The notes under the pieces: model-generated
Database searches by the model: none
What the model was told of the DNA's origin: nothing
Seen by the model: only the letters and a program-made list of their open reading frames with translations
Position numbers and translations under genes: made by a program
Part shown: positions 1 to 64,000 of the stretch, in pieces
How the letters are laid out: the number at the start of each line of letters is the position of its first letter
Position numbering within the stretch: position 1 is the stretch's first letter
Source of the DNA: Escherichia coli
Lineage (GTDB): Bacteria > Pseudomonadota > Gammaproteobacteria > Enterobacterales > Enterobacteriaceae
Direction: 5' to 3' (one strand)
DNA length: 64,000 bases
Assembly (NCBI RefSeq): GCF_013315695.1
Contig: NZ_CP054353.1

Positions 1-1372
1 CCGGCACAACCGATCCGCCAAAAAGAGGCGTACCAATGTCGATATAGTCCCCCGCGCGGACAATCACTTCGTCAATGACTGCCAACGGGAGTTGTTGTAG
101 CTGTGGGCGCAACAACATGCCCAGAGCTTTACCAAAGTCCTGCCCGGCCACCACCAGCAGGGGATGCGGATTCGGAAAACGCGCGACGAAATCGACCAAC
201 GCGTTGATGACCGTCAGTACCGCGGCGTAACGCACAGGCAGCGAGGCGGGAAGCGCCAGCACGTACGCGTCAGTTTTAGGATCAAGATCCAGCTGAATCA
301 GCGCCTGTTGCCAGGCACTCACCAGATCCGTTTCATCAATCGGGATCGCCACCGGCAAATTGCGCAGCGGCAGTTGTACGCCCTCCAGCCAGATTGTGCT
401 GCCAGAGAGCGAAAGGGTATGAGCTCCCGCGCCAATCACCGTGGCGCGCACGGTTTGCGCCGGAAACTGCACGTTCATCTCACGCAGGCGCGGATGGTCA
501 TGCAGCGCCGTTGCCAGAAGCGGGCCAATATCGGCAAAACAGAACGGGTCGGCGGGCTGGTGGCGATAACATTCGCCAACGCCGCCAGAAAGCGTAATGA
601 TTTCGGGCGTAACACCTACGGGCAGCAAACCGGTTTGCATCAATGCCTGCGCGAGCGGCGAAAGCGTTCCGTCAATCACTTCGACAATCAGCTCTGCCAT
701 CCGCCGGGTAACCTGCACCAGCTGCGCGCCAGTCAGCGAACGGGCGTCGGTGCCTGCACCGAAGCACTCATCCACAATCATCTGCCCCGGTTTATGAGCG
801 TAAACCACGCGCCCCTGGCTGTCGGTTTCCAGCAGGCGACCGCCGACATTGAGGCAGGCGGTGCCGCTGATTTTTCCGGCATCGAACAGGGCGTAGTTCG
901 CGGTGCCACCGCCGATGTCGATATTCAGTACCCGACACAGCCGTTGTTCAGAAAGGGTTTGCGCCCCGGCACCGTGACCGGCGATCACGGATTCGAGATG
1001 CGGCCCGGCGCTGGCGACGACAAAATCGCCCAGCGACTGGGAGAGCGTCATCACCGCCGGGCGAGCGTTGCGGGTTTTCGCGCTTTCACCGGTGATAATG
1101 ATGGCACCAGAATCAACGCTTTCCGGCGCAATGCCCGCAGCCTGATATTGCTCGAGGATTAAGGTTTTCAGTTCCGCTTCTTTTAAACCACCCTGTTTAT
1201 CGACAGGGGTAAAGAACACCGGGCTTTGCCAGCTAATTTCGCGTTTGATGAATTCGTAGCGCGGCACCTGCGACACCGCCGCACGGTTAACCAGCTCCAG
1301 GTGGGAGAAGATCACCTGGGTGGTGGTGGTGCCGATATCGATACCGACGCTCAGTAGCTGGCGAGTGTTCAC
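1..1372 (-). CDS. eutA: Ethanolamine ammonia-lyase reactivase EutA, 3' end cut by window start
   Basis: Minus-strand translation from GTG at 1370-1372 gives MNTRQLLSVGIDIGTTT..., recognised as the EutA N-terminus; start overlaps the eutH stop (GTGA); the + strand ORF 164..1162 is its antisense artefact. Confidence 0.85.
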   Translation of the reverse strand, partial: MNTRQLLSVGIDIGTTTTQVIFSHLELVNRAAVSQVPRYEFIKREISWQSPVFFTPVDKQGGLKEAELKTLILEQYQAAGIAPESVDSGAIIITGESAKTRNARPAVMTLSQSLGDFVVASAGPHLESVIAGHGAGAQTLSEQRLCRVLNIDIGGGTANYALFDAGKISGTACLNVGGRLLETDSQGRVVYAHKPGQMIVDECFGAGTDARSLTGAQLVQVTRRMAELIVEVIDGTLSPLAQALMQTGLLPVGVTPEIITLSGGVGECYRHQPADPFCFADIGPLLATALHDHPRLREMNVQFPAQTVRATVIGAGAHTLSLSGSTIWLEGVQLPLRNLPVAIPIDETDLVSAWQQALIQLDLDPKTDAYVLALPASLPVRYAAVLTVINALVDFVARFPNPHPLLVVAGQDFGKALGMLLRPQLQQLPLAVIDEVIVRAGDYIDIGTPLFGGSVVP

Positions 1373-2595
1373 GATTGCGCCTCCGCTTCGGTTTTAGCCG
1401 TGGTCGCGTCTTCTTTTGGCACCAGCATCATCGCCACGCCAATCGCCGTTACGCCGCCGATCAACTTGCCGACAATCATCGGGAAGATCATGGCGTTCAT
1501 GTTGGCAGCGGCGAAGCCTAAGTGGTCGCCCAGGGCGAAAGCAGCGGAAACGGCGAAGGCACAGTTGATGACTTTGCCGCGGGTATCCATCTGCTTCATC
1601 ATGCCAAACATCGGGATGTTGTTGGCAAGCGTTGCCACCATGCCGGCTGCCGCGATGTTGTTCATATTCAGCACCTTACCGACGCTCATCAGCGGTTTTT
1701 CAAACCAGCGAGTCAGCAGCAGCACCATCGGATACGCCCCTAACAGAACGCAGGAGATCGAGCCGATAACTTCAATGGCGCGCATCACTTCACCGGGTTT
1801 ATCGCCAGGGGCCATAAAGATAGGATCAAGGCCCGGGATCAGTTCCCAGCCAAGGAGGAATTTCACTACCGCAGCGGCAAGACCGAGGGTGATCAATGCA
1901 ACGAGGAATTTGGCGAAGATCTGGAAGCCGTTGATCATTTTTTCCGGGATGAATTTCAGCCCCAGCGCCACCAGCACCGCAACGATAAGTACCGGGATCA
2001 TGTTCATCAGGATCAGCGCAAAGGTGAATTCCACTGGCTGACCGTTGATCTGCACACCGGAGTACATAGCCACCAGACCACCGGCAATACAGCCAATCGG
2101 AATGGTCACAATGCCCGCCAGCACGCCGAGCGCCAGATAACGACGGTCAGAAGGTTCGATAATGCCGAGCGCCACCGGAATGGAAAACACAATCGTTGGC
2201 CCCATCATCGACCCGAGAATTAATCCAGAGTATAGCCACGCTGCTACGTCGCCGCCCGCCAACTCTTTGGCGAGGAAGAAGCCGCCCATATCGCACGCCA
2301 GCAGTGTTCCGGCGAACATTGACGGGTTTGCGCCGAGCATTTCGTAAACCGGGATAATCACCGGTCCGAGTACGTGGGCCAGAACAGGTGCCAGCGCGGT
2401 CATACCAACCATCGCCAGGCCCAAAGCGCCCATTGCCATAAAGCCTTCTTCGAACTGACCGCCGGATCCTTCGATACTTTTACCGAACTTACCGAGGAAA
2501 CGAGCAGAACCGCCGAACTGCGACAGGATCCTGTCTACGGCAGCTATCAGCATAAAGAACATCATGATGTACATGATGATTTCGTTAATTCCCAT
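1369..2595 (-). CDS. eutH: Ethanolamine permease EutH (408 aa, polytopic membrane protein)
   Basis: 408-aa hydrophobic ORF, position in eut operon, recognised sequence. Confidence 0.9.
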   Translation of the reverse strand: MGINEIIMYIMMFFMLIAAVDRILSQFGGSARFLGKFGKSIEGSGGQFEEGFMAMGALGLAMVGMTALAPVLAHVLGPVIIPVYEMLGANPSMFAGTLLACDMGGFFLAKELAGGDVAAWLYSGLILGSMMGPTIVFSIPVALGIIEPSDRRYLALGVLAGIVTIPIGCIAGGLVAMYSGVQINGQPVEFTFALILMNMIPVLIVAVLVALGLKFIPEKMINGFQIFAKFLVALITLGLAAAVVKFLLGWELIPGLDPIFMAPGDKPGEVMRAIEVIGSISCVLLGAYPMVLLLTRWFEKPLMSVGKVLNMNNIAAAGMVATLANNIPMFGMMKQMDTRGKVINCAFAVSAAFALGDHLGFAAANMNAMIFPMIVGKLIGGVTAIGVAMMLVPKEDATTAKTEAEAQS

Positions 2596-2626
2596 CGCCT
2601 TTACTCCCTGTTAGTTGTTATTTATT

Positions 2627-2709
2627 GGCGGATGCGGCGTGAACGTCTTATCCGCCCTACATGTGCAATCCCGAAGGCCGGATAAGACGCGGCAAGCGTC
2701 GCATCCGGC
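2627..2709. repeat. Pair of REP (repetitive extragenic palindromic) units between eutH and eutG
   Basis: GGCGGATGCGGCGTGAACGTCTTATCCGCCCTAC and inverted GCCGGATAAGACGCGGCAAGCGTCGCATCCGGC, classic REP consensus. Confidence 0.8.
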
Positions 2710-2711
2710 AT

Positions 2712-3899
2712 TTATTGCGCCGCTGCGTACAGACCGACAATCTGCTCCAGGCTGGCGGTACGCGGGTTACTGCGCAGACAAACATCTTCCAGCGCGGCCT
2801 GCGCCCATGCACCGTAATGCGCAGATGTCGCACCAATATCGCCCAGTCGTTTACCAATCCCGACTTCCGCAATCAGCTCACTTACCGCGTTAATAGCGTC
2901 ACGATCGTCGGATTTTTTAGTTCTCAGCGCCCGGCCAATCTGACTAAACCGATCACGACAAACCATCCGGTTAAATTCCATCACCGTTGGCAGCAACATA
3001 GCGTTCGCCAGACCGTGCGGAATATGCAGCGCCGCCCCTGGCTGATGCGCCATCGCGTGGCACAACCCAAGTCCGGCACTGGAAAACGCCATTCCCGCCA
3101 TACATGAAGCCAGCAACATGCTCTCGCGGGCGGCAAGGTCGTGACCGTAGCCCACCGCTTTCGGCAGCGATTTGCCAATCATCGCAATGGCACCAATCGC
3201 CAGACTGTCGGTAAACGGTGTGGCGTTCAGCGCGCTGTACGCTTCAATGGCATGGGTTAACGCATCAATGCCAGTCATCGCCGTGACATGCGACGGCACA
3301 CCTTCGGTCAATGCGGCGTCGAGGATCGCCACATCCGGCATCAGCGAGGCATGGGCTAACACCTGTTTGCGCCCGCTTACCGCATCGATAATCACCGTCA
3401 CGTTAGTCGTTTCAGAGCCGGTTCCGGCGGTCGTTGGAATGGCAATCAACGGCAGGCGCGGTTGCAGAACGCTGGTTTCTGACATTTCTGCCAGCGTGCT
3501 ATCCGGGTTCGTCACCAGCAACGCCACGGCTTTCGCCGCATCCAGCACCGAGCCGCCGCCAAACGCGATCACCCCGTCACAACCTGATTCACGCAACTGC
3601 GCCACGGCTGCACACACGTCGGTGATGCATGGTTCGCCCACCGGACATGGCCAGAGCGTCATGGCGATACCTTTAACGGCCAGGCTACGCGTCAGCCCGG
3701 CGGTCATCCCGGTCTGATGCAAAAAGCTGTCTGCCATCACGAACAGATGTTTCAGCCCACGCGTTTGCGCTTGCTGCCCACAACTGCTCACCGCGCCCGG
3801 ACCGCAAAGCGTCACCGGTGGAACGCTAAATGTTTTTACCCGTTGCAGATTCAGGGTATCGAACGCCTGAAAGAGCGCGGTCTGCAATTCATTTTGCAT
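2712..3899 (-). CDS. eutG: Iron-containing alcohol dehydrogenase EutG
   Basis: 395-aa ORF with Fe-ADH family features, operon position. Confidence 0.9.
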   Translation of the reverse strand: MQNELQTALFQAFDTLNLQRVKTFSVPPVTLCGPGAVSSCGQQAQTRGLKHLFVMADSFLHQTGMTAGLTRSLAVKGIAMTLWPCPVGEPCITDVCAAVAQLRESGCDGVIAFGGGSVLDAAKAVALLVTNPDSTLAEMSETSVLQPRLPLIAIPTTAGTGSETTNVTVIIDAVSGRKQVLAHASLMPDVAILDAALTEGVPSHVTAMTGIDALTHAIEAYSALNATPFTDSLAIGAIAMIGKSLPKAVGYGHDLAARESMLLASCMAGMAFSSAGLGLCHAMAHQPGAALHIPHGLANAMLLPTVMEFNRMVCRDRFSQIGRALRTKKSDDRDAINAVSELIAEVGIGKRLGDIGATSAHYGAWAQAALEDVCLRSNPRTASLEQIVGLYAAAQ

Positions 3900-4725
3900 A
3901 TAGCCCCTCCGCTTTCTCTCGCCCGCTACTGGCGATCGCCAGCGGGGTCATAAACAAACTGTGCTGCGGTAAATGCACCTGTAACGCCGGGAATTGTTTG
4001 CGAAACAGTTCCGCCACGCCCGGTTGCATACAAGAGCCGCCCGCCAGCCATAAATCCGTAATGCCCTGCCCTTCAATATGCCGGGCGACGATGTCCGCCA
4101 TTTTTTCGTACACCGGTTTCACCGCGGGCCAAATCTCTTCACCGTGACCGCGCTTGTACTGCTCTGCCTCTTCCAGCGAAATACGACGATTTCCGGCGAG
4201 AGTCAGAGAGATGTGATGTCCGCCGGTCGCTTCATCCGCCGAGTACGTCACCTTGCCCTTTTTCACGATGGCAATACCAGTAGTGCCACCGCCGATATCC
4301 ACTACACCGGCGTTGTCCAGTTGCAGCAGATCCGCGACTGCGGTTGGCTCATCCAGTACATGGCTCACTTCCAGTCCGGCAGATTCCAGCACGTTGATGG
4401 AAATACGCGGGTCCGTACCTGGAGGAAAAGAGGTCGCCGCATGGCTAAAACGGCGACCGAATTGCTGCTCGAGGGTGTCGAGATGGCGACGAACAATGGT
4501 GACCGCACCGAAGAAATCCCAGACGATGCCGTCGCGGACCACATCGGCCCAGTCGAGGCATACCGCCACCGGCAGACCGTCGCGGTCGACAACCATCGAC
4601 ACCACATCGCAGGTGCCCAGATCCACCCCCAGCCACAGCGGAGATTCCGTCGCGGCGGGCGTCTGGTTACACAGCGTTGCCGCCGTTTGCAGACGTGGGG
4701 TGAGCCATTGTTCATCGTGCGCCAT
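3889..4725 (-). CDS. eutJ: EutJ, actin/Hsp70-like ATPase fold chaperone-like protein
   Basis: 278-aa ORF with LGVDLGT sugar-kinase/Hsp70-type N-terminal motif; operon position. Confidence 0.88.
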   Translation of the reverse strand: MAHDEQWLTPRLQTAATLCNQTPAATESPLWLGVDLGTCDVVSMVVDRDGLPVAVCLDWADVVRDGIVWDFFGAVTIVRRHLDTLEQQFGRRFSHAATSFPPGTDPRISINVLESAGLEVSHVLDEPTAVADLLQLDNAGVVDIGGGTTGIAIVKKGKVTYSADEATGGHHISLTLAGNRRISLEEAEQYKRGHGEEIWPAVKPVYEKMADIVARHIEGQGITDLWLAGGSCMQPGVAELFRKQFPALQVHLPQHSLFMTPLAIASSGREKAEGLYAK

Positions 4726-4735
4726 CGGTTACTCC

Positions 4736-6139
4736 TTAAACAATGCGAAACGCATCGACTAATACACAGCGACGCAGACGGACAAACGTCCGCGCGCTGG
4801 TTACCCCTTCACCGGTTGGCGTGGTGATGGTCATGGTGGTCCAGCCTTCCCCGCCCAGCCCCAGCCCGGCAATGCACGGTCCGTTCTTAACGAAAATGCT
4901 GGTATCAATGGCATTCGCCATCTGGTTCATGTTCTCGATATTGCGCGAGTGCATTGCCGCCGTGTGGTGGCAACCGCCTTCCAGTTTCACCGCCAGCGCA
5001 ATGGCATCCGCCACGTTGGCGACGCGCACGACGGGCAGCACCGGCATCATCAGTTCAGTCACAGCAAACGGATGTTCTGCGGTGGTTTCTACAAACAGCA
5101 GTCGCGTTTGTTCCGGAACTTTAAGGCCGATTGCCGCCGCGATTTTCGCCGCATCGCGACCAACCCAGTCACGGCTGACGGTGCCTTTTCCGCGCTCGTC
5201 GATATTTTTCAGCAACACCGGTTGCAGCTGCTGCGCCTGCTCTGCGGTCAGTTTCACCGCGTGCTGGCCTTCCATCAGACGCATCAGTTCATCGGCTACG
5301 CTATCCACAACAATCAGTACCTTTTCGTCGGCACAAATGATGTTGTTATCGAAAGACGCGCCTTTGACGATGGACTGAGCAGCACGGGCGAGGTCGGCGG
5401 TTTCATCCACCACTACCGGCGGGTTGCCAGCGCCTGCGGCAATCAGACGTTTATTGGTGTGTTTACGCGCCGCTTCTACTACCGCTTCGCCGCCGGTCAC
5501 CACCAGCAGGCCGATGCCCGGAAACTTGAACAAACGTTGAGCGGTTTCGATATCCGGATTTGCCACAGTAACCAGTAAGTTTTCCGGCCCGCCTGCGGCA
5601 ACAATCGCCTGGTTGAGCAGCGTGATCGCCCGCTGGGAGACTTTTTTCGCCGCCGGATGCGGGGCAAAAATGACGCTGTTGCCCGCGGCAATCAGGCTGA
5701 TGGCGTTGTTAATTACGGTTGCCGCCGGGTTAGTGGAAGGCGTCACCGAAGCCACTACGCCCCAGGGCGCGTTTTCAATTAAAGTCAGGCCGTTGTCACC
5801 GGTCAGCACTTGCGGAGAGAGGCACTCAACGCCTGGTGTGCCGCGCGCCTGAGCGACGTTTTTGGCAAATTTATCTTCAACGCGCCCCATGCCGGTTTCA
5901 CTGACGGCAAGTTCCGCTAAATCTCTGGCGTGTTTTTCGCCTGCTTCACGAATGGCAGCAATGGCTAACTGGCGCATTGCCACGCTTTTTAACCCTTGCT
6001 GGGCGACTTTGGCTGCCGCAACGGCGTCATCCAGGGACGCGAAAACGCCCATCTCATGAACGGCGGCGGGCGGCGTGTCACTGCTTTGCATTTTCAGCAG
6101 TACCGCTTTCACCACCTGTTCAATATCCTGTTGATTCAT
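4736..6139 (-). CDS. eutE: Acetaldehyde dehydrogenase (CoA-acylating) EutE
   Basis: 467-aa aldehyde dehydrogenase family ORF; operon position. Confidence 0.9.
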   Translation of the reverse strand: MNQQDIEQVVKAVLLKMQSSDTPPAAVHEMGVFASLDDAVAAAKVAQQGLKSVAMRQLAIAAIREAGEKHARDLAELAVSETGMGRVEDKFAKNVAQARGTPGVECLSPQVLTGDNGLTLIENAPWGVVASVTPSTNPAATVINNAISLIAAGNSVIFAPHPAAKKVSQRAITLLNQAIVAAGGPENLLVTVANPDIETAQRLFKFPGIGLLVVTGGEAVVEAARKHTNKRLIAAGAGNPPVVVDETADLARAAQSIVKGASFDNNIICADEKVLIVVDSVADELMRLMEGQHAVKLTAEQAQQLQPVLLKNIDERGKGTVSRDWVGRDAAKIAAAIGLKVPEQTRLLFVETTAEHPFAVTELMMPVLPVVRVANVADAIALAVKLEGGCHHTAAMHSRNIENMNQMANAIDTSIFVKNGPCIAGLGLGGEGWTTMTITTPTGEGVTSARTFVRLRRCVLVDAFRIV

Positions 6140-6150
6140 GATGTTCTGCC

Positions 6151-6438
6151 TTATTTGTGGAAAATGACCTGACCGCCAGACACCACCTCATCGACGATGC
6201 CAATCACGCACAGATCGACCGGTGACGTTTCGCTTTTATGCGCCTGGCGGGCGGAACTGCCACTCACCAGCAACACCCACTCCCCGGTTCCCGCGCCAAT
6301 ATTGTCGATGGCGACGGCGCATTGCCCGTCAGGATTACCTTGTGGATCAATCATTTCCACCATCAGCAATTTGTCATGCGCCAGTCCGTGATGGCGTACG
6401 GTACAAACAATTTGTCCAGTGACGACTGCCAGTTTCAT
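6151..6438 (-). CDS. eutN: Microcompartment vertex protein EutN
   Basis: 95-aa ORF MKLAVVTGQIVCTVRH..., EutN/CcmL family. Confidence 0.9.
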   Translation of the reverse strand: MKLAVVTGQIVCTVRHHGLAHDKLLMVEMIDPQGNPDGQCAVAIDNIGAGTGEWVLLVSGSSARQAHKSETSPVDLCVIGIVDEVVSGGQVIFHK

Positions 6439-6544
6439 ACCCGCCTCCGTGGCGTATTTCAGGTAAAAGCTCCCCCTACCCTCCGCAGAAGGTAAAATGA
6501 TAAAGGAGAGAGCGTGACGCCCGAATCGACGTCACACAGGGTGA

Positions 6545-6838
6545 TTACAGGTTGCTGCTATCGCCTTTCAGGCCGATCGGGAACACTTCTTCCAGGTCGC
6601 CGTGCGGACGCGGGATAACGTGTACAGATACCAGCTCGCCGATACGCTGTGCCGCTGCGGCACCTGCATCGGTCGCGGCTTTACAGGCTGCAACATCACC
6701 ACGAACCATGGCAGTACACAGGCCGCCGCCAATCTGCTTAACACCAACCAGCTTGACGCGCGCAGCTTTAACCATCGCGTCAGAAGCCTCAATCAGTGCA
6801 ACCAGGCCCCGGGTTTCGATCATTCCTAATGCTTCCAT
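6545..6838 (-). CDS. eutM: Microcompartment shell protein EutM (BMC domain)
   Basis: 97-aa product [22 protein letters not shown]... starting at internal ATG 6836-6838; the track ORF is extended upstream. Confidence 0.9.
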
Positions 6839-6876
6839 TGTGCTTTCCTCTTTATCAGGGTCCAGAACGGGACCGT

Positions 6877-7893
6877 TCATTCAACCAGTGTTTGTAAACT
6901 GCTTTCGCGGTTCACTTCTGTCTGACGCGGCACAGCTGCCACCAGCGCCAGCTCGATAATTTCCTGCACGCTACAACCACGAGAGAGATCGTGCATCGGC
7001 GCGGCAAGTCCTTGTATCAATGGCCCGACGGCACGATATCCGCCGAGTCGTTGTGCGATTTTGTAGCCAATATTTCCGGCTTCCAGCGACGGAAAAACCA
7101 TCACATTGGCCTTGCCCTGTAGCGGGCTGGCAGGCGCTTTTTGCGCCGCCACTTCCGGCACGAAGGCGGCGTCAAACTGCAACTCGCCATCGACTACCAG
7201 CTTTGGTGCGCGCTCACGGACGATTTCTGTCGCCTGCTGGACGTTGGCAACGCAGGGGTGACGGGCACTACCATTGCTGGAAAACGACAGCATCGCCACG
7301 CGCGGTTCTTCTCCGGTGATGGCCTGCCAGGTTTCGGCGCTGGCAAGCGCGATATCCGCCAACTGCGCCGCCGTCGGCTGTGGCACCACGCTGCAATCGG
7401 CAAAACCCAACGCCGGACCGCTGTACTGTGGCAGCATCAGGAAAATGGATGAGAGCGTTTTACAGCCTGGCTGCAAGCCGATAATGCGTAATCCGGCACG
7501 CAGCACATTCGCCGTGGAAGAGAGGTTGCCCGCGATACAGACATCCGCTTTACCGGCGCTGACCATTGCTGCGGCGAACATCAGCGGGTCGGTAAGTTTT
7601 TCCAGCGCATCCGGCGGCGTTTTTTCGCCCGCGCGGGCCAGCCAGCGATGAGCAAATTCTTCCCGCATTGCGAGGTTGCCATGCGGATCAATCACCTGTA
7701 GCCCGTCCATCGCCACGCCATGACTGAGCGCAAACTGACGAAGTTCAAACGGATTGGCGACCAGAATGGGCGTTGCCAGACCTTGTTGATGTAAATATTG
7801 CGCAGCTTTCAGCACACGTTGATCTAACGCATCCGGAAAAACTACTCTGGCGGGCGCTCGCAACGCCAGTTCACGACAACGTTCAATAATCAT
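6877..7893 (-). CDS. eutD: Phosphotransacetylase EutD
   Basis: 338-aa Pta-like ORF; operon position. Confidence 0.9.
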
Positions 7894-8693
7894 TGCGTTT
7901 CCCCCAGTCGTTGTTGGATCTGCTTCACCGTTAGCGGCTGCTTCGTTACGCTCAGGATCATCATCACGTAGACCGTGCTGGAAAGGCGGTTCAGCGCCTG
8001 CAAAATGTCCGGGCGTAATACTTCAAAGCTGCGGGTGATAAAGACCTGCGCCGCTACGGTTTCGGTTTCCCGCACTTTGGTGCGTAGCAGATTTAGCAAC
8101 GCCGCATCGCGCCCGTGGCTGGCTTCCGGCACCAGATGATCGTGGTCGAGATAACGCAGCGGCTGGTGAGAAAGCCGATGCAGATCTTCGTCAGAAAGCC
8201 CGACAATCGCTTGGCAGGCCAGCGGTTCCCCCAGCGCATCGGCACGCATAATGTTGCCAAGACGCGAACGGATATCCGCCAGCCACGGCTGCCACGGTTC
8301 CGCCAGTTCAATTTGCAGCCACACTGCCAGCGCAATGGTGCTGTCGAGAACAGCGCGAAAAGCCAGGCGCGGATCGCTTTTGGCAACCATTTTTTCCGCC
8401 GACAGGTGAGTCAGCGTGTCCGGCTTTTTCGCCACCGGCTGGCGGCACAGTTCGCAGCACGCCTGCGGATGTTCATCACTACTGGTCAGCCCGTGAACGG
8501 GCTGCGGCTGCTGCTGTTCATCGTCAACAAACAGGCGGCCCTGCTCGTCAATAAACTTGATGCGCAGATGGCGGCTTTCCAGTAACTCCCGGGCAGAGGG
8601 CGTCAGGCGACTGTCCGCAGGGAGATGGATCTCTGCGCCTTCGCTAAGCGTATGATTCGCTCTTAGCCATGCTTCGGTGATGAAATCTTTCAT
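7890..8693 (-). CDS. eutT: Corrinoid adenosyltransferase EutT
   Basis: 267-aa ORF; 4-nt overlap with eutD and eutQ typical of translational coupling. Confidence 0.88.
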
Positions 8694-9391
8694 AGGGATT
8701 GCCAGTTAGCCGGCCAGGCGACATACAGGAATTTCACACTGGATGTCGTACCAAATTCGATGCTGGAGCCTTTCGGGATAAACATCACATCGCCTGCTTT
8801 GGCGATCATGGTTTCGCCTTCGTGGCGAACGTGCAGTTCCCCTTCCAGTACCATATCGATTTCGTCATAGTTGAGGGTCCACGGGAAGAAGGCGTTCTCC
8901 CACTGCATAAAACCGGCGGCCATGCTGCTGCCGTCGTCTCCGGTGACCAGATCCGTTAATCCGACGCAGTGTGGCTGTGCGCCGTCGAAACGACCAAACT
9001 TGACGCTGCTGCCATCAATCACTTTGATGCCGCCTTTGCCGGTCACCGATTTGAAGCTCGGCTGCATTGCACCCTGCTCCAGTGACTGTTTTTCCTTCAT
9101 CACTTTTTCCATCAGCTGCGCGACCAGGCTTTCGGTAAACTGGCCTTCCGGTAGCTGGGCGATGATGGTTTCGCGGATGCGCTGGCTTTCGGTTTTATCG
9201 GCTGGCACGCTGGCGGGAACGGACGTCGTTACCGCAGTCGATTCATCACATTCGGTGATGGTAAAACCCAACAGATCAGCCACTTCACGAGCTTCCGGGG
9301 TAATAATGCTGGCGCGCAGAACCACGGACATTGCCAGTTCGCCGCGCGCGTGTGCTTCACGAATATCATTCGCTGTGATGAGTTTTTTCAC
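8690..9391 (-). CDS. eutQ: EutQ (cupin-fold protein of the eut operon)
   Basis: 233-aa ORF, operon position, recognised sequence. Confidence 0.88.
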   Translation of the reverse strand: MKKLITANDIREAHARGELAMSVVLRASIITPEAREVADLLGFTITECDESTAVTTSVPASVPADKTESQRIRETIIAQLPEGQFTESLVAQLMEKVMKEKQSLEQGAMQPSFKSVTGKGGIKVIDGSSVKFGRFDGAQPHCVGLTDLVTGDDGSSMAAGFMQWENAFFPWTLNYDEIDMVLEGELHVRHEGETMIAKAGDVMFIPKGSSIEFGTTSSVKFLYVAWPANWQSL

Positions 9392-9845
9392 CTGCTTCCT
9401 CCTGTTTGGTGAGAGATGCCAGATAATCCACCAGTTGCTGCACGCTTTGCGGGTCGTGGCTGTTTAGCTCGAAAATCGGCTCTTCGAAGCCCGTCTCAAG
9501 CAATAACTTTCGCGTTGCGGCGACGTCAGCATCTGGCATGTCCGTTTTACTGATGACGGCGATTTGCCGTTTGCTGACGCCAATATCCAGCAACCCGGCA
9601 GGCAACCGACTTTCCGGGTCATTCGCGCCGTGGACATAGATCAGCATGTCCACATCCTGTAGCGTGGTAATTAAGGCGTGATACCAGCGGGGATGGCTAA
9701 AATATTCACCCGGCGTATCAATATCGCCCTTATCATTAAATTCCACGGCCTGTGTTTTTCTTGCGAGGGTATAATTCCCCTGCAACGCATTAAATAACGT
9801 TGTTTTTCCTGCCCCGACGGTACCCACAAACGCAATTCGTTTCAT
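9366..9845 (-). CDS. eutP: EutP (P-loop NTPase of the eut operon)
   Basis: 159-aa ORF with Walker A GTVGAGKTT; overlaps eutQ by 26 nt. Confidence 0.88.
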   Translation of the reverse strand: MKRIAFVGTVGAGKTTLFNALQGNYTLARKTQAVEFNDKGDIDTPGEYFSHPRWYHALITTLQDVDMLIYVHGANDPESRLPAGLLDIGVSKRQIAVISKTDMPDADVAATRKLLLETGFEEPIFELNSHDPQSVQQLVDYLASLTKQEEAGEKTHHSE

Positions 9846-9874
9846 GAATGCCTCGTATTAACTTTTGGTCATTT

Positions 9875-9883
9875 CACAAAGCG
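9875..9883. repeat. Left copy of 9-bp target-site duplication CACAAAGCG flanking IS1
   Basis: Identical 9-mer immediately outside both IS1 termini. Confidence 0.9.
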
Positions 9884-9898
9884 GGTAATGACTCCAAC

Positions 9899-10402
9899 TT
9901 ATTGATAGTGTTTTATGTTCAGATAATGCCCGATGACTTTGTCATGCAGCTCCACCGATTTTGAGAACGACAGCGACTTCCGTCCCAGCCGTGCCAGGTG
10001 CTGCCTCAGATTCAGGTTATGCCGCTCAATTCGCTGCGTATATCGCTTGCTGATTACGTGCAGCTTTCCCTTCAGGCGGGATTCATACAGCGGCCAGCCA
10101 TCCGTCATCCATATCACCACGTCAAAGGGTGACAGCAGGCTCATAAGACGCCCCAGCGTCGCCATAGTGCGTTCACCGAATACGTGCGCAACAACCGTCT
10201 TCCGGAGCCTGTCATACGCGTAAAACAGCCAGCGCTGGCGCGATTTAGCCCCGACATAGCCCCACTGTTCGTCCATTTCCGCGCAGACGATGACGTCACT
10301 GCCCGGCTGTATGCGCGAGGTTACCGACTGCGGCCTGAGTTTTTTAAGTGACGTAAAATCGTGTTGAGGCCAACGCCCATAATGCGGGCTGTTGCCCGGC
10401 AT
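9899..10402 (-). CDS. insB: IS1 transposase InsB reading frame (made as InsAB' fusion by -1 frameshift)
   Basis: 167-aa ORF ...[65 protein letters not shown]; A6C slippery run (minus strand, plus-strand T-run 10340-10345) in the insA/insB overlap. Confidence 0.93.
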
Positions 10403-10596
10403 CCAACGCCATTCATGGCCATATCAATGATTTTCTGGTGCGTACCGGGTTGAGAAGCGGTGTAAGTGAACTGCAGTTGCCATGTTTTACGGCAGTGAGA
10501 GCAGAGATAGCGCTGATGTCCGGCGGTGCTTTTGCCGTTACGCACCACCCCGTCAGTAGCTGAACAGGAGGGACAGCTGATAGAAACAGAAGCCAC
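10321..10596 (-). CDS. insA: IS1 InsA (transposition inhibitor / DNA-binding protein)
   Basis: 91-aa [46 protein letters not shown]... Confidence 0.95.
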
Positions 10597-10646
10597 TGGA
10601 GCACCTCAAAAACACCATCATACACTAAATCAGTAAGTTGGCAGCA

Positions 10647-10970
10647 TCACCCACAAAGCGTATAATTTAATAAGCGTCCTAAACCACTGACGGTTTGTGA
10701 TAACGCTTCTTCTACTGCGCCCACCGAGCCATAAATCACCAGCGCGCCGCTAAAACGGTCGAGAAAACCGATATGCACATCGGCGGCTTTCAACGCTAAA
10801 TCACCGGCGATCATCGCCGTTTCTCCGGGAGTTAGCGTCATAATGCCAATTGCGCCCGCATCCGGAACGCCGATTTTCTTCGCCAGTTCCTCGCCGGGAT
10901 GCGCGATGAGATGCGCCAGTGTGACCTGTTTACCGGGCACAAATTCCTGAATGATGCGTTCTTTATCCAT
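10647..10970 (-). CDS. eutS: Microcompartment shell protein EutS, 3' end altered by IS1 (ends ...NYTLCG; stop lies inside IS1)
   Basis: Starts [15 protein letters not shown]...; reading frame runs into the IS1 right end; deleting IS1 plus one TSD copy restores ...LCEMTKS followed by TAA (rc of 9858-9860). Confidence 0.85.
10652..10660. repeat. Right copy of 9-bp target-site duplication CACAAAGCG flanking IS1
   Basis: Identical to 9875-9883. Confidence 0.9.
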
Positions 10971-11335
10971 GAGTCGCCGCCTGTGAAAAACTTTCGTGTA
11001 TCGTGACAATTTTTCGTCAGAGTAAATAACAAAATTCGGCAAGCGCGTTTAAAAGGTGAGGTAGATCACGAACAATGGGGAAAATACTTTATGCAAAGAA
11101 AATCACATACATCACATGAATACAAACAGGAGTCGATAAGTTTTATTTATCATATGTTACCCACCCCATTTTTAATGGTTCTTCGCATAACCCTATGTAG
11201 CATTTATAATAATTATCAGAATACATATCCCATGAACTGTTGTATTCTGAAAATATTATTATACTCACCCCATTTAAGGTACAACATAAACGATGAGTTT
11301 ATTCAGGGCATAAAAGAAATGGATGGATACCTGTA

Positions 11336-12406
11336 ATGAAAATTCACTACCTTGTCACCACTCTCGAAACGGGAGGCGCTGAATTTGCGATTCCTGATAT
11401 TGTGACTACTCTACAAGATCTTGGTCATGAGGTGAAAATTTATGTATGTGAACCCCGAGATATGGGCGCGGCACCGCGTCTGAAAGCGGCCGGTTTATCC
11501 TGGTGTTTATTATCAAATCGGCGGCGTTCTGTTCCAGTGCTTGTCGGTGCTTATCTGGCAAAAATCATTTACGACAAACCCGATCTCATCTGGACTTCGT
11601 TAAGTTGGGGGACGCGTATTGGACAATGGGGCGGCCGACTTATGGGCATTCCGGTTATCAGTTTTAAACATAGCGCCAGCGTAAAACCAGCAACCTGGCG
11701 TATGCGCAGCATGTCACGTTTATGGATTGGCGATTCTGCAACCGTAACTCAATACCTGCATGAAACCATGCGGATCCCGAAGCAACAAGTGATGTGCTGG
11801 CCTTTTTTTCAGGCTAATCCGCAAGCTGCTCAAGCGAAAAAGTGGGACGGGGTATCAGTTTTACAATTAGGCACCGTTGGTCGCCTGCATGAAGTTAAAA
11901 ATTACGCAGGATTAATTACTGCACTCGCTTCGTTTGTCGATAAAAACCCGCAATTGCGCTCGCGAATCCGACTAACCCTTCTCGGTGAGGGAGCCGAACA
12001 AGAGGTTTTGAAAAAGACCATAACACAACACGCCATGGAGGATGTAGTTTGTTTAGCGGGGTTTTCTGCGGATATCGAAAATTTTCTTGCCGGATTACAT
12101 GTCTATATCCAAACTTCCCGCTACGAAGGGATGTGCCTCGCCGCACACGAAGCCATGAATGCAGGGCTTGCGATCATTACGCCCCCTGTAGGTGAACTTA
12201 AAGAATCGGTAATTGATGGTCATACCGGCTATATACTTAATGGCGAACTAACTCCAGCACTGGAGGAAGTACTTAACCGTATTTTCAATGAACCCACAGA
12301 ATTACAACACTATGGGCAAAATGCGCGTCAGTATGTATTACAGAAATTCAGCCATGAAAATTTTGTCCAGTCTGCAATCAACATTGTTAATAGACTTATT
12401 CACTGA
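11336..12406 (+). CDS. Uncharacterised GT4-family (GT-B fold, Glycos_transf_1-like) glycosyltransferase, 356 aa, in an AT-rich segment
   Basis: N-terminal LETGGAEF...LGHEV motif and C-terminal E-X7-E motif (YEGMCLAAHEAMNAGLAIITPPVGELKESVIDGHTGYIL); about 42% GC over the first 120 nt by manual count; no counterpart in K-12 gene order as recalled. Confidence 0.8.
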   Translation: MKIHYLVTTLETGGAEFAIPDIVTTLQDLGHEVKIYVCEPRDMGAAPRLKAAGLSWCLLSNRRRSVPVLVGAYLAKIIYDKPDLIWTSLSWGTRIGQWGGRLMGIPVISFKHSASVKPATWRMRSMSRLWIGDSATVTQYLHETMRIPKQQVMCWPFFQANPQAAQAKKWDGVSVLQLGTVGRLHEVKNYAGLITALASFVDKNPQLRSRIRLTLLGEGAEQEVLKKTITQHAMEDVVCLAGFSADIENFLAGLHVYIQTSRYEGMCLAAHEAMNAGLAIITPPVGELKESVIDGHTGYILNGELTPALEEVLNRIFNEPTELQHYGQNARQYVLQKFSHENFVQSAINIVNRLIH

Positions 12407-12410
12407 ATAA

Positions 12411-12445
12411 GGCAGTAAAAAGGCATTTTTTGGTACTGCCTTTTC
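12411..12445 (+). terminator. Putative intrinsic terminator of the glycosyltransferase gene
   Basis: GGCAGTAAAAA / TTTTTGGTACTGCC stem followed by TTTT, 5 nt after the stop. Confidence 0.5.
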
Positions 12446-12949
12446 ACCGAATACTATGGTTATCGTACTTGTCGTGGCGATGGGAAAAGTCGTTACAGTT
12501 TTCATTCCCTTGCATAGCCGTGACGCCCCCTTTTCACACACAAAGAAAATGGTGGATGTTTTATACTCCTCCACCACCAAAGGCAGTCAAGATGGATAAG
12601 TTAATGCTCGCCCATGCCCCCAATTTATGGGCCATGGAAAAACGTCTTGCAAACAGCTGTGTACGGGAATAATAGCAGTGCGGGTATGAGCAAGACATTA
12701 TTTTATCATGACGGGCAAAATTGCAGCCGGACCTAGGGCGGTGCATTGCAGATGCTGAAACTGGACCCGCTATGTTTATTATCTCCAGAATTTAATGCGT
12801 CTGGAAGTACCTACAACTGCTGCGCCTTTTATTGATGGCATGCATACGCTTTCTGGTGTTGGCGACGTTACATTCATGATGCCTGGCTACAACTTAAGGG
12901 CTCGCCTCAGCAATTCTGAGTGGATGTACAGCGGCGTATACAGAAGTGG

Positions 12950-12988
12950 GTCAGCAAAACCGCTTACCCCGAATAAACAGGGTAAGCG
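12950..12988 (-). terminator. Putative intrinsic terminator of maeB
   Basis: Perfect 9-bp stem CGCTTACCC/GGGTAAGCG just 3' of the maeB stop, followed on the minus strand by GUUUUG. Confidence 0.5.
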
Positions 12989-13005
12989 TGATTTAAAGGA
13001 ATGAA

Positions 13006-15285
13006 TTACAGCGGTTGGGTTTGCGCTTCTACCACGGCCAGCGCCACCATGTTGACGATACGACGTACCGATGCGATCGGCGTTAACACGTGAACCGGTT
13101 TCGCCACGCCCATCAGCACCGGACCGACTGTCACACCTTCCGAGCTGGAAACGCGCAGTAAGTTGTAACTAATGCGGGCAGCTTCCATGTTCGGCATCAC
13201 CAGAATATTAGCGGAACCTTTCAAAGGGCTGTCCGGCATACGGTCGTTGCGAATCGCTTCCACCAGCGCTGCATCGCCGTGCATTTCACCATCAATCATC
13301 AGTTCTGGCGCACGTTCCCTGACCAGTTCCAGCGCCTGACGCATTTTGCTCGACGACGGGCAGTCAGAAGAACCAAAGTTGGAGTGCGACAACAGAGCCA
13401 CACGCGGTTCAATACCAAAACGACGAACAGTTTCTGCCGCCATCAAGGTGATCTCCGCCAGCTCTTCTGCATCAGGCTCATCATTGACGTAGGTATCGGC
13501 AATAAAGGTGTTACCACTCGGCAACAGCAGCGCGTTCATGGCACCTGCGGTGTGAACGCCATCGCGATAACCAAAGACATTTTTCACCACGCTAAAGTGT
13601 TCATGATAATCGCCCACCGTACCGCAAATCATTGCATCGGCTTCGCCACGCTGAACCATGATCGCGCCGATCACTGTCGGGTTACTGATCAGCGCACGCT
13701 GCGCCTGCTCCTGAGTGACACCGCGACGCTTCATGATCTGGAAGTATTCGGTCCAGTACTCTTTAAAGCGCGGATCGGATTCGTTATTGACGATCTCAAA
13801 ATCAACACCCGCTTTGATCTGCAAGCCCAGTTTCTGAATGCGCATTTCGATCACGTTCGGACGACCAATAAGGATCGGTTTCGCCAGTCCCAGCGTTACC
13901 AGTTCCTGAGTGGCATGCAGAACGCGCGCCTCTTCCCCTTCCGGCAGAACGACGCGCTTCGGCGCTTTGCGAGCCTGGGAGAAAATCGGCTTCATAAACA
14001 GGTTGGTTTTGTAAACGAACTCCGTCAGCTTGTCGATGTAGACGTCGAAATCAGCAATCGGACGCGTCGCCACGCCCGACTCCATCGCGGCTTTAGCGAC
14101 CGCAGGAGCGATCTTAACGATCAAGCGCGGATCAAACGGTTTTGGAATGATGTATTCCGGACCAAAGCTCAGATCCTGATCGCCATAAGCTGAAGCCACC
14201 ACTTCACTCTGTTCCGCATGGGCCAGTTCTGCAATCGCGTGTACCGCCGCCAGTTTCATCTCTTCGTTGATGGCGGTTGCGCCAACGTCCAGCGCGCCAC
14301 GGAAGATGAACGGGAAGCAAAGCACGTTATTAACCTGGTTCGGGTAGTCGGAACGGCCGGTACAGATGATGGCATCCGGACGCACTTCTTTCGCCAGCGG
14401 CGGCAGAATTTCTGGTTCCGGGTTCGCAAGCGCCAGGATCATCGGCGCACGAGCCATTTTCTTCACCATTTCCTGGGTCAGCACTTTCGGGCCGGAACAA
14501 CCCAGGAAAATATCCGCGCCTTCAATCACATCATCGAGGGTACGTTTGCCGTCATCCACTACCGCATATGCGGCTTTGGTTTCCGCCATGTTTGGCTCAC
14601 GGCCCTGATAGATAACGCCTTTTGAATCGCAAACCACGATGTTATGTTTTTGCAGCCCCAGCGCCACCAGCAGGTTCATACAGGCGATTGCTGCGGCACC
14701 CGCGCCAGAAACCACCATCCGCACGTCGGAGATGTTTTTCTCCACCACGCGCAAGCCGTTGAGGATGGCGGCAGTGCTGATAATTGCCGTGCCGTGCTGA
14801 TCGTCGTGGAATACCGGAATATTCATCCGCTCGCGCAGTTTCTGTTCAATATAGAAACATTCTGGCGCTTTAATGTCTTCGAGGTTGATGCCGCCGAAGG
14901 TCGGTTCGAGCGCAGCGACGACTTCAATAAATTTGTCCGGGTCGAGTTCATCAACTTCAATGTCAAATACATCAATCCCGGCGAATTTCTTAAACAGAAC
15001 ACCCTTGCCTTCCATCACCGGTTTGCCTGCCAGCGCGCCAATGTTGCCTAACCCCAGCACTGCCGTACCGTTAGAGATCACCGCTACCAGGTTACCGCGC
15101 GCGGTATATTTGTAGGCTTTTAACGGGTCTTTTTCGATTTCAAGACAAGGTGCGGCAACGCCTGGTGAGTAGGCCAGCGCCAGATCGCGCTGCGTTGCCA
15201 GAGGCTTGGTTGGAGAAACCTGGATTTTCCCTGGAACTGGAAATTCATGGAAATCAAGTGCACTTTGTTTTAACTGGTCATCCAT
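13006..15285 (-). CDS. maeB: NADP-dependent malic enzyme MaeB (malic enzyme plus PTA-like domain), 759 aa
   Basis: 759-aa [26 protein letters not shown]...; the + strand ORFs inside it are antisense artefacts. Confidence 0.95.
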
Positions 15286-15573
15286 TTGGTTGTTCCTTTC
15301 ACGTAACGTTCACAAATAAAGTGTGTGGGCAACAGCCCCTGCCCACAACGTGGCGCACATTATTACCTTGCCGGAGTCTACAGACTTTGAGCAAGTCCAA
15401 ACTCTCACCATTAATATAATGTTTTGGTAATAATCCTATAACACTGATGTTACCTGCTTAATCCAGCAATACCATGCCTGTCTGCTATGCTTTTTTGATG
15501 CGTTTAGCGAAATTTCTCAGAAGTGTGAATTAACGCACTCATCTAACACTTTACTTTTCAAGGAGTATTTCCT

Positions 15574-16524
15574 ATGAACGAGTTAGACGGCATCAAACAG
15601 TTCACCACTGTCGTGGCAGACAGCGGCGATATTGAGTCCATTCGCCATTATCATCCCCAGGATGCCACCACCAATCCTTCGCTGTTACTCAAGGCTGCCG
15701 GATTATCACAATATGAGCATTTAATAGACGATGCTATCGCCTGGGGTAAAAAAAATGGCAAGACCCAGGAACAACAGGTGGTCGCTGCATGTGACAAACT
15801 GGCGGTCAATTTCGGTACTGAAATTCTCAAAATCGTACCCGGTCGCGTGTCAACAGAAGTTGATGCTCGCCTCTCTTTTGATAAAGAAAAAAGTATTGAG
15901 AAGGCGCGCCATTTGGTGGACTTGTATCAGCAACAAGGCGTTGAGAAATCACGTATTCTGATCAAGCTGGCTTCAACCTGGGAAGGAATTCGCGCGGCAG
16001 AAGAACTGGAAAAAGAAGGTATTAACTGCAACCTGACGCTACTGTTTTCTTTTGCTCAGGCGCGGGCCTGTGCAGAAGCAGGCGTTTTTCTGATTTCGCC
16101 GTTTGTCGGGCGTATTTATGACTGGTATCAGGCGCGTAAGCCGATGGACCCGTATGTGGTGGAAGAAGATCCAGGCGTTAAATCAGTACGCAATATCTAC
16201 GACTACTATAAGCAACACCACTATGAAACCATTGTGATGGGCGCGAGTTTCCGTCGCACCGAACAAATCCTCGCCTTAACCGGCTGCGATCGACTGACTA
16301 TCGCACCGAATTTGCTAAAGGAGCTGCAGGAAAAAGTTTCGCCAGTGGTACGTAAATTAATCCCACCTTCTCAGACGTTCCCACGCCCAGCTCCCATGAG
16401 CGAAGCGGAGTTCCGTTGGGAGCACAATCAGGATGCAATGGCGGTAGAAAAACTGTCTGAAGGCATTCGTCTGTTCGCCGTTGATCAACGCAAACTGGAA
16501 GATCTTCTTGCCGCCAAACTATAA
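15574..16524 (+). CDS. talA: Transaldolase A
   Basis: 316-aa [26 protein letters not shown]..., transaldolase family. Confidence 0.95.
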
Positions 16525-16543
16525 ACCAGCCACGGAGTGTTAT

Positions 16544-18547
16544 ATGTCCCGAAAAGACCTTGCCAATGCGATTCGCGCACTCAGTATGGATGCGGTACAA
16601 AAAGCCAATTCTGGTCATCCCGGCGCGCCGATGGGCATGGCTGATATTGCCGAAGTGCTGTGGAACGATTTTCTTAAACATAATCCTACCGACCCAACCT
16701 GGTATGATCGCGACCGCTTTATTCTTTCCAACGGTCACGCGTCGATGCTGCTCTACAGTTTGCTGCATCTGACCGGTTACGACCTGCCGCTGGAAGAACT
16801 GAAGAACTTCCGTCAGTTGCATTCGAAAACCCCTGGTCACCCGGAAATCGGCTATACGCCTGGTGTTGAAACCACCACCGGTCCACTTGGACAAGGTTTG
16901 GCGAACGCCGTCGGGCTGGCGATAGCAGAGCGTACGCTGGCGGCGCAGTTTAACCAGCCAGATCATGAAATTGTCGATCACTTCACCTATGTGTTTATGG
17001 GCGACGGCTGCCTGATGGAAGGTATTTCCCACGAAGTCTGTTCGCTGGCGGGCACGCTGGGACTGGGCAAGCTGATTGGTTTTTACGATCACAACGGTAT
17101 TTCCATCGACGGTGAAACCGAAGGCTGGTTTACCGACGATACAGCAAAACGTTTTGAAGCCTATCACTGGCATGTGATCCACGAGATCGACGGTCACGAT
17201 CCGCAGGCGGTGAAGGAAGCGATCCTTGAAGCGCAAAGCGTGAAAGATAAGCCGTCGCTGATTATCTGCCGTACGGTGATTGGCTTTGGTTCGCCGAATA
17301 AAGCAGGTAAGGAAGAGGCGCACGGCGCACCACTGGGGGAAGAAGAAGTGGCGCTGGCACGGCAAAAACTGGGCTGGCACCATCCGCCATTTGAGATCCC
17401 TAAAGAGATTTATCACGCCTGGGATGCCCGCGAAAAAGGCGAAAAAGCGCAGCAGAGCTGGAATGAGAAGTTTGCCGCCTATAAAAAGGCTCATCCGCAA
17501 CTGGCAGAAGAGTTTACCCGTCGGATGAGCGGTGGTTTACCGAAGGACTGGGAGAAAACGACTCAGAAATATATCAATGAGTTGCAGGCGAATCCGGCGA
17601 AAATCGCTACCCGTAAGGCTTCGCAAAATACGCTTAACGCTTACGGGCCTATGCTACCGGAGCTGCTCGGCGGTTCGGCGGATCTGGCTCCCAGCAACCT
17701 GACCATCTGGAAAGGTTCTGTTTCGCTGAAGGAAGATCCGGCGGGCAACTACATTCACTACGGGGTGCGTGAATTTGGCATGACCGCTATCGCCAACGGC
17801 ATTGCGCACCACGGCGGCTTTGTGCCGTATACCGCGACGTTCCTGATGTTTGTTGAATACGCCCGTAACGCCGCGCGGATGGCGGCACTGATGAAAGCGC
17901 GGCAGATTATGGTTTATACCCACGACTCAATTGGCCTGGGCGAAGATGGTCCTACGCACCAGGCTGTTGAGCAACTGGCCAGTCTGCGCTTAACGCCAAA
18001 TTTCAGCACCTGGCGACCGTGCGATCAGGTGGAAGCAGCGGTGGGCTGGAAGCTGGCGGTTGAGCGCCACAACGGACCGACGGCACTGATCCTCTCCAGG
18101 CAGAATCTGGCCCAGGTGGAACGTACGCCGGATCAGGTTAAAGAGATTGCTCGTGGTGGTTATGTGTTGAAAGACAGCGGCGGTAAGCCAGATATTATTT
18201 TGATTGCCACCGGTTCAGAGATGGAAATCACCCTGCAAGCGGCAGAGAAATTAGCGGGAGAAGGTCGCAATGTACGCGTAGTTTCCCTGCCCTCGACCGA
18301 TATTTTCGACGCCCAGGATGAGGAATATCGGGAGTCGGTGTTGCCTTCTAACGTTGCGGCTCGCGTAGCGGTGGAAGCAGGCATCGCCGATTACTGGTAC
18401 AAGTATGTTGGTCTGAAAGGGGCAATTGTCGGGATGACGGGTTACGGGGAATCTGCTCCGGCGGATAAGCTGTTCCCGTTCTTTGGCTTTACCGCCGAGA
18501 ATATTGTGGCAAAAGCGCATAAGGTGCTGGGAGTGAAAGGTGCCTGA
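16544..18547 (+). CDS. tktB: Transketolase 2
   Basis: 667-aa product from ATG 16544 ([27 protein letters not shown]...), SD GGAG upstream; the track ORF is extended upstream. Confidence 0.95.
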
Positions 18548-18649
18548 TGGTGATCGCCGGATGCTGTATGTTCCCCTAACCCTAACCCTCTCCCCAGAGG
18601 GGCGAGGAGACAGTCTGTGCGCTTTTTAGGGGCGCATCTGGGATTTTGT

Positions 18650-19693
18650 TTAACGGGTGATCCACAACGTGGGCCAGGCGTCTGGCCCATGCCAGTTATC
18701 GCAGGTGGGTTCTGCGGCGTAACGCACCAGGCGAAAACGCTGACCGTCAAAGCGCCAGCGCGCCTGAATGCCACAATCGCTTAATCCGCGCCCTTTCGCT
18801 AAGGTCACCAGTTCACGCGATTTCTCATCAAATGTTGCGTTCATCAGTTCCAGTTCATTCGTCTCCTGACCGTTGTTGAACGGCAAACGCAACCGAACCG
18901 GGCGCGAGGCTAGCGGCTTTTTACGCGACACAATCCATGCCAAATCAATGGTGTTATAGGCCCCTGCCTCACAGCTAATCATCATCAGTGCTTTATCATC
19001 GGTCAGCGCAGTGACATTCACCTCACGACGTAACGGATCAAGCGAGCAGCGCAGACCATTCATCCGCCAGTTTCCATAATCCAGCAAATCGTTGCGTTCT
19101 TCGAGTGAGAGTGGCGTCGGCGTTGGGTTAACCACCGCGACCTCTTTCAGCGCAGGCGCGGGCGGTACGCTGAGCGGCGGTTCGTCCCCTTTCTTTATCC
19201 ACGCGGTTTCACTGCCAACGCGCTTTTGCTGAGCATCAATAAACAACAACGCCGCTTTTAAGCCATTCAGAGAAATGGTCTGATTGCCATCGCGTAAGGT
19301 GATTGCCTTCCCTTCCTGAATCAGCTGCAAAAACGCGGTGATGGTTGCCGTATCATCGGTTACTAGTAACCATGGTGAAATCCGCCACTTGTCACCACTT
19401 AACGCCAACGGCTCACCATCTAACAGCAGCCGTGGCGCTATCTCCCCTTCAGACGCATCCGGCGACTTCAACCCGCCGCGCTCAATACGTAAAACGGCAT
19501 CGGTATGCGCCCCGGCGCTGCGGCTCAGGGTCATCACCAGTCCGTTATGATCGCCCGTATTACGTGCCACGCAGAAGTTTTGGTTATTACAGGTGACCTG
19601 CCAGTCGGAAAACGCCCGTTGCGCTGGTGCCGCCCACACCAAAGACGTCGGCAACAAAGCGAAAAAAAAGAGAAGGAAAATGCGATAGCGCAT
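18650..19693 (-). CDS. ypfG: YpfG, periplasmic DUF1176-family protein with signal peptide
   Basis: 347-aa ORF with N-terminal hydrophobic leader MRYRIFLLFFFALLPTSLVWA. Confidence 0.85.
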   Translation of the reverse strand: MRYRIFLLFFFALLPTSLVWAAPAQRAFSDWQVTCNNQNFCVARNTGDHNGLVMTLSRSAGAHTDAVLRIERGGLKSPDASEGEIAPRLLLDGEPLALSGDKWRISPWLLVTDDTATITAFLQLIQEGKAITLRDGNQTISLNGLKAALLFIDAQQKRVGSETAWIKKGDEPPLSVPPAPALKEVAVVNPTPTPLSLEERNDLLDYGNWRMNGLRCSLDPLRREVNVTALTDDKALMMISCEAGAYNTIDLAWIVSRKKPLASRPVRLRLPFNNGQETNELELMNATFDEKSRELVTLAKGRGLSDCGIQARWRFDGQRFRLVRYAAEPTCDNWHGPDAWPTLWITR

Positions 19694-19818
19694 GGACGGT
19701 ACGACCCCAGAAGTTCAAACAAACAGCACAAGTCGTATCTTCGTTGCGCAGGTAGCGCGGCTCAATCGGATTTGTCGGATTGAGCCAATAATAAACAACG
19801 AAATATTATTGTTATTTT

Positions 19819-20394
19819 TCAGTCCATTAAATGTGACGTTTGCAAATAGTTAAGCAATAACACCGTCTTACCGTCACGTATCTCGCCGGTTTTAATCATC
19901 TCCAGCGCCTGGCTGAACGGCAGCTCAAGCACTTCAATATCTTCATCTTCGACACCACCACCGGCGTTAGCGCGCTGGCTGTCACTGTATTCGGCGATAA
20001 AAAAGTGGATTAGCTCAGTCACACCGCCAGGCGACATATACAGTTCAAATAATTTGCGCACTTCGCCAACTTCATAGCCCGTCTCTTCAATCGCTTCTTT
20101 GCGAATGCACACTTCCGGTTCGTCGTTATCCAGCAGCCCGGCGCAGGTTTCAATCAGTTGCCCGCTTTCATTGCCATTAACCCAGGTAGCGACGCGGAAC
20201 TGACGAATCAGAACCACGGTCTTTTTCTTCGCGTTGTACAGGAGGATCGTCGCACCATTACCGCGATCGTAAACTTCACGTTTATGGCGGATAACTTCGC
20301 CATCTTTCCGCGTGAGATCGTAGGTAATGTTGTGCAGGGTGAAATAGTTATCGGAGAGAATTTTGTCTTTAATGAGGGTGATTTGTTGCGTCAT
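19819..20394 (-). CDS. nudK: GDP-mannose pyrophosphatase NudK (Nudix hydrolase)
   Basis: 191-aa product from ATG at 20392-20394 ([13 protein letters not shown]...); Nudix box [11 protein letters not shown]. Confidence 0.9.
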
Positions 20395-20461
20395 ACCGAC
20401 TCCACAGCGCGAAATGAACAATTATCTTACGCTGTGAAGTCGGGTTTGTCTGCGCAGGCTA

Positions 20462-22441
20462 TCAGTGAGATTTGACTGATTTTACCCCCAGCCAGTCAAT
20501 GATCCCCTGTGCCGCATGACGTCCTTCTGCCATTGCGGTAACCACCAGATCCGCACCACGCACGGCGTCACCACCGGCGAAGATTTTCGGATTGGTGGTC
20601 TGGTAACGGTACTGGCTTTCCACATCCGCGATGATGCGGCCCCATTTGTCTACCGTTACACCGTGCGACTCCAGCCACGGCATCCCGTGTGGATTGAAGC
20701 CAAACGCCATAATCACCGCGTCGGCTGGCATGACAAATTCACTGCCTTCCACCGGCACTGGACGCCGACGCCCCTGGGCATCCGGCTCGCCAAGACTCGT
20801 ACGCAGGAAACGAATTCCGCAAACGTGACCTTGCTCATTCAGCTCAAGCGCCACCGGCTGGACGTTAAATTCAAAGTTGGCCCCCTCTTCGCGGGCGTTC
20901 TTCACCTCTTTCTTCGAGCCTGGCATGTTAGCTTCATCACGACGATAAGCGCAGGTGACGTTACTCGCGCCGTGGCGCAGCGCGGTACGCACACAGTCCA
21001 TCGCGGTGTCGCCGCCGCCCAGTACCACGACGTTGAGTCCGGCGGTATTGATAAACGGCTCTTCCGGTAGCTCTTCGAGTCCCATCACCTGTTTAGTGTT
21101 GGCGATGAGGAACGGCAGGGCGTCATAAACGCCCGGCGCATCTTCATTGGGTAAACCCGCTTTCATGGAACGGTAAGTGCCTACGCCAACGAAGACCGCG
21201 TCGTATTGTTCCAAAAGCGAATCCAAAGAGACATCTTTACCCACTTCACAATTGAGTTCGAAGTGAATCCCCATCGCGCTGAAGATTTCCCGACGGCGTG
21301 CCAGCAGGGATTTATCCAGTTTGAAAGAAGGAATGCCGAAAGTGAGCAAGCCACCGATTTCTGGATGGCGATCGTACACCGTCACCGCCACGCCATTGCG
21401 GGTCAGAACATCCGCACAGGCCAGCCCTGCCGGACCTGCACCGATAATCGCCACCCGCTTGTCCACTTTGGTGACATGACTTAAGTCAGGACGCCAACCT
21501 TTCGCCAACGCCTGATCTGAAATGTAGCGTTCAATGTTGCCGATAGTTACTGCGCCGTGCTCATCGCGAATAGTACAGGCACCTTCACACAAACGGTCTT
21601 GCGGGCAAACGCGTCCGGTAATTTCCGGCAGGGTGTTGGTCTGGTGAGAAAGCTCGACGGCGGCGTCGATGTTTCCGGCTTTCACCAGTTCAATCCACTG
21701 CGGTATATGGTTATGCAGCGGGCAGGTCCATTCACAAACGCTGTGCTCGCCGCACTTAAGGCAGCGCGAGGCTTCCCGTTGTGCCTGATCGGCACGGAAT
21801 GGCAGATAAATTTCATCAAAACCGGTTTTGCGCGCTTCAATCGCCAGTTTGTCCGGCTCGCCACGCGCGGGCGTTGCCTGCATTTGCTCGACTTTACTCA
21901 TTACCGGCATTTCTTGTGCCGCGGTACTGGCATGCCACGGTTGATGTTCCTGACGTGCTGTGCGCAAGCGGCGGGATTTCGCTATGCCGGAGAGTGCGGC
22001 ATCAGTGACCAGTTGCAGCGCGTCTGCCGGGCAATTCTCGACACAGGCAGGACCGTTTTCGCGCCCTGCACAAAGGTCGCATTTATGCGCCGTGGCTTTA
22101 ACTTTGCCAGCCGCAACGGGTGTCAGGACGATTTGCATCGTACCAAATGGACAGGCCACCACGCAGGATTTACAGCCAATACACTTTTGCTGATTGACCT
22201 GAATGCTGTCATCAACGTGGCTGATTGCGCCATTAGGGCAGCTACGGGCGCAGGGCGCATCTTCACAATGGTGACAGGTCACTGCACTACGTTGCTGCTG
22301 ATGTTTGATAACCGTAATTCGGGGATGAAAATGGCGTTGGCTCAGGACATGTTGCTCGTCATTGTGAGCCATGACACAGGCGATTTCACAAGCATGACAA
22401 CCCAGACATTGCTGACTGTTGGCCATAATAAAACGATTCAT
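20462..22441 (-). CDS. aegA: AegA, Fe-S cluster and FAD/NAD(P)-binding oxidoreductase (GltD-like)
   Basis: 659-aa ORF with multiple CxxCxxCxxxCP ferredoxin motifs and a pyridine-nucleotide disulfide oxidoreductase-like C-terminal half. Confidence 0.9.
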   Translation of the reverse strand: MNRFIMANSQQCLGCHACEIACVMAHNDEQHVLSQRHFHPRITVIKHQQQRSAVTCHHCEDAPCARSCPNGAISHVDDSIQVNQQKCIGCKSCVVACPFGTMQIVLTPVAAGKVKATAHKCDLCAGRENGPACVENCPADALQLVTDAALSGIAKSRRLRTARQEHQPWHASTAAQEMPVMSKVEQMQATPARGEPDKLAIEARKTGFDEIYLPFRADQAQREASRCLKCGEHSVCEWTCPLHNHIPQWIELVKAGNIDAAVELSHQTNTLPEITGRVCPQDRLCEGACTIRDEHGAVTIGNIERYISDQALAKGWRPDLSHVTKVDKRVAIIGAGPAGLACADVLTRNGVAVTVYDRHPEIGGLLTFGIPSFKLDKSLLARRREIFSAMGIHFELNCEVGKDVSLDSLLEQYDAVFVGVGTYRSMKAGLPNEDAPGVYDALPFLIANTKQVMGLEELPEEPFINTAGLNVVVLGGGDTAMDCVRTALRHGASNVTCAYRRDEANMPGSKKEVKNAREEGANFEFNVQPVALELNEQGHVCGIRFLRTSLGEPDAQGRRRPVPVEGSEFVMPADAVIMAFGFNPHGMPWLESHGVTVDKWGRIIADVESQYRYQTTNPKIFAGGDAVRGADLVVTAMAEGRHAAQGIIDWLGVKSVKSH

Positions 22442-22646
22442 AACGACCTTCTTTTTTGGTTGTAAAAACCTTATTCTTTATATGAGTGTTGTTATTACCC
22501 GACTTACAGGGGAATCGGCAATGTTCATGTGCCCAGAATAAGTAACTATTTCGCTATAAACTGTGGCAGATCAAATAATCCCATCACTGACTAAATTGCG
22601 TTTCAGCGAACTGGAACATTAATGATTTTTTGTGGAGAAGACGCGT

Positions 22647-24347
22647 GTGATTGTTAAACGACCCGTCTCGGCCAGTCTGGCCCGGGCCTTTTTTTACATT
22701 GTGCTGCTGTCGATTCTTTCCACGGGTATCGCTCTGCTAACGCTGGCGAGCAGTTTACGCGACGCTGAGGCTATCAATATTGCCGGATCGCTGCGTATGC
22801 AGAGTTACCGCCTGGGCTACGACTTGCAAAGTGGCAGTCCACAACTCAATGCACATCGCCAGTTATTTCAGCAGGCACTGCATTCACCGGTATTAACCAA
22901 TCTCAACGTCTGGTATGTGCCAGAGGCAGTAAAAACCCGCTATGCGCATCTGAATGCCAACTGGCTGGAGATGAATAATCGGCTCAGCAAGGGCGATTTG
23001 CCGTGGTATCAGGCCAATATTAATAATTATGTTAATCAGATAGACCTGTTCGTGCTGGCTTTACAGCACTACGCTGAACGCAAAATGCTGCTGGTGGTGG
23101 CGATTTCCCTGGCTGGCGGCATCGGTATTTTCACGCTGGTCTTTTTTACTTTGCGCCGCATACGCCATCAGGTGGTTGCCCCGCTGAATCAGCTGGTTAC
23201 CGCCAGTCAGCGTATTGAACACGGGCAGTTCGACTCGCCGCCGCTGGATACCAGCCTGCCGAATGAGCTTGGCCTGCTTGCAAAAACCTTTAACCAGATG
23301 TCGAGCGAGCTGCATAAATTGTACCGTTCGCTGGAGGCGTCAGTAGAAGAAAAGACCCGCGATCTCCACGAGGCCAAGCGTCGTCTGGAGGTGTTGTATC
23401 AGTGTTCGCAGGCGCTAAACACCAGCCAGATTGATGTGCATTGTTTCCGCCATATTTTGCAGATTGTTCGCGACAATGAAGCGGCTGAATATCTGGAGTT
23501 AAATGTTGGTGACAACTGGCGGATTAGCGAAGGGCAGCCAAACCCGGAATTGCCGATGCAGATTTTACCGGTGACAATGCAAGAGACGGTTTACGGCGAA
23601 CTGCACTGGCAAAATAGTCACGTTTCATCATCAGAACCGCTGCTTAACAGCGTTTCGTCGATGCTGGGACGCGGTTTGTACTTTAATCAGGCGCAGAAGC
23701 ATTTTCAGCAGTTATTGTTGATGGAAGAACGTGCGACCATCGCCCGCGAATTGCACGACTCGCTGGCTCAGGTACTTTCTTACTTACGTATCCAGTTGAC
23801 GTTACTGAAGCGTTCGATACCGGAAGATAATGCCACCGCACAAAGTATCATGGCCGATTTTTCCCAGGCGTTGAATGATGCTTATCGGCAGTTACGCGAG
23901 CTGTTAACTACTTTCCGCCTGACGCTGCAGCAGGCGGATCTCCCCTCCGCGTTGAGGGAAATGCTGGATACGTTACAAAATCAAACCAGCGCCAAACTGA
24001 CCCTCGACTGCCGTCTGCCAACCCTGGCGCTGGATGCGCAAATGCAGGTGCATTTGTTGCAAATTATTCGCGAAGCGGTGCTGAATGCGATGAAGCACGC
24101 CAACGCCAGCGAAATCGCCGTTAGCTGCGTCACCGCGCCGGATGGCAATCACACAGTCTATATTCGCGACAACGGAATTGGCATCGGTGAACCGAAAGAA
24201 CCCGAAGGCCATTATGGTCTGAATATCATGCGCGAACGCGCGGAAAGATTGGGTGGGACGCTGACTTTTTCGCAACCTTCCGGCGGCGGCACGTTAGTGA
24301 GTATTAGCTTTCGCTCTGCGGAGGGTGAGGAAAGTCAGCTGATGTAA
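22647..24347 (+). CDS. narQ: Nitrate/nitrite sensor histidine kinase NarQ
   Basis: 566-aa product from GTG 22647 (MIVKRPVSASLARAFFYIVLL...), HAMP plus HisKA_3/HATPase architecture. Confidence 0.92.
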   Translation: MIVKRPVSASLARAFFYIVLLSILSTGIALLTLASSLRDAEAINIAGSLRMQSYRLGYDLQSGSPQLNAHRQLFQQALHSPVLTNLNVWYVPEAVKTRYAHLNANWLEMNNRLSKGDLPWYQANINNYVNQIDLFVLALQHYAERKMLLVVAISLAGGIGIFTLVFFTLRRIRHQVVAPLNQLVTASQRIEHGQFDSPPLDTSLPNELGLLAKTFNQMSSELHKLYRSLEASVEEKTRDLHEAKRRLEVLYQCSQALNTSQIDVHCFRHILQIVRDNEAAEYLELNVGDNWRISEGQPNPELPMQILPVTMQETVYGELHWQNSHVSSSEPLLNSVSSMLGRGLYFNQAQKHFQQLLLMEERATIARELHDSLAQVLSYLRIQLTLLKRSIPEDNATAQSIMADFSQALNDAYRQLRELLTTFRLTLQQADLPSALREMLDTLQNQTSAKLTLDCRLPTLALDAQMQVHLLQIIREAVLNAMKHANASEIAVSCVTAPDGNHTVYIRDNGIGIGEPKEPEGHYGLNIMRERAERLGGTLTFSQPSGGGTLVSISFRSAEGEESQLM

Positions 24348-24422
24348 TGCCTCTTATTGACCAAAGAATAGTGGCACTTAAGGTTCAGTATAAAAGGGCA
24401 TGATAATTTACATTAACTCCTT

Positions 24423-24440
24423 TTTTTCTCCACGATTGGC
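24423..24440 (+). promoter_or_regulatory. Candidate BaeR box upstream of acrD
   Basis: TTTTTCTCCACGATTGGC compared with the BaeR consensus TTTTTCTCCATDATTGGC as I recall it; about 70 bp upstream of the acrD start. Confidence 0.5.
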
Positions 24441-24510
24441 TCGTACCTTGCCGCTACAGTGAAGCAAGTCAAGCCTACAACGATACGCAGAAACACGAGG
24501 TCCTCTTTTA

Positions 24511-27500
24511 ATGGCGAATTTCTTTATTGATCGCCCCATTTTTGCCTGGGTGCTGGCAATCCTGTTGTGTCTGACAGGTACCCTGGCGATTTTTTCATTG
24601 CCCGTTGAACAATACCCCGATCTCGCGCCACCGAATGTGCGAGTGACCGCTAACTATCCCGGCGCATCGGCCCAGACGCTGGAAAACACCGTGATCCAGG
24701 TTATCGAGCAAAATATGACCGGCCTCGATAATCTCATGTATATGTCGTCTCAGAGCAGTGGCACCGGCCAGGCATCTGTCACGTTAAGTTTTAAAGCAGG
24801 CACCGATCCGGACGAAGCCGTGCAGCAAGTACAAAACCAGCTGCAATCAGCCATGCGAAAGTTACCGCAGGCGGTGCAAAATCAGGGCGTGACGGTGCGT
24901 AAAACCGGCGATACCAATATTCTGACCATTGCCTTCGTCTCTACCGATGGTTCGATGGATAAACAGGATATTGCCGATTACGTTGCCAGTAATATTCAGG
25001 ATCCGTTAAGCCGCGTGAATGGCGTCGGGGATATCGATGCCTATGGTTCGCAATATTCCATGCGTATCTGGCTGGACCCGGCGAAACTCAACAGTTTCCA
25101 GATGACGGCTAAAGATGTCACTGATGCCATTGAGTCACAGAACGCGCAGATTGCGGTTGGGCAACTTGGTGGTACGCCTTCCGTCGATAAGCAGGCGCTC
25201 AACGCCACCATTAACGCCCAGTCACTGCTGCAAACACCAGAACAGTTCCGCGATATCACCTTACGGGTGAATCAGGACGGTTCAGAGGTAAGGCTGGGCG
25301 ATGTCGCCACCGTCGAAATGGGGGCGGAGAAATACGATTATCTTAGCCGCTTCAATGGTAAGCCAGCCTCCGGGCTGGGGGTAAAACTGGCCTCCGGCGC
25401 GAACGAAATGGCGACTGCGCAGCTGGTGCTCAATCGTCTCGACGAGCTGGCGCAGTATTTTCCACACGGACTGGAATACAAGGTGGCGTATGAAACCACC
25501 TCGTTTGTTAAAGCCTCCATTGAAGACGTGGTGAAAACGCTGCTGGAAGCTATCGCCCTGGTTTTCCTCGTTATGTATCTGTTCCTGCAAAACTTCCGCG
25601 CCACGCTGATACCCACTATCGCCGTGCCGGTGGTGTTGATGGGAACCTTCTCCGTACTTTACGCCTTCGGTTACAGCGTCAACACCTTAACCATGTTCGC
25701 GATGGTACTGGCGATCGGTCTGCTGGTGGATGACGCCATCGTGGTGGTGGAAAACGTCGAACGTATTATGAGTGAGGAAGGACTCACTCCTCGCGAAGCC
25801 ACACGTAAATCGATGGGGCAGATCCAGGGGGCACTGGTCGGGATTGCGATGGTGCTTTCGGCGGTATTTGTACCAATGGCCTTCTTCGGCGGCACCACCG
25901 GTGCCATCTATCGCCAGTTCTCTATTACCATTGTTGCGGCGATGGTGCTGTCAGTACTGGTAGCGATGATCCTCACTCCGGCTCTGTGTGCCACACTACT
26001 TAAGCCACTGAAAAAAGGTGAGCATCACGGGCAAAAAGGCTTTTTTGCCTGGTTTAACCAGATGTTTAACCGCAACGCCGAACGCTACGAAAAAGGGGTG
26101 GCGAAAATTCTCCACCGCAGCCTGCGCTGGATTGTGATTTATGTCCTGCTGCTTGGCGGCATGGTGTTCCTGTTCCTGCGTTTGCCGACGTCGTTCTTGC
26201 CACTGGAAGACCGGGGCATGTTTACTACCTCGGTACAGTTGCCCAGCGGTTCAACCCAACAACAGACCCTGAAAGTCGTTGAGCAAATCGAGAAATACTA
26301 CTTCACCCATGAAAAAGACAACATCATGTCGGTGTTTGCCACTGTTGGTTCTGGCCCTGGGGGTAACGGGCAAAACGTGGCGAGAATGTTTATCCGCCTG
26401 AAAGACTGGAGCGAACGCGACAGTAAGACCGGCACCTCGTTTGCCATTATCGAGCGTGCAACGAAGGCGTTTAACAAGATTAAAGAAGCTAGCGTTATCG
26501 CCAGCAGCCCGCCAGCAATTAGCGGTCTTGGTAGTTCTGCAGGTTTTGATATGGAGTTGCAGGACCACGCTGGAGCGGGTCACGATGCGCTGATGGCAGC
26601 ACGAAACCAGTTGCTGGCGCTGGCAGCGGAAAACCCGGAGCTAACCCGTGTGCGCCATAACGGCCTCGACGACAGTCCGCAGTTGCAGATTGATATCGAC
26701 CAGCGTAAAGCTCAGGCGCTGGGCGTTGCTATCGACGATATTAACGACACACTGCAAACCGCCTGGGGTTCGAGCTATGTGAATGACTTTATGGATCGCG
26801 GTCGCGTGAAGAAAGTCTATGTGCAGGCAGCTGCGCCGTATCGCATGCTGCCAGATGACATCAATCTCTGGTATGTCCGAAATAAAGATGGCGGCATGGT
26901 GCCCTTCTCTGCTTTCGCGACCTCACGCTGGGAGACAGGCTCGCCGCGTCTGGAACGCTATAACGGTTATTCTGCGGTAGAGATTGTAGGGGAAGCCGCA
27001 CCGGGGGTCAGTACCGGTACGGCGATGGATATTATGGAATCGTTAGTGAAGCAGCTGCCAAACGGCTTTGGTCTGGAGTGGACGGCGATGTCGTATCAGG
27101 AGCGGCTTTCCGGCGCGCAGGCTCCGGCGCTGTACGCTATTTCCTTGCTGGTGGTATTCCTGTGTCTGGCGGCGTTGTATGAAAGCTGGTCGGTGCCGTT
27201 CTCGGTAATGCTGGTCGTGCCGCTGGGGGTTATCGGCGCGCTGCTGGCAACCTGGATGCGCGGGCTGGAAAACGACGTTTACTTCCAGGTGGGCCTGTTA
27301 ACGGTCATTGGTTTATCGGCGAAAAACGCCATCCTGATCGTCGAGTTTGCTAACGAGATGAACCAAAAAGGCCACGACCTGTTTGAAGCGACGCTCCACG
27401 CCTGCCGTCAGCGTTTACGCCCGATTCTGATGACTTCGCTGGCATTTATCTTCGGCGTATTGCCAATGGCAACCAGCACGGGTGCCGGTTCCGGTGGTCA

Positions 27501-27624
27501 GCATGCGGTGGGTACTGGCGTAATGGGCGGGATGATTTCGGCCACTATTCTGGCTATTTACTTCGTGCCGCTGTTCTTTGTGCTGGTGCGCCGCCGCTTC
27601 CCGCTGAAGCCGCGCCCGGAATAA
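24511..27624 (+). CDS. acrD: RND aminoglycoside efflux pump AcrD
   Basis: 1037-aa [24 protein letters not shown]..., AcrB/AcrD family. Confidence 0.95.
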
Positions 27625-27633
27625 GCAATAAAA

Positions 27634-27665
27634 AAGGCGACATGCTAATGTGTCGCCTTTTTCAA
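27634..27665 (+). terminator. Intrinsic terminator after acrD
   Basis: AGGCGACA-loop-TGTCGCCT stem followed by TTTTTC. Confidence 0.7.
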
Positions 27666-27722
27666 TTTTCCGATTAAGAACCTGCTCAGCGGGTTCTTGC
27701 TGTTTGTACTTTGTCTCAGGAA

Positions 27723-27782
27723 TTACTTACGAAGCATAACTTCGATAAAGTCTTTCCAGTTCCCCAGTTCACGTTCAATCAT
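27723..27782 (-). CDS. ypfM: Small protein YpfM (19 aa)
   Basis: Minus-strand ATG...TAA encoding MIERELGNWKDFIEVMLRK with AGAGAGG Shine-Dalgarno 6 nt upstream; matches my recollection of K-12 YpfM; too short for the ORF track. Confidence 0.6.
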   Translation of the reverse strand: MIERELGNWKDFIEVMLRK

Positions 27783-28144
27783 AACAACCTCTCTTATAAT
27801 TATGGGTATTCTACGGAAACAATATACCGTGGTGAAGCTAATTTACTCGATTGCTGCGATGACTACCTCCGGGGGACAAACCTTATGTAAATACTATGGT
27901 CCTGCGGTGATAATTTGTATGTGATACACAGCAACATTTCGAGATATTCATACGGCATCTAATACTGATTTAATTCTGGCTAAAATACAGACAGATAACA
28001 AGATGAATATTTTTAATGTTTACGTTAAAAATGTTTAATATTATTTAATAGTTGTTAATTTGAATACTTCGATAATGTTATATTTCCTGATAATCATTTG
28101 CAGGCAAAATGTTTTCACCCTTAAATGAGTATTTATTCTCATAA

Positions 28145-28519
<375 letters not shown>

Positions 28520-28522
28520 TCT

Positions 28523-29650
28523 ATGTCGTGCCCGGTTATTGAGCTGACACAACAGCTTATTCGCCGCCCTTCCCTGAGTCCTGATGACGCAGGATGCCAG
28601 GCTTTGTTGATTGAACGTTTGCAGGCGATCGGTTTTACCGTTGAACGCATGGACTTTGCCGATACGCAGAATTTTTGGGCATGGCGTGGGCAGGGTGAAA
28701 CGTTAGCCTTTGCCGGGCATACCGACGTGGTGCCGCCTGGCGACGCCGACCGTTGGATCAATCCGCCGTTTGAACCCACCATTCGTGACGGCATGTTATT
28801 CGGGCGCGGTGCGGCAGATATGAAAGGCTCGCTGGCGGCGATGGTGGTAGCGGCAGAACGTTTTGTCGCACAACATCCCAACCATACGGGGCGACTGGCA
28901 TTTCTGATCACCTCTGATGAAGAAGCCAGTGCCCACAACGGTACGGTAAAAGTCGTCGAGGCGTTAATGGCACGTAATGAGCGTCTCGATTACTGCCTGG
29001 TCGGCGAACCGTCGAGTATCGAAGTGGTAGGTGATGTGGTGAAAAATGGTCGTCGCGGATCATTAACCTGCAACCTTACCATTCATGGCGTTCAGGGGCA
29101 TGTTGCCTACCCGCATCTGGCTGACAATCCGGTACATCGCGCAGCACCTTTCCTTAATGAATTAGTGGCTATTGAGTGGGATCAGGGCAATGAATTTTTC
29201 CCGGCGACCAGTATGCAGATTGCCAATATTCAGGCGGGAACGGGCAGTAACAACGTTATTCCGGGTGAACTGTTTGTGCAGTTTAACTTCCGCTTCAGCA
29301 CCGAACTGACTGATGAGATGATCAAAGCGCAGGTACTTGCCCTGCTTGAAAAACATCAACTGCGCTATACGGTGGATTGGTGGCTTTCCGGGCAGCCATT
29401 TTTGACCGCACGCGGTAAACTGGTGGATGCGGTCGTTAACGCGGTTGAGCACTATAATGAAATTAAACCGCAGCTACTGACCACAGGCGGAACGTCCGAC
29501 GGGCGCTTTATTGCCCGCATGGGGGCGCAGGTGGTGGAACTCGGGCCGGTCAATGCCACTATTCATAAAATTAATGAATGTGTGAACGCTGCCGACCTGC
29601 AGCTACTTGCCCGTATGTATCAACGTATCATGGAACAGCTCGTCGCGTGA
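28523..29650 (+). CDS. dapE: Succinyl-diaminopimelate desuccinylase DapE
   Basis: 375-aa M20 peptidase family ORF. Confidence 0.95.
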
Positions 29651-29677
29651 TGAGTGGTTCCGCAAGAGGAAATAAGC

Positions 29678-29878
29678 ATGGACTGGCTGGCTAAATATTG
29701 GTGGATTCTGGTGATTGTCTTTTTGGTAGGCGTCCTGCTGAACGTGATTAAAGATCTCAAGCGCGTCGACCATAAGAAATTTCTCGCCAACAAGCCGGAG
29801 CTTCCCCCGCATCGTGATTTCAACGATAAGTGGGACGATGACGACGACTGGCCGAAAAAGGATCAACCGAAGAAGTAA
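29678..29878 (+). CDS. ypfN: Small membrane protein YpfN (66 aa)
   Basis: [27 protein letters not shown]..., single TM helix and acidic C-terminus; start at internal ATG of the track ORF. Confidence 0.8.
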
Positions 29879-29886
29879 GCTAAGTG

Positions 29887-29949
29887 GCCGGATAAGGCGT
29901 TAACGCCGCATCCGGCCATGATGCCTGATACAGTCTTATCAGACCTACC
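29887..29949. repeat. REP element(s) between ypfN and ypfH
   Basis: GCCGGATAAGGCGTTAACGCCGCATCCGGC plus adjacent partial REP. Confidence 0.8.
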
Positions 29950-29958
29950 CGGCTATTA

Positions 29959-30657
29959 TTACATCATTTCAATCACATCATCATCGCCAGGCTTACCGCC
30001 GCTTAGCGCTTCGTCGAAATAATGTTTCGGAATGGTATAACGCAAGTGATCCAGAGCAAATTGCATACTGCGATTGTCGATCGCATGGCCTAAATCCTCC
30101 ACGATATCCAGCGTCACGTCACCACCGGCACTGATTAACGCTTCCTGCGCCGCAACCGCATGCGCCAGATCGATAACCGGATCTTCACCGCCATGAATCA
30201 GGTGAATTGTCGTGGCTGTAGACGCAGTTTCCGGCAGGCTCGCATACCGTCCGTTAAAGGCAATGACGCGTGAGGCAAGGCCCGGTTCGGCTTTAATGCT
30301 CTCCAGCGCCATAATCGCGCCTTGAGAGAAACCGATTAGCGCCGTGGCGTTAGCCCCTACTCCGCTCTGTTTCTGCCAGTAGCGCACCGTTTCAATAAAC
30401 GTCGGCATGATGGCATCCACACGCGCCTGGCGATTATCTTCCGTAATACCCTGCACCGAAAACCACTGACGCCCCGCCGGATTACCGCTCGGCTCCGCGC
30501 CTCTGACACTCACCACCAGCGCATCAGGAAATAGCGGCGCAAACCAGCTGCCTATTTCCCCCATTGCCACCGGGTTATCCCCGACACCGTGGAAAAGCAG
30601 TAACAACTGTTGCGCAGGTTTATCCGGGCTTTGAACAACAAAATGGTCATGTTTCAT
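29959..30657 (-). CDS. ypfH: Esterase YpfH (alpha/beta hydrolase)
   Basis: 232-aa product from ATG at 30655-30657 (MKHDHFVVQSPDKPAQQ...), GFSQG nucleophile elbow. Confidence 0.88.
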   Translation of the reverse strand: MKHDHFVVQSPDKPAQQLLLLFHGVGDNPVAMGEIGSWFAPLFPDALVVSVRGAEPSGNPAGRQWFSVQGITEDNRQARVDAIMPTFIETVRYWQKQSGVGANATALIGFSQGAIMALESIKAEPGLASRVIAFNGRYASLPETASTATTIHLIHGGEDPVIDLAHAVAAQEALISAGGDVTLDIVEDLGHAIDNRSMQFALDHLRYTIPKHYFDEALSGGKPGDDDVIEMM

Positions 30658-30730
30658 GGCGAACTCCTTAACTGATGTCATTAATTTTACGCCGCTGACT
30701 CACAATGACCATGGGAGAAAATTGAAGGAG

Positions 30731-32746
30731 TCAGTGAAAAAATTGCCATTGCGTTATGCGATCGCGCAAACGCTCAGTGCGAACATCATCAAGTGCGTAT
30801 AGCGCCTGCGCGGCCTCTTCCCGCTGACGGACCAGTAACAGCTTACGGCCTGAAAGTTTAAGTGTGGTACATAACTGCGCGTCACTGGCGTTTTTCTGTA
30901 AACGCCCACGCAGCGCCGGTAATGCCATTTCGCTGGTTTGTAACAGACGCATTAAGCAACCTAACGACGTTAATAGCGGACGATGAGCGAAAGCAAAACC
31001 GGCCAGTTCAAGCCAGTCGTCGTCAGAAAGGACGGCATCGTTTAGTGGATCAACGGGAAGCATTTCGCCATTCCACTGCGCGAGAGCTTGCGCATCGCGA
31101 CGTAAACGGTAATGCTCACGTTCAGCCAGCTGTTTACCCGCATCACTCATCGGTAACAGTGCCATCGCCGTATAGCAACCGCTGCTGGCTTCACGATGAT
31201 TACCCATTCGCACCAGCACAAAACCGCAGCGTTGCCAGAAACGCCATAACTCCCCGGTGTAACCAAAACTCACCGAAAGATAGTCGAGGTCATGCGTATA
31301 TTGCAAAGCACCAGCAATAAGTTGCCGCCCTGTGCCTTCCCGCTGACGCGCCGGATGAACTGCTATCCGGCTTACCCGCCGTCCACGCAATGTCGCTGCC
31401 AGTGGATTGCTGCCGTGCGCCGCCAGCGACTGGGCCACCAGATTACCCCGAGGGCGACGAAAACCTGCCCATACCGCCTGACTGAGTTGTTGAGATAATC
31501 CCCCCTCATCCACCAGCCACAGCGCTCCGGCAATCTCGTTTTCGCCAGCCGCCTGTAAAAAATGTTGCCCTGGTGCATCCATCATCCGGCGTAAATCCAG
31601 CGGCGAGGTCCGGTAGTGCGCGCCAGACAATAGCTGATATACCTTTAACGGCGTTTCTGGTTCGCTTCGCCATAACGTCTGTTCAAAAGCAGAAATGACG
31701 ATGTCACCTTGTGGTTCGTGAGTGAAGTTTTCATCGTCAAACACCAGTGCCTCACTAACCATTTTTTCCAGCGGGCATCCCTGCGCCCAGCGGATCGGCT
31801 GTTGTAGTTCAAAACGGTGTAAATGCGGAAAGCGAGCGCAAAATTTCAGCAAAAAACCACGTCCGGTGCCTTCGTAGCCCTGCACCGTAGTGGTTAACAA
31901 CGTTCGAGGAAAACGCAATACCAGTTGATGCAACAACGGCGCAGGTATAGCTGCGGCTTCATCGACCACCAGCCAGTCGGCTTGCTCATCGCTGGCTAAC
32001 AAGGCATCCGGCGCAATAAAGCGAAACTTCTCGCCCGCAAATTGTGCCAGTACATCCGTTGCCGCTTTTGCGGGCGCGGTGACAATCGCACTGCCCGCAA
32101 TACGAGAAATGAGTTGCCCTGCCAACGCCGACTTACCGCGCCCACGCGCAGCAGTTACCGCTGCCACGCCCGGCGGCATGGTCAGTAGCTGCTGTAAGAG
32201 TTGCTGTTGTTCTGGTTGTGGTGCGCCGGTAGCGGGGTACCAGTCAGTACGGGGAGTAAAATGCGCCAACGAGAACGGCTGGTTTTGCCGCCAGAGGATA
32301 GCGTCGTTATTCGCCGTAATTACGCGTTTGAAATGCTGGACAAAATGCGGCGTCGCAATAGGGTCAGGGCAATCACTCCAGCGCAGCGAGTCGGCATCAG
32401 GTTGGTTTTCCCACTCATCCCATACAGGGAGTAACAACACTAGCCAGCTTCCCGCTTTCAACGTTCCGCTAAGTGCCGCAAAGGCAGCGGCATCAAAGCC
32501 GTGGCGGGCGTCGAATACCGCATGCCGGAACTCGCGCCCAAGTAAAGTTTGTAGTGCCGAGGGAGAACTGTGATTTTCAGCATCTGGCTGCGGCGAAATC
32601 CACAGCCAGTCGCCAGGTAAGGCATCACGCAACTTAAGCGCATGATCAAAACACCAACGCTCTTCCCCGCTCAACACCAGCAAGCGGCGGATCCCTTCAC
32701 GTTTCATTTGCGCTGTTAATGTGTGAAGCGCAGTCAGTTCAGCCAT
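30731..32746 (-). CDS. tmcA: tRNA(Met) cytidine acetyltransferase TmcA
   Basis: 671-aa ORF with helicase-like P-loop (GRGKSA) and GNAT-like C-terminus. Confidence 0.9.
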   Translation of the reverse strand: MAELTALHTLTAQMKREGIRRLLVLSGEERWCFDHALKLRDALPGDWLWISPQPDAENHSSPSALQTLLGREFRHAVFDARHGFDAAAFAALSGTLKAGSWLVLLLPVWDEWENQPDADSLRWSDCPDPIATPHFVQHFKRVITANNDAILWRQNQPFSLAHFTPRTDWYPATGAPQPEQQQLLQQLLTMPPGVAAVTAARGRGKSALAGQLISRIAGSAIVTAPAKAATDVLAQFAGEKFRFIAPDALLASDEQADWLVVDEAAAIPAPLLHQLVLRFPRTLLTTTVQGYEGTGRGFLLKFCARFPHLHRFELQQPIRWAQGCPLEKMVSEALVFDDENFTHEPQGDIVISAFEQTLWRSEPETPLKVYQLLSGAHYRTSPLDLRRMMDAPGQHFLQAAGENEIAGALWLVDEGGLSQQLSQAVWAGFRRPRGNLVAQSLAAHGSNPLAATLRGRRVSRIAVHPARQREGTGRQLIAGALQYTHDLDYLSVSFGYTGELWRFWQRCGFVLVRMGNHREASSGCYTAMALLPMSDAGKQLAEREHYRLRRDAQALAQWNGEMLPVDPLNDAVLSDDDWLELAGFAFAHRPLLTSLGCLMRLLQTSEMALPALRGRLQKNASDAQLCTTLKLSGRKLLLVRQREEAAQALYALDDVRTERLRDRITQWQFFH

Positions 32747-32760
32747 CCCTGCCCCGGAAG

Positions 32761-33624
32761 TTAAATGCTTTTACCAAAAGTATTGCATTGTGCCGGATCG
32801 CCGCTGTCGAAACCACGTTTAAACCAGCTGTAGCGTTGCTGAGAAGTGCCATGAGTGAAACTGTCTGGTACTACTCGCCCCTGACTTTGCTGTTGTAAAC
32901 GGTCATCGCCGATGGCCTGCGCCGCGTTCAGCGCCTCTTCCAGATCGCCGGTTTCCAGAACACCTTGCTGCTGCATACTATGCCCCCAGACACCGGCAAA
33001 ACAGTCGGCCTGGAGTTCCATACGCACAGATAAGCGGTTCACTTCCGCCTGCGTCGCGTTTTGTTGCAGTTGACGAACTTTCGGCTCGATGCCTAACAGT
33101 TTCTGCACATGATGACCGACTTCATGAGCGATAACGTACCCCTGGGCAAAATCGCCATCCGCGCCAAGTTTGTCTTTCATGTCATCATAGAAGGAGAGAT
33201 CGATATAAACTGTGCCATCCGCCGGGCAATAGAATGGCCCCATTATGGACTGGCCCGCCCCGCAGCCGGTACGCGTCATTCCACGGTACATGACCAGCTT
33301 CGGTTGCTGATAGGTTTTACCCATCTTCTCGAATTGCTGTCCCCAGGTGTCTTCCGTGGTTGCCAGAATCACCGAGGTGAATTTTGCGGCTTCGTCTTCA
33401 TTAGGGCTAATTGACCGCGTTGATTGCTGTTGGGAAACCGGCTGTCCGGTCATCAACCCGGTTAAATCAACGCCATAGTAGCCTGCAACCAGCACGACTA
33501 TCAGTAAAATCAGCCCGCCTTTACCGCTTGGCAGGCGAAAACCGGGACCGCCCATTGACGGACCGCCGGAGCTATTGCGCCTGTCTTCAACATTGTCACT
33601 TTCACGTCGCCCTTGCCAACGCAT
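32761..33624 (-). CDS. ypfJ: YpfJ, putative neutral zinc metallopeptidase family protein
   Basis: 287-aa ORF with N-terminal TM segment and HEVGHH zinc-binding motif. Confidence 0.88.
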
Positions 33625-33791
33625 AGATACCTCAACAATATATTCATTATAGAAATGATCGTAGGTGGTTCAGAGGAAGATTACCACAGGAAAGCGGGAT
33701 GAAATGGCGGAGGAATGAGCGTTCAATGCACATCTTATGAGAGCGGTTGTCTTGCCGTGCCAGCAGCACGGCAAGATGATGAATAGAAAAA

Positions 33792-34505
33792 TCAGTCCAG
33801 CTGTACACCCAGGCGGCGGGCAACGGCTTCATAGGCTTCGATCAGGCCACCGAGGCTCTGGCGGAAACGGTCTTTGTCCATTTTCTCCAGCGTTTCTTTG
33901 TCCCACAGGCGGCTGCCGTCCGGGGAGAACTCATCGCCCAGAACCACTTCGCCTTTGTACAGACCAAACTCCAGCTTGAAGTCGACCAGAATGAGACCAG
34001 CATCATCGAACAGTTTTTTCAGCACGTCGTTCGCTTTGTAGGTCAGCTCTTTCATACGCGCCAGGTTCTCTTTGCTCACCCAGCCAAAGGTTTCGCAGTA
34101 AGATTCGTTGACCATCGGATCGTGCATGGCGTCGTTTTTCAGGAACAGATCGAACAGTGGCGGGTTCAGCTCAATACCTTCTTCGATTCCAAGACGTTTC
34201 ACCAGAGAGCCAGCAGCACGGTTACGCACGACACACTCAACCGGCACCATATCCAGCTTTTTCACCAGACATTCGGTATCGGAGAGCAGACGCTCCATTT
34301 GAGTCGGGATACCTGCTTCAGCCAGTTTGCTCATAATGAAGTAGTTGAACTTGTTGTTCACCATACCTTTGCGATCAAACTGCTCAATGCGCGCGCCATC
34401 CCCTGCTGACGTATCATTGCGGAATTCGAGCACCAACAGGTCCGGGTTTTCCGTGCTGTATACGGTTTTCGCTTTACCACGATACAACTCAGCTTGCTTT
34501 TGCAT
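33792..34505 (-). CDS. purC: SAICAR synthetase PurC
   Basis: 237-aa product [28 protein letters not shown]... Confidence 0.95.
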
Positions 34506-34568
34506 CTTTATCACTCCTGGGTGTGAATTAACGTTTTAAAATCTTTTGCTGTCTGGTGTGCCGGATGT

Positions 34569-34607
<39 letters not shown>

Positions 34608-34658
34608 CCGACAAACAAATTTCGTGCGAATTACCGCTAAAATCGCATTTTTCTGCCG

Positions 34659-34674
34659 ACGCACACGTTTGCGT
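34659..34674 (-). promoter_or_regulatory. Candidate PurR operator (PUR box) upstream of purC
   Basis: ACGCACACGTTTGCGT, one mismatch to the palindromic PurR consensus ACGCAAACGTTTGCGT. Confidence 0.55.
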
Positions 34675-34717
34675 ATCATATCAGAAAAAAGGGCCGGATG
34701 ACTCCAGCCCTGTATTT

Positions 34718-35752
34718 TTACTTGCTAAACGCAGCCTGGAAGACAGATACCAGCGCGTCATTCTGACTCTGAGTCAGAGTATGACCTTTCGGATCGATGA
34801 ACTGTAGGCTGCTGCGGTTATCTAAATCGCCAACCTGCAGTTTATAGTCACCGGATGCCAGGCCTGGATCGCTCGCGCCCAGTTCCTGCCAGTCGCTGTC
34901 AGACAGCGGCTTGTAAGTTACGGCCATGTTACCCTGCGAACGGGTGCTGTCGGTCACTTTCATGCCCACTTTTTCCAGCGCCGCTGGCAGACGTTGCCAA
35001 ACCACATTGAACGGCCCGCGTACGACCAGCATCGGTAAACCGGTGTCATCAGCTGCACTTTGTACGTCCATAGTGGTGGAGGCACGATTTTGCGCAGCGT
35101 TCGCGGCGTCAGTGGCAGATTTATCCAGACCGGCGGAAATAACGTTCATCATCTCCGTGCTGTAACGCTGCATGGAAGCCGCGTCTGCAACCGGTTTGCC
35201 CGCCTGTTCCAGGTTCAGCAGTTTAACCGTAACCGCCTGCTGATAACCCTGCGGCTTAACAGAGATTTGATAACGACCACGATACTGCTCGTCTTCGTCC
35301 AGACGGTTCCATTGTACCCAATCGGTGGTCAGTGTCTGACCAGCGTCATCACGTTGGGTGATGGTGTAGTTTTTCGCCTGCAGCACGCTAACCACCTGCG
35401 GCCACAGAGTATTGCCACGACCATTTTCCACCAGCAATGAAGCGGTATCGCCCGTGAACTGGGTACGCGCGCCAGAAACCAGTGCCAGCGGCTGGGCTGG
35501 TGGACGAATGTCCAGCGCCTTACCGACAGCACCACTACCGTTGGTCACCGGGATTGCATAATCACCGGAGGTCACCGGCAAAATCATTCCAGCCGGGGCA
35601 TGAAGCTCCGCAAGCGGTGCCGCTTCCAGGTAGGCTTCATCACCACTGACCTGACGCTTATAGCGTGAGTCAGAACTACAGGCAGCGAGTAATAAAACAA
35701 GCGAAACACCCGCAACCTTTGCCAGGCGCGACTTTTGAACAGAGTAAGCCAT
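34718..35752 (-). CDS. bamC: Outer membrane lipoprotein BamC (NlpB)
   Basis: 344-aa product with lipobox LLAAC|SS. Confidence 0.93.
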
Positions 35753-35768
35753 CAAATCTCCCTAAACT

Positions 35769-36647
35769 TTACAGCAAACCGGCATGCTTAAGCGCCGCTC
35801 TGACCGTCTCACGACCACTGTCGGTGATTGGTGTCATTGGCAGGCGCAGCGTATCGGTCGCCACAAGACCCAGTTCCTTACATGCCCATTTCACCGGGAT
35901 TGGATTGGGTTCGACAAATAGTTTGTTGTGTAATGGCATCAGACGCTGATTAATAACGCGTGCCTCGGCAAAATGCCCTTCTGCTGCCAGTTTGCACATC
36001 TGGGCCATATCACGCGCTGCGACGTTAGCCGTAACGGAAATAACCCCATGACCGCCCAATTGCATGAAGTCCAGCGCGCTCGCATCATCGCCGCTCAGCA
36101 GAACAAAATCATCTGAAACCAGCTCTTTGATCTGGTTTACACGCGTTAAGTTCCCTGTTGCCTCTTTGATTCCGATAATATTTTTTACTTTCGCCAGACG
36201 GCCCACCGTTTCCGGGAGCAGATCGCAGCCAGTACGGGACGGCACATTATACAGAATTTGCGGCAGGTCAGTATGTTCAGCGATGGCTTTGAAATGCTGA
36301 TACAAACCTTCTTGCGACGGACGATTGTAGTAAGGGGTTACCGTCAGGCAGCCGACGATACCGCTGTCATTGAAGCGCTGCGTCAGGCTAATGGCTTCCG
36401 CAGTAGCGTTAGCACCGGTCCCGGCAATCACCGGAATGCGCCCGTCAGCCAGCTCCAGCGTCATCATCACCACATCAGCATGTTCGTCATGATTTAAGGT
36501 AGCGGACTCGCCAGTGGTGCCAACAGAAACGATCGCCGAAGTACCGCTGGCGACATGATAATCAATCAGTTTTTTCAAGCTAGCCCGACAGACATTACCT
36601 TTTTCATCCATCGGAGTAACAATCGCGACAATACTTCCCGTGAACAT
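35769..36647 (-). CDS. dapA: 4-hydroxy-tetrahydrodipicolinate synthase DapA
   Basis: 292-aa product [19 protein letters not shown]... Confidence 0.95.
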
Positions 36648-36792
36648 GGGCCATCCTCTGTGCAAACAAGTGTCTCAATGGTACGTTTGGTATGGCATTA
36701 AAAGCAAGCAGACAGAACCGTTCTGATTGTTGTATGCATGTTTTTTTTATGCTTTCCTTAAGAACAACTCACCCCTTGAAGGAATAACCAGT

Positions 36793-37365
36793 TTGACACT
36801 GTCATCGCAACATTATCTGGTGATCACTGCGTTGGGTGCCGATCGCCCTGGAATAGTGAACACCATCACCCGTCATGTCAGTAGTTGCGGCTGTAATATT
36901 GAAGACAGTCGCCTGGCGATGCTGGGAGAAGAGTTCACGTTTATCATGCTGCTTTCCGGTTCATGGAATGCCATTACTCTGATTGAATCAACGTTACCGT
37001 TGAAAGGTGCCGAACTGGATCTTTTAATCGTGATGAAGCGCACGACGGCGCGTCCGCGTCCGCCAATGCCAGCATCTGTCTGGGTTCAGGTCGATGTGGC
37101 AGACTCCCCGCATTTAATTGAACGCTTCACAGCACTTTTCGACGCGCATCATATGAACATTGCGGAACTGGTGTCACGCACGCAACCTGCTGAAAATGAA
37201 CGGGCTGCGCAGTTGCATATTCAGATTACTGCCCACAGCCCCGCATCTGCGGACGCAGCAAATATTGAGCAAGCGTTCAAAGCCCTATGTACAGAACTCA
37301 ATGCACAAGGCAGTATTAACGTCGTCAATTATTCCCAACATGATGAACAGGATGGAGTTAAGTAA
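36793..37365 (+). CDS. gcvR: Glycine cleavage system transcriptional repressor GcvR (TTG start)
   Basis: 190-aa product (M)TLSSQHYLVITALGADRPGIV... begins at TTG 36793; ACT-domain pair. Confidence 0.85.
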   Translation: MTLSSQHYLVITALGADRPGIVNTITRHVSSCGCNIEDSRLAMLGEEFTFIMLLSGSWNAITLIESTLPLKGAELDLLIVMKRTTARPRPPMPASVWVQVDVADSPHLIERFTALFDAHHMNIAELVSRTQPAENERAAQLHIQITAHSPASADAANIEQAFKALCTELNAQGSINVVNYSQHDEQDGVK

Positions 37366-37835
37366 TGAATCCACTGAAAGCCGGTGATATCGCACCGAAA
37401 TTTAGCTTGCCGGATCAAGACGGAGAACAAGTTAATTTGACCGACTTCCAGGGACAGCGTGTTCTGGTTTATTTCTACCCGAAAGCCATGACCCCCGGCT
37501 GTACCGTACAGGCCTGCGGCTTACGCGATAACATGGATGAGTTGAAAAAAGCGGGCGTTGATGTGCTGGGTATCAGCACCGATAAACCCGAAAAACTCTC
37601 CCGTTTTGCGGAAAAAGAGCTGCTTAACTTTACGCTCCTGTCTGATGAGGACCACCAGGTGTGCGAACAATTCGGCGTCTGGGGTGAAAAGTCCTTCATG
37701 GGCAAAACCTACGATGGTATTCATCGCATCAGCTTCCTGATTGACGCTGATGGCAAAATCGAACATGTCTTTGACGATTTCAAAACCAGCAATCACCACG
37801 ACGTTGTGCTGAACTGGCTGAAAGAACACGCCTGA
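37365..37835 (+). CDS. bcp: Thiol peroxidase Bcp (peroxiredoxin)
   Basis: 156-aa ORF with FYPKAMTPGCT peroxidatic-Cys motif; TAATG overlap with gcvR. Confidence 0.95.
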   Translation: MNPLKAGDIAPKFSLPDQDGEQVNLTDFQGQRVLVYFYPKAMTPGCTVQACGLRDNMDELKKAGVDVLGISTDKPEKLSRFAEKELLNFTLLSDEDHQVCEQFGVWGEKSFMGKTYDGIHRISFLIDADGKIEHVFDDFKTSNHHDVVLNWLKEHA

Positions 37836-38030
37836 TTACTTTGCTCCATTCCGTGCTGGCTGTGCTTGCGGCCAGCACACCTCACTTCTCGTGATCAAGA
37901 TCACATTCTCGCTTTCCCCTGCGACACGGGTGTCGAATCCATTTATTGCTGAACGTTAATGACCATCATTTTTGTACCGTTCAGAATCCAGTTAACACAT
38001 AAATTATTGAATATATTAAATTAATCAGAC

Positions 38031-38046
38031 TGGCATCCTTTATGCA
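38031..38046 (+). promoter_or_regulatory. Sigma-54 (-24/-12) promoter of the hyf operon
   Basis: TGGCATCCTTTATGCA: GG at 38032-33 and GC at 38044-45 with canonical spacing, about 40 bp upstream of hyfA ATG; consistent with a sigma-54 activator (HyfR) encoded in the operon. Confidence 0.65.
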
Positions 38047-38087
38047 ATATGAAATGCAATGTTTCATATCATTTTCAAGGAGCCGAC

Positions 38088-38705
38088 ATGAACCGCTTTG
38101 TGGTGGCCGAACCACTGTGGTGTACAGGATGTAATACCTGTCTCGCTGCCTGTTCGGACGTGCATAAAACGCAAGGTTTACAGCAACACCCGCGCCTGGC
38201 CCTGGCGAAGACGTCAACACTCACTGCCCCTGTCGTGTGTCATCACTGTGAGGAAGCCCCTTGCCTGCAGGTCTGCCCGGTCAATGCCATCTCCCAGAGG
38301 GATGATGCGATCCAACTCAACGAAAGCCTTTGTATTGGTTGCAAGCTTTGCGCCGTGGTCTGCCCATTTGGCGCAATCAGCGCTTCAGGAAGCCGTCCGG
38401 TGAATGCCCCTGCGCAATATGTTTTTCAGGCTGAGGGCTCACTCAAAGACGGCGAAGAAAACGTGTCGACCCAACATGCTTTGCTGCGCTGGGAACCGGG
38501 TGTCCAGACCGTCGCGGTGAAATGCGACCTGTGTGATTTCTTGCCAGAAGGTCCGGCCTGCGTTCGCGCTTGTCCGAATCAGGCGTTACGGCTGATCACC
38601 GACGATAGCCTGCAACGTCAGATGAAAGAAAAACAGCGCCTTGCCGCAAGCTGGTTTGCCAATGGCGGGGAGGATCCCCTTTCCCTCACTCAGGAGCAAC
38701 GCTAA
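38088..38705 (+). CDS. hyfA: Hydrogenase-4 component A, 4Fe-4S ferredoxin-type subunit
   Basis: 205-aa product MNRFVVAEPLWCTGCNTC... with several CxxCxxCxxxCP motifs; GGAG SD. Confidence 0.92.
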   Translation: MNRFVVAEPLWCTGCNTCLAACSDVHKTQGLQQHPRLALAKTSTLTAPVVCHHCEEAPCLQVCPVNAISQRDDAIQLNESLCIGCKLCAVVCPFGAISASGSRPVNAPAQYVFQAEGSLKDGEENVSTQHALLRWEPGVQTVAVKCDLCDFLPEGPACVRACPNQALRLITDDSLQRQMKEKQRLAASWFANGGEDPLSLTQEQR

Positions 38706-40723
38706 TGGATGCCCTGCAATTATTAACCTGGTCGCTGATCCTCTATCTGTTTGCCAGTCTGGCTTCGCTGTTTTTACTCGGTCTGGACAGACTGGCTATT
38801 AAGCTTTCCGGCATCACATCGCTGGTGGGCGGCGCGATTGGCATCATCAGCGGAATTACGCAATTACATGCAGGCGTAACTTTAGTCGCCCGTTTTGCCA
38901 CACCTTTTGAATTTGCCGATTTAACCCTGCGAATGGATAGCCTCTCGGCATTTATGGTGCTGGTTATCTCCTTGCTGGTGGTGTTTTGTTCGCTCTATTC
39001 ATTGACTTATATGCGCGAATACGAGGGTAAAGGCGCGGCGGCGATGGGCTTCTTTATGAATCTTTTCATCGCATCGATGGTTGCCCTGCTGGTGATGGAC
39101 AACGCTTTTTGGTTCATCGTGCTGTTTGAAATGATGTCGCTGTCTTCCTGGTTTCTGGTCATTGCCAGGCAGGATAAAACGTCGATCAACGCTGGCATGC
39201 TCTACTTTTTTATCGCCCACGCCGGATCGGTGCTGATTATGATCGCCTTCTTGCTGATGGGGCGCGAAAGCGGCAGCCTCGATTTTGCCAGTTTCCGCAC
39301 GCATTCACTTTCTCCGGGGCTGGCGTCGGCGGTGTTCCTGCTGGCCTTCTTCGGTTTTGGCGCGAAAGCCGGGATGATGCCGTTGCACAGCTGGTTGCCG
39401 CGCGCTCACCCTGCCGCACCATCGCACGCTTCGGCGTTGATGTCTGGCGTAATGGTCAAAATCGGTATTTTCGGCATCCTTAAAGTAGCGATGGATCTGC
39501 TGGCGCAAACGGGTTTGCCGCTGTGGTGGGGCATTCTGGTGATGGCGATCGGCGCAATCTCCGCGCTCCTGGGCGTGCTGTATGCGCTGGCGGAACAGGA
39601 TATCAAACGGCTGCTGGCCTGGAGTACCGTCGAAAACGTCGGCATTATTTTGCTGGCGGTCGGTGTGGCGATGGTCGGTCTGTCACTGCACGACCCGCTG
39701 CTCACCGTTGTTGGACTGCTCGGCGCGCTGTTTCATCTGCTCAACCATGCGCTGTTCAAAGGGCTGCTGTTTCTCGGCGCGGGTGCGATTATTTCGCGTT
39801 TGCATACCCACGACATGGAAAAAATGGGGGCACTGGCGAAACGTATGCCGTGGACAGCCGCAGCATGCCTGATTGGTTGCCTCGCGATATCAGCCATTCC
39901 TCCGCTGAATGGTTTTATCAGCGAATGGTACACCTGGCAGTCGCTGTTCTCACTAAGTCGTGTGGAAGCCGTAGCGCTACAACTTGCGGGTCCTATTGCT
40001 ATGGTGATGCTGGCAGTCACTGGTGGGCTGGCAGTAATGTGCTTCGTCAAAATGTACGGTATTACTTTCTGTGGAGCGCCGCGCAGTACACACGCTGAAG
40101 AGGCACAGGAAGTGCCAAATACGATGATCGTCGCCATGCTACTGCTCGCGGCACTCTGCGTATTCATTGCGCTTAGTGCCAGTTGGCTGGCACCGAAGAT
40201 AATGCACATTGCCCATGCGTTTACCAATACCCCTCCCGTCACTGTCGCCAGCGGAATAGCACTTGTACCCGGCACGTTTCATACACGGGTCACTCCCTCA
40301 TTACTGTTGCTGTTACTACTGGCGATGCCTTTGCTGCCTGGCCTTTACTGGCTGTGGTGTCGTTCGCGCCGCGCAGCGTTTCGTCGCACAGGAGATGCCT
40401 GGGCATGCGGCTACGGCTGGGATAATGCGATGGCCCCGTCAGGCAATGGCGTGATGCAGCCGCTGCGTGTGGTCTTTTGTGCGCTATTTCGTCTACGACA
40501 ACAGCTCGACCCTACGCTGAGGCTGAACAAAGGTCTTGCGCACGTCACCGCCAGGGCTCAGAGCACAGAACCCTTCTGGGATGAGCGGGTGATCCGCCCC
40601 ATCGTGAGCGCCACCCAACGGCTGGCCAAAGAAATACAGCATCTGCAAAGCGGCGACTTTCGTCTCTATTGCCTGTATGTGGTCGCCGCACTGGTTGTGC
40701 TGCTAATCGCTATTGCCGTCTAA
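38705..40723 (+). CDS. hyfB: Hydrogenase-4 membrane subunit B (NuoL/Mrp antiporter-like)
   Basis: 672-aa polytopic ORF. Confidence 0.92.
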   Translation: MDALQLLTWSLILYLFASLASLFLLGLDRLAIKLSGITSLVGGAIGIISGITQLHAGVTLVARFATPFEFADLTLRMDSLSAFMVLVISLLVVFCSLYSLTYMREYEGKGAAAMGFFMNLFIASMVALLVMDNAFWFIVLFEMMSLSSWFLVIARQDKTSINAGMLYFFIAHAGSVLIMIAFLLMGRESGSLDFASFRTHSLSPGLASAVFLLAFFGFGAKAGMMPLHSWLPRAHPAAPSHASALMSGVMVKIGIFGILKVAMDLLAQTGLPLWWGILVMAIGAISALLGVLYALAEQDIKRLLAWSTVENVGIILLAVGVAMVGLSLHDPLLTVVGLLGALFHLLNHALFKGLLFLGAGAIISRLHTHDMEKMGALAKRMPWTAAACLIGCLAISAIPPLNGFISEWYTWQSLFSLSRVEAVALQLAGPIAMVMLAVTGGLAVMCFVKMYGITFCGAPRSTHAEEAQEVPNTMIVAMLLLAALCVFIALSASWLAPKIMHIAHAFTNTPPVTVASGIALVPGTFHTRVTPSLLLLLLLAMPLLPGLYWLWCRSRRAAFRRTGDAWACGYGWDNAMAPSGNGVMQPLRVVFCALFRLRQQLDPTLRLNKGLAHVTARAQSTEPFWDERVIRPIVSATQRLAKEIQHLQSGDFRLYCLYVVAALVVLLIAIAV

Positions 40724-40733
40724 GGAAATCACC

Positions 40734-41681
40734 ATGAGACAAACTCTTTGCGACGGATATCTGATCATTTTTGCGTTAGCACAGGCCGTGATTCTGCTGG
40801 CGCTAACCCCGCTTTTTACGGGGATTTCCCGGCAGATACGCGCGCGAATGCACTCCCGTCGCGGACCGGGGATCTGGCAGGATTATCGCGATATCCACAA
40901 ACTGTTTAAACGCCAGGAAGTTGCGCCGACATCTTCAGGTCTGATGTTCCGCCTGATGCCGTGGGTATTAATCAGCAGCATGCTGGTGCTGGCGATGGCC
41001 CTACCACTATTTATTACCGTTTCCCCTTTTGCGGGCGGCGGCGATCTGATCACCCTTATCTATCTTCTTGCCCTGTTTCGTTTTTTCTTTGCTCTTTCCG
41101 GGCTGGATACCGGAAGCCCGTTTGCGGGAGTCGGTGCCAGTCGCGAGTTGACGCTCGGCATTCTGGTCGAACCCATGCTCATTCTCTCACTGCTGGTATT
41201 GGCGCTGATAGCGGATTCCACGCATATCGAGATGATCAGCAAGACGCTGGCGACGGGCTGGAACTCGCCGCTAACCACCGTACTGGCGTTACTGGCCTGT
41301 GGTTTTGCCTGCTTCATTGAGATGGGAAAAATTCCCTTTGATGTTGCTGAAGCAGAACAGGAATTACAGGAAGGCCCGCTGACCGAATATTCCGGTGCCG
41401 GGCTGGCGCTGGCGAAGTTGGGGCTGGGGCTGAAACAGGTCGTGATGGCATCACTGTTTGTGGCCCTGTTTCTGCCCTTTGGGCGCGCGCAAGAACTTTC
41501 TCTCGCCTGCCTGCTGACTTCACTTGTCGTTACGCTGCTCAAGGTTTTGCTGATTTTTGTACTGGCCTCAATCGCAGAAAACACGCTGGCACGCGGGCGT
41601 TTTTTACTCATTCACCATGTGACCTGGCTTGGCTTCAGCCTTGCTGCGCTTGCCTGGGTCTTCTGGTTAACCGGTCTGTAA
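40734..41681 (+). CDS. hyfC: Hydrogenase-4 membrane subunit C (NuoH-like)
   Basis: 315-aa product from ATG 40734 (MRQTLCDGYLIIFALAQ...). Confidence 0.9.
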   Translation: MRQTLCDGYLIIFALAQAVILLALTPLFTGISRQIRARMHSRRGPGIWQDYRDIHKLFKRQEVAPTSSGLMFRLMPWVLISSMLVLAMALPLFITVSPFAGGGDLITLIYLLALFRFFFALSGLDTGSPFAGVGASRELTLGILVEPMLILSLLVLALIADSTHIEMISKTLATGWNSPLTTVLALLACGFACFIEMGKIPFDVAEAEQELQEGPLTEYSGAGLALAKLGLGLKQVVMASLFVALFLPFGRAQELSLACLLTSLVVTLLKVLLIFVLASIAENTLARGRFLLIHHVTWLGFSLAALAWVFWLTGL

Positions 41682-41697
41682 GGAGCACTGACGGAAT

Positions 41698-43137
41698 ATG
41701 GAAAATCTTGCTCTGACGACGTTATTGCTGCCTTTTATCGGCGCACTGGTCGTTTCGTTTTCGCCACAACGTCGGGCCGCCGAATGGGGGATTTTGTTCG
41801 CCGCGCTGACCACGCTGTGCATGTTGTCGCTGATCTCCGCGTTTTATCAGGCCGATAAAGTTGCCGTCACGTTAACGTTGGTCCACGTGGGGGATGTGGC
41901 GTTGTTTGGCCTGGTCATTGATCGCGTGAGTACGCTGATTCTGTTTGTGGTGGTGTTCCTCGGTTTGCTGGTCACGATCTACTCCACGGGTTATCTGACG
42001 GATAAAAATCGCGAACACCCGCATAACGGCACGAATCGTTATTACGCATTTTTGCTGGTTTTTATCGGCGCGATGGCGGGACTGGTACTCTCCTCGACGC
42101 TGCTCGGTCAGTTGTTGTTTTTTGAAATTACGGGCGGCTGCTCCTGGGCGTTGATCAGTTATTACCAGAGCGATAAAGCGCAGCGTTCAGCACTAAAAGC
42201 GTTACTTATCACTCATATCGGTTCGCTGGGGTTGTATCTTGCCGCCGCCACGCTGTTTTTGCAGACCGGAACGTTTGCGCTCAGCGCTATGAGCGAGTTA
42301 CACGGCGACGCACGTTATCTGGTTTATGGCGGCATCCTGTTTGCCGCGTGGGGGAAATCGGCCCAGCTACCGATGCAAGCGTGGCTACCGGATGCAATGG
42401 AAGCGCCAACACCGATCAGCGCCTATCTCCACGCCGCATCGATGGTGAAAGTGGGCGTTTACATTTTTGCCCGTGCCATTATCGACGGCGGCAATATCCC
42501 GCATGTGATTGGCGGCGTTGGCATGGTTATGGCACTGGTCACCATTCTTTACGGCTTCCTGATGTATTTGCCACAGCAGGATATGAAGCGGTTGCTGGCC
42601 TGGTCGACCATCACTCAACTTGGCTGGATGTTTTTCGGCTTGTCGCTCTCCATCTTCGGCTCGCGACTGGCGCTGGAGGGCAGCATCGCCTACATCGTCA
42701 ACCACGCGTTCGCTAAAAGCCTATTTTTCCTTGTAGCAGGTGCGCTGAGTTACAGCTGCGGCACGCGCTTGTTGCCGCGTCTGCGTGGCGTATTGCACAC
42801 CCTGCCGTTGCCAGGCGTGGGTTTCTGCGTAGCCGCGCTGGCGATTACTGGCGTACCGCCGTTCAACGGCTTCTTCAGTAAATTCCCGCTGTTTGCTGCC
42901 GGTTTTTCGTTGTCAGTGGAGTACTGGATCCTGCTGCCCGCCATGATTCTGCTGATGATTGAATCGGTCGCCAGTTTCGCCTGGTTTATTCGCTGGTTTG
43001 GTCGCGTCGTGCCTGGCAAACCGAGCGAGGCCGTCGCCGATGCCGCACCGCTGCCAGGATCAATGCGCCTGGTGTTGATTGTACTGATTGTGATGTCGCT
43101 GATTTCCAGCGTAATCGCCGCGACCTGGTTGCAGTAA
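41698..43137 (+). CDS. hyfD: Hydrogenase-4 membrane subunit D (antiporter-like)
   Basis: 479-aa polytopic ORF. Confidence 0.92.
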   Translation: MENLALTTLLLPFIGALVVSFSPQRRAAEWGILFAALTTLCMLSLISAFYQADKVAVTLTLVHVGDVALFGLVIDRVSTLILFVVVFLGLLVTIYSTGYLTDKNREHPHNGTNRYYAFLLVFIGAMAGLVLSSTLLGQLLFFEITGGCSWALISYYQSDKAQRSALKALLITHIGSLGLYLAAATLFLQTGTFALSAMSELHGDARYLVYGGILFAAWGKSAQLPMQAWLPDAMEAPTPISAYLHAASMVKVGVYIFARAIIDGGNIPHVIGGVGMVMALVTILYGFLMYLPQQDMKRLLAWSTITQLGWMFFGLSLSIFGSRLALEGSIAYIVNHAFAKSLFFLVAGALSYSCGTRLLPRLRGVLHTLPLPGVGFCVAALAITGVPPFNGFFSKFPLFAAGFSLSVEYWILLPAMILLMIESVASFAWFIRWFGRVVPGKPSEAVADAAPLPGSMRLVLIVLIVMSLISSVIAATWLQ

Positions 43138-43148
43138 GGAGATGATGA

Positions 43149-43799
43149 ATGACCGGTTCTATGATCGTAAATAATCTGGCGGGACTGATGATGCTGACAT
43201 CGCTGTTTGTGATTAGCGTCAAAAGCTATCGCCTGTCATGCGGATTTTACGCCTGCCAGTCGCTGGTGCTGGTGTCTATTTTCGCCACTCTCTCGTGTCT
43301 GTTCGTCGCAGAGCAACTGCTGATCTGGTCCGCCAGCGCCTTTATCACCAAAGTGCTGCTGGTACCGTTAATCATGATTTACGCTGCACGAAATATTCCC
43401 CAGAACATCCCGGAAAAAGCGTTATTCGGTCCGGCAATGATGGCATTGCTCGCGGCATTAATTGTCCTGCTTTGCGCATTTGTCGTTCAGTCCGTGAAGC
43501 TACCGATGGCTACCGGGCTGAAACCGGCGCTGGCGGTGGCGTTAGGTCATTTTCTGCTTGGCCTGCTGTGCATTGTCAGCCAGCGCAATATCCTGCGGCA
43601 AATTTTTGGTTACTGCCTGATGGAAAACGGCTCCCATCTGGTGCTGGCGCTTCTAGCCTGGCGTGCACCGGAACTGGTGGAAATTGGTATCGCTACCGAC
43701 GCCATCTTCGCCGTCATTGTGATGGTGTTACTGGCAAGAAAAATATGGCGTACCCACGGCACGCTGGACGTGAACAACTTGACCGCGCTGAAGGGATAA
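43149..43799 (+). CDS. hyfE: Hydrogenase-4 membrane subunit E
   Basis: 216-aa hydrophobic ORF. Confidence 0.9.
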
Positions 43800-43803
43800 T
43801 GAG

Positions 43804-45384
43804 ATGAGTTATTCTGTGATGTTCGCTTTACTCCTGCTCACGCCGCTGCTTTTTTCGCTGCTCTGTTTTGCCTGCCGGAAACGGGGGCACTCTCCGACTC
43901 GCGCGGTGACAGTATTACATAGCTTAGGGATCACACTGCTGCTGATTCTGGCACTCTGGGTGGTCCAAACTGCCGCTGATGCGGGAGAAATATTCGCTGC
44001 GGGACTGTGGCTTCATATTGATGGTCTGGGCGGTTTGTTCCTCGCCATTCTTGGTGTGATTGGCTTTCTCACCGGTGTTTACTCGATTGGCTACATGCGT
44101 CATAAAGTGGAGCACGGCGAGCTTTCACCCGTTACGCTGTGCGATTACTACGGTTTCTTCCATCTGTTTTTGTTCACCATGCTGCTGGTTGTTACCAGCA
44201 ATAACCTGATTGTGATGTGGGCGGCGATCGAAGCCACCACCTTAAGCTCGGCGTTTCTGGTAGGCATTTACGGTCAGCGTTCATCGCTGGAAGCTGCATG
44301 GAAGTACATCATTATTTGTACTGTTGGTGTCGCTTTTGGTCTGTTCGGTACCGTGCTGGTATACGCCAACGCCGCCAGCGTTATGCCGCAGGCAGAAATG
44401 GCGATATTCTGGAGCGAGGTTCTTAAGCAATCGTCCTTGCTTGACCCAACATTAATGCTGTTGGCCTTTGTGTTTGTGCTAATTGGCTTTGGCACTAAAA
44501 CCGGGCTATTCCCCATGCACGCCTGGCTGCCAGATGCTCACAGTGAAGCGCCGAGTCCGGTCAGCGCCCTGCTCTCCGCCGTATTGCTGAACTGCGCGCT
44601 GTTGGTGCTTATTCGCTATTACATCATTATTTGCCAGGCCATCGGCAGCGATTTCCCCAACCGGTTGTTGCTCATCTTCGGCATGTTGTCGGTTGCCGTG
44701 GCGGCATTTTTCATTCTGGTACAGCGGGACATTAAGCGTCTGCTGGCGTACTCCAGCGTGGAGAACATGGGACTGGTCGCGGTGGCGCTAGGCATTGGCG
44801 GGCCGCTGGGAATTTTTGCTGCGCTGCTGCACACCTTAAACCACAGTCTGGCAAAAACGCTGCTGTTCTGCGGTTCCGGCAATGTACTGCTCAAGTACGG
44901 CACGCGCGATCTCAACGTCGTCTGCGGAATGCTCAAAATCATGCCATTTACCGCCGTGCTGTTTGGCGGCGGTGCGCTGGCGCTGGCCGGGATGCCGCCC
45001 TTCAACATTTTTCTTAGCGAATTTATGACCGTTACCGCCGGACTGGCGCGTAATCACCTGCTGATTATCGTCCTGCTGTTATTGCTGTTAACGCTGGTGC
45101 TGGCGGGCCTGGTACGGATGGCTGCGCGGGTGTTAATGGCGAAACCGCCGCAGGCCGTTAACCGGGGTGAACTTGGCTGGTTGACCACCTCGCCAATGGT
45201 GATTCTGCTGGTCATGATGCTGGCGATGGGAACGCATATTCCACAACCTGTCATCAGGATCCTGGCGGGCGCTTCCACTATAGTCCTCTCAGGGACGCAC
45301 GACCTGCCTGCACAACGTAGCACCTGGCATGATTTTTTGCCTTCAGGCACCGCATCTGTTTCGGAGAAACACAGTGAACGTTAA
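43804..45384 (+). CDS. hyfF: Hydrogenase-4 membrane subunit F (antiporter-like)
   Basis: 526-aa polytopic ORF. Confidence 0.92.
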
Positions 45385-47089
45385 TTCATCGTCAAATCGT
45401 GGCGAAGCGATTCTCGCCGCCCTGAAAACGCAGTTCCCCGGCGCGGTGCTGGATGAAGAGCGACAAACGCCTGAACAGGTCACCATTACGGTGAAAATAA
45501 ATCTGCTGCCTGACGTTGTACATTATCTTTATTATCAACATGATGGCTGGCTTCCGGTCCTGTTTGGCAACGACGAGCGGACACTTAACGGTCATTACGC
45601 GGTTTATTATGCCCTTTCAATGGAAGGGGCCGAAAAATGCTGGATCGTGGTGAAGGCACTGGTCGATGCCGACAGTCGGGAGTTTCCGTCAGTCACACCG
45701 CGCGTCCCTGCCGCGGTCTGGGGCGAGCGAGAAATTCGCGATATGTACGGGTTGATTCCGGTTGGCCTGCCGGATCAGCGTCGGCTGGTGTTGCCCGATG
45801 ACTGGCCGGAAGATATGCATCCGCTGCGCAAAGACGCGATGGATTATCGACTGCGCCCAGAACCGACGACTGATACCGAAACGTATCCGTTTATCAACGA
45901 GGGCAACAGCGATGCGCGGGTGATCCCTGTCGGCCCGCTGCATATCACCTCCGATGAACCAGGTCACTTCCGCTTGTTTGTGGATGGCGAGCAAATTGTC
46001 GATGCTGATTACCGCCTGTTTTATGTCCATCGCGGCATGGAGAAACTGGCAGAAACGCGGATGGGCTACAACGAAGTGACCTTCTTGTCGGACCGCGTGT
46101 GTGGGATTTGCGGTTTTGCCCACAGTGTGGCCTATACCAACTCGGTTGAAAATGCACTGGGGATTGAGGTGCCGCAACGAGCGCATACTATTCGCTCGAT
46201 TCTGCTGGAAGTCGAACGGCTGCATAGTCATTTGCTCAACCTTGGCCTCTCCTGCCATTTTGTTGGTTTTGATACCGGCTTTATGCAATTTTTCCGCGTG
46301 CGGGAAAAGTCGATGACGATGGCGGAATTGCTGACCGGGTCGCGTAAAACCTACGGTCTGAATCTGATTGGTGGTGTTCGCCGCGATATTCTCAAAGAGC
46401 AACGTCTGCAAACGCTGAAACTGGTGCGCGAGATGCGTGCCGACGTGTCGGAGCTGGTAGAGATGCTGCTTGCCACGCCGAATATGGAACAACGCACTCA
46501 GGGCATTGGCATTCTCGACCGACAAATCGCCCGTGATTATAGCCCCGTAGGGCCGCTGATCCGCGGCAGTGGTTTTGCCCGTGATTTGCGCTTTGATCAC
46601 CCCTACGCCGACTACGGCAATATTCCCAAAACGCTGTTTACCTTTACCGGCGGCGATGTCTTCTCCCGCGTGATGGTCCGTGTCAAAGAGACGTTTGATT
46701 CGCTGGCAATGCTGGAATTTGCCCTCGACAACATGCCGGATACCCCACTGCTGACCGAAGGCTTTAGCTATAAACCTCACGCATTCGCGCTGGGCTTTGT
46801 TGAAGCGCCACGCGGTGAAGACGTGCACTGGAGCATGCTCGGTGATAACCAAAAATTGTTCCGCTGGCGCTGTCGTGCCGCCACCTACGCCAACTGGCCA
46901 GTGCTGCGTTACATGCTGCGCGGCAATACCGTTTCTGACGCACCGCTGATTATCGGTAGCCTTGATCCCTGTTACTCCTGTACCGACCGTGTGACGCTGG
47001 TTGATGTGCGCAAGCGCCAGTCAAAAACCGTGCCGTATAAAGAGATCGAACGCTACGGCATTGATCGTAACCGTTCGCCGCTGAAGTAA
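45374..47089 (+). CDS. hyfG: Hydrogenase-4 [NiFe] large subunit HyfG (HycE-like); start codon uncertain (GTG proposed)
   Basis: N-terminal CxxC (RVCGICG) and C-terminal DPCYSCTDR Ni-binding motifs; GTG 45374 preceded by GGAGA; overlaps hyfF 3' end. Confidence 0.85.
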
Positions 47090-47098
47090 GGACAGAAA

Positions 47099-47644
47099 AT
47101 GCTGAAGTTACTGAAAACTATTATGCGCGCCGGAACCGCGACGGTGAAATATCCCTTCGCGCCACTGGAGGTCAGCCCAGGCTTTCGCGGGAAACCGGAC
47201 CTGATGCCCAGCCAATGTATTGCCTGCGGTGCCTGCGCCTGTGCTTGTCCGGCAAATGCGCTGACTATCCAGACCGACGACCAGCAAAATACGCGCACCT
47301 GGCAGCTCTATCTGGGGCGTTGTATTTACTGCGGACGTTGTGAAGAAGTGTGCCCGACCAGAGCCATTCAGCTTACCAATAACTTTGAACTGACCGTCAC
47401 CAATAAAGCCGATCTCTATACCCGCGCGACGTTCCATCTACAACGTTGCAGCCGTTGCGAACGCCCGTTTGCCCCGCAAAAAACCGTCGCACTGGCTGCA
47501 GAACTGTTGGCACAGCAACAAAATGCACCACAAAACCGCGAAATGTTACGGGCGCAAGCGAGCGTCTGCCCGGAATGCAAACAACGCGCGACGCTGATCA
47601 ACGACGACACAAATGAACCGCTGGTGGCTAAGGAGCAGCTATGA
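47099..47644 (+). CDS. hyfH: Hydrogenase-4 Fe-S subunit H (NuoI-like, two 4Fe-4S)
   Basis: 181-aa ORF with [12 protein letters not shown] and [12 protein letters not shown] motifs. Confidence 0.92.
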
Positions 47645-48399
47645 GTCCAGTGCTTACGCAACATGTCAGCCAGCCCATTACGCTGGACGAGCAAACGCAA
47701 AAGATGAAGCAGCATTTGCTACAGGATATCCGTCGCTCGGCTTACGTTTATCGCGTCGATTGCGGCGGCTGTAACGCCTGCGAAATCGAAATTTTTGCTG
47801 CCATCACACCCGTATTCGACGCAGAACGTTTTGGCATTAAGGTTGTTTCATCACCGCGTCACGCCGATATTTTGTTATTTACTGGCGCAGTCACCCGGGC
47901 GATGCGTATGCCTGCACTTCGGGCATATGAGTCTGCCCCCGATCATAAAATCTGTGTTTCCTACGGCGCGTGCGGTGTCGGCGGCGGTATTTTCCACGAT
48001 CTTTACAGCGTCTGGGGCGGCAGCGACACCATTGTCCCCATTGATGTTTGGATCCCCGGCTGCCCGCCAACACCGGTCGCCACCATTCACGGTTTCGCCG
48101 TGGCGCTCGGTTTGCTGCAACAGAAGATTCACGCGGTGGATTATCGCGATCCCACCGGGGTGACCATGCAACCGCTGTGGCCGCAGATCCCGCCATCACA
48201 GCGTATCGCCATTGAGCGAGAAGCGAGGCGGTTGGCGGGCTATCGTCAGGGGCGAGAAATTTGCGATCGGCTCCTGCGCCATTTAAGCGACGATCCTACA
48301 GGAAATCGGGTTAACACCTGGTTGCGCGAAGCTGACGATCCACGTCTCAATAGTATCGTTCAGCAACTCTTTCGCGTTCTCCGGGGGTTACATGGCTGA
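47641..48399 (+). CDS. hyfI: Hydrogenase-4 small subunit I (NuoB-like)
   Basis: 252-aa ORF; ATGA overlap with hyfH. Confidence 0.92.
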
Positions 48400-48805
48400 G
48401 GCGTGCGGGGAAATTGTTTTCTGGACGCTGCGAAAAAAGTTTGTCGCCAGTAGCGACGAGATGCCGGAACACAGCTCTCAGGTAATGTATTACTCGCTGG
48501 CTATCGGCCATCACGTTGGCGTGATTGATTGTCTGAATGTCGCCTTCCGCTGCCCACTGACGGAATACGAAGATTGGCTTGCACTGGTCGAAGAGGAGCA
48601 AGCCCGACGTAAGATGCTGGGGGTGATGACTTTTGGTGAGATTGTTATTGACGCCAGCCACACCGCCCTGTTGACCCGGGCATTCGCGCCAGTGGCAGAT
48701 GACGCGACGTCGGCGTGGCAGGCGCGTAGCATTCAATTCATTCATCTGTTGGATGAAATTGTGCAGGAACCGGCCATCTATCTGATGGCCAGAAAAATTG
48801 CGTGA
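48392..48805 (+). CDS. hyfJ: HyfJ (HycH-like hydrogenase assembly/maturation factor)
   Basis: 137-aa ORF, operon position. Confidence 0.88.
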
Positions 48806-48834
48806 GAAGGATTTCTCATTAATAAGGACTGTTG

Positions 48835-50847
48835 ATGGCTATGTCAGACGAGGCGATGTTTGCCCCGCCGCAAGGAATAACAATTGAAGCGGTAAACGGA
48901 ATGCTCGCGGAGCGGTTAGCGCAGAAACACGGCAAGGCGTCTTTATTACGCGCCTTCATCCCGCTGCCGCCGCCGTTCAGCCCGGTACAACTTATTGAAC
49001 TGCATGTTCTCAAAAGCAACTTCTATTACCGCTACCATGATGATGGCAGCGATGTGACGGCAACAACAGAGTATCAGGGTGAGATGGTCGATTATTCGCG
49101 CCACGCCGTCCTTCTCGGCAGTAGTGGAATGGCGGAGCTACGCTTTATTCGCACTCACGGCAGCCGTTTTACTCCCCAGGATTGCACACTGTTTAACTGG
49201 CTGGCACACATAATCACTCCGGTTCTGCAATCATGGCTCAATGATGAAGAACAGCAGGTGGCGCTGCGTTTGCTGGAGAAAGATCGCGATCATCATCGGG
49301 TACTGGTGGATATCACTAATGCAGTGTTGTCACATCTTGATCTCGACGATCTGATCGCTGACGTCGCTCGTGAGATCCATCATTTTTTCGGTCTGGCTTC
49401 AGTCAGTATGGTACTGGGCGATCATCGAAAGAACGAGAAGTTCAGCCTGTGGTGCAGCGATCTTTCTGCCTCACATTGTGCGTGTCTGCCACGCTGTATG
49501 CCTGGCGAAAGTGTATTGCTGACACAAACGCTACAAACCCGACAACCGACCTTGACGCACCGTGCAGACGATCTGTTTCTCTGGCAACGCGACCCGTTAT
49601 TACACTTACTTGCATCTAACGGCTGCGAATCTGCGCTCCTTATACCGCTCACCTTTGGCAACCATACACCGGGTGCATTGTTGCTGGCGCATACCTCTTC
49701 CACTCTCTTTAGTGAGGAAAACTGCCAGCTACTACAACATATTGCCGATCGCATCGCTATTGCCGTTGGCAATGCCGATGCCTGGCGTAGCATGACCGAT
49801 TTGCAGGAAAGCTTGCAGCAAGAAAACCACCAGCTTAGCGAGCAGCTCCTTTCGAATCTGGGCGTCGGTGACATTATCTATCAAAGCCAGGCAATGGAAG
49901 ATTTGCTCCAGCAGGTAGATATTGTGGCGAAGAGCGACAGTACGGTGTTGATTTGTGGTGAAACCGGAACCGGCAAAGAGGTGATCGCCAGAGCGATCCA
50001 TCAACTTAGCCCACGACGCGACAAGCCACTGGTCAAAATCAACTGCGCTGCCATCCCCGCCAGTCTTCTGGAAAGTGAGTTATTCGGTCATGACAAAGGG
50101 GCATTTACTGGTGCGATTAATACCCATCGTGGTCGTTTTGAAATTGCCGATGGCGGCACGTTGTTTCTCGATGAAATTGGCGATCTGCCGTTAGAACTTC
50201 AGCCTAAACTGCTGCGCGTATTGCAGGAACGGGAGATTGAGCGTCTCGGCGGGAGTAGAACGATCCCGGTAAATGTCAGAGTCATTGCCGCCACCAACCG
50301 TGATTTGTGGCAAATGGTTGAAGATCGCCAGTTTCGCAGCGATCTCTTTTATCGCCTGAATGTCTTCCCACTGGAACTGCCGCCACTGCGCGACCGTCCG
50401 GAAGATATCCCTCTTTTAGCAAAGCATTTCACGCAAAAAATGGCGCGCCATATGAATCGCGCAATTGACGCCATCCCGACCGAGGCGCTACGCCAGTTGA
50501 TGTCGTGGGACTGGCCGGGCAACGTGCGCGAGCTGGAAAACGTGATTGAGCGAGCGGTACTACTGACTCGCGGTAACAGTCTGAATTTACATCTTAATGT
50601 CCGACAAAGCCGTTTACTGCCGACGCTAAATGAAGATTCAGCGCTTCGCAGTTCAATGGTGCAGTTGCTGCACCCGACGACGCCAGAGAATGACGAAGAA
50701 GAACGTCAGCGCATTGTTCAGGTATTGCGAGAAACCAATGGCATTGTTGCCGGGCCCCGTGGCGCGGCGACGCGATTAGGGATGAAGCGCACCACGCTGC
50801 TGTCACGAATGCAGCGTCTGGGGATCTCGGTTCGCGAGGTGTTGTAA
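48835..50847 (+). CDS. hyfR: Sigma-54-dependent transcriptional activator HyfR (FhlA-like)
   Basis: 670-aa product MAMSDEAMF...; GAF region, AAA+ sigma-54 interaction domain ([14 protein letters not shown]), C-terminal HTH. Confidence 0.93.
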
Positions 50848-50868
50848 TCTGCTTTTGCAGGAGTATTC

Positions 50869-51717
50869 ATGAGAAACAAACTCTCTTTCGACTTGCAGTT
50901 GAGCGCCAGAAAAGCGGCAATCGCTGAACGGATTGCCGCCCATAAAATTGCCCGCAGCAAAGTGTCGGTCTTTTTAATGGCGATGTCCGCAGGTGTGTTT
51001 ATGGCGATCGGATTTACTTTTTACCTTACCGTTATCGCCGATGCCCCGTCTTCACAGGCATTAACCCATCTGGTGGGAGGCCTTTGCTTTACACTCGGCT
51101 TTATTTTGCTGGCGGTTTGCGGCACCAGCCTGTTCACCTCGTCGGTAATGACGGTGATGGCAAAAAGTCGGGGCGTTATTAGTTGGCGAACATGGCTGAT
51201 TAACGCACTTCTGGTGGCCTGCGGTAATCTGGCAGGTATTGCCTGTTTCAGTTTGTTAATCTGGTTTTCCGGGCTGGTGATGAGTGAAAACGCGATGTGG
51301 GGAGTCGCGGTTTTACACTGCGCCGAGGGCAAAATGCATCATACATTTACTGAATCAGTCAGCCTCGGCATTATGTGCAATGTGATGGTTTGCCTGGCGC
51401 TGTGGATGAGTTATTGCGGACGTTCGTTATGCGACAAAATCGTCGCCATGATTTTGCCCATCACCCTGTTTGTCGCCAGTGGCTTTGAGCACTGTATCGC
51501 CAATTTGTTTGTGATTCCGTTCGCCATTGCCATTCGCCATTTCGCCCCTACCTCCTTCTGGCAACTGGCGCACAGTAGCGCAGACCATTTTCCGGCACTG
51601 ACGGTCAGCCATTTTATTACCGCCAATCTGCTCCCGGTGATGCTGGGTAATATTATCGGCGGTGCAGTGCTGGTGAGTATTTGTTATCGGGCTATTTATT
51701 TACGTCAGGAACCCTAA
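50869..51717 (+). CDS. focB: Formate channel FocB (FNT family)
   Basis: 282-aa polytopic ORF, FNT family. Confidence 0.92.
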   Translation: MRNKLSFDLQLSARKAAIAERIAAHKIARSKVSVFLMAMSAGVFMAIGFTFYLTVIADAPSSQALTHLVGGLCFTLGFILLAVCGTSLFTSSVMTVMAKSRGVISWRTWLINALLVACGNLAGIACFSLLIWFSGLVMSENAMWGVAVLHCAEGKMHHTFTESVSLGIMCNVMVCLALWMSYCGRSLCDKIVAMILPITLFVASGFEHCIANLFVIPFAIAIRHFAPTSFWQLAHSSADHFPALTVSHFITANLLPVMLGNIIGGAVLVSICYRAIYLRQEP

Positions 51718-51753
51718 AAATCAGCCCGGCGAAACAGTTCGTCGGGCTGAAGA

Positions 51754-52815
51754 TTATTCTTGCGCGATTTGCCCATCGGGCCAGGCGTGAATCACGGCTT
51801 TGATCAACGTCGCCAATGGAATGGCGAAGAATACGCCCCAGAATCCCCACAAACCACCGAAGATCACTACTGATAAAATAATGACCAGCGGATGCAGGTT
51901 AACCGCTTCGGAGAACAACACAGGTACTAACAGGTTGCCGTCCAGCGCCTGAATAATCAGATACACCGCGAAGCAGCTCCAGAATTCCGTGCCAGCACCA
52001 AACTGGAATAGCGCCACGCCAACCACCGGAATGGTCACCACAAATGCACCAATGTACGGAATAAGTACCGAGAAGCCGACCAGCACCGCCAGCAGCAGCG
52101 AATAGTTCAGCCCGAAGAGTAAGAACCCCAGCCAGGTGGCGATCCCCACCACGATCATCTCCAGCACTTTGCCGCGGATATAGTTGGTGATTTGTTGATT
52201 CATCTCCTTCCACACCTGTCCTGCCAGCCCACGGTTGCGCGGCAGCACCCGGCGAACGGCATTCAGCATCTGCTCTTTGTCTTTCAGCAGGAAGAAGACC
52301 ATCAATGGTACCAGCACCAGATAGACGGCAATGGTCAGCAAACCGACCAGCGAGGCGAGGGAAATTTTCACCACCGAATCGCCCATGGTCAGCATCCGAC
52401 TGCGCATATTTTCGGCCATTGCATCAATAATGCCCGCGTCCATTAACGCCGGATAGCGGCGCGGCAACGTGGCGGCAAAGTCAGAAAGCTTATTGAGCAT
52501 CCCCGGCATATCGCGAATTAAGTAGATGCCCTGCTGCCAGGCGATAGGCAATACCACGAACGCCATCAGTAGCAATATACCGACGAAAACCACCAATACA
52601 ATCGACGTCGCCCAGCGGCGGGAGCAGCCAATAGATTGCAGGCGCACGGTTGGCCATTCCAGCAAATAGGCCAGCACAATAGCCACCAGCAACGGAGCAA
52701 GCAGGCCACTAAAGAAAAAGATAATGCCAAATCCGGCAACTAAAATAACCAGCAAGGCAATCGCTTCCGGGTCGCTAAAACGGCGGCGATACCATTGCAT
52801 CAACATTTCGAGCAT
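51754..52815 (-). CDS. perM: PerM (YfgO), AI-2E family permease
   Basis: 353-aa polytopic membrane ORF. Confidence 0.88.
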   Translation of the reverse strand: MLEMLMQWYRRRFSDPEAIALLVILVAGFGIIFFFSGLLAPLLVAIVLAYLLEWPTVRLQSIGCSRRWATSIVLVVFVGILLLMAFVVLPIAWQQGIYLIRDMPGMLNKLSDFAATLPRRYPALMDAGIIDAMAENMRSRMLTMGDSVVKISLASLVGLLTIAVYLVLVPLMVFFLLKDKEQMLNAVRRVLPRNRGLAGQVWKEMNQQITNYIRGKVLEMIVVGIATWLGFLLFGLNYSLLLAVLVGFSVLIPYIGAFVVTIPVVGVALFQFGAGTEFWSCFAVYLIIQALDGNLLVPVLFSEAVNLHPLVIILSVVIFGGLWGFWGVFFAIPLATLIKAVIHAWPDGQIAQE

Positions 52816-53027
52816 AAAGACCTTCCCTGAACCTCAAGAGCGGGATTGCGATCCGCAATTGTATCGAAATGTCACAAAAAAGACTTCGCTTTTTATGACG
52901 GATTCAGGAAACTGAAAAGTCATTTGAGTGGGCTAATCTTCGCCGTTACACTCAAAGGCGGCGCGGTGGGAACGATATTTCACAGTATCGGTCAAATGAC
53001 TATCTTCAGAAATACAGGATAGAGGTT

Positions 53028-54491
53028 ATGTTCAGGCAGTTGAAAAAAAACCTGGTTGCAACCCTCATTGCTGCTATGACCATTGGTCAGGTAGCCCCGG
53101 CGTTTGCCGATAGCGCAGACACCTTGCCGGATATGGGAACCTCCGCAGGAAGCACGCTTTCCATTGGTCAGGAAATGCAGATGGGCGACTATTATGTCCG
53201 CCAGCTACGCGGCAGCGCGCCGTTAATTAATGACCCGCTGTTAACGCAATATATTAATTCGCTGGGTATGCGTCTGGTTTCGCATGCCAATTCGGTTAAG
53301 ACACCGTTTCATTTCTTTCTGATCAACAACGACGAAATTAACGCCTTTGCTTTCTTTGGCGGCAACGTGGTGCTGCACTCTGCCCTGTTCCGTTATTCCG
53401 ATAACGAAAGTCAACTGGCTTCAGTTATGGCGCACGAAATCTCCCACGTCACCCAACGTCACCTGGCGCGAGCGATGGAAGATCAGCAGCGCAGCGCGCC
53501 GCTGACCTGGGTCGGCGCGTTAGGTTCTATTTTACTGGCGATGGCCAGTCCGCAGGCGGGGATGGCGGCGCTGACCGGTACACTGGCGGGAACGCGCCAG
53601 GGGATGATCAGTTTCACCCAGCAAAATGAACAGGAAGCGGACCGCATTGGTATTCAGGTGCTGCAACGCTCGGGATTCGATCCGCAGGCGATGCCGACCT
53701 TCCTCGAAAAATTACTCGATCAGGCGCGTTACTCCTCGCGCCCACCAGAAATTCTGCTCACTCACCCACTACCGGAAAGCCGTCTGGCTGATGCCCGTAA
53801 CCGTGCCAATCAGATGCGCCCGATGGTGGTGCAATCGTCAGAAGATTTCTATCTGGCAAAAGTGCGCACACTGGGGATGTATAATTCCGGACGTAATCAG
53901 CTCACCAGTGATTTGCTGGATGAATGGGCAAAAGGAAACGTTCGTCAGCAACGAGCGGCGCAATATGGTCGTGCTCTACAGTCGATGGAAGCCAATAAAT
54001 ACGACGAGGCGCGTAAAACGCTGCAACCGTTACTGGCGGCAGAACCTGGCAACGCATGGTATCTCGATCTGGCTACCGATATCGATCTTGGGCAAAACAA
54101 AGCCAATGAGGCAATCAATCGCCTGAAAAATGCCCGTGATTTGCGCACCAATCCGGTGTTGCAGCTCAACCTGGCGAACGCTTATCTGCAAGGCGGTCAA
54201 CCACAAGAAGCGGCCAATATTCTGAATCGCTACACTTTTAATAATAAAGATGACAGCAACGGCTGGGATTTACTGGCACAGGCGGAAGCCGCGCTAAATA
54301 ACCGCGATCAGGAACTGGCTGCGCGAGCAGAAGGTTATGCGCTCGCCGGGCGACTCGATCAGGCCATTTCCTTGTTGAGTAGCGCCAGTTCGCAGGTGAA
54401 ATTAGGCAGCCTGCAACAAGCGCGTTACGATGCGCGCATCGACCAGTTGCGCCAGCTGCAGGAACGCTTTAAGCCTTATACCAAGATGTAA
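53028..54491 (+). CDS. bepA: Periplasmic beta-barrel assembly-enhancing protease BepA (M48 peptidase with TPR)
   Basis: 487-aa ORF with signal peptide and HEISH zinc motif. Confidence 0.93.
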
Positions 54492-54511
54492 TTCGCATTA
54501 AAGGAAGAACA

Positions 54512-54871
54512 ATGACCAAACAGGTAAAAATCTACCATAACCCACGCTGTTCAAAGAGCCGGGAAACGCTGAACCTGCTGAAAGAAAACGGCGTGGAGCC
54601 AGAAGTGGTGCTCTACCTTGAGACACCCGCCGATGCGGCAACGCTGCGCGATTTGCTGAAAATGCTGGGAATGAATAGCGCTCGTGAATTGATGCGCCAG
54701 AAAGAGGATCTTTATAAAGAACTGAACCTGGCTGACAGTTCGCTTAGCGAAGGGGCGCTTATTCAGGCAATGGTGGATAATCCGAAGCTAATGGAGCGCC
54801 CGATTGTGGTCGCGAATGGCAAAGCGCGGATTGGTCGTCCACCGGAGCTGGTACTGGAAATCGTGGGTTAA
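54512..54871 (+). CDS. yfgD: ArsC-family protein YfgD
   Basis: 119-aa ORF MTKQVKIYHNPRCSKSRETL..., arsenate-reductase-like fold. Confidence 0.9.
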   Translation: MTKQVKIYHNPRCSKSRETLNLLKENGVEPEVVLYLETPADAATLRDLLKMLGMNSARELMRQKEDLYKELNLADSSLSEGALIQAMVDNPKLMERPIVVANGKARIGRPPELVLEIVG

Positions 54872-54901
54872 GAAGTGCTCCATCGCTAGTTGAAGCACAT
54901 T

Positions 54902-54935
54902 GCCGGATGCGACGCTTGCCGCGTCTTATCCGGCC
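54902..54935. repeat. REP element between yfgD and hda
   Basis: GCCGGATGCGACGCTTGCCGCGTCTTATCCGGCC. Confidence 0.8.
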
Positions 54936-54976
54936 GACGAATACTATGGGTGCATTTCCGACAATAAACGTCTTGT

Positions 54977-55678
54977 CTACAGTTTCAGAATTTCTTTCAC
55001 AAACGGAATGGTCAGCTTACGTTGCGCGGTAATCGACGCACGATCCAGCTGATCCAGCGTCATAAATAACGTGCGCATTTCTCTGTCGAGCCGCTTCAGC
55101 AAGAAACGCCCCACATCTTCCGGCAGTTCAAAACCACGCAAACGAGCGCGTAACTGTAGCGCCTGCAACTTATCTTCATCAGAAAGTGGCTGCAATTTGT
55201 AGATCTGCCCCCAGTCGAGACGCGACGCGAGATCCGGTAATCCCAGATTCAACTGCCGCGGTGGACGATCGCCGGTGATCAACAACCGTGTTTTACCCGA
55301 TTCCAGAATTCGATTGTAGAGATCGAAAATCGCCATCTCCCACAACTCATCGCCTGCAATACACTCAATGTTGTCGATACAGACCAGCGACAAATGCTCC
55401 ATACCGTCGAGCACTTCCGGAACAAACCAGGTGCGTTTATCCAGCGGGACATAGCCCACCGCATCGCCACGCTGTGACAATTCCGCGCAAGCCGCGTGCA
55501 GCAGATGGCTGCGCCCCGCGCCTTCGCGTGCCCAGAGATAGATGTAACCGCTATGTTCCTGACGCAGCACGTTTTGCAGCGCGGCCAGTAAAGAGGAGTT
55601 ATCCCCCGGCCAGAAACTTGCAAAGGTTTCGTCGTCAGGAAGATAAAGTGGCAAAGAGAGCTGTGCCGGTGTGTTCAG
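54977..55678 (-). CDS. hda: DnaA-inactivating protein Hda (233 aa), CUG start codon
   Basis: Product (M)[18 protein letters not shown]... begins at CTG (rc of 55676-55678) with GAGG SD upstream; the track ORF is extended to an upstream in-frame ATG. Confidence 0.85.
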
Positions 55679-55772
55679 AGATACCTCAACCAGGATTTCA
55701 CAAAATCGCGAGAAGTTTACCACAGAATCCCATGATGTTTGAACCGGGCAGCAACACTGCCCGGTCGGTACA

Positions 55773-57062
55773 TTATTTGTCTGTTATATCCGCGTCTTCT
55801 GCGTCCAGCACCACTTCTTCAGGGCGCAGCACACTAATCAGTTTGAAGACCAAACTTAAGCCGATACCGACGATGGTCGCCAGCGCCATACCTTTCAGCT
55901 CCGCCGCGCCGATGTTTACCTTCGCGCCACTGACGCCGATGATCAAAATCACGGAAGTCAGGATCAGGTTCTGTGCTTTGTTGTAATCCACTTTCGATTC
56001 GATCAAAACACGAATACCGGAAGCACCGATGACACCATAAAGCAGCAGCGAAACGCCGCCCATCACCGGCAATGGGATCATCTGGATAGCAGCAGCCAGT
56101 TTACCGACGCAGGAAAGCAGGATAGCGAAAATCGCCGCCCCGCCGATAACCCAGGTACTGTAAACACGGGTGATCGCCATCACGCCAATGTTTTCCCCGT
56201 AGGTAGTATTTGGCGTGGAGCCAAAGAAGCCGGAGATCACGGTCGACAAGCCGTTAGCAAACATCGAACGGTGCAGACCTGGATCGCGCAGCAGATCTTT
56301 TTTGACGATATTAGCCGTTACTACCAGGTGCCCTACGTGTTCGGCAATAACCACTAACGCCGCTGGCAGAATAGTCAGAATGGCAAACCACTCGAAGCGC
56401 GGCGTATAGAGAGTTGGCAGCGCAAACCAGTGAGCATTAATAATCGGCGTGGTATCGACAATTCCCATTGCGAAAGAGAGCGCGTAGCCCACCAGCACGC
56501 CAATTAAAATCGGGATAATTGCCAGGAAACCACGAAACAGCACGGAACCTAAAACCGTGACCGCCAGGGTGGTAATAGAGATGATGATGGTTTTGGAGTC
56601 TGGCGTTTGCCCTTCAGCCGGGAGTAAACCCGCCATACCGGCAGCTACGCCCGCCAGCTCCAGACCGATGACGGCAACGATTGCGCCCATTGCCGCAGGT
56701 GGAAACAGCACGTCCAGCCAGCCGGTCCCCGCTTTCTTCACGATAAAAGAAACCAGGCAGAACAGCACGCCGCACATAATAAAGCCGCCCAGCGCGACTT
56801 CATACCCTAACGGCAACAGTAACAATACCGGTGAAATAAAGGCAAAGCTGGAACCAAGATAAGCCGGGATTTTCCCTTTACAGATGAAGAGATACAGCAG
56901 CGTTCCTATACCGTTAAATAACAGTACAGTCGCCGGGTTAATATGAAATAAGACGGGCACCAGGACGGTTGCACCAAACATGGCGAACAAATGTTGCAAA
57001 CTAAGCGGGATTGTCTGTAAAAGTGGCGGTCTTTCACTCACCCCGATAGCACGGCGCGTCAT
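55773..57062 (-). CDS. uraA: Uracil:H+ symporter UraA
   Basis: 429-aa product from ATG at 57060-57062 ([36 protein letters not shown]...). Confidence 0.93.
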
Positions 57063-57147
57063 AGTATTATCCTCTGTATTATGTGTTATAGGCGCTTTAC
57101 TCAAAAAAAAGCCGACTCTTAAAGTCGGCTTTAATTATTTTTATTCT

Positions 57148-57774
57148 TTATTTCGTACCAAAGATTTTGTCACCGGCATCGCCGAGGCCCGGAATAATGT
57201 ATCCGTGCTCGTTCAGTCCCTGGTCAATCGATGCGGTATACAGTTCGACGTCCGGGTGCGCTTTTTCCAGCGCAGCGATACCTTCTGGCGCAGCTACCAG
57301 TACCAGAACTTTGATGCTGCTGCAGCCCGCTTTTTTCAGCAGGTCGATGGTCGCGATAACGGAACCACCGGTTGCCAGCATTGGGTCAACGATCAGCGCC
57401 ATACGCTCATCGATGTTAGAAACCAGTTTCTGGAAGTACGGTACCGGCTCCAGCGTTTCTTCATTACGGTACATACCGACGACGCTGATACGCGCGCTCG
57501 GAACGTTTTCCAGCACACCGTCCATCATCCCCAGACCGGCACGCAGAATTGGCACAACGGTAATTTTCTTACCTTTGATCTGATCGATTTCTACCGGGCC
57601 GTTCCAGCCTTCGATAGTGACTTTTTCCGTTTCGAGGTCGGCGGTCGCTTCGTAAGTCAGCAGGCTACCCACTTCGGAAGCGAGTTCGCGAAAGCGCTTG
57701 GTGCTGATATCTTGCTCACGCATCAGTCCCAGCTTGTGTTTGACGAGTGGGTGTTTGACTTCCACGATCTTCAT
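57148..57774 (-). CDS. upp: Uracil phosphoribosyltransferase Upp
   Basis: 208-aa product [19 protein letters not shown]... Confidence 0.95.
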
Positions 57775-58019
57775 ACTCTTTCTCCTTTGAGGGGCAGCCA
57801 CAAAAAAAATCGACGGATTATACCTCCTTTCTTCAAGGCGGCAATATTATTTTCGTTGACTTTAGTCAAAATGATAACGGTTTGAGATAAAGTTATTTTG
57901 TATTCAAATGGTTATGGAAGAAGATTATTCCATCCGAAAACGATCCTTTGCCCTGGTACAAGTATTCTTTTGCCGCGCGCCTGGGGAAAAGACGTGCAAA
58001 AAGGTTGTGTAAAGCAGTC

Positions 58020-58035
58020 TCGCAAACGTTTGCTT
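58020..58035 (+). promoter_or_regulatory. Candidate PurR operator (PUR box) upstream of purM
   Basis: TCGCAAACGTTTGCTT, close match to the PurR palindrome, about 65 bp upstream of the purM start. Confidence 0.65.
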
Positions 58036-58080
58036 TCCCTGTTAGAATTGCGCCGAATTTTATTTTTCTACCGCAAGTAA

Positions 58081-59135
<1,055 letters not shown>

Positions 59136-59136
<1 letters not shown>

Positions 59137-59774
59137 TGAATATTGTGGTGCTTATTTCCGGCAACGGAAGTAATTTGCAGGCAATTATTGACGCCTGCAA
59201 AACCAACAAAATTAAAGGCACCGTACGGGCAGTTTTCAGCAATAAGGCCGACGCGTTCGGCCTTGAACGCGCCCGCCAGGCGGGTATTGCAACACATACG
59301 CTCATCACCAGCGCGTTTGACAGTCGTGAAGCCTATGACCGGGAGTTGATTCATGAAATCGACATGTACGCACCCGATGTGGTCGTGCTGGCTGGTTTTA
59401 TGCGCATTCTCAGCCCGGCGTTTGTCTCCCATTATGCCGGGCGTTTGCTGAACATTCACCCTTCTCTGCTGCCGAAATATCCCGGATTACACACCCATCG
59501 TCAGGCGCTGGAAAATGGCGATGAGGAGCACGGTACATCGGTGCATTTCGTCACCGATGAACTGGACGGTGGCCCGGTTATTTTACAGGCGAAAGTCCCG
59601 GTATTTGCTGGTGATACGGAAGATGACATCACCGCCCGCGTGCAAACCCAGGAACACGCTATTTATCCACTGGTGATTAGCTGGTTTGCCGATGGTCGTC
59701 TGAAAATGCACGAAAACGCCGCGTGGCTGGATGGTCAACGTCTGCCGCCGCAGGGCTACGCTGCCGACGAGTAA
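59136..59774 (+). CDS. purN: Phosphoribosylglycinamide formyltransferase PurN
   Basis: 212-aa ORF MNIVVLISGNGSNLQAIIDA...; TAATG overlap with purM. Confidence 0.95.
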
Positions 59775-59790
59775 TGCCCCCGTAGTTAAA

Positions 59791-59817
59791 GCGCCAGCTC
59801 TGCCGCTGGCGTTTTTC
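59791..59817 (+). terminator. Intrinsic terminator after purMN
   Basis: CGCCAGC-TCTGCC-GCTGGCG stem-loop followed by TTTTT. Confidence 0.7.
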
Positions 59818-59945
59818 AATTCACCTGTAAATCGCAAGCTCCAGCAGTTTTTTTCCCCCTTTTCTGGCATAGTTGGACATCTGCCAATATTGCTCGCCAT
59901 AATATCCAGGCAGTGTCCCGTGAATAAAACGGAGTAAAAGTGGTA

Positions 59946-63558
<3,613 letters not shown>

Positions 63559-63596
63559 TGCTTTGCGGGCCGACGAGAAATGTCGGCCCGCATTAT

Positions 63597-64000
63597 TCAG
63601 GCACTTTCGCGAATGGGTTCGATTTCATTCAGCGTATCAATTAACGGTTGCGGCTTACCAATAAGATAACCCTGCATATAATCGATCCCCAAAGAGAACA
63701 CCGCCTCGCGGATCTCTTCGTTTTCAACGTACTCTGCCACTACCCGCATTTTCTTCATTCGCGCCAGGTGGCAAATCGACGCCACTATCTGATAATCCAG
63801 ACTATTTGACACAATATTGCGGATAAAACTGCCGTCAATTTTAAGCAAATCGGCATTCACATTTTTAAGCCGCGCATAGCTGGCATAGCCGGTGCCGAAA
63901 TCATCAATCGCAATCTGGCAGCCTAATTCCTGAAGATGCTGCAAGGTGATTTGCGCCTGCTTAACATTTGTCAGAGCATTACTTTCGGTGACTTCAAAAA
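63597..64000 (-). CDS. pdeF: c-di-GMP phosphodiesterase YfgF/PdeF, C-terminal EAL-domain part only (5' end beyond window)
   Basis: Minus-strand frame open to the window end; EAL-domain motifs (DDFGTGYASY, EYVENEE, GYLIGKP). Confidence 0.8.
   Translation of the reverse strand, partial: FEVTESNALTNVKQAQITLQHLQELGCQIAIDDFGTGYASYARLKNVNADLLKIDGSFIRNIVSNSLDYQIVASICHLARMKKMRVVAEYVENEEIREAVFSLGIDYMQGYLIGKPQPLIDTLNEIEPIRESA

Follow-up and report, generated by a model that had tools for sequence, protein, structure and literature searches.

Escherichia coli MSB1_4I carries a complete IS1A element within eutS, at the front of its ethanolamine utilisation (eut) operon, and this element probably cuts the 16 genes behind eutS off from their inducible promoter, which would be an ordinary kind of mutation. 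The reading that we consider rather likely, based on the analysis of a window of 64,000 nucleotides (contig NZ_CP054353.1 of assembly GCF_013315695.1, whose numbering is used throughout), is that IS1A transposed recently into the AT-rich 3' end of eutS and acts there as a polar insertion heading the 17-gene operon. Ethanolamine is a nutrient in the gut and the urinary tract and a signal tied to E. coli colonisation and virulence. The kind of event is known, being likely a polar eut knock-down, and the IS1 hot spot in which it lies is likely new and previously unremarked: our literature searches on IS1 in eutS or the eut operon, and on strain MSB1_4I, returned nothing relevant.

A complete IS1A in codon 107 of eutS

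The element occupies positions 9884-10651 on the minus strand (768 bp) and has the features of the IS1 family: a length of about 768 bp, imperfect inverted repeats of about 23 bp (GGTGATGCTGCCAACTTACTGAT / GGTAATGACTCCAACTTATTGAT; the 24-nt terminal arms are 79% complementary) and a target duplication of 8-9 bp, here CACAAAGCG, with a matching empty site in the relative AF10. It matches itself at 100% and the IS1 copies of other genomes at 99-99.9% identity, and RefSeq labels it as an IS1A-family transposase with programmed frameshift (CDS WP_103215986.1). The A6C frameshift motif is intact (AAAAAAC, 10345-10339), where insA and insB' overlap. At least 40 IS1 matches are found on the MSB1_4I chromosome.

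A sequence-only reading of this DNA had placed an IS1 within 9845-11040, which the boundaries of the element, the 9-bp duplication and the RefSeq annotation confirm. The same reading had it between eutS and eutP, and this has to be corrected, as the insertion is not intergenic but falls within eutS itself, behind the first base of its codon 107. EutS ends in MSB1_4I with ...LCG* (107 aa) in place of the native ...LCEMTKS* (111 aa): residues 1-106, which are identical to those of the crystallised E. coli EutS (3I96), are kept, the C-terminal EMTKS is replaced by a Gly, and translation stops at a TGA (10649-10647) from the left end of IS1. The element leaves the final 26 nt of the native eutS sequence (9858-9883) behind on its eutP side, and the truncated gene is still called intact in the annotation despite IS1.

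Two relatives document the event. In the near-identical AF10 exactly this site is unoccupied and CACAAAGCG is present once, with one mismatch in 1,940 bp. AF3, the closest relative (about 2 mismatches to MSB1_4I in 24.8 kb), comes from an independent assembly and shares the eutP-side IS1 junction at 100% identity. Given the AF10 empty site and the junction shared with AF3, the insertion is no assembly artefact. AF3 has in addition a 532-bp deletion beside IS1 (window 10652-11183) that removes eutS and the promoter region. This deletion fits a eut locus that was already dispensable before it occurred; alternatively, it could reflect a general dispensability of eut in the niche, without prior inactivation.

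The remainder of the operon is in order. Its genes are arranged as eutSPQTDMNEJGHABCLKR, the canonical 17-gene order of the EUT1 type as described in PMC11334477, with maeB, talA and tktB as flanks in the source-genome annotation, and the 16 genes other than eutS are annotated as intact, without pseudogene flags; eutA, eutB, eutC, eutL, eutK and eutR continue past the window start in the source genome. The shared orientation of IS1 and the eut genes that had been noted from the sequence holds (both are on the minus strand), and so do the start/stop overlaps, of 26 nt for eutP/eutQ, 4 nt for eutQ/eutT, 4 nt for eutT/eutD, 11 nt for eutJ/eutG and 4 nt for eutH/eutA. The anatomy of the insertion, the empty site and the integrity of the operon are established, as is the lack of a replacement promoter-like site described below. 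The features are collected in Table 1.

Table 1. Features at the IS1 insertion and in the adjoining eut genes (window positions).
Feature	Position	Strand	Remarks
eutQ, eutT, eutD (annotated pta), eutM, eutN, eutE, eutJ, eutG, eutH, 5' part of eutA	1..9391	-	Intact, tightly packed or overlapping
eutP, first gene downstream of IS1	9366..9845	-	GAGG ribosome-binding site and ATG intact
Stranded native eutS 3' end, up to the eutP-side duplication	9858..9874	-	Includes the native TAA stop (9860-9858)
Target-site duplication CACAAAGCG, eutP-side copy	9875..9883	.	Perfect 9 bp
IRR, IS1 right inverted repeat	9884..9906	-	38 nt upstream of the eutP ATG
insB' frame, 167 aa	9899..10402	-	Made only as InsAB' after -1 frameshift
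insA, 91 aa	10321..10596	-	GTG start; repressor and N-terminal part of transposase
IS1's own promoter-like site	10644-10617	-	Consensus scan
IRL, IS1 left inverted repeat	10629..10651	-	Holds the -35 of IS1's own promoter; supplies the TGA ending eutS
Predicted IS1/target hybrid promoter	10638..10666	+	-35 TTGGCA in IRL, 17-nt spacer, -10 TATAAT in native eutS; 11/12
eutS', 107 codons and stop	10647..10970	-	Annotated WP_001571747.1; AF10 has the 111-aa WP_000356956.1
Target-site duplication CACAAAGCG, eutS-side copy	10652..10660	.	Perfect 9 bp
Native region upstream of eutS, kept	10971..11090	-	Presumed EutR-dependent main promoter; position inferred

Predicted effect on transcription of the operon

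The EutR-activated promoter lies directly upstream of eutS, and eutR has a weak constitutive promoter of its own (PMC4643982), so that IS1 separates eutP-eutR from the inducible promoter. Alignments to other E. coli end 108-121 bp upstream of the eutS ATG (query 1779-1792). The polarity argument made in the sequence-only reading stands in its logic, with the promoter upstream of IS1 and the distal genes downstream, the location given for the insertion being slightly wrong. In sequence terms the arrangement is that of a polar insertion: IS1 between the promoter and the distal genes, an early stop and a long untranslated stretch.

In the mechanism that we propose, RNA polymerase from the promoter that depends on EutR, ethanolamine and B12 would cross eutS' and enter IS1, which runs in the direction of the operon, by its IRL. 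Ribosomes would halt at the TGA supplied by IS1, and after it only the short insA would be translated. With -1 frameshifting into insB' at about 1.6% (PMC12903888), some 440 nt of insB' would be free of ribosomes on more than 98% of transcripts, giving Rho the opportunity to bind and to end transcription ahead of eutP. The promoter of IS1 itself is weak and repressed by InsA (PMC12903888). Our scan gave a single terminator-like hairpin in IS1, on the + strand, and none on the eut strand, so that any polarity would be factor-dependent. A C-rich, G-poor stretch of the transcript (10572-10390, C/G up to 2.1) speaks for the mechanism, but falls inside the translated insA. The induction of eutP-eutR would be strongly lowered and, with eutR at the end of the operon, EutR would no longer boost its own production by positive feedback. 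Growth on ethanolamine is predicted to be poor or absent, while basal EutR would still be made from the promoter of eutR. Both the termination step and this growth phenotype are what we infer for MSB1_4I.

The insertion could also be mild, with read-through or IS1's own promoter keeping ethanolamine use about normal and only the EutS C-terminus altered by five residues, a cosmetic change. We regard this as somewhat unlikely. It would agree with the lack of an intrinsic terminator in IS1 on the eut strand, with an intact eutP ribosome-binding site and intact downstream genes throughout, and with the conservation of EutS up to residue 106. IS1 polarity is strong, but not absolute. Against a mild effect, IS1 is reportedly strongly polar in either orientation (work attributed to Jordan, 1968, to Fiandt, Szybalski and Malamy, 1972, and to Hubner, Iida and Arber, 1987), and the untranslated stretch of IS1 RNA is long. 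Moreover, the many IS1 matches in this chromosome should provide plentiful InsA, which would repress the promoter of IS1 and sit on its IRL, and the sister isolate AF3 later deleted the promoter region. On the other side, growth with ethanolamine as the nitrogen source was regained through leaky, uninduced expression of a eut operon on a plasmid (PMC11334477), which suggests that low expression may suffice.

A further alternative, already raised in the sequence-only reading, is an outward or hybrid promoter at the right end of IS1 that drives eutP-eutR constitutively, independently of ethanolamine and B12. The ends of IS1 are able to combine with a neighbouring -10 into a hybrid promoter (Prentki et al., 1986, cited in PMC12095673), and one such promoter is predicted at the present insertion. 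However, it is situated at the left end and on the + strand, with eutP behind it. The right end has a -35-like TTGGAG, but the sequence 16-18 nt further on is of the AAATGA type, and the consensus scan reported no promoter-like site reading from IRR to eutP. In the 9.9 kb downstream of IS1 a consensus scan, which may miss activator-dependent or weak internal promoters, gave on the eut strand one weak match (9/12), below the expectation from shuffled sequence. The insertions of the hot spot described in the next section also occur in both orientations. A constitutive rewiring of this kind is not supported by these results and appears to us extremely unlikely.

The predicted hybrid promoter, strong but a consensus match only, would read antisense through eutS toward a GT4 glycosyltransferase gene of the same strand (11336-12406), some 670 nt further downstream. 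The empty site lacks a -35 at that spacing from TATAAT, and thus the insertion could have created a promoter whose transcript runs antisense through eutS and the eut promoter, silencing eutS through interference and/or activating the GT4 gene. We find this very unlikely, since the -35 is within the IS1 end that binds InsA and is probably occupied, the GT4 gene has a promoter-like site of its own (11182-11210), and the other insertions of the hot spot differ in flanks and orientations.

Recurrent IS1 insertion near eutS across E. coli

Among 5,426 complete genomes, at least 12 independent IS1 insertions were found in a 93-bp AT-rich patch at the start of eutP and the 3' end of eutS, and about 10 further ones in the eutS promoter region. 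At the exact spot of the MSB1_4I insertion IS1 recurs in many unrelated E. coli strains. Of the insertions in the patch, about 7 have the orientation of the eut operon and about 5 the opposite one, as became apparent once a second search with the inverted IS1 had been added. With both orientations present, orientation bias was rejected as an indication that a directional promoter had been selected.

Adjacent 400-bp probes were interrupted in 45 and 0 genomes, respectively. The region as a whole shows no excess of insertions, with 35 genomes seen and about 32 expected under uniform genome-wide insertion, for an effective target of about 2.5 kb in a search that merges matches separated by up to about 1.1 kb. 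What marks the hot spot is how the insertions cluster locally inside the region, together with the contrast between the two probes. As for its cause, no IHF consensus WATCAANNNNTTR with up to one mismatch was found in positions 1100-1850 of the reference. An AT-rich control at the eutG-eutH junction (2380-2779) had coverage below 80% in 319 of 5,422 genomes, the gap corresponding to REP-like palindromes that vary among strains, so that this count is uninformative on IS insertion and the control was discarded.

Several of the lineages hit by IS1 subsequently lose eutS and the promoter, and 19AR0656, the one sampled from some 20-25 further genomes with an interrupted 400-bp probe, has IS1 with an adjacent deletion. 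These observations could be read more broadly, the 93-bp patch together with the region of the eutS promoter being a species-wide entry point for IS1 by which unrelated lineages silence the front of eut and then undergo IS1-adjacent deletion with basal eutR kept. This would amount to a convergent, possibly adaptive loss of catabolism with ethanolamine sensing retained, rather than to neutral hits in an AT-rich target, and we consider it unlikely.

The insertion matters for the interpretation of genomes, as a strain with a full complement of eut genes may nevertheless be Eut-negative in function, owing to a 768-bp insertion overlooked by annotation pipelines. Recurrent IS1 in the same 93 bp, followed by the loss of eutS and promoter, may offer a simple genomic marker predicting the eut phenotype across collections, and MSB1_4I, AF3 and AF10 form a natural near-isogenic set in which the cost and benefit of the microcompartment could be tested.

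Comparison with known systems

The closest precedents are the IS1 insertions in the gal and lac operons, which are said to be strongly polar (Jordan, Saedler and Starlinger in 1968; Fiandt, Szybalski and Malamy in 1972). As there, an early gene of an operon with intact distal genes holds a 768-bp IS1 flanked by a 9-bp duplication, and the loss of distal expression that we predict here would come from factor-dependent termination in untranslated IS1 RNA. Those were selected laboratory mutants, whereas MSB1_4I is a natural clinical-carriage isolate, and the target is in this case a 17-gene microcompartment operon with its activator gene last, so that polarity would also break autoinduction.

Within eut itself, the cryptic prophage CPZ-55 of K-12 MG1655 and BW25113 is likewise a mobile element that splits the operon. 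It is a prophage of about 6.8 kb between eutA and eutB. CPZ-55 leaves eutS-eutA joined to the promoter, whereas the IS1 described in this work (0.77 kb), at the very front, detaches 16 genes. The prophage interruption makes BW25113 eut-minus, as it is listed in a study that places the prophage 'downstream of eutA' and rebuilt an intact operon by its removal (PMC11334477).

With regard to mechanism, the first two of the predicted Rho-dependent terminators behind aggR, on plasmid pAA2 of enteroaggregative E. coli 042, are provided by an IS1A that lies downstream of this gene in the read-in orientation, and removal of this IS1A or of its IRL raises the level of the upstream transcript (PMC8595720). 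It is of the same IS1A type as the MSB1_4I element and upstream transcription enters it by IRL in the same way, but it forms the 3' regulatory region of a single gene, whereas the element in MSB1_4I stands within an operon, before genes that need the transcript. Finally, the hybrid promoters of Prentki, Teter, Chandler and Galas (1986) resemble the site predicted at the left end of our insertion in their IS1-end -35, resident -10 and 17-nt spacing; unlike them, the predicted MSB1_4I site points away from the eut structural genes.

An IS1 element inside eutS

The window is 100% identical to the chromosome of strain MSB1_4I (NZ_LR898874.1; human rectal swab, Australia). The IS1 that the sequence-only reading had seen at 9845-11040, oriented as eut, was recovered as a complete minus-strand element with a 9-bp duplication, and RefSeq annotates it as an IS1A-family transposase with programmed frameshift. 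It is the only IS1 in the 64-kb window, and the MSB1_4I chromosome has at least 40 IS1 matches. Its lineage is rich in IS1, with at least 39-40 matches in each of the MSB1_4I, AF3, AF10 and OZ546925 chromosomes and 19 in MS 21-1; the median among genomes with any match is ~11.

The element had been placed between eutS and eutP, and this has to be corrected, as translation from the eutS ATG (10970) runs into the IS1 left end: 106 native residues are followed by a Gly and the TGA of that end (10649-10647). The EutS encoded here ends in ...LCG at 107 aa, the native one in ...LCEMTKS at 111 aa. Residues 1-106 are identical to those of the crystallised E. coli EutS (3I96), and the altered C-terminus probably has little effect on the protein. 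On the eutP side, 26 nt of the native eutS 3' end, the eutP ribosome-binding site and its ATG (9845) are intact, 38 nt separating this ATG from the IS1 right end.

In the source genome, all 17 eut genes are annotated in canonical order; none is flagged as a pseudogene, and the CPZ-55 prophage is absent. The ORF map and annotation bear out the start/stop overlaps cited previously. Just 3' of eutM, in the eutM-eutN gap, the minus strand carries a hairpin with a 10-bp stem and a U/C-rich tail (6537-6512), which may act in attenuation or in stabilising the mRNA; either role would fit the ~100-fold excess of EutM over EutN reported in PMC11334477. REP-like palindromic repeats occupy the eutG-eutH gap (2596-2711), and 2380-2779 is covered below 80% in 319 of 5,422 genomes, presumably because REP units vary between strains. 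Conserved homology to other E. coli ends 108-121 bp upstream of the eutS ATG, and a lower-GC islet (11091-13005; GC 0.44 vs 0.53-0.57 around it) replaces the usual DNA up to maeB. Other lineages have a version of this islet at 94.6% identity; K-12-like strains lack it.

Features of the insertion and IS1 events at the eutS/eutP junction (window coordinates unless stated; ref., position on a scale where the MSB1_4I insertion is 1200)
Feature or genome	Position	Strand or orientation	Remark
Complete IS1, 768 bp	9884-10651	minus, as eut	imperfect terminal inverted repeats
insA, 91 codons	10321-10596	minus	ORF in IS1
insB' frame	9899-10402	minus	ORF in IS1
AAAAAAC frameshift motif	10345-10339	minus	intact
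9-bp direct repeats CACAAAGCG	9875-9883 and 10652-10660		perfect; flank IS1
GT4, family-4 glycosyltransferase gene	11336-12406	+	in islet before maeB, with small ORFs
IS1 in AF3 (locus L023)	NZ_OZ547117.1 3201-3968		
CUPF06	ref. 1167	same as eut	
WS4437A-1	ref. 1184		second IS1 upstream of eutS; inversion between both copies
GF124.3	ref. 1187	same as eut	
MSB1_4I and AF3	ref. 1200	same as eut	
GN4143	ref. 1208	same as eut	94% IS1 variant
JX21CE35 and FACU 2024	ref. 1209	opposite to eut	eutS deleted in JX21CE35; FACU 2024 by identical search row
ET665	ref. ~1219	same as eut	eutP side rearranged
STO_Bone1B	ref. 1221	same as eut	
EC052	ref. 1221	opposite to eut	same duplication as STO_Bone1B
U12A-U15A	ref. 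1231	opposite to eut	U15A mapped; U12A-U14A by identical search rows
F467	ref. 1252	same as eut	
S6aCHROMc and TUM9803	ref. 1252	opposite to eut	same duplication as F467

The insertion is real and recent. Only five complete genomes (MSB1_4I, AF3, AF10, OZ546925 and MS 21-1) make up this lineage; they are ~100% identical over 25 kb, the next-best genome reaching 98.5%, and in AF10, OZ546925 and MS 21-1 the site is empty; over 1,940 bp, AF10 shows 1 mismatch to the reconstructed pre-insertion sequence, with CACAAAGCG present once. The closest relative, the UK blood isolate AF3 (bit scores suggest ~2 mismatches over 24.8 kb), has a eutP-side junction identical to that of MSB1_4I, so the insertion predates their split. 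In AF3, the IS1 left end adjoins the equivalent of window 11184 and one duplication copy is left, 532 bp (window 10652-11183) with eutS' and the presumed promoter region having been lost, which we read as an IS1-adjacent deletion that followed the insertion in one branch. Empty site, insertion, and insertion plus deletion thus form a natural near-isogenic series.

Recurrent IS1 insertion at the eutS/eutP junction

Complete E. coli genomes, 5,426 in all, were searched with IS1 and its 200-bp flanks, the query being used in both orientations; one orientation found IS1 in or near eutS in 24 genomes and the other in 11, and 26 loci (L002-L027) were mapped from these. At least 12 independent events cluster in a patch of 93 bp that begins at the eutP start codon and reaches into the last third of eutS (window 9843-9883 and 10661-10712). 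With 12 of the 24 events inside 93 of the 1,441 bp, the binomial P is ~7e-9. Three sites had received IS1 more than once, in both orientations or as different variants of the element. About 10 more events lie in the eutS-maeB intergenic or promoter region, one in the eutP body and one in eutQ, and none of the mapped events is in the 5' 260 bp of eutS. Over the patch, a 400-bp probe of the empty site was broken or cut short in 45 of 5,408 genomes; the adjacent eutQ/eutP probe of the same length was interrupted in 0 of 5,409. A regional IS1 excess was rejected, the 35 genomes comparing with ~32 expected from uniform density over the ~2.5 kb effectively searched. In WS4437A-1 (locus L024, NZ_CP035822.1 1217-3211), two IS1 copies in inverted orientation lie on either side of eutS and the DNA between them has been flipped, leaving eutS reversed with respect to eutP through eutR.

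IS1 has long been known to prefer AT-rich targets, and the AT content of the patch (62%) and of the intergenic region (66%) matches this preference, against 45-47% in neighbouring coding DNA. Selection for eut loss alone would spread hits over the whole operon, so the tight clustering points mainly to target preference, and as both orientations occur in the patch (about 7 same vs 5 opposite), the insertions give no hint of having been selected for a directional promoter. Follow-up deletions in AF3, JX21CE35/FACU 2024, ET665 and one further sampled genome, 19AR0656, with IS1 again and a deletion running to maeB, are compatible with selection on the persistence of insertions. Our literature search found no published account of IS1 in eutS or of this hot spot, which is previously unremarked.

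Transcription across the element

The promoter activated by EutR, ethanolamine and B12 sits immediately upstream of eutS, and eutR's own promoter is weak and constitutive (PMC4643982). The sequence-only reading had allowed for an outward or hybrid promoter. The consensus scan does predict a near-consensus hybrid promoter (11/12) at 10638-10666, with a -35 TTGGCA in the left inverted repeat (IRL), 17 nt, and a TATAAT in native eutS DNA, the empty site having no -35 at that spacing; but it is on the + strand, reading antisense to eutS toward GT4, and cannot be a source of eutP transcripts. Any activity of this promoter would add interference with transcription of eutS and from the eutS promoter. 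The same scan recovered the IS1 promoter in IRL on the minus strand (10644-10617), which is weak and repressed by InsA, and insB' frameshifting occurs on ~1.6% of transcripts (PMC12903888). No promoter-like site leads out of the right inverted repeat toward eutP, and the next 9.9 kb of the eut strand hold a single weak match (9/12), fewer than shuffled sequence.

Judged from the sequence, the effect of IS1 is most likely the classical one, a polarity that would disconnect the genes from eutP to eutR from their inducible promoter and also remove EutR autoinduction; that the knock-down is strong we consider probable. Scanning IS1 on the eut strand gave no intrinsic terminator, and polarity, if present, must therefore depend on a termination factor. 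Past the eutS' stop, insA alone would be translated, leaving ~440 nt of naked RNA ahead of eutP, and the transcript is C-rich and G-poor at 10572-10390. A mild effect is rather unlikely; in its favour, leaky, uninduced plasmid-borne eut supported growth on ethanolamine (PMC11334477), and polarity is seldom absolute.

IS1 is known from classical work to be strongly polar whichever way it is inserted. On plasmid pAA2, an IS1A in the same orientation, also entered by upstream transcription, provides the first Rho-dependent terminators predicted there; deletion of IS1A or of its IRL raises the upstream aggR transcript level (PMC8595720). K-12 BW25113 is eut-minus through a prophage interrupting eut (PMC11334477). 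Events of this kind are well known, and the insertion in eutS is a new example; this work adds the near-isogenic series, the corrected position, the predicted antisense promoter and the hot spot.

Follow-up and report, generated by a model that had tools for sequence, protein, structure and literature searches.

The insertion sequence IS1 of Escherichia coli K-12 and Shigella (isoform IS1A) is 768 bp long, ends in imperfect inverted repeats of ~23 bp and duplicates 9 bp of its target; its insA and insB' frames are joined by a -1 frameshift at an A6C motif into a 232-aa DDE transposase. Classical genetics of gal and lac showed strong, Rho-dependent polarity of IS1 insertions, whichever way the element faced. 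Hybrid (fusion) promoters generated by IS1 were reportedly described by Prentki et al. in 1986. For E. coli and Salmonella in the gut and the urinary tract, the ability to catabolise ethanolamine is regarded as a fitness trait, and in E. coli K-12 the ethanolamine-utilisation (eut) operon is interrupted by the CPZ-55 prophage, which lies between eutA and eutB. More recently documented IS1 hybrid promoters include one in ST131, with a rise of ~7 log2 units in the transcript level of afaA (PMC8764528).

In the stretch of E. coli DNA analysed here (64,000 nucleotides, referred to as the window), the only IS1 copy of the 64 kb lies within the eut operon, near the end of eutS. A fully intact IS1 very probably entered the A+T-rich 3' end of this gene by simple transposition, an explanation that takes in both the regional hotspot and the expected polarity described below. 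Features of the locus are collected in Table 1.

A base-for-base check of the 768-bp element at 9884-10651 upheld all coordinates of the earlier note on this DNA, which had described a complete IS1 with both terminal inverted repeats, insA and insB, the A6C motif and identical flanking 9-mers. The inverted repeats were recovered by a repeat search as 24-nt arms with 79% complementarity, and the ends have the form typical of the family, i.e., an element of ~768 bp bounded by imperfect terminal inverted repeats of ~23 bp that start with GGT(G/A)ATG. Both ends are flanked by the 9-bp repeat. A -1 shift at the A6C motif joins insA and insB into the 232-aa InsAB' transposase (CDS 9899-10596), and this product scored 245 bits against the NCBIfam profile NF033558.1, "IS1 family transposase" (cutoff 100). 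The Pfam domains Zn_ribbon_InsA, HTH_Tnp_IS1 and DDE_Tnp_IS1 match the gene product at loci carrying a 100% identical IS1. In the RefSeq (PGAP) annotation, an "IS1-like element IS1A family transposase" (WP_103215986.1, programmed frameshift) stands between "EutS" and eutP. Identical copies occur in thousands of records, and the copy in the window has intact frames and ends. In every family character that can be tested in sequence, the element is an IS1 of textbook type.

Table 1. Features of the eutS::IS1 locus. Positions refer to the window, except in the last row.
Feature	Position	Strand	Remarks
eutP	9366..9845	-	first of the 16 downstream eut genes; ribosome-binding site and 12-bp spacer intact
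Orphaned eutS 3' end	9858..9874	-	final two bases of the E107 codon, then the MTKS codons and the original TAA; now split from the gene
Target-site duplication, eutP-side copy	9875..9883		CACAAAGCG; direct repeat adjoining IS1; single-copy in IS-free genomes
Complete IS1 (IS1A-type), 768 bp	9884..10651	-	insA and insB co-directional with the eut operon; from sequence, annotation and profile score
IS1 IRR	9884..9906	+	GGTAATGACTCCAACTTATTGAT; terminal inverted repeat, eutP-facing
insB frame, 167 aa	9899..10402	-	intact open reading frame
insA, 91 aa	10321..10596	-	intact open reading frame; GTG start at IS1 nt 56
A6C (AAAAAAC) programmed -1 frameshift motif	10339..10345	-	IS1 nt 307-313
IS1 IRL	10629..10651	-	GGTGATGCTGCCAACTTACTGAT on the - strand; insA-proximal terminal inverted repeat; source of the new eutS stop
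Promoter-like site made by the insertion	10638..10666	+	-35 TTGGCA (IS1 IRL), 17-nt spacer, -10 TATAAT (eutS flank past the duplication)
Truncated eutS, 107 aa, ...NYTLCG*	10647..10970	-	WP_001571747.1; ATG start at 10970
Target-site duplication, eutS-side copy	10652..10660		CACAAAGCG; direct repeat adjoining IS1
Conserved 111 bp upstream of eutS	10971..11081	-	putative site of the EutR-dependent eut promoter; attached to truncated eutS only
Starts of independent target duplications	3244, 3260, 3263, 3276, 3284, 3285, 3295, 3297, 3307, 3328		coordinates of the IS-free reference L021

The uninterrupted, single-copy site is the norm in E. coli. Of the 5426 complete RefSeq genomes of E. coli, 5384 cover at least 80% of the reconstructed empty site in a single place, a count that includes some interrupted genomes whose two flanks had been joined by the search, and strain TCM3e1 matches it at 574 of 574 positions. 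Few genomes share the 1.9-kb glycosyltransferase island located between eutS and maeB; among them are AF14 and MS 21-1, both of which encode an intact 111-aa EutS and carry no IS1 at the site. When IS1 is excised from the window, the two genomes are colinear with it over 8,330 bp, with 2 (AF14) and 3 (MS 21-1) mismatches and not a single gap. Since such near-identical sisters are free of the element, the arrangement points to a clean, simple insertion made after the lineage had parted from AF14 and MS 21-1, and on this comparison the insertion is phylogenetically young. This bears out the description, in the earlier note, of a simple and fairly recent transposition. The alignment with IS-free eutS-eutP junctions that the note had proposed was likewise in agreement: the 9-mer is single-copy in AF14, MS 21-1 and TCM3e1. 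The insertion probably arose within a single sub-lineage of an E. coli clade rich in IS1.

The insertion is not private to one strain and has been inherited by other isolates. Over the 1,351 bp of region 9600-10950, the window shows 100% identity with the chromosome of E. coli MSB1_4I, which came from a rectal swab in Australia. Public assemblies include 479 contigs on which exactly this 107-aa EutS is recorded, and ten of those places were inspected. In three of the ten (L030, L036 and L037) the insertion is the same as in the window, down to the duplication, and the IS1 is 100% identical. In three others (L028, L032 and L034) the eutS-side junction is kept, while phage-tail genes replace the eutP flank; these are derived rearrangements of the window insertion, secondary changes that the element has already brought about within its lineage. 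Thus, six inspected public assemblies have an IS1 in the same orientation at this target. At the remaining four places, all in genomes without the glycosyltransferase island, the same 9-mer is occupied by an IS1 of opposite orientation. Three of these copies are 99.6%, 98.8% and 93.4% identical to the IS1 of the window, and the fourth (L029) is a collapsed copy of 207 bp. Either orientation yields the same ...LCG* protein, because both ends of IS1 begin with GGT(G/A)A; the protein is therefore blind to orientation, and the 479 contigs mix at least three independent events. In strain AF3, from a blood culture in the UK, both IS1 and the junction on the eutP side are identical to those of the window, but eutS has been lost together with its promoter, IS1 abutting the equivalent of window position 11184; this is an IS1-adjacent deletion. 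An assembly artefact was ruled out, the same junctions being present in several independent assemblies.

The positions at which IS1 has entered this region were mapped in RefSeq genomes, in both orientations, onto the IS-free reference L021 (eutS at 3259-3594). At least 12 independent insertions fall within 93 bp at the 3' end of eutS. Reference position 3276 received the window insertion and three or four events in the opposite orientation, position 3297 was used twice, in opposite orientations, and position 3328 was used two or three times. The exact 9-mer target of the window has been used at least three times independently, in both orientations and by different IS1 variants. Some 18 RefSeq genomes (~18) carry an IS1 in these 93 bp, versus ~1.2 expected from the mean chromosomal density of IS1 (64,317 places in 5,424 genomes, with genomes of ~5 Mb assumed). 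The 93-bp stretch is a regional IS1 hotspot. It coincides with a local A+T peak, which reaches 73% in the 30-bp interval holding the window target, and nine further insertions lie in the A+T-rich spacer between eutS and maeB. A preference of IS1 for A+T-rich targets is credited to Zerbib et al. (1985), as cited in PMC9330008. Such a preference would account for the pattern of insertions with no recourse to selection, and the hotspot would reflect this known property of the element.

A different reading would explain the recurrence of IS1, both in the eutS-maeB spacer and at the eutS 3' end, by selection that has, in some niches, repeatedly favored loss of the capacity to catabolise ethanolamine. 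The number of events is suggestive, with more than 25 independent ones in ~0.6 kb around eutS; several come with deletions of eutS, of its promoter or of part of eutP (L017, L020 and L026), and the isolates that carry IS1 originate from many hosts and countries. Selection for inactivation should, however, be blind to position, whereas the insertions cluster in two A+T-rich patches (63-93% A+T in 30-bp intervals) rather than across the coding sequence: the 5' 258 bp of eutS have no mapped IS1 insertion, the first 246 bp of eutP have a single one, and eutQ has another. Moreover, the survey covered a single type of mutation, insertion of IS1, and only that part of the 15-kb operon which lies within ~1 kb of the query flanks. 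Repeated selection is for these reasons regarded as unlikely, and the A+T preference of IS1 is retained as the preferred explanation of the hotspot. An apparent bias of orientation toward the eut genes proved to be an artefact of the search, which had joined only one-strand pieces; a query with flipped IS1 recovered the opposite insertions. In RefSeq, the orientations at the eutS 3' hotspot are roughly even (~7 same versus 4-5 opposite), and a weak skew in the eutS-maeB spacer (8 to 1; estimated two-sided binomial value ~0.04) is not trusted.

The immediate product of the insertion is a shortened EutS. The new stop is a TGA at 10647-10649, nucleotides 3-5 of IRL, and the protein changes from 111 aa (...LCEMTKS) to 107 aa (...LCG), with residue 107 altered from E to G and residues 108-111 (MTKS) lost; five codons are thereby taken off the gene. 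According to the earlier note, the stop lay inside the right end of IS1; it is indeed within IS1, yet that end is "right" by window coordinates only and is, by convention, the left end of the element. Excision of IS1 and one copy of the repeat in silico gives back a EutS of 111 aa ending ...NYTLCEMTKS*, just as the note had maintained for the restored frame and for the actual end, ...NYTLCG. The shorter ending is not that of the reference alleles, a possibility the note had raised against its own reading: the usual EutS of reference genomes is the 111-aa protein WP_000356956.1. The restored protein aligns with the solved E. coli EutS (3I96) over all 111 residues with zero differences. By its sequence, the truncated protein is still a member of the PduU/EutS-type family of circularly permuted microcompartment shell proteins, with a score of 236 bits against the EutS family profile NF012012 (cutoff 123) over profile positions 1-106 of 111. 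RefSeq carries the 107-aa form, WP_001571747.1, with no pseudogene flag.

The earlier note had called EutS the shell protein of the Eut microcompartment, which overstates its place, EutS being one of five Eut shell proteins, and had suggested that the changed C-terminus could matter for shell assembly. In its full form, this reading would hold that the E107G change and the loss of MTKS disturb the packing of hexamers or the assembly of the shell, read-through keeping the other genes of the operon expressed. Certain observations are in its favor. The tail pattern [ILM]-T-[KR]-[ST] is kept in E. coli EutS (EMTKS), Salmonella PduU (3CGI; SITR), C. difficile EutS (4AXI; KITR) and the EutS of 6XPI (PLTKS), and because it is conserved in such distant EutS/PduU homologues, the change of the tail may not be harmless. 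[quoted passage not shown] On the other hand, the last strand of EutS would be mostly retained: in a single-sequence AlphaFold model, which was used only to locate that strand and is indicative only (mean pLDDT 68.5), it spans residues 103-107, four of the five being unchanged and residue 107 becoming G. The truncated protein also remains far above the family cutoff. A shell defect would count only if the other shell proteins and the enzymes are made, and their genes lie downstream of IS1. Furthermore, members of the lineage have lost eutS altogether (AF3) or have it parted from the operon, which speaks against maintenance of an intact system. Given the conserved tail and the part played by EutS in recombinant shells, it is plausible that the truncation affects the protein itself, and this effect is ranked as secondary; that it should be the relevant consequence of the insertion seems improbable. 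The emphasis of the note on the tail is probably misplaced, as IS1 parts the promoter from 16 genes.

eutS is the first of the 17 genes of the operon, and IS1 separates it from the other 16, eutP to eutR. According to the RefSeq annotation, all 16 downstream genes are intact and none bears a pseudogene flag. In Salmonella, EutR acts on a promoter upstream of eutS, and eutR, the last gene, is mainly transcribed from it (PMC10433801). The position of the eut promoter in the window is carried over from that work; the sequence at 10877-11081 is 98% identical to that of IS-free genomes. Transcripts from the EutR-activated promoter would have to traverse 768 bp of IS1, within which only the short insA would be efficiently translated, and most of them would terminate. 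Induction would then largely fail to reach eutP to eutR, less of the enzymes and of the other four shell proteins would be made, and the feedback loop through EutR would break. The predicted outcome is a weak or negative ethanolamine phenotype. Because IS1 stands between the only strong, EutR-dependent promoter and 16 genes, the main effect to be expected is probably polarity, i.e., lost or reduced expression of the downstream eut genes, rather than the change in the EutS tail.

The expected polarity is the least secure part of this account, and the sequence of the element was searched for features that bear on it. Inside IS1, a scan of the eut-sense strand gave no predicted intrinsic terminator, and no Rho-loading signature (C-rich and G-poor) was seen in the untranslated insB region, in which G amounts to 31% and C to 25%. 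As G exceeds C in insB, it is entirely classical genetics that carries the claim of polarity. Rescue of downstream expression by an outward promoter of IS1 was considered and set aside, as no consensus promoter directed from IS1 toward eutP was found (the -10 candidates match at 1-3 of 6 positions). The intact state of the 16 genes and the persistence of the allele in many isolates would also fit a very young insertion or substantial read-through. The deletion and the rearrangements that followed in the lineage agree at least with selection on the intact operon being relaxed.

The insertion also creates a promoter-like site at the junction of IRL and eutS. The site, TTGGCA-17-TATAAT, matches the sigma-70 consensus at 11 of 12 positions and has the geometry of IS1 hybrid promoters (spacing of 16-18 bp), its 17-nt spacer being made up of the 8 nt to the tip of IS1 and the 9-bp duplication. 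Any transcription from it would run antisense across eutS and the promoter region of that gene, in the direction of an acquired GT4 glycosyltransferase gene (11336-12406), which starts ~670 bp away and is the nearest gene in the sense orientation. On this basis the insertion could be thought adaptive, either by antisense silencing of eut or by switching on the GT4 gene, and the repeated use of the 9-mer would be explained thereby. Beyond the close match to consensus, among the 26 mapped IS1 targets of the region the window target alone has a perfect TATAAT at the required distance; the 9-mer has been hit on several independent occasions; no terminator is predicted on the + strand between the site and the GT4 start at 11336; and such promoters have a precedent in ST131 (afaA, PMC8764528).

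Other observations speak against such a role. The match is one of consensus only, and the region holds three promoter-like sites, versus 3.1 expected from shuffled sequences. The other insertions at the 9-mer are opposite in orientation and place the weaker IRR box TTGGAG (3 of 6) beside TATAAT; they are found in genomes without the GT4 island, where nothing in the sense orientation lies downstream. The remaining hotspot sites yield no promoter, and hybrid-promoter formation was rejected as a shared cause of the hotspot, with only one of 26 targets providing a good -10 hexamer. In addition, the GT4 gene has a promoter-like site of its own at 11182-11210, and a TATAAT beside the target would be fairly often expected if IS1 simply prefers A+T-rich DNA. 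An adaptive role for the new promoter is therefore considered very unlikely. A broader proposal would make the 3' end of eutS a natural landing pad for IS1, at which insertions are kept for their rewiring effect: the EutR-inducible operon would be turned off and, at the 9-mer of the window, an antisense promoter would be directed into a horizontally acquired glycosyltransferase gene, the whole amounting to a parallel adaptive switch in gut and extraintestinal E. coli and not a neutral accident. This, too, is considered very unlikely. A simple transposition into a favored A+T-rich target, with polarity as its probable main effect, is preferred.

Full-text searches of the literature turned up no relevant paper on an IS1 within eutS or elsewhere in the eut operon of E. 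coli, and the strain name MSB1_4I occurs in a single, unrelated paper; the eutS::IS1 allele and the hotspot appear on this account to be undocumented, yet they are new instances of well-known phenomena. The insertion is real but ordinary, and what is known of IS1 and of microcompartments is unchanged by these findings. Their interest lies elsewhere. Should IS1 indeed sever the eut genes from their promoter, the lineage would represent a natural knock-down in which the idea of ethanolamine as a fitness trait can be tested. Automated annotation takes the 107-aa EutS as an intact gene, with no flag for the likely polar effect; since annotation is blind to such polarity, surveys of "eut-positive" strains by gene presence will overcount functional operons. 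The 93-bp stretch offers a compact natural example of the target preference of IS1, and the predicted hybrid promoter is a testable case of antisense transcription made by an insertion sequence.

The locus can be set beside several described systems. CPZ-55 in K-12 is likewise a natural interruption of the E. coli eut operon by a mobile element, but it is a different element at a different site, and the operon of the window has no prophage, eutA and eutB being adjacent. With the classical polar insertions in the gal and lac operons, eutS::IS1 shares the placement of IS1 inside a polycistronic operon, between promoter-proximal and distal genes; the classical side of this comparison is long-standing genetics, whereas the eut side is geometry taken from sequence only. 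The IS1-afaA promoter of ST131 (PMC8764528) resembles the site in the window in its outward -35 within the terminal repeat of IS1, its -10 in the flank and its spacing of 17 bp, and differs from it in that the window site is predicted only and runs antisense into the disrupted gene. The closest likeness is to IS1 of E. coli K-12 and Shigella itself, the IS1A isoform, with which the element agrees in length, inverted repeats, target duplication and frameshifted transposase. From that isoform the element itself differs in nothing, and the site of insertion alone is particular.

Rearrangements involving the IS1 element at the 3' end of eutS were observed in several relatives. In three members of the window's lineage (L028, GCA_046116645.1; L032, GCA_043979065.1; L034, GCA_000351945.1), the eutS-IS1 junction was unchanged, and the other side of the element adjoined phage-tail genes (tape-measure-like) rather than eutP. 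This arrangement presumably represents recombination between IS1 copies, by either inversion or deletion, which separated eutS from its operon. The sister isolate AF3, from a UK blood culture, carries both the IS1 and the eutP junction as in the window, together with an IS1-adjacent deletion (equivalent to window 10652-11183). This deletion took out eutS along with the region of the eut promoter and, from the -35 hexamer in the promoter-like site preceding the glycosyltransferase gene, the first two bases.

In strain WS4437A-1 (NZ_CP035822.1, locus L018, 717-2711), a segment comprising eutS and its promoter is inverted between two inverted IS1 copies. The junction sequences imply original targets at positions 3260-3268 and 3710-3718 of the IS-free reference L021, with a putative subsequent inversion between the two copies. 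Another assembly (L029, GCA_949281425.1, CASDMB010000050.1) contains a 207-bp "mini-IS1" at ∼2818-3024, with the same 9-mer and the same duplication as in the window, in which IS1 nucleotides 1-103 are fused to 665-768. Because the two IS1 stubs are symmetrical, this structure suggests a collapse of the short-read assembly rather than a genuine internal deletion.

Features of the eutS-maeB region (window coordinates, except for AF3)
Feature	Position	Strand	Details
Hybrid promoter-like site	10638-10666	+	IS1 IRL -35 TTGGCA, 17 nt, flanking TATAAT
Conserved portion of eutS-maeB spacer	10971-11081		Counterpart within L021 3631-3852
Lower-GC island	11082-12951		1.87 kb; 28-54% GC in 100-bp windows
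Second promoter-like site	11182-11210		TTCGCA-17-TATAAT; upstream of GT4 gene
GT4-family glycosyltransferase gene	11336-12406	+	Inside the island
IS1 in AF3 (L017, NZ_OZ547117.1)	1785-2552

The hybrid site is a candidate near-consensus promoter, which by its sequence would be directed antisense into eutS, toward the GT4 gene. This gene lies in the island that stands in place of 127 bp of the spacer usually present between eutS and maeB, and all NCBIfam matches of its product scored under their curated cutoffs. Of 5426 complete genomes, only 5 have the 100%-identical version; many more carry a ∼91%-identical variant, which frequently adjoins a gene annotated as "glucosamine inositolphosphorylceramide transferase family".

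The promoter-bearing spacer (L021 3631-3852) has itself received nine independent IS1 insertions in other E. coli genomes, eight of them co-oriented with eut and one opposite, a weak skew (∼0.04 by our own binomial estimate). The lineage of the source genome and AF3 is unusually rich in IS1: at least 40 IS1-matching pieces were detected in each (NZ_LR898874.1, the whole source chromosome, and AF3), compared with 11 places in the median genome, and only one copy falls inside the 64-kb window. Four of the mapped IS1 insertions (L005, L009, L015 and L027) are flanked by target duplications of 8 bp instead of 9 bp, a recognised variant for IS1.

Follow-up and report, generated by a model that had tools for sequence, protein, structure and literature searches.

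We find that the glycosyltransferase gene lying between eutS and maeB in the window, a 64,000-nucleotide stretch of an Escherichia coli contig, is rare and horizontally acquired in this species, and that it is what survives of a cassette of two genes, the other having decayed into a pseudogene. RefSeq leaves this pseudogene unannotated or calls it a 69-aa hypothetical protein, so that the first gene looks like an orphan; RefSeq annotation of the eutS-maeB locus is incomplete. The earlier note likewise described a solitary gene, having mistaken the decayed partner at 12436-12958 for intergenic DNA. Coordinates of all features are collected in Table 1.

The GT4 protein and its decayed partner

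The product of the intact gene is a family-4 (GT4) glycosyltransferase, as judged from Pfam, the E-X7-E motif and a predicted GT-B fold, and the gene is an ordinary member of the family, already annotated as such in RefSeq. The protein matches Glycos_transf_1 (PF00534, E 9.9e-27) and Glyco_trans_1_4 (PF13692, 6e-20) and, in its N-terminal part, Glyco_transf_4 (PF13439, 2e-7) and PF13579 (4e-5), and its predicted structure contains the two Rossmann-like domains of a GT-B enzyme. The 356-aa ORF proposed in the earlier note is real, and the hallmarks cited there, an N-terminal GGAEF...GHEV region and an E-X7-E motif, are both present. They correspond to T12-G13-G14-A15-E16-F17 and G30-H31-E32-V33 at the N-terminus and to E264-GMCLAAH-E272 in the C-terminal domain. 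In 37 orthologues, E272 is invariant and E264 is at least 90% conserved; the basic pair for the donor diphosphate, R183 and K188, is conserved to at least 90% at each position, and all invariant family residues are kept in the window protein. By family membership, the enzyme should be retaining and should use a nucleotide-sugar donor.

Sequence identity to structurally characterised retaining GT4s is just 14-20%. The enzymes compared are HepE/Alr3699 (4xso), WlaC (6eji), PglA (8dqd), WbnH (4xyw), WaaB (6y6i), WaaG, PimA, BshA and sucrose-phosphate synthase (6kih), and the structural neighbours include soluble-acceptor enzymes, e.g., sucrose-phosphate synthase and BshA. Since no characterised GT4 stands out as a neighbour, donor and acceptor are not transferable by homology, and we agree with the earlier note that no acceptor can be named from the local context. 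Among NCBIfam models, TIGR03088 (stp2, a PEP-CTERM/XrtA-system, EPS-associated glycosyltransferase; E 1.2e-34 over residues 129-351) matches best, but the protein reaches 120 bits where the curated cutoff is 409 and is not a member, nor is there an XrtA or PEP-CTERM system near the window gene.

The partner gene is found by tblastn with the Rouxiella and Shimwellia partner proteins (E 4e-28 and 7e-21, respectively), whose matches run across three frames, colinear and in the expected position, and cover residues ~58-71 and 130-300; an E value of 4e-28 together with the colinear order excludes a spurious similarity. Lesions were mapped against the intact partner gene of sequence type ST648 (300 aa, 903 bp). 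The first ~150 nt, with the start codon, have been lost, a stretch of 181 nt between TGGCGAT repeats (partner nt 207-387) is missing, and smaller indels have net effects of -3, -1, -1, -18, -8 and -1 nt; in-frame stops arise from TAC to TAG at 12734 and TGG to TGA at 12917, while the native stop has disappeared. With ~8 disabling lesions in total, the partner is, as read from its sequence, heavily decayed and non-functional. The remnant is 100% identical across six genomes, and no second copy of the partner is found elsewhere in the carrier genomes.

Table 1. Features of the eutS-maeB interval in window coordinates
Feature	Coordinates	Strand	Remarks
eutS	10647..10970	-	divergent left neighbour of the GT4 gene; last codons changed by IS1A insertion
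Accessory insert, eutS-maeB	~11070..12960	.	replaces 129-bp filler of K-12-like genomes
Promoter-like site, TTCGCA, 17-nt spacer, TATAAT	11182..11210	+	consensus scan, 10/12 matches; consensus match only
Inverted repeat, core CAGAATACA-N17-TGTATTCTG	11212..11254	.	just 3' of the -10-like hexamer
GT4 glycosyltransferase gene, intact, 356 aa	11336..12406	+	identical to WP_001571749.1
Hairpin after GT4 stop, stem AAGGCAGUA / UACUGCCUU, 9 bp, then short U run	12409..12442	+	
Pseudogene of cassette gene 2 (GINT1_N five-bladed beta-propeller protein)	12436..12958	+	tblastn and lesion map
maeB terminator hairpin	12961..12988	-	common to insert-free genomes; right edge of insert

Alleles, decay and selection in E. 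coli

Among 5,426 complete E. coli genomes, 90 carry the insert and 5,336 do not. The GT4 gene is accessory, not core, and its absence from a K-12-like genome (L002) bears out the earlier statement that it is missing from the K-12 gene order; as it also matches GT4 profile HMMs, the core claim of the earlier note stands. Both genes are intact in 84 of the 90 carriers (ST648 type), and the partner is dead in the other six, the lineage of the window included. At this one site, E. coli genomes therefore occur without the cassette, with the intact pair or with the half-decayed pair, three natural states that provide a ready-made comparison for finding the product of the cassette.

The ST648 pair is annotated as a glycosyltransferase (WP_022645959.1) and a [quoted passage not shown] (WP_022645960.1), and its cassette has the same chromosomal site, orientation and right junction at the maeB terminator as that of the window. 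The two GT4 proteins are both 356 aa long and 91% identical (31 differences), whereas the partner is intact in ST648 (300 aa) and decayed in the window. DNA identity between the alleles is ~88.5-91%, with an upstream region that is ~20% different and carries single-base indels; dS is 0.31 and 0.32 for the two genes, with dN of 0.045 for the GT4 gene and 0.144 for the pseudogene.

The GT4 gene has a dN/dS of 0.15 and is free of indels and stops over its 1,071 bp, while its 903-bp neighbour gathered ~8 lesions (P ~8e-5 under equal decay), and we conclude from this comparison of sequences that the GT4 gene has probably been retained by selection after the death of its partner. Some features of the window branch hint at relaxed constraint: eight polarised amino-acid changes fall there versus four on the ST648 branch, P220A and T283P among them, both at sites invariant in seven outgroups, although the polarised N/S values (8/16 on the window branch, 4/23 on the ST648 branch) do not differ significantly (Fisher p = 0.19). 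The five window-type copies are near-identical, so that selection within the lineage after partner death is not measurable. GF131 is a recombinant, with a GT4 gene of ST648 type for the first ~800 nt and of window type thereafter, joined to the identical pseudogene, and it was for this reason ruled out as an independent lineage for the selection test.

These data bear on the reading that the GT4 gene is itself a non-functional relic, of a cassette that is no longer useful in this lineage, in which the partner decayed first and the GT4 ORF is intact only by chance or because it is silent and harmless. The dead partner, the higher N/S of the window branch with its two changes at otherwise invariant sites, a GT4 dN/dS ten-fold above that of the flanking core genes, and the rarity of the lineage (5-6 genomes) speak for such a relic; the disparity in lesions between the two genes and the presence of every invariant family residue argue against it, the N/S difference is not significant, and the GF131 recombination gave another intact GT4 ORF joined to the pseudogene. 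We consider a relic fairly unlikely.

The cassette in other genera and its possible acceptor

The GT4 and GINT1_N genes form a compact, conserved and widely exchanged two-gene glyco-cassette of which the GT4 gene is the first. Tandem pairs, spaced by 7-60 bp (ORF or match coordinates), occur in Pluralibacter, Shimwellia, Rouxiella, Serratia sp. M24T3, Acetobacter thailandicus, Carnimonas and four Rosenbergiella species, with different flanking genes and a different chromosomal site for every pair, and the partner is adjacent and convergent in 12 more distant loci. The two families have matching taxonomic ranges. An adjacent partner is missing at 58 of 80 GT4 orthologue loci, and Rosenbergiella australiborealis lacks the partner independently; both observations favor a GT4 gene that was kept once its partner had died. 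The window has the arrangement of a tandem pair, a GT4 orthologue followed by same-strand GINT1_N homology in the expected position, except that its partner is not intact. A literature search on the locus, on glycosyltransferases specific to ST648 and on GINT1_N proteins of bacteria returned no relevant publication.

The intact partner (300 aa) matches Pfam GINT1_N (E 4e-35), with a marginal match to GH43 and none to GH130, and its structure model (pLDDT 95.6) is a predicted five-bladed beta-propeller. Fold comparison places its nearest neighbours among the cytoplasmic GH130 beta-mannoside phosphorylase/transferases, and it is fold comparison only that places the partner there: sequence models do not assign it to GH130, and PDB searches with the single sequence and with a profile return nothing significant (best profile E 0.036). 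Teth514_1788 (9fj8) and Uhgb_MS (9erh) represent the GH130 beta-mannoside phosphorylases and dual phosphorylase/mannosyltransferases (PMC12814180). The partner shares the five-bladed beta-propeller with these proteins and with the related GT108 (Leishmania 2b4w), at an identity of at most 14%; unlike theirs, the propeller gene of the window is a pseudogene. The family name of the partner, and the many sphingolipid-producing Alphaproteobacteria among the carriers, could be taken to connect the cassette to sphingolipids. We do not adopt this link, since Enterobacterales are not known to contain sphingolipids.

Neither the GT4 nor the partner protein contains a signal peptide or membrane segments, and genes for a flippase, a polymerase or a priming transferase are absent from the enterobacterial cassette itself. 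Genes that recur beside GT4 family members are TagF-like (18 loci) or MOP-flippase-like (12 loci) or belong to an LptF/LptG plus lipid-kinase-like cluster (~10 loci), and GT2 and ArnT-like genes recur as well; the relatives with these envelope-type neighbours are 35-47% identical to the window protein, and their specificity may differ. Bombella-type loci have another context (FUSC, FAA hydrolase). The presence of flippase-like, TagF-like and LptFG genes beside distant relatives points to a cell-envelope glycoconjugate, which by this analogy we infer to be the class of acceptor.

The explanation that we favor, and hold to be reasonably probable as a whole, is that of a remnant two-gene cassette with an intact GT4 gene and a dead propeller gene, the pair having served an envelope acceptor. 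Gene 1 encodes a cytoplasmic GT4 and gene 2 encoded a cytoplasmic GINT1_N propeller; the two would modify, one after the other and on the cytoplasmic side of the inner membrane, a single sugar acceptor, most likely a lipid-linked precursor of an envelope glycoconjugate (LPS core, O-unit, ECA or glycolipid), and the host's own flippases would then export the modified precursor. With only the GT4 step left, any modification made in the window strain would be a shortened one. Should the cassette yield a surface glycan, the sensitivity of the clinically important ST648 lineage to phages and serum could be affected.

A bolder version of this proposal, which we put forward as speculative and rather improbable in its full extent, is that GT4 plus GINT1_N is an undescribed module in which the GH130-like propeller would take the GT4 product and act on it as a synthetic (non-Leloir-fold) beta-glycosyltransferase or phosphorylase. 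The pair would thereby build a disaccharide on a lipid-linked glycan of the envelope, for example LPS core, ECA or the O-unit. The intact form would mark the pandemic ST648 clone, affecting phage, serum or host recognition, and the window lineage would carry a truncated, GT4-only version kept by selection.

The envelope reading has a competitor in a soluble cytoplasmic glycoside, a compatible solute or storage oligosaccharide that the GT4 would synthesise and the GH130-like propeller would phosphorolyse or extend. We judge this unlikely, even if it would account for the lack of signal peptides and membrane segments in both proteins, for a cassette without a flippase, for the cytoplasmic GH130 phosphorylases as closest folds of the partner, and for GT4 structural neighbours that include sucrose-phosphate synthase, TreT, GlgM and BshA. 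There is, moreover, an enrichment of carriers in habitats that are rich in sugar and impose osmotic stress, among them nectar, vinegar and the gut of bees (Rosenbergiella, Bombella, Saccharibacter, Acetobacter and Zymomonas). Against it, no phosphatase, transporter or osmoregulated gene recurs as a neighbour, distant relatives adjoin flippase-like, TagF-like, LptFG, ArnT-like and GT2 genes, and the best HMM relatives are GT4s of EPS, LPS and protein glycans.

Edges of the insert and flanking elements

The edges of the insert were set by alignment with the empty site (L002) and the ST648 allele (L010), and the right edge lies well beyond position 12450, where the earlier note had ended the segment. 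The low GC content reported there is confirmed: the insert has 44.1% GC compared to 53% for the window, with 31.3% in the region upstream of the GT4 ORF (11071-11335), 41.7% in the first 120 nt of the ORF and 46.2% over the whole ORF (GC3 41%), against 54% for the flanking maeB (GC3 60%). Divergence from eutS is likewise confirmed. We find no integrase ORF, tRNA, flanking direct or inverted repeat, or transposase belonging to the insert, in agreement with the earlier note as to integrase and transposase genes, and the insert thus lacks the integrase or transposase, tRNA target and flanking repeats by which a classical genomic island or mobile element would be recognised. A 9-bp duplication inside eutS belongs to the nearby IS1A itself, which is missing in the sister genome AF14. 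Nor is there evidence that the K-12-type empty site arose from the cassette by deletion, since the alignment of the 129-bp filler with the cassette scores 15, and shuffled sequence gives a mean of 15.0. An 81-aa ORF upstream of the GT4 gene (11091-11336) was also rejected as a gene; single-base indels break it in the ST648 allele, and it is therefore not coding.

Two further readings are very improbable. One is a truly orphan GT4 gene, transferred horizontally alone with its own promoter and terminator, for which one could cite an intact, AT-rich ORF that is rare in E. coli, no annotated glyco-gene neighbours and a hairpin 3' of the stop codon; the ~520 bp downstream are, however, homologous to the partner gene, the intact pair occupies the same site in 84 genomes, and the hairpin itself was made from the deletion junction. 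As an account of how the gene arose, this reading is refuted. The other, a glycosyltransferase of an anti-phage "conflict system" (Pfam GT4-conflict) or a receptor-altering moron of phage origin, would suit a small, rare, AT-rich gene with weak matches to PF20706 (E 3.3e-5) and a PHROG glycosyltransferase (5.5e-9), but PADLOC matches no families, the PF20706 match lies far below those to generic GT4 domains, phage genes, integrase and tRNA are all absent, the partner has no PHROG match, and there is no enterobacterial plasmid copy.

As for the terminator that the earlier note had assigned to the gene, a hairpin with a 9-bp stem does follow the stop codon (dG -15.8 kcal/mol for 63 nt folded, z -2.3), but a consensus terminator scan makes no call there. 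Its 5' arm is former intergenic sequence between the GT4 gene and the partner, and its 3' arm consists of what were partner codons ~52-56, so that the structure is built from the junction of the deletion that took the 5' end of the partner; it may act as a weak terminator.

Upstream, the candidate promoter sits 125 nt 5' of the GT4 start codon; its counterpart in the ST648 allele (CTCGAA / TTTAAT) is a poorer match to the consensus. A conserved 5' leader or riboswitch was considered and rejected, as upstream conservation does not extend beyond the two alleles of E. coli and nothing in Rfam matches. The inverted repeat is kept in the ST648 allele despite the divergence of the surrounding region and is not kept in other genera; it may serve as an operator or form a hairpin in the 5' UTR.

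The GT4 gene and its downstream neighbour

The 356-aa ORF singled out by the earlier note lies far above chance expectation, and the observation is real. By every computable criterion the protein belongs to glycosyltransferase family 4 (GT4): Pfam returns Glycos_transf_1 (9.9e-27), Glyco_trans_1_4 (6e-20), Glyco_transf_4 (2e-7) and Glyco_trans_4_4 (4e-5), and the N-terminal TGGAEF loop and E264-x7-E272 are found as described, with the loop, these positions and an R183/K188 pair conserved across 37 orthologues. The AT-richness is borne out, at 31.3% GC in the 265 nt 5' of the ORF, 41.7% in its first 120 nt and 46.2% over its full length (GC3 41%), compared with 54% in maeB (GC3 60%) and 53% in the window; the gene is, as also noted, divergent from eutS, and it converges with maeB. 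E. coli MSB1_4I (NZ_LR898874.1) matches the region at 100% identity, and PGAP names its counterpart of the ORF 'glycosyltransferase family 4 protein' (WP_001571749.1); the GT4 gene is already annotated, and what is new is an unannotated pseudogene, a cassette structure and three natural states in E. coli.

The claim that the gene is solitary does not survive. In Shimwellia and Rouxiella, with flanking genes that are unlike between the two, a gene for a 300-aa Pfam GINT1_N protein (the partner) begins 12 bp after the GT4 orthologue's stop codon, and a tblastn search of window 12300-13100 with these partners yields matches (E 4e-28 and 7e-21) that are colinear, lie in three frames and contain internal stops. 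Mapped onto the intact partner of E. coli ST648 (locus L010, 4337-5239), the window copy has lost its first ~150 nt including the start codon, 181 nt between TGGCGAT repeats (partner nt 207-387) and its native stop codon, and carries six small indels (net -3, -1, -1, -18, -8 and -1) and nonsense changes at 12734 (TAC to TAG) and 12917 (TGG to TGA). Judged by these lesions, the segment is evidently a dead partner gene, and the locus is a degenerate example of a GT4 + GINT1_N cassette, itself uncharacterised, on which literature searches found nothing. The 69-aa ORF annotated as hypothetical protein WP_001330583.1 in sister RefSeq genomes is rejected as a gene, being a single frame within the decayed partner. 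As for the terminator ascribed to GT4, a hairpin exists (63 nt folded, dG -15.8 kcal/mol, z -2.3); it is made up of sequence joined by the deletion at the partner's 5' end, and the consensus terminator scan does not call it.

Upstream of GT4, a 14-nt inverted repeat (core CAGAATACA-N17-TGTATTCTG) directly 3' of a promoter-like -10 hexamer is kept in both diverged E. coli alleles, is not conserved in the other genera compared, and could be an operator or leader hairpin. An 81-aa ORF that overlaps the start codon of GT4 (TAATG) is most likely non-coding: the DNA there has 31% GC, and single-base indels interrupt the frame in the ST648 allele.

Coordinates of features at the eutS-maeB locus
Feature	Position	Strand	Details
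IS1A	9884-10651		768 bp; target duplications 9875-9883, 10652-10660
IS1A transposase	9899-10596	-	
eutS	10647-10970	-	
Insert	about 11070-12960		replaces 129-bp filler
81-aa ORF	11091-11336	+	most likely not coding
Inverted repeat	11212-11225 / 11241-11254		candidate operator or leader hairpin
GT4 ORF	11336-12406	+	356 aa
Hairpin	12409-12442		main stem
Dead partner gene	12436-12958	+	
69-aa ORF	12795-13004	+	WP_001330583.1
maeB	13006-15285	-	

The cassette across genera and within E. coli

GT4 orthologues form a discrete family: other E. coli copies are 91% identical, those of Shimwellia, Rouxiella and Pluralibacter about 65%, those of Rosenbergiella and Carnimonas 51-58%, and those from Acetobacteraceae, sphingomonads, Nevskia and Caulobacterales 35-48%; beyond these, match E-values jump to 1e-13. 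The best 80 of 245 relatives from 100,044 species genomes include 22 loci with an adjacent partner, 10 of them tandem (all among the 11 closest relatives) and 12 convergent in more distant ones; at the other 58 no partner lies within 7 kb. GT4 without an adjacent partner is often met across the family; Rosenbergiella australiborealis has GT4 and no partner trace, while four sister species carry both. Two family members occur in Acetobacter thailandicus LMG 30826. The first shares 62% identity with the E. coli GT4 and has its partner in tandem, as in enterobacterial cassettes; the second, at 43% identity, is of the usual Acetobacteraceae kind. Their presence together suggests that the cassette has moved between classes.

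The gene's absence from the K-12 order is confirmed: in a K-12-like genome the eutS-maeB gap is 292 bp and contains no gene, and 5,336 of 5,426 complete E. coli genomes have no cassette (a K-12-like empty site in those inspected). In the remaining 90 a relative of the insert is present, single-copy and chromosomal in all, and at the eutS-maeB site in those inspected. Both genes are intact in 84, which share a nearly invariant 'ST648-type' allele (partner at least 99% identical in 84/84), and six have intact GT4 with a pseudogene that is 100% identical in 6/6; no second partner copy is present in any carrier genome. Five of these six hold the window allele, and in the sixth, GF131 (NZ_CP172134.1; L011 3253-4923), GT4 is ST648-type for its first ~800 nt and then window-type, its last ~250 nt and the pseudogene being identical to the window allele, a mosaic that shows homologous recombination between the two cassette alleles. 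GF131 eutQ is frameshifted. The 129-bp filler resembles the cassette no better than shuffled sequence does, and the insert is marked by neither a tRNA nor an integrase nor flanking repeats, which agrees with the earlier note as to integrase.

Function of the cassette and selection on GT4

All characterised enzymes are too distant from GT4 for transfer of specificity. Its best NCBIfam match, TIGR03088, scores 120 bits against a cutoff of 409, and PDB relatives are 14-20% identical. The intact ST648 partner matches GINT1_N (4e-35) and, marginally, GH43, has no predicted signal peptide, no NCBIfam or PHROG family match and no relative among solved structures by sequence search. AlphaFold database matches to its model include many 530-600-aa proteins in which the GINT1_N propeller is one half, at least one described with a formyltransferase N-terminal domain; such two-domain proteins explain why several stand-alone homologues are labelled 'formyl transferase', and the apparent domain fusion hints at a link to nucleotide-sugar chemistry or modification. 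The partner may have been a hydrolase, phosphorylase or transferase.

More distant GT4 relatives repeatedly have TagF-like/Glyphos_transf genes (at 18 loci) or MOP-flippase-like genes (at 12) as neighbours, or, at about 10 loci, a cluster of LptF, LptG, lipid-kinase-like, metallophosphoesterase and MobA-like nucleotidyltransferase genes; GT2 and ArnT-like genes also recur. Bombella-type loci have another context, with FUSC and FAA hydrolase. From the envelope glycoconjugate neighbours we favour a cassette in which GT4 and then the partner would glycosylate one lipid-linked envelope precursor in sequence, at the cytoplasmic face of the inner membrane, with the GT4 step alone remaining in the window strain. 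The main functional rival, a soluble-glycoside role, is backed by the partner's likeness to GH130, by the placement in the cytoplasm and by the fact that many carriers live in sugar-rich niches.

The main null hypothesis is that GT4 is itself a decaying relic. The window and ST648 alleles of GT4 are separated by 99 nucleotide differences in 1,068 nt and by 31 amino-acid differences (dN 0.045, dS 0.31, dN/dS 0.145), compared with dS 0.01-0.17 and dN/dS near 0.01 for flanking core genes of the same strains. Over 158 comparable codons the pseudogene has GT4's dS (0.32), a three-fold higher dN (0.144) and a dN/dS of 0.44. About eight disabling lesions have accumulated across the partner's 903 bp and none across the 1,071 bp of GT4, an imbalance with a probability of about 8e-5 under equal lesion rates, which argues that selection kept GT4 after its partner died. 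Relaxed constraint on the window branch is hinted at by its polarised changes (8 N / 16 S, compared with 4 N / 23 S for ST648; p = 0.19, not significant). Two of the window-branch changes, P220A and T283P, fall where seven outgroups show no variation. The five window-type copies are too alike for a within-lineage test. Readings of GT4 as a defence system or a phage moron are unsupported.

An IS1A copy in eutS

IS1A lies within the last eutS codons, flanked by a 9-bp target duplication (CACAAAGCG), and changes the EutS C-terminus from ...NYTLCEMTKS* (111 aa) to ...NYTLCG* (107 aa). Sister genome AF14 has no IS1A in eutS. The element cuts off eutS, which heads the eut operon, from eutPQT and the genes that follow, and is probably polar on ethanolamine utilisation.

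Follow-up and report, generated by a model that had tools for sequence, protein, structure and literature searches.

A probable pseudogene of the GINT1_N family between a glycosyltransferase gene and the maeB terminator in Escherichia coli

The gene-poor stretch that follows a family-4 glycosyltransferase (GT4) gene and lies downstream of maeB in this Escherichia coli chromosome is almost certainly an ordinary pseudogene, unannotated or mis-annotated, which adjoins the conserved maeB terminator. In the window, i.e., the whole stretch of 64,000 nucleotides analyzed here, positions 12407-12958 would represent, with a confidence that we regard as very high, what is left, in non-functional form, of the second gene in a small, putatively sugar-modifying cassette of two genes located between eutS and maeB, and this remnant presumably yields no product. 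Some 600 bp with no gene are uncommon in E. coli, and the cause here is a pseudogene. Homology to a functional gene, disabling lesions including deletions, and a relaxed substitution pattern with lost constraint are directly visible in the alignments, as is the conservation of the terminator in K-12. It was suggested in a preliminary description of the region that the stretch could be a decayed gene remnant from the acquisition of an island, and this suggestion was borne out: the stretch aligns with an intact GINT1_N-family gene, coding for 300-322 aa, at the same site in 84 E. coli genomes.

The ORF-poor character of the stretch was also described correctly. The three short ORFs that had been named (12430..12672 and 12795..13004 on the plus strand, 12561..12746 on the minus strand) are all present in the ORF list, and between the stop codons of the glycosyltransferase (12406) and of maeB (13006) the list has only short ORFs that overlap one another and none longer than these. 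The features of the region are collected in Table 1.

Table 1. Features between the GT4 gene and maeB (window coordinates; residue numbers of the pseudogene fragments and main body refer to the 300-aa protein)
Feature	Position	Strand	Description
GT4 gene, first gene of the cassette, intact	11336..12406	+	356 aa; WP_001571749.1 (RefSeq GT4 protein)
Glycosyltransferase stop codon	12404-12406	+	
Terminator-like hairpin followed by TTTTC	12409..12442	+	just after the GT4 stop; where the 31-nt and 120-nt deletions meet
Two small 5' pseudogene fragments	12421..12474	+	pairwise alignment, tblastn, blastn
First 5' fragment	12421-12433	+	about codons 11-15
Second 5' fragment	12434-12474	+	about residues 53-69
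Pseudogene main body	12475..12958	+	residues ~130-300; directly after the 181-nt deletion
Short ORF	12430..12672	+	80 aa, TTG start; residues 152-202 of the intact protein; blastp E = 4e-24
Short ORF	12561..12746	-	61 aa
Short ORF	12614..12736	+	residues 201-245 of the intact protein; blastp E = 7e-13
Short ORF	12795..13004	+	69 aa, ATG start; residues 269-296 of the intact protein; blastp E = 7e-14, 82% identity over 28 aa
maeB 3' flank with intrinsic terminator	12952..13005	-	backbone common to K-12
maeB stop codon	13006-13008	-	gene convergent with the glycosyltransferase
maeB	13006..15285	-	759 aa; convergent with the cassette; ORF list, RefSeq annotation

On the eutS side the K-12 chromosome can be aligned with the window as far as 11081; toward maeB the alignment resumes at 12952, and in between the insert takes the place of about 125 bp of K-12 spacer. 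Within the stretch itself the alignment to K-12, which had been proposed as a check, leaves only 12952-13005 in common, and 12407-12951 is absent from K-12. In a near-identity search the interval 12407-13005 was found in six of 5426 complete E. coli genomes, 100% identical in all of them. By searching with the eutS-to-maeB interval, a related insert that is ~360 bp longer was found at the same site in 84 further genomes of the 5426. There the second gene is intact and is annotated as a 'glucosamine inositolphosphorylceramide transferase family protein' (WP_224053104.1, encoded at 3203..4171 of the locus L003). A sensitive blastn search with the remnant alone recovered two states only in the collection, the remnant at 100% identity (n = 6) and the intact gene at 79% identity including gaps (n = 84), and blastn detected no form intermediate between the two among the 5426 complete E. 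coli genomes. MSB1_4I, MS 21-1, and GF131 are among the carriers of the remnant, and ST648 strains are examples of those with the full cassette. An intact copy of the window-type allele was not found in the protein database, in which the identity range of 66%-100% held only fragments of 172-213 aa. We considered these fragments as intermediates and rejected them; they are frameshifted copies of the L003 type in error-prone assemblies where the neighboring genes are also fragmented. A 23-mer common to both alleles gave no match in the species-representative genomes. In RefSeq, three of the six genomes have no annotation in the remnant stretch, and the other three list the ORF 12795..13004 as a 'hypothetical protein' (WP_001330583.1).

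The intact E. coli protein matches the Pfam family GINT1_N (PF24793) at 4e-35, with GH43 below threshold, and no NCBIfam model matches it. Its structure was modeled confidently with AlphaFold2 from an alignment of 17 sequences (pLDDT 94, pTM 0.92), and based on this model it is predicted to be a GH43-like five-bladed β-propeller. In Foldseek the model resembles the five-bladed β-propeller glycoside hydrolases and phosphorylases GH117, GH62, GH43, and GH130 with E ~1e-7 and TM-scores of 0.5-0.58, a likeness of the predicted structure that is at the fold level only. A sequence search of solved structures in the PDB with the family profile gave no significant match; a GH43-type xylanase came closest (E = 0.57). 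Homologues of ~300 aa are widespread (1096 matches at E ≤ 1e-5). The GT4 protein itself matches Glycos_transf_1 (6.5e-27) and Glyco_transf_4 in Pfam, and a GT4 gene adjoins the GINT1_N gene in every genome context examined (L003, L010, L011, L012, L014, and L015). In Shimwellia blattae (L010), Pluralibacter gergoviae (L011), and Rouxiella (L012) the two genes form a bare cassette at unrelated chromosomal sites; in Acetobacter (L014) and on a Sphingobium-like contig (L015) the pair lies within polysaccharide or lipid-modification neighborhoods. This adjacency across genera means that a GINT1_N gene is to be expected downstream of the GT4 gene in the window. A search of the literature gave nothing relevant on the maeB-eutS intergenic region or on bacterial GINT1-family proteins. 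We also noted that PGAP models the intact gene as 322 aa, with a start inside the 3' end of the GT4 gene (L003 3203-3268). An internal Met (MNCYTT...), located 13 nt beyond the stop of GT4, is the first residue of the homologues from other genera and of the 300-aa protein cluster P0001, and the RefSeq start of the intact gene is probably 22 codons too long.

The remnant is collinear with the intact gene. Pairwise alignment of the two shows eight deletions of 31, 120, 181, 3, 2, 18, 8, and 1 nt, 364 nt in total, and five of them (31, 181, 2, 8, and 1 nt) shift the frame. Around 40% of the length of the second gene is lost, including its start, which was removed by the 31-nt deletion; the ATG, residues ~1-10 and residues ~16-52 of the 300-aa protein are deleted. 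The 181-nt deletion is flanked by a 7-nt direct repeat, TGGCGAT, of which one copy was kept, a hallmark of deletion by slippage or microhomology. The deletions of 3, 2, 18, 8, and 1 nt lie inside the main body of the pseudogene. Two nonsense changes, read from the sequence and appearing as in-frame stops in tblastn, convert a Tyr codon (TAC to TAG, 12735-12737) and a Trp codon (TGG to TGA, 12918-12920), and the original TAA stop is AAA at 12956-12958.

In tblastn (PGAP numbering) two frames of the window match the intact protein, over residues 152-202 and 201-322, and jointly give E = 2.8e-41. One of the 5' fragments was also detected (KGVLY--LFAESYDYRTRRGD against KGIFWYCLFTEYYGYRTCRGD, residues 75-93 in the same numbering, E = 5.7e-4), and blastn aligns L003 3440-3481 with 12440-12481 of the window at 83%. 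Compared with bacterial stand-alone PF24793 proteins such as WP_224053104.1, the remnant is thus homologous along residues ~130-300 and in two 5' fragments, and it likewise lies directly downstream of GT4, which ends at 12406. By similarity and by adjacency it belongs with this family. It differs from the PF24793 members in that no uninterrupted frame of ~300 codons with a start is left; with so much deleted, with frameshifts and nonsense codons and with invariant residues lost, it cannot function. The lost residues were identified from an alignment of 17 family members (Enterobacterales, Acetobacteraceae, and Sphingomonadaceae) that has 47 invariant columns. Deleted are D46, P47, F48, G49, W51, L90-P99, L111-P112, and P216, so that the whole DPFG and LPE regions are gone; R201, G203, G204, and P206 are substituted (GARMGGTPF became SAGMSKTLF), and Y224 is replaced by a stop.

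The substitutions also point to a gene that is no longer under constraint. Between the window and L003 the flanking backbone is 98-99% identical and the GT4 gene 90.8% at the nucleotide level without indels, and the identity is 77% in the upstream non-coding part of the insert and 79% over the aligned bases of the remnant. Mismatches against the intact-type allele by codon position are nearly flat in the remnant (19.5/15.0/24.1%), compared with 5.6/4.2/17.9% in GT4, a pattern that is typical of purifying selection. The second gene is dead, and it was already so during much of the time in which the two alleles diverged. Eight deletions, of which at least one lies between short direct repeats, stripped it of its start and of ~40% of its length, and substitutions then gathered in it without constraint.

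The hairpin at the maeB end of the stretch has a different origin. It contains a perfect 9-bp inverted repeat, CGCTTACCC/GGGTAAGCG, at 12961-12969/12980-12988. A terminator scan finds it on the minus strand, which is that of maeB, followed by GUUUUG with the U-tract at 12956-12959. The stem has 11 pairs (7 of them G-C) and begins 17 nt after the maeB stop, as is characteristic of a Rho-independent terminator, and the hairpin RNA folds at -20.3 kcal/mol (z = -4.7; 0/200 shuffles fold as well). The K-12 chromosome (L005), which is without the island, carries the same hairpin, GCTTACCCTGAATATTCAGGGTAAGC, at an equal distance from the maeB stop, with the same stem (GCTTACCC/GGGTAAGC) and with similar stability (minus-strand RNA, -19.5 kcal/mol, z = -5.5). 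The window copy differs from that of K-12 by three loop-proximal substitutions and by a different 17-nt spacer to the stop codon. These data support the earlier interpretation of the hairpin as the putative Rho-independent terminator of maeB; the hairpin belongs to the ancestral backbone and lies outside the insert. Where the second gene is intact, its stop directly precedes this hairpin, and from this position it follows that the two convergent genes share it.

Against this background other readings of the stretch can be weighed. The closest intact gene is only ~79-85% identical to the remnant at the nucleotide level, and some of the indels could formally belong to a functional variant, but the missing start codon, the five frame-shifting deletions and the two nonsense codons together make such a view untenable. 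A second option is that the ORF 12795..13004 (WP_001330583.1) is a real gene for a small protein of 69 aa. It has an ATG start and three of the six genomes carry a PGAP call for it, yet in the other three identical copies PGAP makes no call, and the protein has no Pfam match. Its first 28 residues correspond to residues 269-296 of the intact GINT1_N protein and the rest is out of frame, with a tail that runs through the lost stop and the maeB terminator and exists only by virtue of the 1-nt deletion and the loss of the stop; the intact allele has no ORF of such a shape. The 'hypothetical protein' is a by-product of these two changes, and we find a real gene here hardly credible. None of the short ORFs has a Pfam match at E ≤ 0.01, and it was only the pairwise comparison with the intact E. 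coli protein that revealed the homology. By tblastn and blastp, the three plus-strand ORFs that match the protein are successive stretches of it, each in a different frame. A clear protein match for a short ORF had been named in the preliminary description as a refuting outcome; the match found here confirms a gene remnant and counts against a novel RNA or a new gene.

The preliminary description had also proposed an unannotated small RNA in the stretch. Such an RNA might start near 12783 and reach to the 12961-12988 hairpin, or it might be processed from transcripts that read through GT4. Hairpins are present, as is a weak promoter-like site on the plus strand at 12755-12782 (9/12 matches), and an ORF-poor stretch beside a terminator hairpin resembles the setting of 3'UTR-derived and intergenic small RNAs of Enterobacteria. 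Here, however, no Rfam family matches at E ≤ 1 in 11000-14000, and promoter-like sites are below chance expectation (2 found against 4.4 ± 2.0 in shuffles). The plus strand after the 12961-12988 hairpin reads GAUUUAAAGG, a poor U-tract. The stretch occurs in only six of 5426 genomes, all identical, so that neither conservation nor covariation speaks for a structure. Neither a described family nor a conserved promoter-to-terminator unit with conserved structure was found, and unlike the small RNAs of Enterobacteria, the stretch is coding-sequence debris with no conservation beyond the six copies. As the whole of it is accounted for as a pseudogene and a terminator, the proposal found no support and we consider a small RNA very improbable. 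A pseudogene remains by far the better description, within which the transcript or the 69-aa ORF might have a secondary role.

A last alternative concerns the hairpin just behind the GT4 gene, which had been described as the glycosyltransferase terminator. The structure is indeed present: a perfect 9-bp repeat, AAGGCAGTA/TACTGCCTT at 12409-12417/12434-12442, precedes TTTTC, and the RNA folds at -15.3 kcal/mol (z = -3.5). The equivalent stretch of the intact allele, which holds the ribosome-binding region and the start of the second gene, is unfolded (-4.1 kcal/mol, z = +0.6). The hairpin may now terminate the transcription of GT4, or it could have arisen by chance. It is conceivable, if doubtful, that the remnant was partly exapted in this way, with the hairpin at the deletion junction serving as a newly evolved terminator that keeps GT4 transcription out of the convergent maeB. 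A stable hairpin followed by UUUUC, where the intact allele has no structure, would fit such a process. The GT4 gene is free of indels while the adjoining ~540 retained nucleotides carry eight deletions, which argues that GT4 is probably still expressed and selected, and it presumably still has a function on its own. On the other hand, 2/200 shuffles fold as well, and a simple terminator scan did not list the hairpin owing to its large outer loop. All six copies are identical, so that there is no population variation in which selection could be tested. A new terminator would in any case be compatible with the pseudogene explanation and is no replacement for it. We regard as rather unlikely the fuller version, in which the junction hairpin is a new terminator that insulates a selected GT4 from maeB and GT4 has a function, acquired or original, that is independent of its near-obligate partner.

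Upstream of GT4 the best promoter-like site, TTCGCA-17-TATAAT at 11182-11210, is likely to be the GT4 promoter. An 81-aa ORF (11091-11336, plus strand) ends exactly at the GT4 start codon. We considered it as a third gene of the cassette, but it has no Pfam or NCBIfam match and stop codons abound in the corresponding frame of the other allele, and it is probably spurious.

The history of the two alleles can be followed beyond the insert. The block in which the window type is diverged from other E. coli extends from ~11040 to ~13070, that is, past the insert, through the spacer of the maeB terminator and ~60 nt into the 3' end of maeB, where the mismatch bins are 12/100 and 2/100. This extent implies that the block was imported by recombination from a more distant donor. 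In GF131 (L002), compared over 10636-13270 of the window, the locus is a mosaic: to the left of ~12130, inside GT4, it is identical to the intact-type allele, and to the right it is identical to the window type including the remnant. Such a mosaic indicates homologous recombination between two alleles that are ~10% diverged. The eutQ gene is frameshifted in GF131. In the window an IS1 lies at ~9890-10652 between eutP and eutS, where it abuts the 3' end of eutS, and homology to K-12 resumes at 10652. In isolate AF3 (L001) IS1 is nearer to GT4 and eutS is unannotated, which suggests an IS1-associated deletion, and in strain EC488 (L004) IS1 lies between eutS and GT4. IS1 seems to have targeted this spacer repeatedly.

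Multiple small deletions, one of them between direct repeats, flat substitutions and spurious short ORFs, some of which enter annotations as hypothetical proteins, are what is seen in ordinary pseudogenes of E. coli accessory islands, and nothing material separates the remnant from these; only the survival of an intact partner gene and the ~10% divergence of this allele from the intact one are slightly unusual. For annotation, the stretch should be marked as a pseudogene of a GINT1_N-family gene. The six strains that have GT4 without its partner, set against the 84 that have both genes, form a natural experiment that could help to assign the function of this widespread cassette.

Follow-up and report, generated by a model that had tools for sequence, protein, structure and literature searches.

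The 19-codon small-protein gene ypfM between acrD and yffB of Escherichia coli: identity, conservation, and transcript features

The 64,000-nucleotide stretch of Escherichia coli DNA analyzed here (the window) carries, on the minus strand of the gap between acrD and yffB, a reading frame of 19 codons that runs from 27782 to 27723, closes with TAA at 27725-27723, and encodes MIERELGNWKDFIEVMLRK (codons ATG ATT GAA CGT GAA CTG GGG AAC TGG AAA GAC TTT ATC GAA GTT ATG CTT CGT AAG TAA). The frame had been proposed from the letters of the sequence alone, at these coordinates and with this translation, together with its assignment to the small protein YpfM and a suggestion to compare it with the annotated K-12 gene. 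That comparison gave identical sequence: K-12 MG1655 ypfM (b4606; NC_000913.3 2590807-2590866, minus strand), whose product is labeled "uncharacterized protein YpfM," matches the window ORF at 60/60 nucleotides and 19/19 amino acids. As in K-12, the frame is convergent with acrD, which lies on the plus strand and has its stop at 27624, and divergent from yffB, so that gap and strand agree as well. The feature is the already annotated and described E. coli small-protein gene ypfM; the original prediction was correct, and the gene is not new. Its description as lying in AT-rich intergenic DNA just past the acrD terminator also held, with a GC content of 39 to 44% over the ORF and 24 to 29% toward yffB, versus 53 to 61% inside acrD, and with the ORF 59 nt beyond the terminator hairpin (27629..27664) and on the opposite strand. 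Coordinates of all features are collected in Table 1.

Table 1. Features of the ypfM locus, in window coordinates
Feature	Position	Strand	Basis or content
ypfM CDS	27723..27782	minus	Identity to K-12 b4606, NCBIfam NF033843 match, frame kept in 72/80 loci
Shine-Dalgarno AAGAGAGG, core GAGG(U), 5-nt spacer TTGTT to ATG	27788..27795	minus	Read from sequence
Promoter P1: -35 TTCACC (27836-27831), 17-nt spacer, -10 TAGAAT (27813-27808)	27808..27836	minus	Promoter scan
Probable promoter P2: -10-like CATAGT (27898-27893), inferred start 27886-27888	27886..27898	minus	Conservation and RIL-seq ends
Conserved noncoding block, consensus tATTTCAaAATATTGC-N6-GTCACAtaAAAT, in ypfM-yffB spacer	27913..27948	minus	Alignment of ~60 Enterobacteriaceae
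Candidate ArcZ pairing site, mRNA +15..+23 ACUGGGGAA (codons 5-8) with ArcZ nt 67-75 UUCCCUGGU	27760..27768	minus	Cofold, tentative
Extra 3'-UTR hairpin AAGAACC-N-GGTTCTT	27675..27699	minus	Fold; within 36-nt insertion relative to STnc250 model
ypfM intrinsic terminator, stem AAAAAGGCGAC...GTCGCCTTTTT plus U run (hairpin 27629..27664)	27625..27664	minus	Terminator scan
Rfam RF01409 STnc250 ("Hfq binding RNA") match	27624..27743	minus	Last 7 ypfM codons, 3' UTR, terminator

The 581-bp acrD-yffB gap was matched in 5,425 of 5,426 complete E. coli genomes. A 76-nt segment comprising the Shine-Dalgarno (SD) sequence and the ORF was present in 5,424 genomes, and its identity reached 99% or more in 4,785 out of 5,425 matching records. 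Over this gap the window is 100% identical to the blood isolate AF3 (581 bases compared), and K-12 falls short of 100%: over 571 bp of the gap, K-12 is 99% identical, and the six differing positions all lie outside the ORF, the SD sequence, and promoter P1. The label "ypfM: protein YpfM" is carried in RefSeq by the 100%-identical genome and by every one among the matches listed. A search of NCBIfam with the 19 residues plus one appended alanine matched the equivalog model NF033843 (small_YpfM) at 59.2 bits (E value of 2.4e-16; model cutoff, 33 bits), with residues 1 to 19 aligned to profile positions 1 to 19 of 19. Searches with the peptide matched no Pfam model, nothing in PADLOC, and nothing in a PDB sequence library, the last a weak negative because that library covers only chains of at least 20 residues. 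The plasmid sequences matched in a tblastn search with YpfM were all mislabeled chromosomes or chromosomal fragments and thus chromosomal in origin, which identifies ypfM as a chromosomal gene. In one natural isolate an IS1 element is inserted within ypfM, indicating that the gene is dispensable in at least that isolate.

Signals for transcription and translation surround the frame. The last G of the SD sequence lies 6 positions before the A of the ATG, the spacing that had been predicted, and GAGG is invariant in 48/48 aligned orthologous leaders. P1 is a conserved sigma-70 promoter of ypfM: its hexamers are conserved across genera, with TAGAAT, TATAAT, and TAAAAT as variants of the -10 element, and identical hexamers were reported from genomic SELEX as a constitutive RpoD promoter of ypfM, with H-NS in the spacer (Shimada et al.; PMC3946193). 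We infer from the position of these hexamers that P1 transcripts start near 27801 and would carry a ~20-nt A/U-rich leader. A second promoter, P2, probably lies upstream; its RNA in E. coli would be ~260 nt long, ~105 nt of it leader. In the alignment of ~60 Enterobacteriaceae, positions A2, A4, and T6 of its CATAGT hexamer are at least 90% conserved, with CATATT, TAAAAT, and GATAAT in other genera, and the 5'-most ends of ypfM fragments in two RIL-seq libraries (PMC10954441) fall at K-12 positions 2590972 and 2590970 (window 27888 and 27886), with none further upstream. No good -35 element is evident for P2, and a promoter scan of the region did not call it. Combined with the shorter 3' UTR of Salmonella, a P2 leader would predict an RNA of ~225 nt, matching the ~220-nt band published for that organism. 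Farther toward yffB, the conserved spacer block presumably serves to regulate ypfM, the divergent yffB-dapE operon, or both; a by-eye comparison with CRP, Fur, MntR, ArgR, and MarA sites gave no convincing match.

At the other end of the transcript, the terminator scan flagged the hairpin on the minus strand only. Aligned over 49 species, its stem has 11 consensus pairs, and at 7 of these the pairing is preserved through compensatory double changes. Since the hairpin begins 5 nt after the acrD stop and is followed on the plus strand by T-rich sequence, it probably ends acrD too, and would then be shared by the two convergent genes, with its plus-strand use deduced from this arrangement. The part of the 3' UTR from the ypfM stop to the terminator cannot be aligned from one genus to another. 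RNAalifold detected neither a conserved structure nor covariation across the 5' UTR and CDS; the E. coli minimum-free-energy structure folds the long leader back on the start region, and this fold is accordingly unsupported as a conserved feature. What is conserved, then, is the promoter, the SD sequence, the peptide, and the terminator, a pattern that fits a peptide-encoding mRNA rather than a structured RNA.

Taken by itself, a reading frame of this size carries little weight. The window contains 412 ATG ORFs of 15 to 30 codons on its two strands, which places the short ORF alone at chance level, and 19 ORFs of at least 20 amino acids overlap the 900-bp stretch around ypfM. An SD core (GAGG, GGAG, or AGGA) 4 to 14 nt upstream is present in only 10 of the 412, and an SD match of at least 5 nt in only 2, one of which is ypfM. 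It is conservation, as read from aligned orthologs, that is the evidence for a real gene, and not ORF length. We examined the region upstream of yffB in 80 Enterobacterales loci from different species, fetched by YffB homology, a census that covers ypfM copies at the yffB locus only. A YpfM-like 19-codon frame divergent from yffB was found in 72 of them. With the window included, the start codon is ATG in 73/73 sequences, and a stop directly follows codon 19 in 71/73 (TAA in 47, TGA in 21, and TAG in 3). Frame, ATG, stop position, and GAGG are retained throughout the Enterobacteriaceae and also in Dickeya, Yersinia, and one Erwinia-like species. The Erwinia and Lonsdalea loci lack ypfM, and so do three loci of Enterobacteriaceae that have no acrD either. 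Among 50 distinct coding sequences, 7 first, 4 second, and 15 third codon positions vary, and the pooled pN/pS is 0.14, or 0.07 when the freely varying codons 4 and 15 are left out. In the 20 distinct intact 19-residue proteins, M1, I2, E5, W9, K10, F12, I13, M16, L17, R18, and K19 are invariant; a read-through variant in Yersinia has V2. The retention of frame, start, and stop, the concentration of changes at third positions, and the low pN/pS indicate selection on the translated peptide, and, judging by these alignments, the amino acid sequence of YpfM is under strong purifying selection.

Published data bear on both the transcript and its product. In Salmonella, Sittka et al. (2008) described STnc250 as the "ypfM ORF," or ypfM mRNA, between acrD and yffB, a stable short RNA with a Northern signal of ~220 nt and a 4-fold enrichment in Hfq coimmunoprecipitation (coIP; 24 versus 6 reads), and credited the E. 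coli ypfM ORF to Wassarman et al. (2001). In K-12, a proteomics study from 2025 (PMC12529367) detected intact YpfM by top-down mass spectrometry (MS) with 100% coverage and with the initiator formyl group retained; the protein was also detected by DIA and by PRM, MntS and YpfM being quantified in one PRM study, and an earlier detection by Schmidt et al. is mentioned there. Ribo-seq of K-12 (PMC10746267, Table S8) lists ypfM among "previously known sORFs." Its footprints rose at pH 5.8 (log2FC of +0.63; padj of 0.011) and fell 5.7-fold at pH 4.4 (log2FC of -2.51; padj of 7e-20), where its mRNA changed by only -0.35 and its translation efficiency by -1.85 (padj of 0.069). Ribosome profiling or protein detection had been named in the original prediction as the way to check it, and the literature supplies both, so that ribosome occupancy stands beside the match to annotated ypfM. 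As the best explanation of the evidence as a whole, ypfM is very probably a genuine small-protein gene that is independently transcribed and translated. The literature accessible to our search reports no function, phenotype, or partner of YpfM.

The peptide itself offers some indication of how it might act. Nine of its 19 residues are charged, its net charge is 0, its mean Eisenberg hydrophobicity is -0.12, and its longest uncharged run is four residues (LGNW). Given this charge and hydrophobicity, YpfM is not a membrane helix, and a small membrane protein with a single AcrZ-like transmembrane helix is ruled out, there being no stretch long enough to span the membrane. Modeled as a helix, the sequence has a hydrophobic moment of 0.55, which 3% of shuffled sequences attain. 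All seven of its hydrophobic residues (I2, L6, W9, F12, I13, M16, and L17), invariant or nearly so, fall within a 140-degree arc, and opposite this arc sit the hypervariable residues 4 and 15. AlphaFold predicted residues 2 to 18 as helical in both constructs that were modeled, a YffB-linker-YpfM fusion and a 4x tandem of the peptide. From these features, YpfM may form an amphipathic helix whose hydrophobic face binds a larger protein, a reading to which we would give a little short of an even chance. Under this model, YpfM would fold as one amphipathic alpha-helix, and its invariant hydrophobic face would dock on a larger cytoplasmic or membrane-peripheral protein and modulate that protein, in a mode resembling that of other bacterial microproteins encoded on sRNA-sized transcripts. 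Its output would be set by constitutive transcription from tandem promoters, and a posttranscriptional layer could be added by ArcZ/Hfq and by changes in translation efficiency under acid stress.

AlphaFold models of two candidate partners were not favorable. In the YffB-linker-YpfM models, which used a paired alignment of 43 species and were read out by pLDDT only, without PAE or contacts, YffB reached a pLDDT of ~95, while the peptide stayed at 35 to 66 and was not docked. This is a weak negative based on pLDDT only; with the peptide not confidently placed, the models leave YffB unsupported as a partner. For self-association, one tandem model had a mean pLDDT of 64 and the other four of the five had values of 46 to 51, again a weak negative from pLDDT only, and these models do not support self-assembly.

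At the RNA level, a supplement to McQuail et al. (PMC10954441) reports RIL-seq on Hfq in E. coli in which ArcZ:::ypfM chimeras are significant in all 12 libraries, that is, in 3/3 replicates each of N+, N-, N-24, and N-24+2, with odds ratios of 42 to 45 and p values of about 1e-91 to 1e-93 (for example, 92 chimeras at an odds ratio of 45). In this pair, classed as mRNA:sRNA, ypfM takes first place, and ArcZ accounts for about half of all chimeras with ypfM in that place (92 versus 91 with others); only 11% of ArcZ partners persist across all growth states. The chimera data stand in a supplement, and a reading of ypfM as an ArcZ partner is not discussed in the literature examined. Cofolding of the short-leader mRNA with processed ArcZ placed a 9-bp helix at +15..+23, and the same positions were chosen in ~80 to 90% of 66 orthologous segments. 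The energy gain of -11.7 kcal/mol is unexceptional: shuffling the seed 500 times reached it in 77 cases, and shuffling the mRNA 500 times reached it in 21. A windowed duplex scan of ArcZ against the ypfM mRNA found no site better than shuffles, and RNAduplex with full-length ArcZ returned an all-over duplex without meaning.

Modest independent support comes from the synonymous sites within the candidate region, which are nearly fixed. Glu5 is GAA in 50/50 sequences and Asn8 is AAC in 44/44, while Gly7 is GGG in 45, GGA in 4, and GGY in 0, in contrast to glycine at codon 15, which is GGC or GGT in 18 of 22. Leu6 is mainly CTG, CTA, TTA, or TTG, all of which keep the pairing to G74 and U72 of ArcZ. 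A near absence of synonymous change in codons 5 to 9 would follow from an embedded ArcZ pairing site. A weak local hairpin (CUGG-GGAA-CUGG) or codon preference could account for part of the constancy of codons 5 to 8. Folding predictions for the long-leader form of the mRNA pair the candidate site with UCCCCCGG, a stretch of the E. coli leader that is not conserved, and the ~105-nt leader of the upstream promoter would thereby mask the ArcZ site in E. coli. A real ArcZ site in codons 5 to 9 seems to us conceivable, with the balance against it. It is likewise possible, if doubtful, that the ypfM transcript is a constitutive, high-occupancy partner of ArcZ on Hfq, made from tandem promoters and paired within codons 5 to 9, which would serve either as a translation target or as a decoy that buffers ArcZ.

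The relationship of this transcript to Rfam family RF01409 needs some care. In a cmscan search, the window matched the full-length STnc250 model with 37.6 bits (E value of 1.5e-5) and a 36-nt insertion, below the gathering score of 42 bits. Among orthologs, Citrobacter scored 81.5 bits, and Enterobacter and Klebsiella gave nothing at the gathering score. The subthreshold score in E. coli is due to the extra hairpin within the 36-nt insertion and the diverged 3' UTR. RF01409 is effectively specific to Salmonella and Citrobacter and describes the tail of an mRNA, not a noncoding RNA; the E. coli ypfM RNA is an STnc250 homolog by position and content, yet it lies outside Rfam's own membership rule.

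Several other readings of the locus have to be set against a translated small-protein gene. That the frame arose by chance in an AT-rich spacer downstream of a purine-rich run, as the abundance of short ORFs in the window might suggest, is excluded by its conservation, the NF033843 match, and the MS and Ribo-seq evidence, and its probability is negligible. A functional unit that is mainly RNA, with STnc250 acting as an Hfq-bound base-pairing sRNA or as an ArcZ sponge or decoy and the ORF being secondary, could draw on the existence of an Rfam family that matches the locus, on the Hfq enrichment in Salmonella, on ArcZ chimeras that persist in all four growth states when few ArcZ partners do and that make up about half of those with ypfM first, and on the nearly fixed synonymous sites of codons 5, 7, and 8. 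However, conservation acts on the amino acid sequence, as the pN/pS and the mostly third-position variation show; the 3' UTR cannot be aligned between genera from stop to terminator; RF01409 is below gathering in E. coli, Enterobacter, and Klebsiella; and the 5' UTR and CDS have neither conserved structure nor covariation. In addition, the peptide accumulates to levels seen by MS, first place in an mRNA:sRNA chimera is the usual position of a target, and the predicted ArcZ duplex has an unexceptional energy. Given selection on the peptide and unconserved UTRs, a purely RNA-level function is unlikely, and we consider the mainly RNA reading distinctly improbable. A softer version, in which ypfM is a dual-function RNA and both RNA and peptide matter, is more plausible than that, while still falling well short of probable. 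On the Hfq and ArcZ data, the RNA may play a part of its own beside the peptide.

Two further readings turn on the neighborhood of acrD. YpfM might be an accessory or modulator of the neighboring RND pump AcrD, in a role like that of AcrZ with AcrB, acting at a cytoplasmic or peripheral surface. Of the yffB-anchored loci, 70 have both genes, 2 have ypfM alone (one of them truncated), 1 has acrD alone, and 7 have neither, and in Yersinia nurmii ypfM stays beside acrD, with two ORFs between ypfM and yffB. Phylogeny and simple block deletion or insertion are confounders of this association, however; YpfM, unlike AcrZ, has no membrane helix; acrD and ypfM are convergent and not cotranscribed; and an experimental link was not found in the accessible literature. 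It is only gene neighborhood that points, weakly, to AcrD as a partner, and we consider this role improbable. The same adjacency to acrD (70 of the 72 ypfM-bearing loci) enters into a cis-acting reading, in which YpfM would be a leader or arrest peptide that controls termination at the downstream hairpins and hence read-through antisense to acrD. A 19-residue peptide would not leave the ribosomal exit tunnel before release, its core W-K-[DES]-F-I is invariant, and downstream of the ORF come hairpins and a terminator, the latter facing the acrD 3' end. The model fails because no co-oriented gene lies downstream before the terminator and because no conserved alternative (antiterminator) structure was found, nor a conserved structure that links the ORF to the 3' UTR. 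Furthermore, neither the length nor the sequence of the stretch from stop codon to terminator is fixed, the acrD end lying 78 to 461 nt away; after release the peptide persists well enough for several studies to have detected it whole by MS; and in Dickeya the gene has no acrD next to it. Control in cis by the peptide is therefore highly improbable.

YpfM is among the shortest E. coli proteins to have been detected repeatedly, and its recovery here from raw sequence, as a real 19-codon gene missed by length-filtered ORF tracks, serves as a positive control; as this case shows, reading intergenic gaps for an SD sequence followed by an ATG can work. The handles toward its function are the invariant hydrophobic face, the two free positions, the acrD-yffB linkage, the tandem promoters, ArcZ, and the decrease in translation under acid. 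Novelty is left in how YpfM functions, in the probable upstream promoter, in the partnership with ArcZ and the synonymous constraint that may go with it, and in the strongly conserved block of the ypfM-yffB spacer.

Compared with known systems, the closest is K-12 YpfM itself, which has the same sequence, length, strand, neighbors, SD sequence, promoter, and terminator, with no difference within the gene. STnc250 of Salmonella occupies the same locus and strand, and the terminal Rho-independent terminator hairpin is common to both RNAs, but the E. coli 3' UTR has a 36-nt insertion that includes an extra hairpin. AcrZ, a 49-amino-acid transmembrane-helix partner of the RND pump AcrB, resembles YpfM in being a small protein in the context of an RND pump, given that ypfM adjoins acrD at nearly all ypfM-bearing loci; YpfM differs from it in being highly charged and amphipathic, without a membrane-spanning stretch, and we know of no YpfM-AcrD interaction. 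MntS (42 amino acids) and SgrT (43 amino acids) are cytoplasmic regulatory microproteins of E. coli that are nonenzymatic and are thought to bind a larger protein. Like YpfM, they are very small and encoded on short, sRNA-sized transcripts, whereas YpfM is half their size and has no sequence similarity to them. SgrS/SgrT, Spot 42/SpfP, and AzuCR/AzuC are dual-function RNAs and resemble ypfM in that one short transcript associates with Hfq and also codes for a small protein that has been detected. The ypfM RNA differs from these in occupying the target position opposite ArcZ in RIL-seq and in being poorly conserved outside the ORF and the terminator, and it may join the dual-function RNAs if its link to ArcZ proves to be regulatory.

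A conserved -10-like hexamer upstream of ypfM, CATAGT, lies 5 to 7 nt before the 5'-most ypfM fragment ends in the RIL-seq data (K-12 positions 2590972 and 2590970). This suggests a second ypfM promoter and, with it, a leader of ~105 nt that the annotation lacks. Nearer the gene, the sequence directly upstream of the -35 element of the proximal promoter, P1, carries a semi-palindromic motif, (C)AATCACAGYRATTG. Some genera have this motif as a perfect palindrome, and the E. coli version (ATCGCAGCAATCG) is degenerate. The motif could serve as a binding site for an activator or a repressor.

Farther upstream, the ypfM-yffB spacer contains a noncoding block (consensus tATTTCAaAATATTGC-N6-GTCACAtaAAAT) that is conserved about as strongly as the ypfM ORF itself in an alignment of roughly 60 Enterobacteriaceae. 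In most genera the block includes a 7-bp inverted repeat, AATATTT-CA-AAATATT, and it is located a short distance upstream of the promoter that Shimada et al. (PMC3946193) proposed for yffB. Comparison of this block by eye with the sites of known factors (CRP, Fur, MntR, ArgR and MarA) gave no convincing match. The yffB gene is followed on the plus strand by dapE and then the 66-aa ypfN, in the same order as in K-12, and the AlphaFold fold of YffB has very high confidence (pLDDT ~95; 43-species alignment).

Coordinates of features in and around ypfM (bare coordinates, window; L-prefixed loci from other genomes, own coordinates)
Feature	Coordinates	Strand	Genome or remark
Extra hairpin, ypfM 3' UTR	27675-27699		E. 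coli and E. albertii
Semi-palindromic motif	27848-27861	minus	
-10-like CATAGT through 5'-most RIL-seq fragment ends	27886-27898	minus	
Conserved noncoding block	27913-27948	minus (as read)	
yffB	28163-28519	plus	ArsC family, 118 aa
ypfM ortholog, no stop after codon 19	L029 2052-2111		Lelliottia nimipressuralis; ends ...MLRND
ypfM ortholog, no stop after codon 19	L073 898-957		Yersinia nurmii; read-through as ...MLRKA
64-aa ORF (MNYLKASSVH...), unrelated to ypfM	L082 2162-2356	minus	Erwinia endophytica
Natural ypfM knockout	L084 1700-2545		E. coli Res13-Sevr-PER06-05-b-A, NZ_CP062815.1

Within the ORF, codon usage is odd at codons 5 to 8 (27760-27770). Gly7 is encoded by GGG or GGA in all 49 sequences and never by GGC or GGT, in contrast to the glycine at codon 15, which is mostly GGC or GGT; the alternative codon is never used for Glu5 or Asn8 in the sequences compared. 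Among 73 ypfM sequences, only those of L. nimipressuralis and Y. nurmii lack a stop right after codon 19, the former apparently through loss of one base in the last codon. The natural knockout carries an IS1A insertion after codon 9, flanked by the target duplication GGAACTGG, and PGAP still calls a spurious "ypfM" across the IS junction (ISWSHYRNWKDFIEVMLRK, ATT start). In E. endophytica, the 64-aa ORF occupies the expected place of ypfM in the acrD-yffB interval, is preceded by GAAGGAGGGG, and may represent a different small gene in this slot. Several ypfM-bearing PLSDB "plasmid" records recovered by similarity search (among H28 to H37) are 0.7 to 5.4 Mb in length and are evidently chromosomes or chromosomal fragments wrongly labeled as plasmids.

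Downstream of the ORF, the extra 3' UTR hairpin is also terminator-like in a plus-strand scan, where it follows acrD. In the alignment to the Salmonella/Citrobacter STnc250 model, the segment holding this hairpin appears as a 36-nt insertion.

Follow-up and report, generated by a model that had tools for sequence, protein, structure and literature searches.

We analyzed the spacer between bcp and hyfA in a 64,000-nucleotide stretch of Escherichia coli chromosome (hereafter the window), in which the gene order is gcvR-bcp-hyfA-hyfB. The results indicate that positions 37890-38057 very probably control the hyf operon of E. coli, which encodes hydrogenase-4, as a composite region in which a CRP site, an activator box and a sigma-54 promoter are combined. 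This is largely a known promoter, and the original prediction, which had been made from the sequence and placed two inverted repeats (repeat 1 and repeat 2) upstream of it as candidate activating sites, mis-assigned one of the two. The points that our analysis adds are modest: a geometry of the elements that is fixed across genera, an unexplained invariant block (block 3), and an atypical, G-rich center of the E. coli activator box (Box A).

The features on which the argument rests are the following, with positions relative to the predicted transcription start where a center is given:

37365-37835, + strand: bcp (thiol peroxidase) coding sequence, from the open reading frame (ORF) listing and the annotation of identical E. 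coli records and of K-12.
37853-37879, + strand: GC-rich hairpin 3' of bcp, 11-bp stem with arms GTGCTGGC/GCCAGCAC, terminator-like, without a U-tract.
37890-37905, no strand: CRP site cGTGA-TCAAGA-TCACA, centered at about -159.5, from the consensus match, published ChIP-seq and SELEX, and conservation.
37922-37935, no strand: Box A, probable FhlA/HyfR-type activating site CGACAC-GG-GTGTCG, centered at about -128.5, from the form of the box and conservation.
37960-37975, + strand: block 3, TGACCATCAYTTTTGT, centered at about -89.5, from conservation in the spacer alignment.
38000-38012, - strand: IHF-like site ATTCAATAATTTA, centered at about -51, a 12/13 match to WATCAANNNNTTR with a conserved position.
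38031-38046, + strand: sigma-54 promoter hyfAp, TGGCAT-CCTTT-ATGCA, from the RpoN matrix, published ChIP-seq and SELEX, and conservation.
38088-38705, + strand: hyfA, which opens the hyf operon and encodes 205 aa, from the ORF listing and annotation including that of K-12.
48835-50847, + strand: hyfR, operon-encoded sigma-54 enhancer-binding protein, from the ORF, which is intact in this strain.

Results

Genomic context of the control region

Over a 1.5-kb segment around the control region, several E. coli genomes with the annotation gcvR-bcp-hyfA-hyfB show 100% identity. The spacer in which the predicted elements fall measures 252 bp, from the end of bcp at 37835 to the hyfA ATG at 38088. 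The upstream neighbor bcp lies outside the hyf regulatory unit, and the 3' end of the bcp unit is marked by the hairpin at 37853-37879, which folds as RNA with -23.5 kcal/mol (z = -3.5). The terminator scan left this hairpin uncalled because it has no T-run; in the spacer alignment, a different GC-rich inverted repeat occupies the same place in other genera. A scan of 37600-38300 against Rfam returned no family, its two sub-threshold hits being chance matches only. At the hyfA end of the spacer, the Shine-Dalgarno sequence GGAG is found at 38079-38082, and the ATGAACCGCTTTG start is conserved in the alignment together with this ribosome-binding site.

The whole hyf module is absent from 1,129 of the 5,426 complete E. 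coli genomes (~21%). In these hyf-negative genomes, similarity to the window stops at about 37888, slightly 5' of where the CRP site begins, and resumes at about 51755, beside the yfgO stop, with some 50 unrelated bases in between. As the break lies just 5' of the CRP site, this site belongs to the hyf module rather than to bcp. Among all 4,297 E. coli genomes that do have hyf, identity over the 95-nt region from the CRP site through Box A to block 3 never falls below 96.7%.

The sigma-54 promoter

The promoter motif TGGCATCCTTTATGCA is located at 38031-38046, exactly where the original prediction had put it, and 41 nt separate its end from the hyfA ATG at 38088, in keeping with the 40 bp or so that had been estimated. 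It had been written as TGGCAT-N7-TGCA; the interval is N6 in the sequence, and the canonical GG/GC spacing that had also been proposed is borne out, with GG at 38032-38033 and GC at 38044-38045. The motif is a 14/16 match to the consensus TGGCAC-N5-TTGCA. With an RpoN matrix built on 186 promoters (printed in PMC7658346) it scores 12.1 bits and is the sole positive match of note in the intergenic region. Its TGGCA...T..TGC positions are invariant across 7 lineages, and in 24 of the 27 other listed hyf-type loci, hyfA is preceded by a strong RpoN match.

Published binding data agree with the sigma-54 reading. The identical motif underlies the K-12 sigma-54 ChIP-seq peak OS23 (Bonocora et al. 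2015), which has a FAT score of 16 and carries the EcoCyc flag for experimental confirmation; its predicted start lies 31 bp before hyfA. The hyfA promoter is also the strongest peak of RpoN-holoenzyme genomic SELEX. From the predicted start of OS23, transcription would begin at about 38057, which places the GG at -25/-24 and the GC at -13/-12. The sigma-54 call was thus correct and had already been experimentally established. No sigma-70-like promoter was found by a scan of 37700-38200. Skibinski et al. 2002 are said to have mapped the start 30 nt upstream of hyfA, to have found hyf expression dependent on sigma-54, FhlA and HyfR, and to have observed binding of HyfR to a promoter fragment. 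K-12 hyfAp is the same locus as that in the window: none of the four elements (16-nt promoter motif, CRP site, Box A, block 3) differs, and strain-level substitutions fall outside the motifs only (e.g., a C in place of A directly 5' of TGGCAT and an A in place of T at 37955).

Conservation and spacing of the elements

Motif and symmetry alone are at chance level: our own count of 6-2-6 inverted repeats in the window gave 22 against 19.1 +/- 4.3 expected, and the sigma-54 consensus with up to two mismatches occurs 33 times against 30.7 expected, so that significance must come from position, conservation and experiment. A repeat search with a seed of 6 listed neither of the two repeats. In these respects, i.e., position, cross-genus conservation and published binding data, the elements do stand above chance. 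The alignment comprised eight bcp-hyfA spacers from three genera (Escherichia, Citrobacter and Kosakonia), Escherichia being sampled via the E. coli collection only. The proportion of invariant columns among four lineages was as follows:

CRP half-sites: about 90%
Box A arms: 91%
block 3: 94%
sigma-54 core: 62%
segments between the elements: 0-17%

Besides, the distances between the elements are constant to within 1-2 bp across the three genera: the CRP site and Box A are 32 bp apart in all eight sequences, Box A and block 3 are 37-38 bp apart, and block 3 and TGGCA 70-72 bp.

Repeat 1 is a CRP site

Repeat 1 (cGTGATCAAGATCACA / GTGATCAAGATCAC) is located at 37891-37904, inside the CRP site, which contains two GATC sites. 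It had been described as a perfect palindrome; it actually consists of 6-bp arms around a non-self-complementary AA. With its flanks, it agrees with TGTGA-N6-TCACA at 9/10 positions. In the CRP ChIP-seq data for ETEC H10407, precisely the 16-mer CGTGATCAAGATCACA appears as a high-confidence site attributed to hyfA, and hyfA is among the known cAMP-CRP targets recovered by genomic SELEX. The orthologous sites read TGTGA-TCGCAA-TCACA in C. amalonaticus, TGTGA-CTAATA-TCACA in Citrobacter spp. and TTTGA-CCGCGA-TCACA in Kosakonia, i.e., in Citrobacter and Kosakonia the half-sites are kept and the spacer varies freely. Since repeat 1 is bound by CRP in vivo and its half-sites are conserved around a free spacer, it is a CRP site and not a site for an enhancer-binding protein. 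The requirement of cAMP-CRP for optimal HyfR-driven hyf expression, reportedly a result of Self et al. 2004, is part of the background to this locus.

Repeat 2 is a probable FhlA/HyfR site

Repeat 2, GACACGGGTGTC, lies at 37923-37934 as predicted and extends to CGACACGGGTGTCG, with 6-bp arms, at 37922-37935; in this extended form it is a 6-2-6 inverted repeat rather than a perfect palindrome. The distances of the two repeats from the -24 element had been estimated well, their centers lying 134.5 bp (repeat 1) and 103.5 bp (repeat 2) from the GG. In K-12, where hydN and fdhF are established targets of FhlA, their upstream boxes are CGACACTAGTGACG and CGTCAGTTTTGACG, centered at about -95 and -105 from their sigma-54 starts. 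These two boxes and hyf CGACACGGGTGTCG define the form CGWCA-N4-TGWCG, and Box A is the sole exact CGWCANNNNTGWCG match in the window.

A scan with HyfA yielded 45 loci in other genera. If one mismatch is allowed, the relaxed box CGWCA-N4-TGNCG is found in 28/28 hyf-type loci, at 100-300 bp before the ATG; these loci are phylogenetically related and not independent. In nearly all 28 a strong sigma-54 motif follows downstream. Exact matches to the relaxed form occur at 5.5/kb in the upstream regions versus 0.075/kb in the rest of the loci (~74-fold), an enrichment that is partly circular because the pattern was defined partly from hyf and then searched. The CGACAC-N3-TG-N-CGA of Box A is invariant in 7 lineages. 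Box A starts 110 bp upstream of the -24 element, inside the range of 65-140 bp set for such a site; the offset is the same in Kosakonia, and in Citrobacter and Atlantibacter it is within 1-2 bp of the E. coli value.

The presence of an activator encoded by the operon itself, which the original prediction had invoked, is confirmed by the intact hyfR ORF. HyfR shares 51% identity with K-12 FhlA, and the two proteins have the same recognition helix (KRTTLLSRM) in the C-terminal HTH, so HyfR and FhlA should both read Box A. Box A obtains 4.7 bits with a published 13-site FhlA matrix. With a 27-box matrix trained on independent boxes, none of them from the bcp-linked lineage, E. coli Box A obtains 4.0 bits and its Citrobacter and Kosakonia orthologues 15.6-21.7 bits. 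The low E. coli value is due to the G-rich center (CGGG), and the E. coli site may therefore be weak. No HyfR or FhlA footprint on hyf was found in the literature searched, Skibinski 2002 and Self 2004 lying outside that search. Altogether, the form shared with hydN and fdhF, the relaxed box in every hyf-type locus and the shared helix lend comparative support to this half of the prediction, and Box A is a probable FhlA/HyfR activating site.

The original prediction had regarded both inverted repeats as HyfR/FhlA upstream activating sequences. The published FhlA matrix would agree, as its best intergenic score is that of repeat 1 (TGATCAAGATCACA, 10.3 bits), which ranks 25 of ~128,000 window positions; furthermore, a pair of sites is common for enhancer-binding proteins, and the distance between the two repeats here is 31 bp. 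However, repeat 1 is without the CGWCA/TGWCG arms and fails matrix positions 4 and 11 (C4 and G11), two of the five strongest, and it is the 9/10 CRP match that published ChIP-seq found occupied in vivo. Other genera keep only TGTGA/TCACA with a free center, which is the signature of CRP. A site of the repeat 1 type is found in no hyf-type locus outside the bcp-hyfA group, whereas the CGWCA-N4-TGNCG box is in all of them. On the basis of the CRP binding data and the conservation pattern, we rejected the preference of the FhlA matrix for repeat 1, and a function of both repeats as activating sequences appears very unlikely. That repeat 1 might be an FNR site for anaerobic hyf induction is also very unlikely: GTGAT-CAAG-ATCAC is an 8/10 match to TTGAT-N4-ATCAA, and hyfA is one of the genes for which Myers et al. 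give a predicted FNR site and earlier evidence of control by FNR, but they class this site as silent, i.e., unbound in FNR ChIP-seq. Moreover, the discriminating base is the G of the CRP type (GTGA), the orthologues have TGTGA, and the occupancy demonstrated by published ChIP-seq is that of CRP. As to chance symmetries without function, the frequency of 6-2-6 repeats in the window given above is compatible with them and the terminator and promoter scans flag nothing. Against this, both repeat cores are about 90% invariant across three genera amid surroundings of 0-17%, the spacing is fixed and repeat 1 is occupied by CRP in ChIP-seq, so that this reading can practically be dismissed.

Block 3 and the IHF-like site

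Two further elements had been overlooked in the original prediction. Block 3 is, with its 16 bp, the most conserved element of the intergenic region: apart from a single Y position, its sequence is the same in Escherichia, in two Kosakonia and in three lineages of Citrobacter, with flanks of 8-12% invariant columns. It is exact only in the bcp-linked lineage and not present in two Atlantibacter lineages, and it scores weakly as a box in both FhlA-type matrices. In a related locus (L014), CCATCAC is found at the offset of block 3, and the Atlantibacter loci have CGACA repeats in that stretch. For this reason our best guess is that block 3 may be a promoter-proximal, non-canonical second FhlA/HyfR contact. 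In a comparison by eye with the motifs of Fur, FNR, ArcA, NarL, ModE, IscR, Fis, Cra, the LacI family, GadE and EvgA, none fits its invariant positions. FNR at block 3 was rejected, since TTAAT-GACC-ATCAT, although an 8/10 match, is missing the critical G and other genera have not retained it.

A serious, if less likely, alternative is that block 3 makes no activator contact and instead either serves a sigma-70 promoter as its -35 element or binds a different regulator. RpoD-holoenzyme binding in the bcp/hyfA spacer was described by Shimada et al. 2014, who proposed ATGACC-17-CAGAAT, with a -35 that overlaps block 3; the poor scores of the block with both FhlA-type matrices and its confinement to the lineage with hyf at the bcp locus would also fit. 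However, the proposed -10 CAGAAT is not conserved in Citrobacter and Kosakonia, and we rejected this promoter on that account as the reason for the conservation of block 3, whose invariance over 16 bp goes far beyond the needs of a -35 hexamer. In addition, the sigma-70 scan was negative, and the constant 37-38 bp offset from Box A together with the CGACA-type half-sites in related loci fit a second activator site, which remains the reading that we prefer.

The IHF-like site sits between the upstream sites and the promoter. Matches occupy the corresponding position in K-12, C. amalonaticus, Citrobacter R56 (a perfect one, AATCAACTGGTTA) and K. pseudosacchari; the position of the site is conserved in 4/5 lineages tested, one Kosakonia lineage falling below the 12/13 threshold. 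The intergenic region holds 2 such matches versus 0.37 expected, and the AA and TTGA columns of the site are invariant in 7 lineages.

Discussion

The conserved elements and their fixed spacing, both observed here, are consistent with the following mechanism. Sigma-54 RNA polymerase, whose binding is established by published ChIP/SELEX as is that of CRP, would sit as a closed complex on TGGCAT-N5-ATGCA (38031-38046), with the start near 38057, and would initiate only upon remodeling by an AAA+ enhancer-binding protein, either FhlA or the operon's own HyfR. From the form and conservation of the sites, we infer that this activator would most probably occupy the 14-bp CGACACGGGTGTCG at about -128 (37922-37935), and perhaps the invariant block TGACCATCATTTTTGT at about -90 (37960-37975) as well. 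IHF, at the putative site at about -51, would bend the intervening AT-rich DNA so that the activator reaches the polymerase, and ATP hydrolysis by the activator would then lead to promoter opening. cAMP-CRP at about -160 might modulate assembly of the activator and tie hyf expression to catabolite status. In every genus examined, the CRP site precedes Box A by exactly three helical turns, or 32 bp, which suggests an architectural action of CRP on the activator complex; a positive role of this kind is deduced from the fixed spacing only.

Such a positive, architectural role of CRP at a sigma-54 promoter is unusual. glnAp2 of E. coli and dctA of Sinorhizobium have, like hyf, a consensus-type CRP site far upstream of a sigma-54 promoter. 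At both, CRP inhibits, while at hyf cAMP-CRP is reportedly needed for optimal expression (Self et al. 2004). In contrast to glnAp2 and dctA, in hyf the CRP site lies upstream of the activator site at exactly 32 bp, an arrangement conserved across genera.

A more elaborate proposal, which is rather unlikely as a whole, is that the fixed spacing of CRP site, Box A and block 3 across the three genera defines a dedicated enhancer in which CRP would be an architectural co-activator and block 3 either a HyfR-specific contact or the site of some further factor, letting HyfR rather than FhlA drive hyf, with the G-rich center of Box A weakening binding. If this were true, the CGGG center would help to explain why hyf is near-silent in E. 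coli. The poor expression of hydrogenase-4 (formate hydrogenlyase-2) in this species has blocked the study of its physiology, and a correct map of the elements (CRP at -160, probable FhlA/HyfR box at -128, invariant block at -90, putative IHF site at -51, sigma-54 at -24/-12) points to mutations or swaps that are expected to unlock expression.

Among the closest known systems is the formate regulon with its upstream activating sequences for FhlA (Schlensog 1994; Leonhartsberger 2000; matrix in PMC7658346). At fdhF, hydN-hypF and hycA/hypA, as in hyf, the sigma-54 promoter is preceded at a distance of about 100 bp by a 14-bp CGWCA-N4-TGWCG, an AT-rich region of the IHF type separates box and promoter, and the HTH of the cognate regulator, FhlA or HyfR, is nearly identical. 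However, the hyf box is further upstream (about -128, compared with about -95 and -105), and its center is G-rich (CGGG) whereas it is A/T-rich in 27/27 training boxes. Moreover, the hyf box is paired with a non-canonical invariant block and not with a second clear box, and it has a CRP site attached, unlike the formate regulon. With regard to IHF-assisted looping of the nifH and hyc/hyp type, the putative hyf site at about -51 resembles these systems in lying between the activator sites and the -24/-12 elements, although in hyf it is predicted from the sequence, with a 12/13 match in E. coli.

Conservation of the bcp-hyfA intergenic region across genera

The most conserved non-coding element of the 252-bp bcp-hyfA spacer is block 3, the 16-bp sequence TGACCATCAYTTTTGT (37960-37975), in which no variation was found across Escherichia, Citrobacter and Kosakonia. 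Comparison by eye with regulator motifs gave no convincing fit to a known one. Block 3 is bracketed in E. coli by an inverted repeat that is specific to this species, its right arm not being kept in other genera; two further inverted repeats of the spacer are listed with it.

37853-37879, strong hairpin 3' of bcp (-23.5 kcal/mol), without a U-tract
37949-37984, inverted repeat CTGAACGTTA / TACCGTTCAG around block 3
38047-38069, inverted repeat ATATGAAA / TTTCATAT, covering the predicted transcription start (~38057) and running into the beginning of the 5' UTR

At the place of the bcp hairpin, other genera carry a GC-rich inverted repeat of different sequence, indicating that structure rather than sequence is conserved there. 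The repeat over the transcription start is not conserved outside E. coli.

In Box A (37922-37935), the probable FhlA/HyfR box, the E. coli centre is rich in G (CGGG) and the right arm reads TGTCG; in the loci compared from Citrobacter, Kosakonia and Atlantibacter (L005-L010), the centres are A/T-rich and the right arm is TGCCG. With a matrix trained on 27 boxes, none of them from the bcp-linked lineage, the E. coli box scored 4.0 bits, whereas the Citrobacter and Kosakonia orthologues reached 15.6-21.7 bits. This low-scoring box may have a bearing on the weak native expression of hyf. The HyfA-based scan of genome contigs returned no locus from an Escherichia species, even though its peptide patterns were derived from E. 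coli HyfA.

Start codon of hyfA

A mechanical ORF list placed hyfA at 38049-38705 (218 aa), from an upstream ATG at 38049. A start at 38088, giving a protein of 205 aa, is supported by three things: the annotation, the ATGAACCGC start and a Shine-Dalgarno sequence that is conserved.

Presence or absence of the hyf module

The entire module, from the CRP site to focB (37888-51755), is a presence/absence polymorphism in E. coli, missing in 1,129 of the 5,426 complete genomes. Where it is missing, some 50 bases of unrelated sequence separate bcp from yfgO. On the left, the breakpoint falls just 5' of the CRP site, at a distance of a few bases.

Other regulatory-site matches

Three further matches in the window are listed here.

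22363-22378, CRP consensus site with one mismatch, TGTGAGCCATGACACA
42393-42408, minus strand, sigma-54-like motif within the hyf operon, TGGCGCTTCCATTGCA, one mismatch
42519-42534, plus strand, sigma-54-like motif within the hyf operon, TGGCATGGTTATGGCA

The sequence TGTGAGCCATGACACA is identical to the site given for aegA/narQ in the CRP ChIP-seq data of ETEC H10407. The highest score of the whole window with the published RpoN matrix, 14.5 bits, belongs to TGGCATGGTTATGGCA, and both this motif and TGGCGCTTCCATTGCA are possible examples of the intragenic sigma-54 sites described by Bonocora et al.
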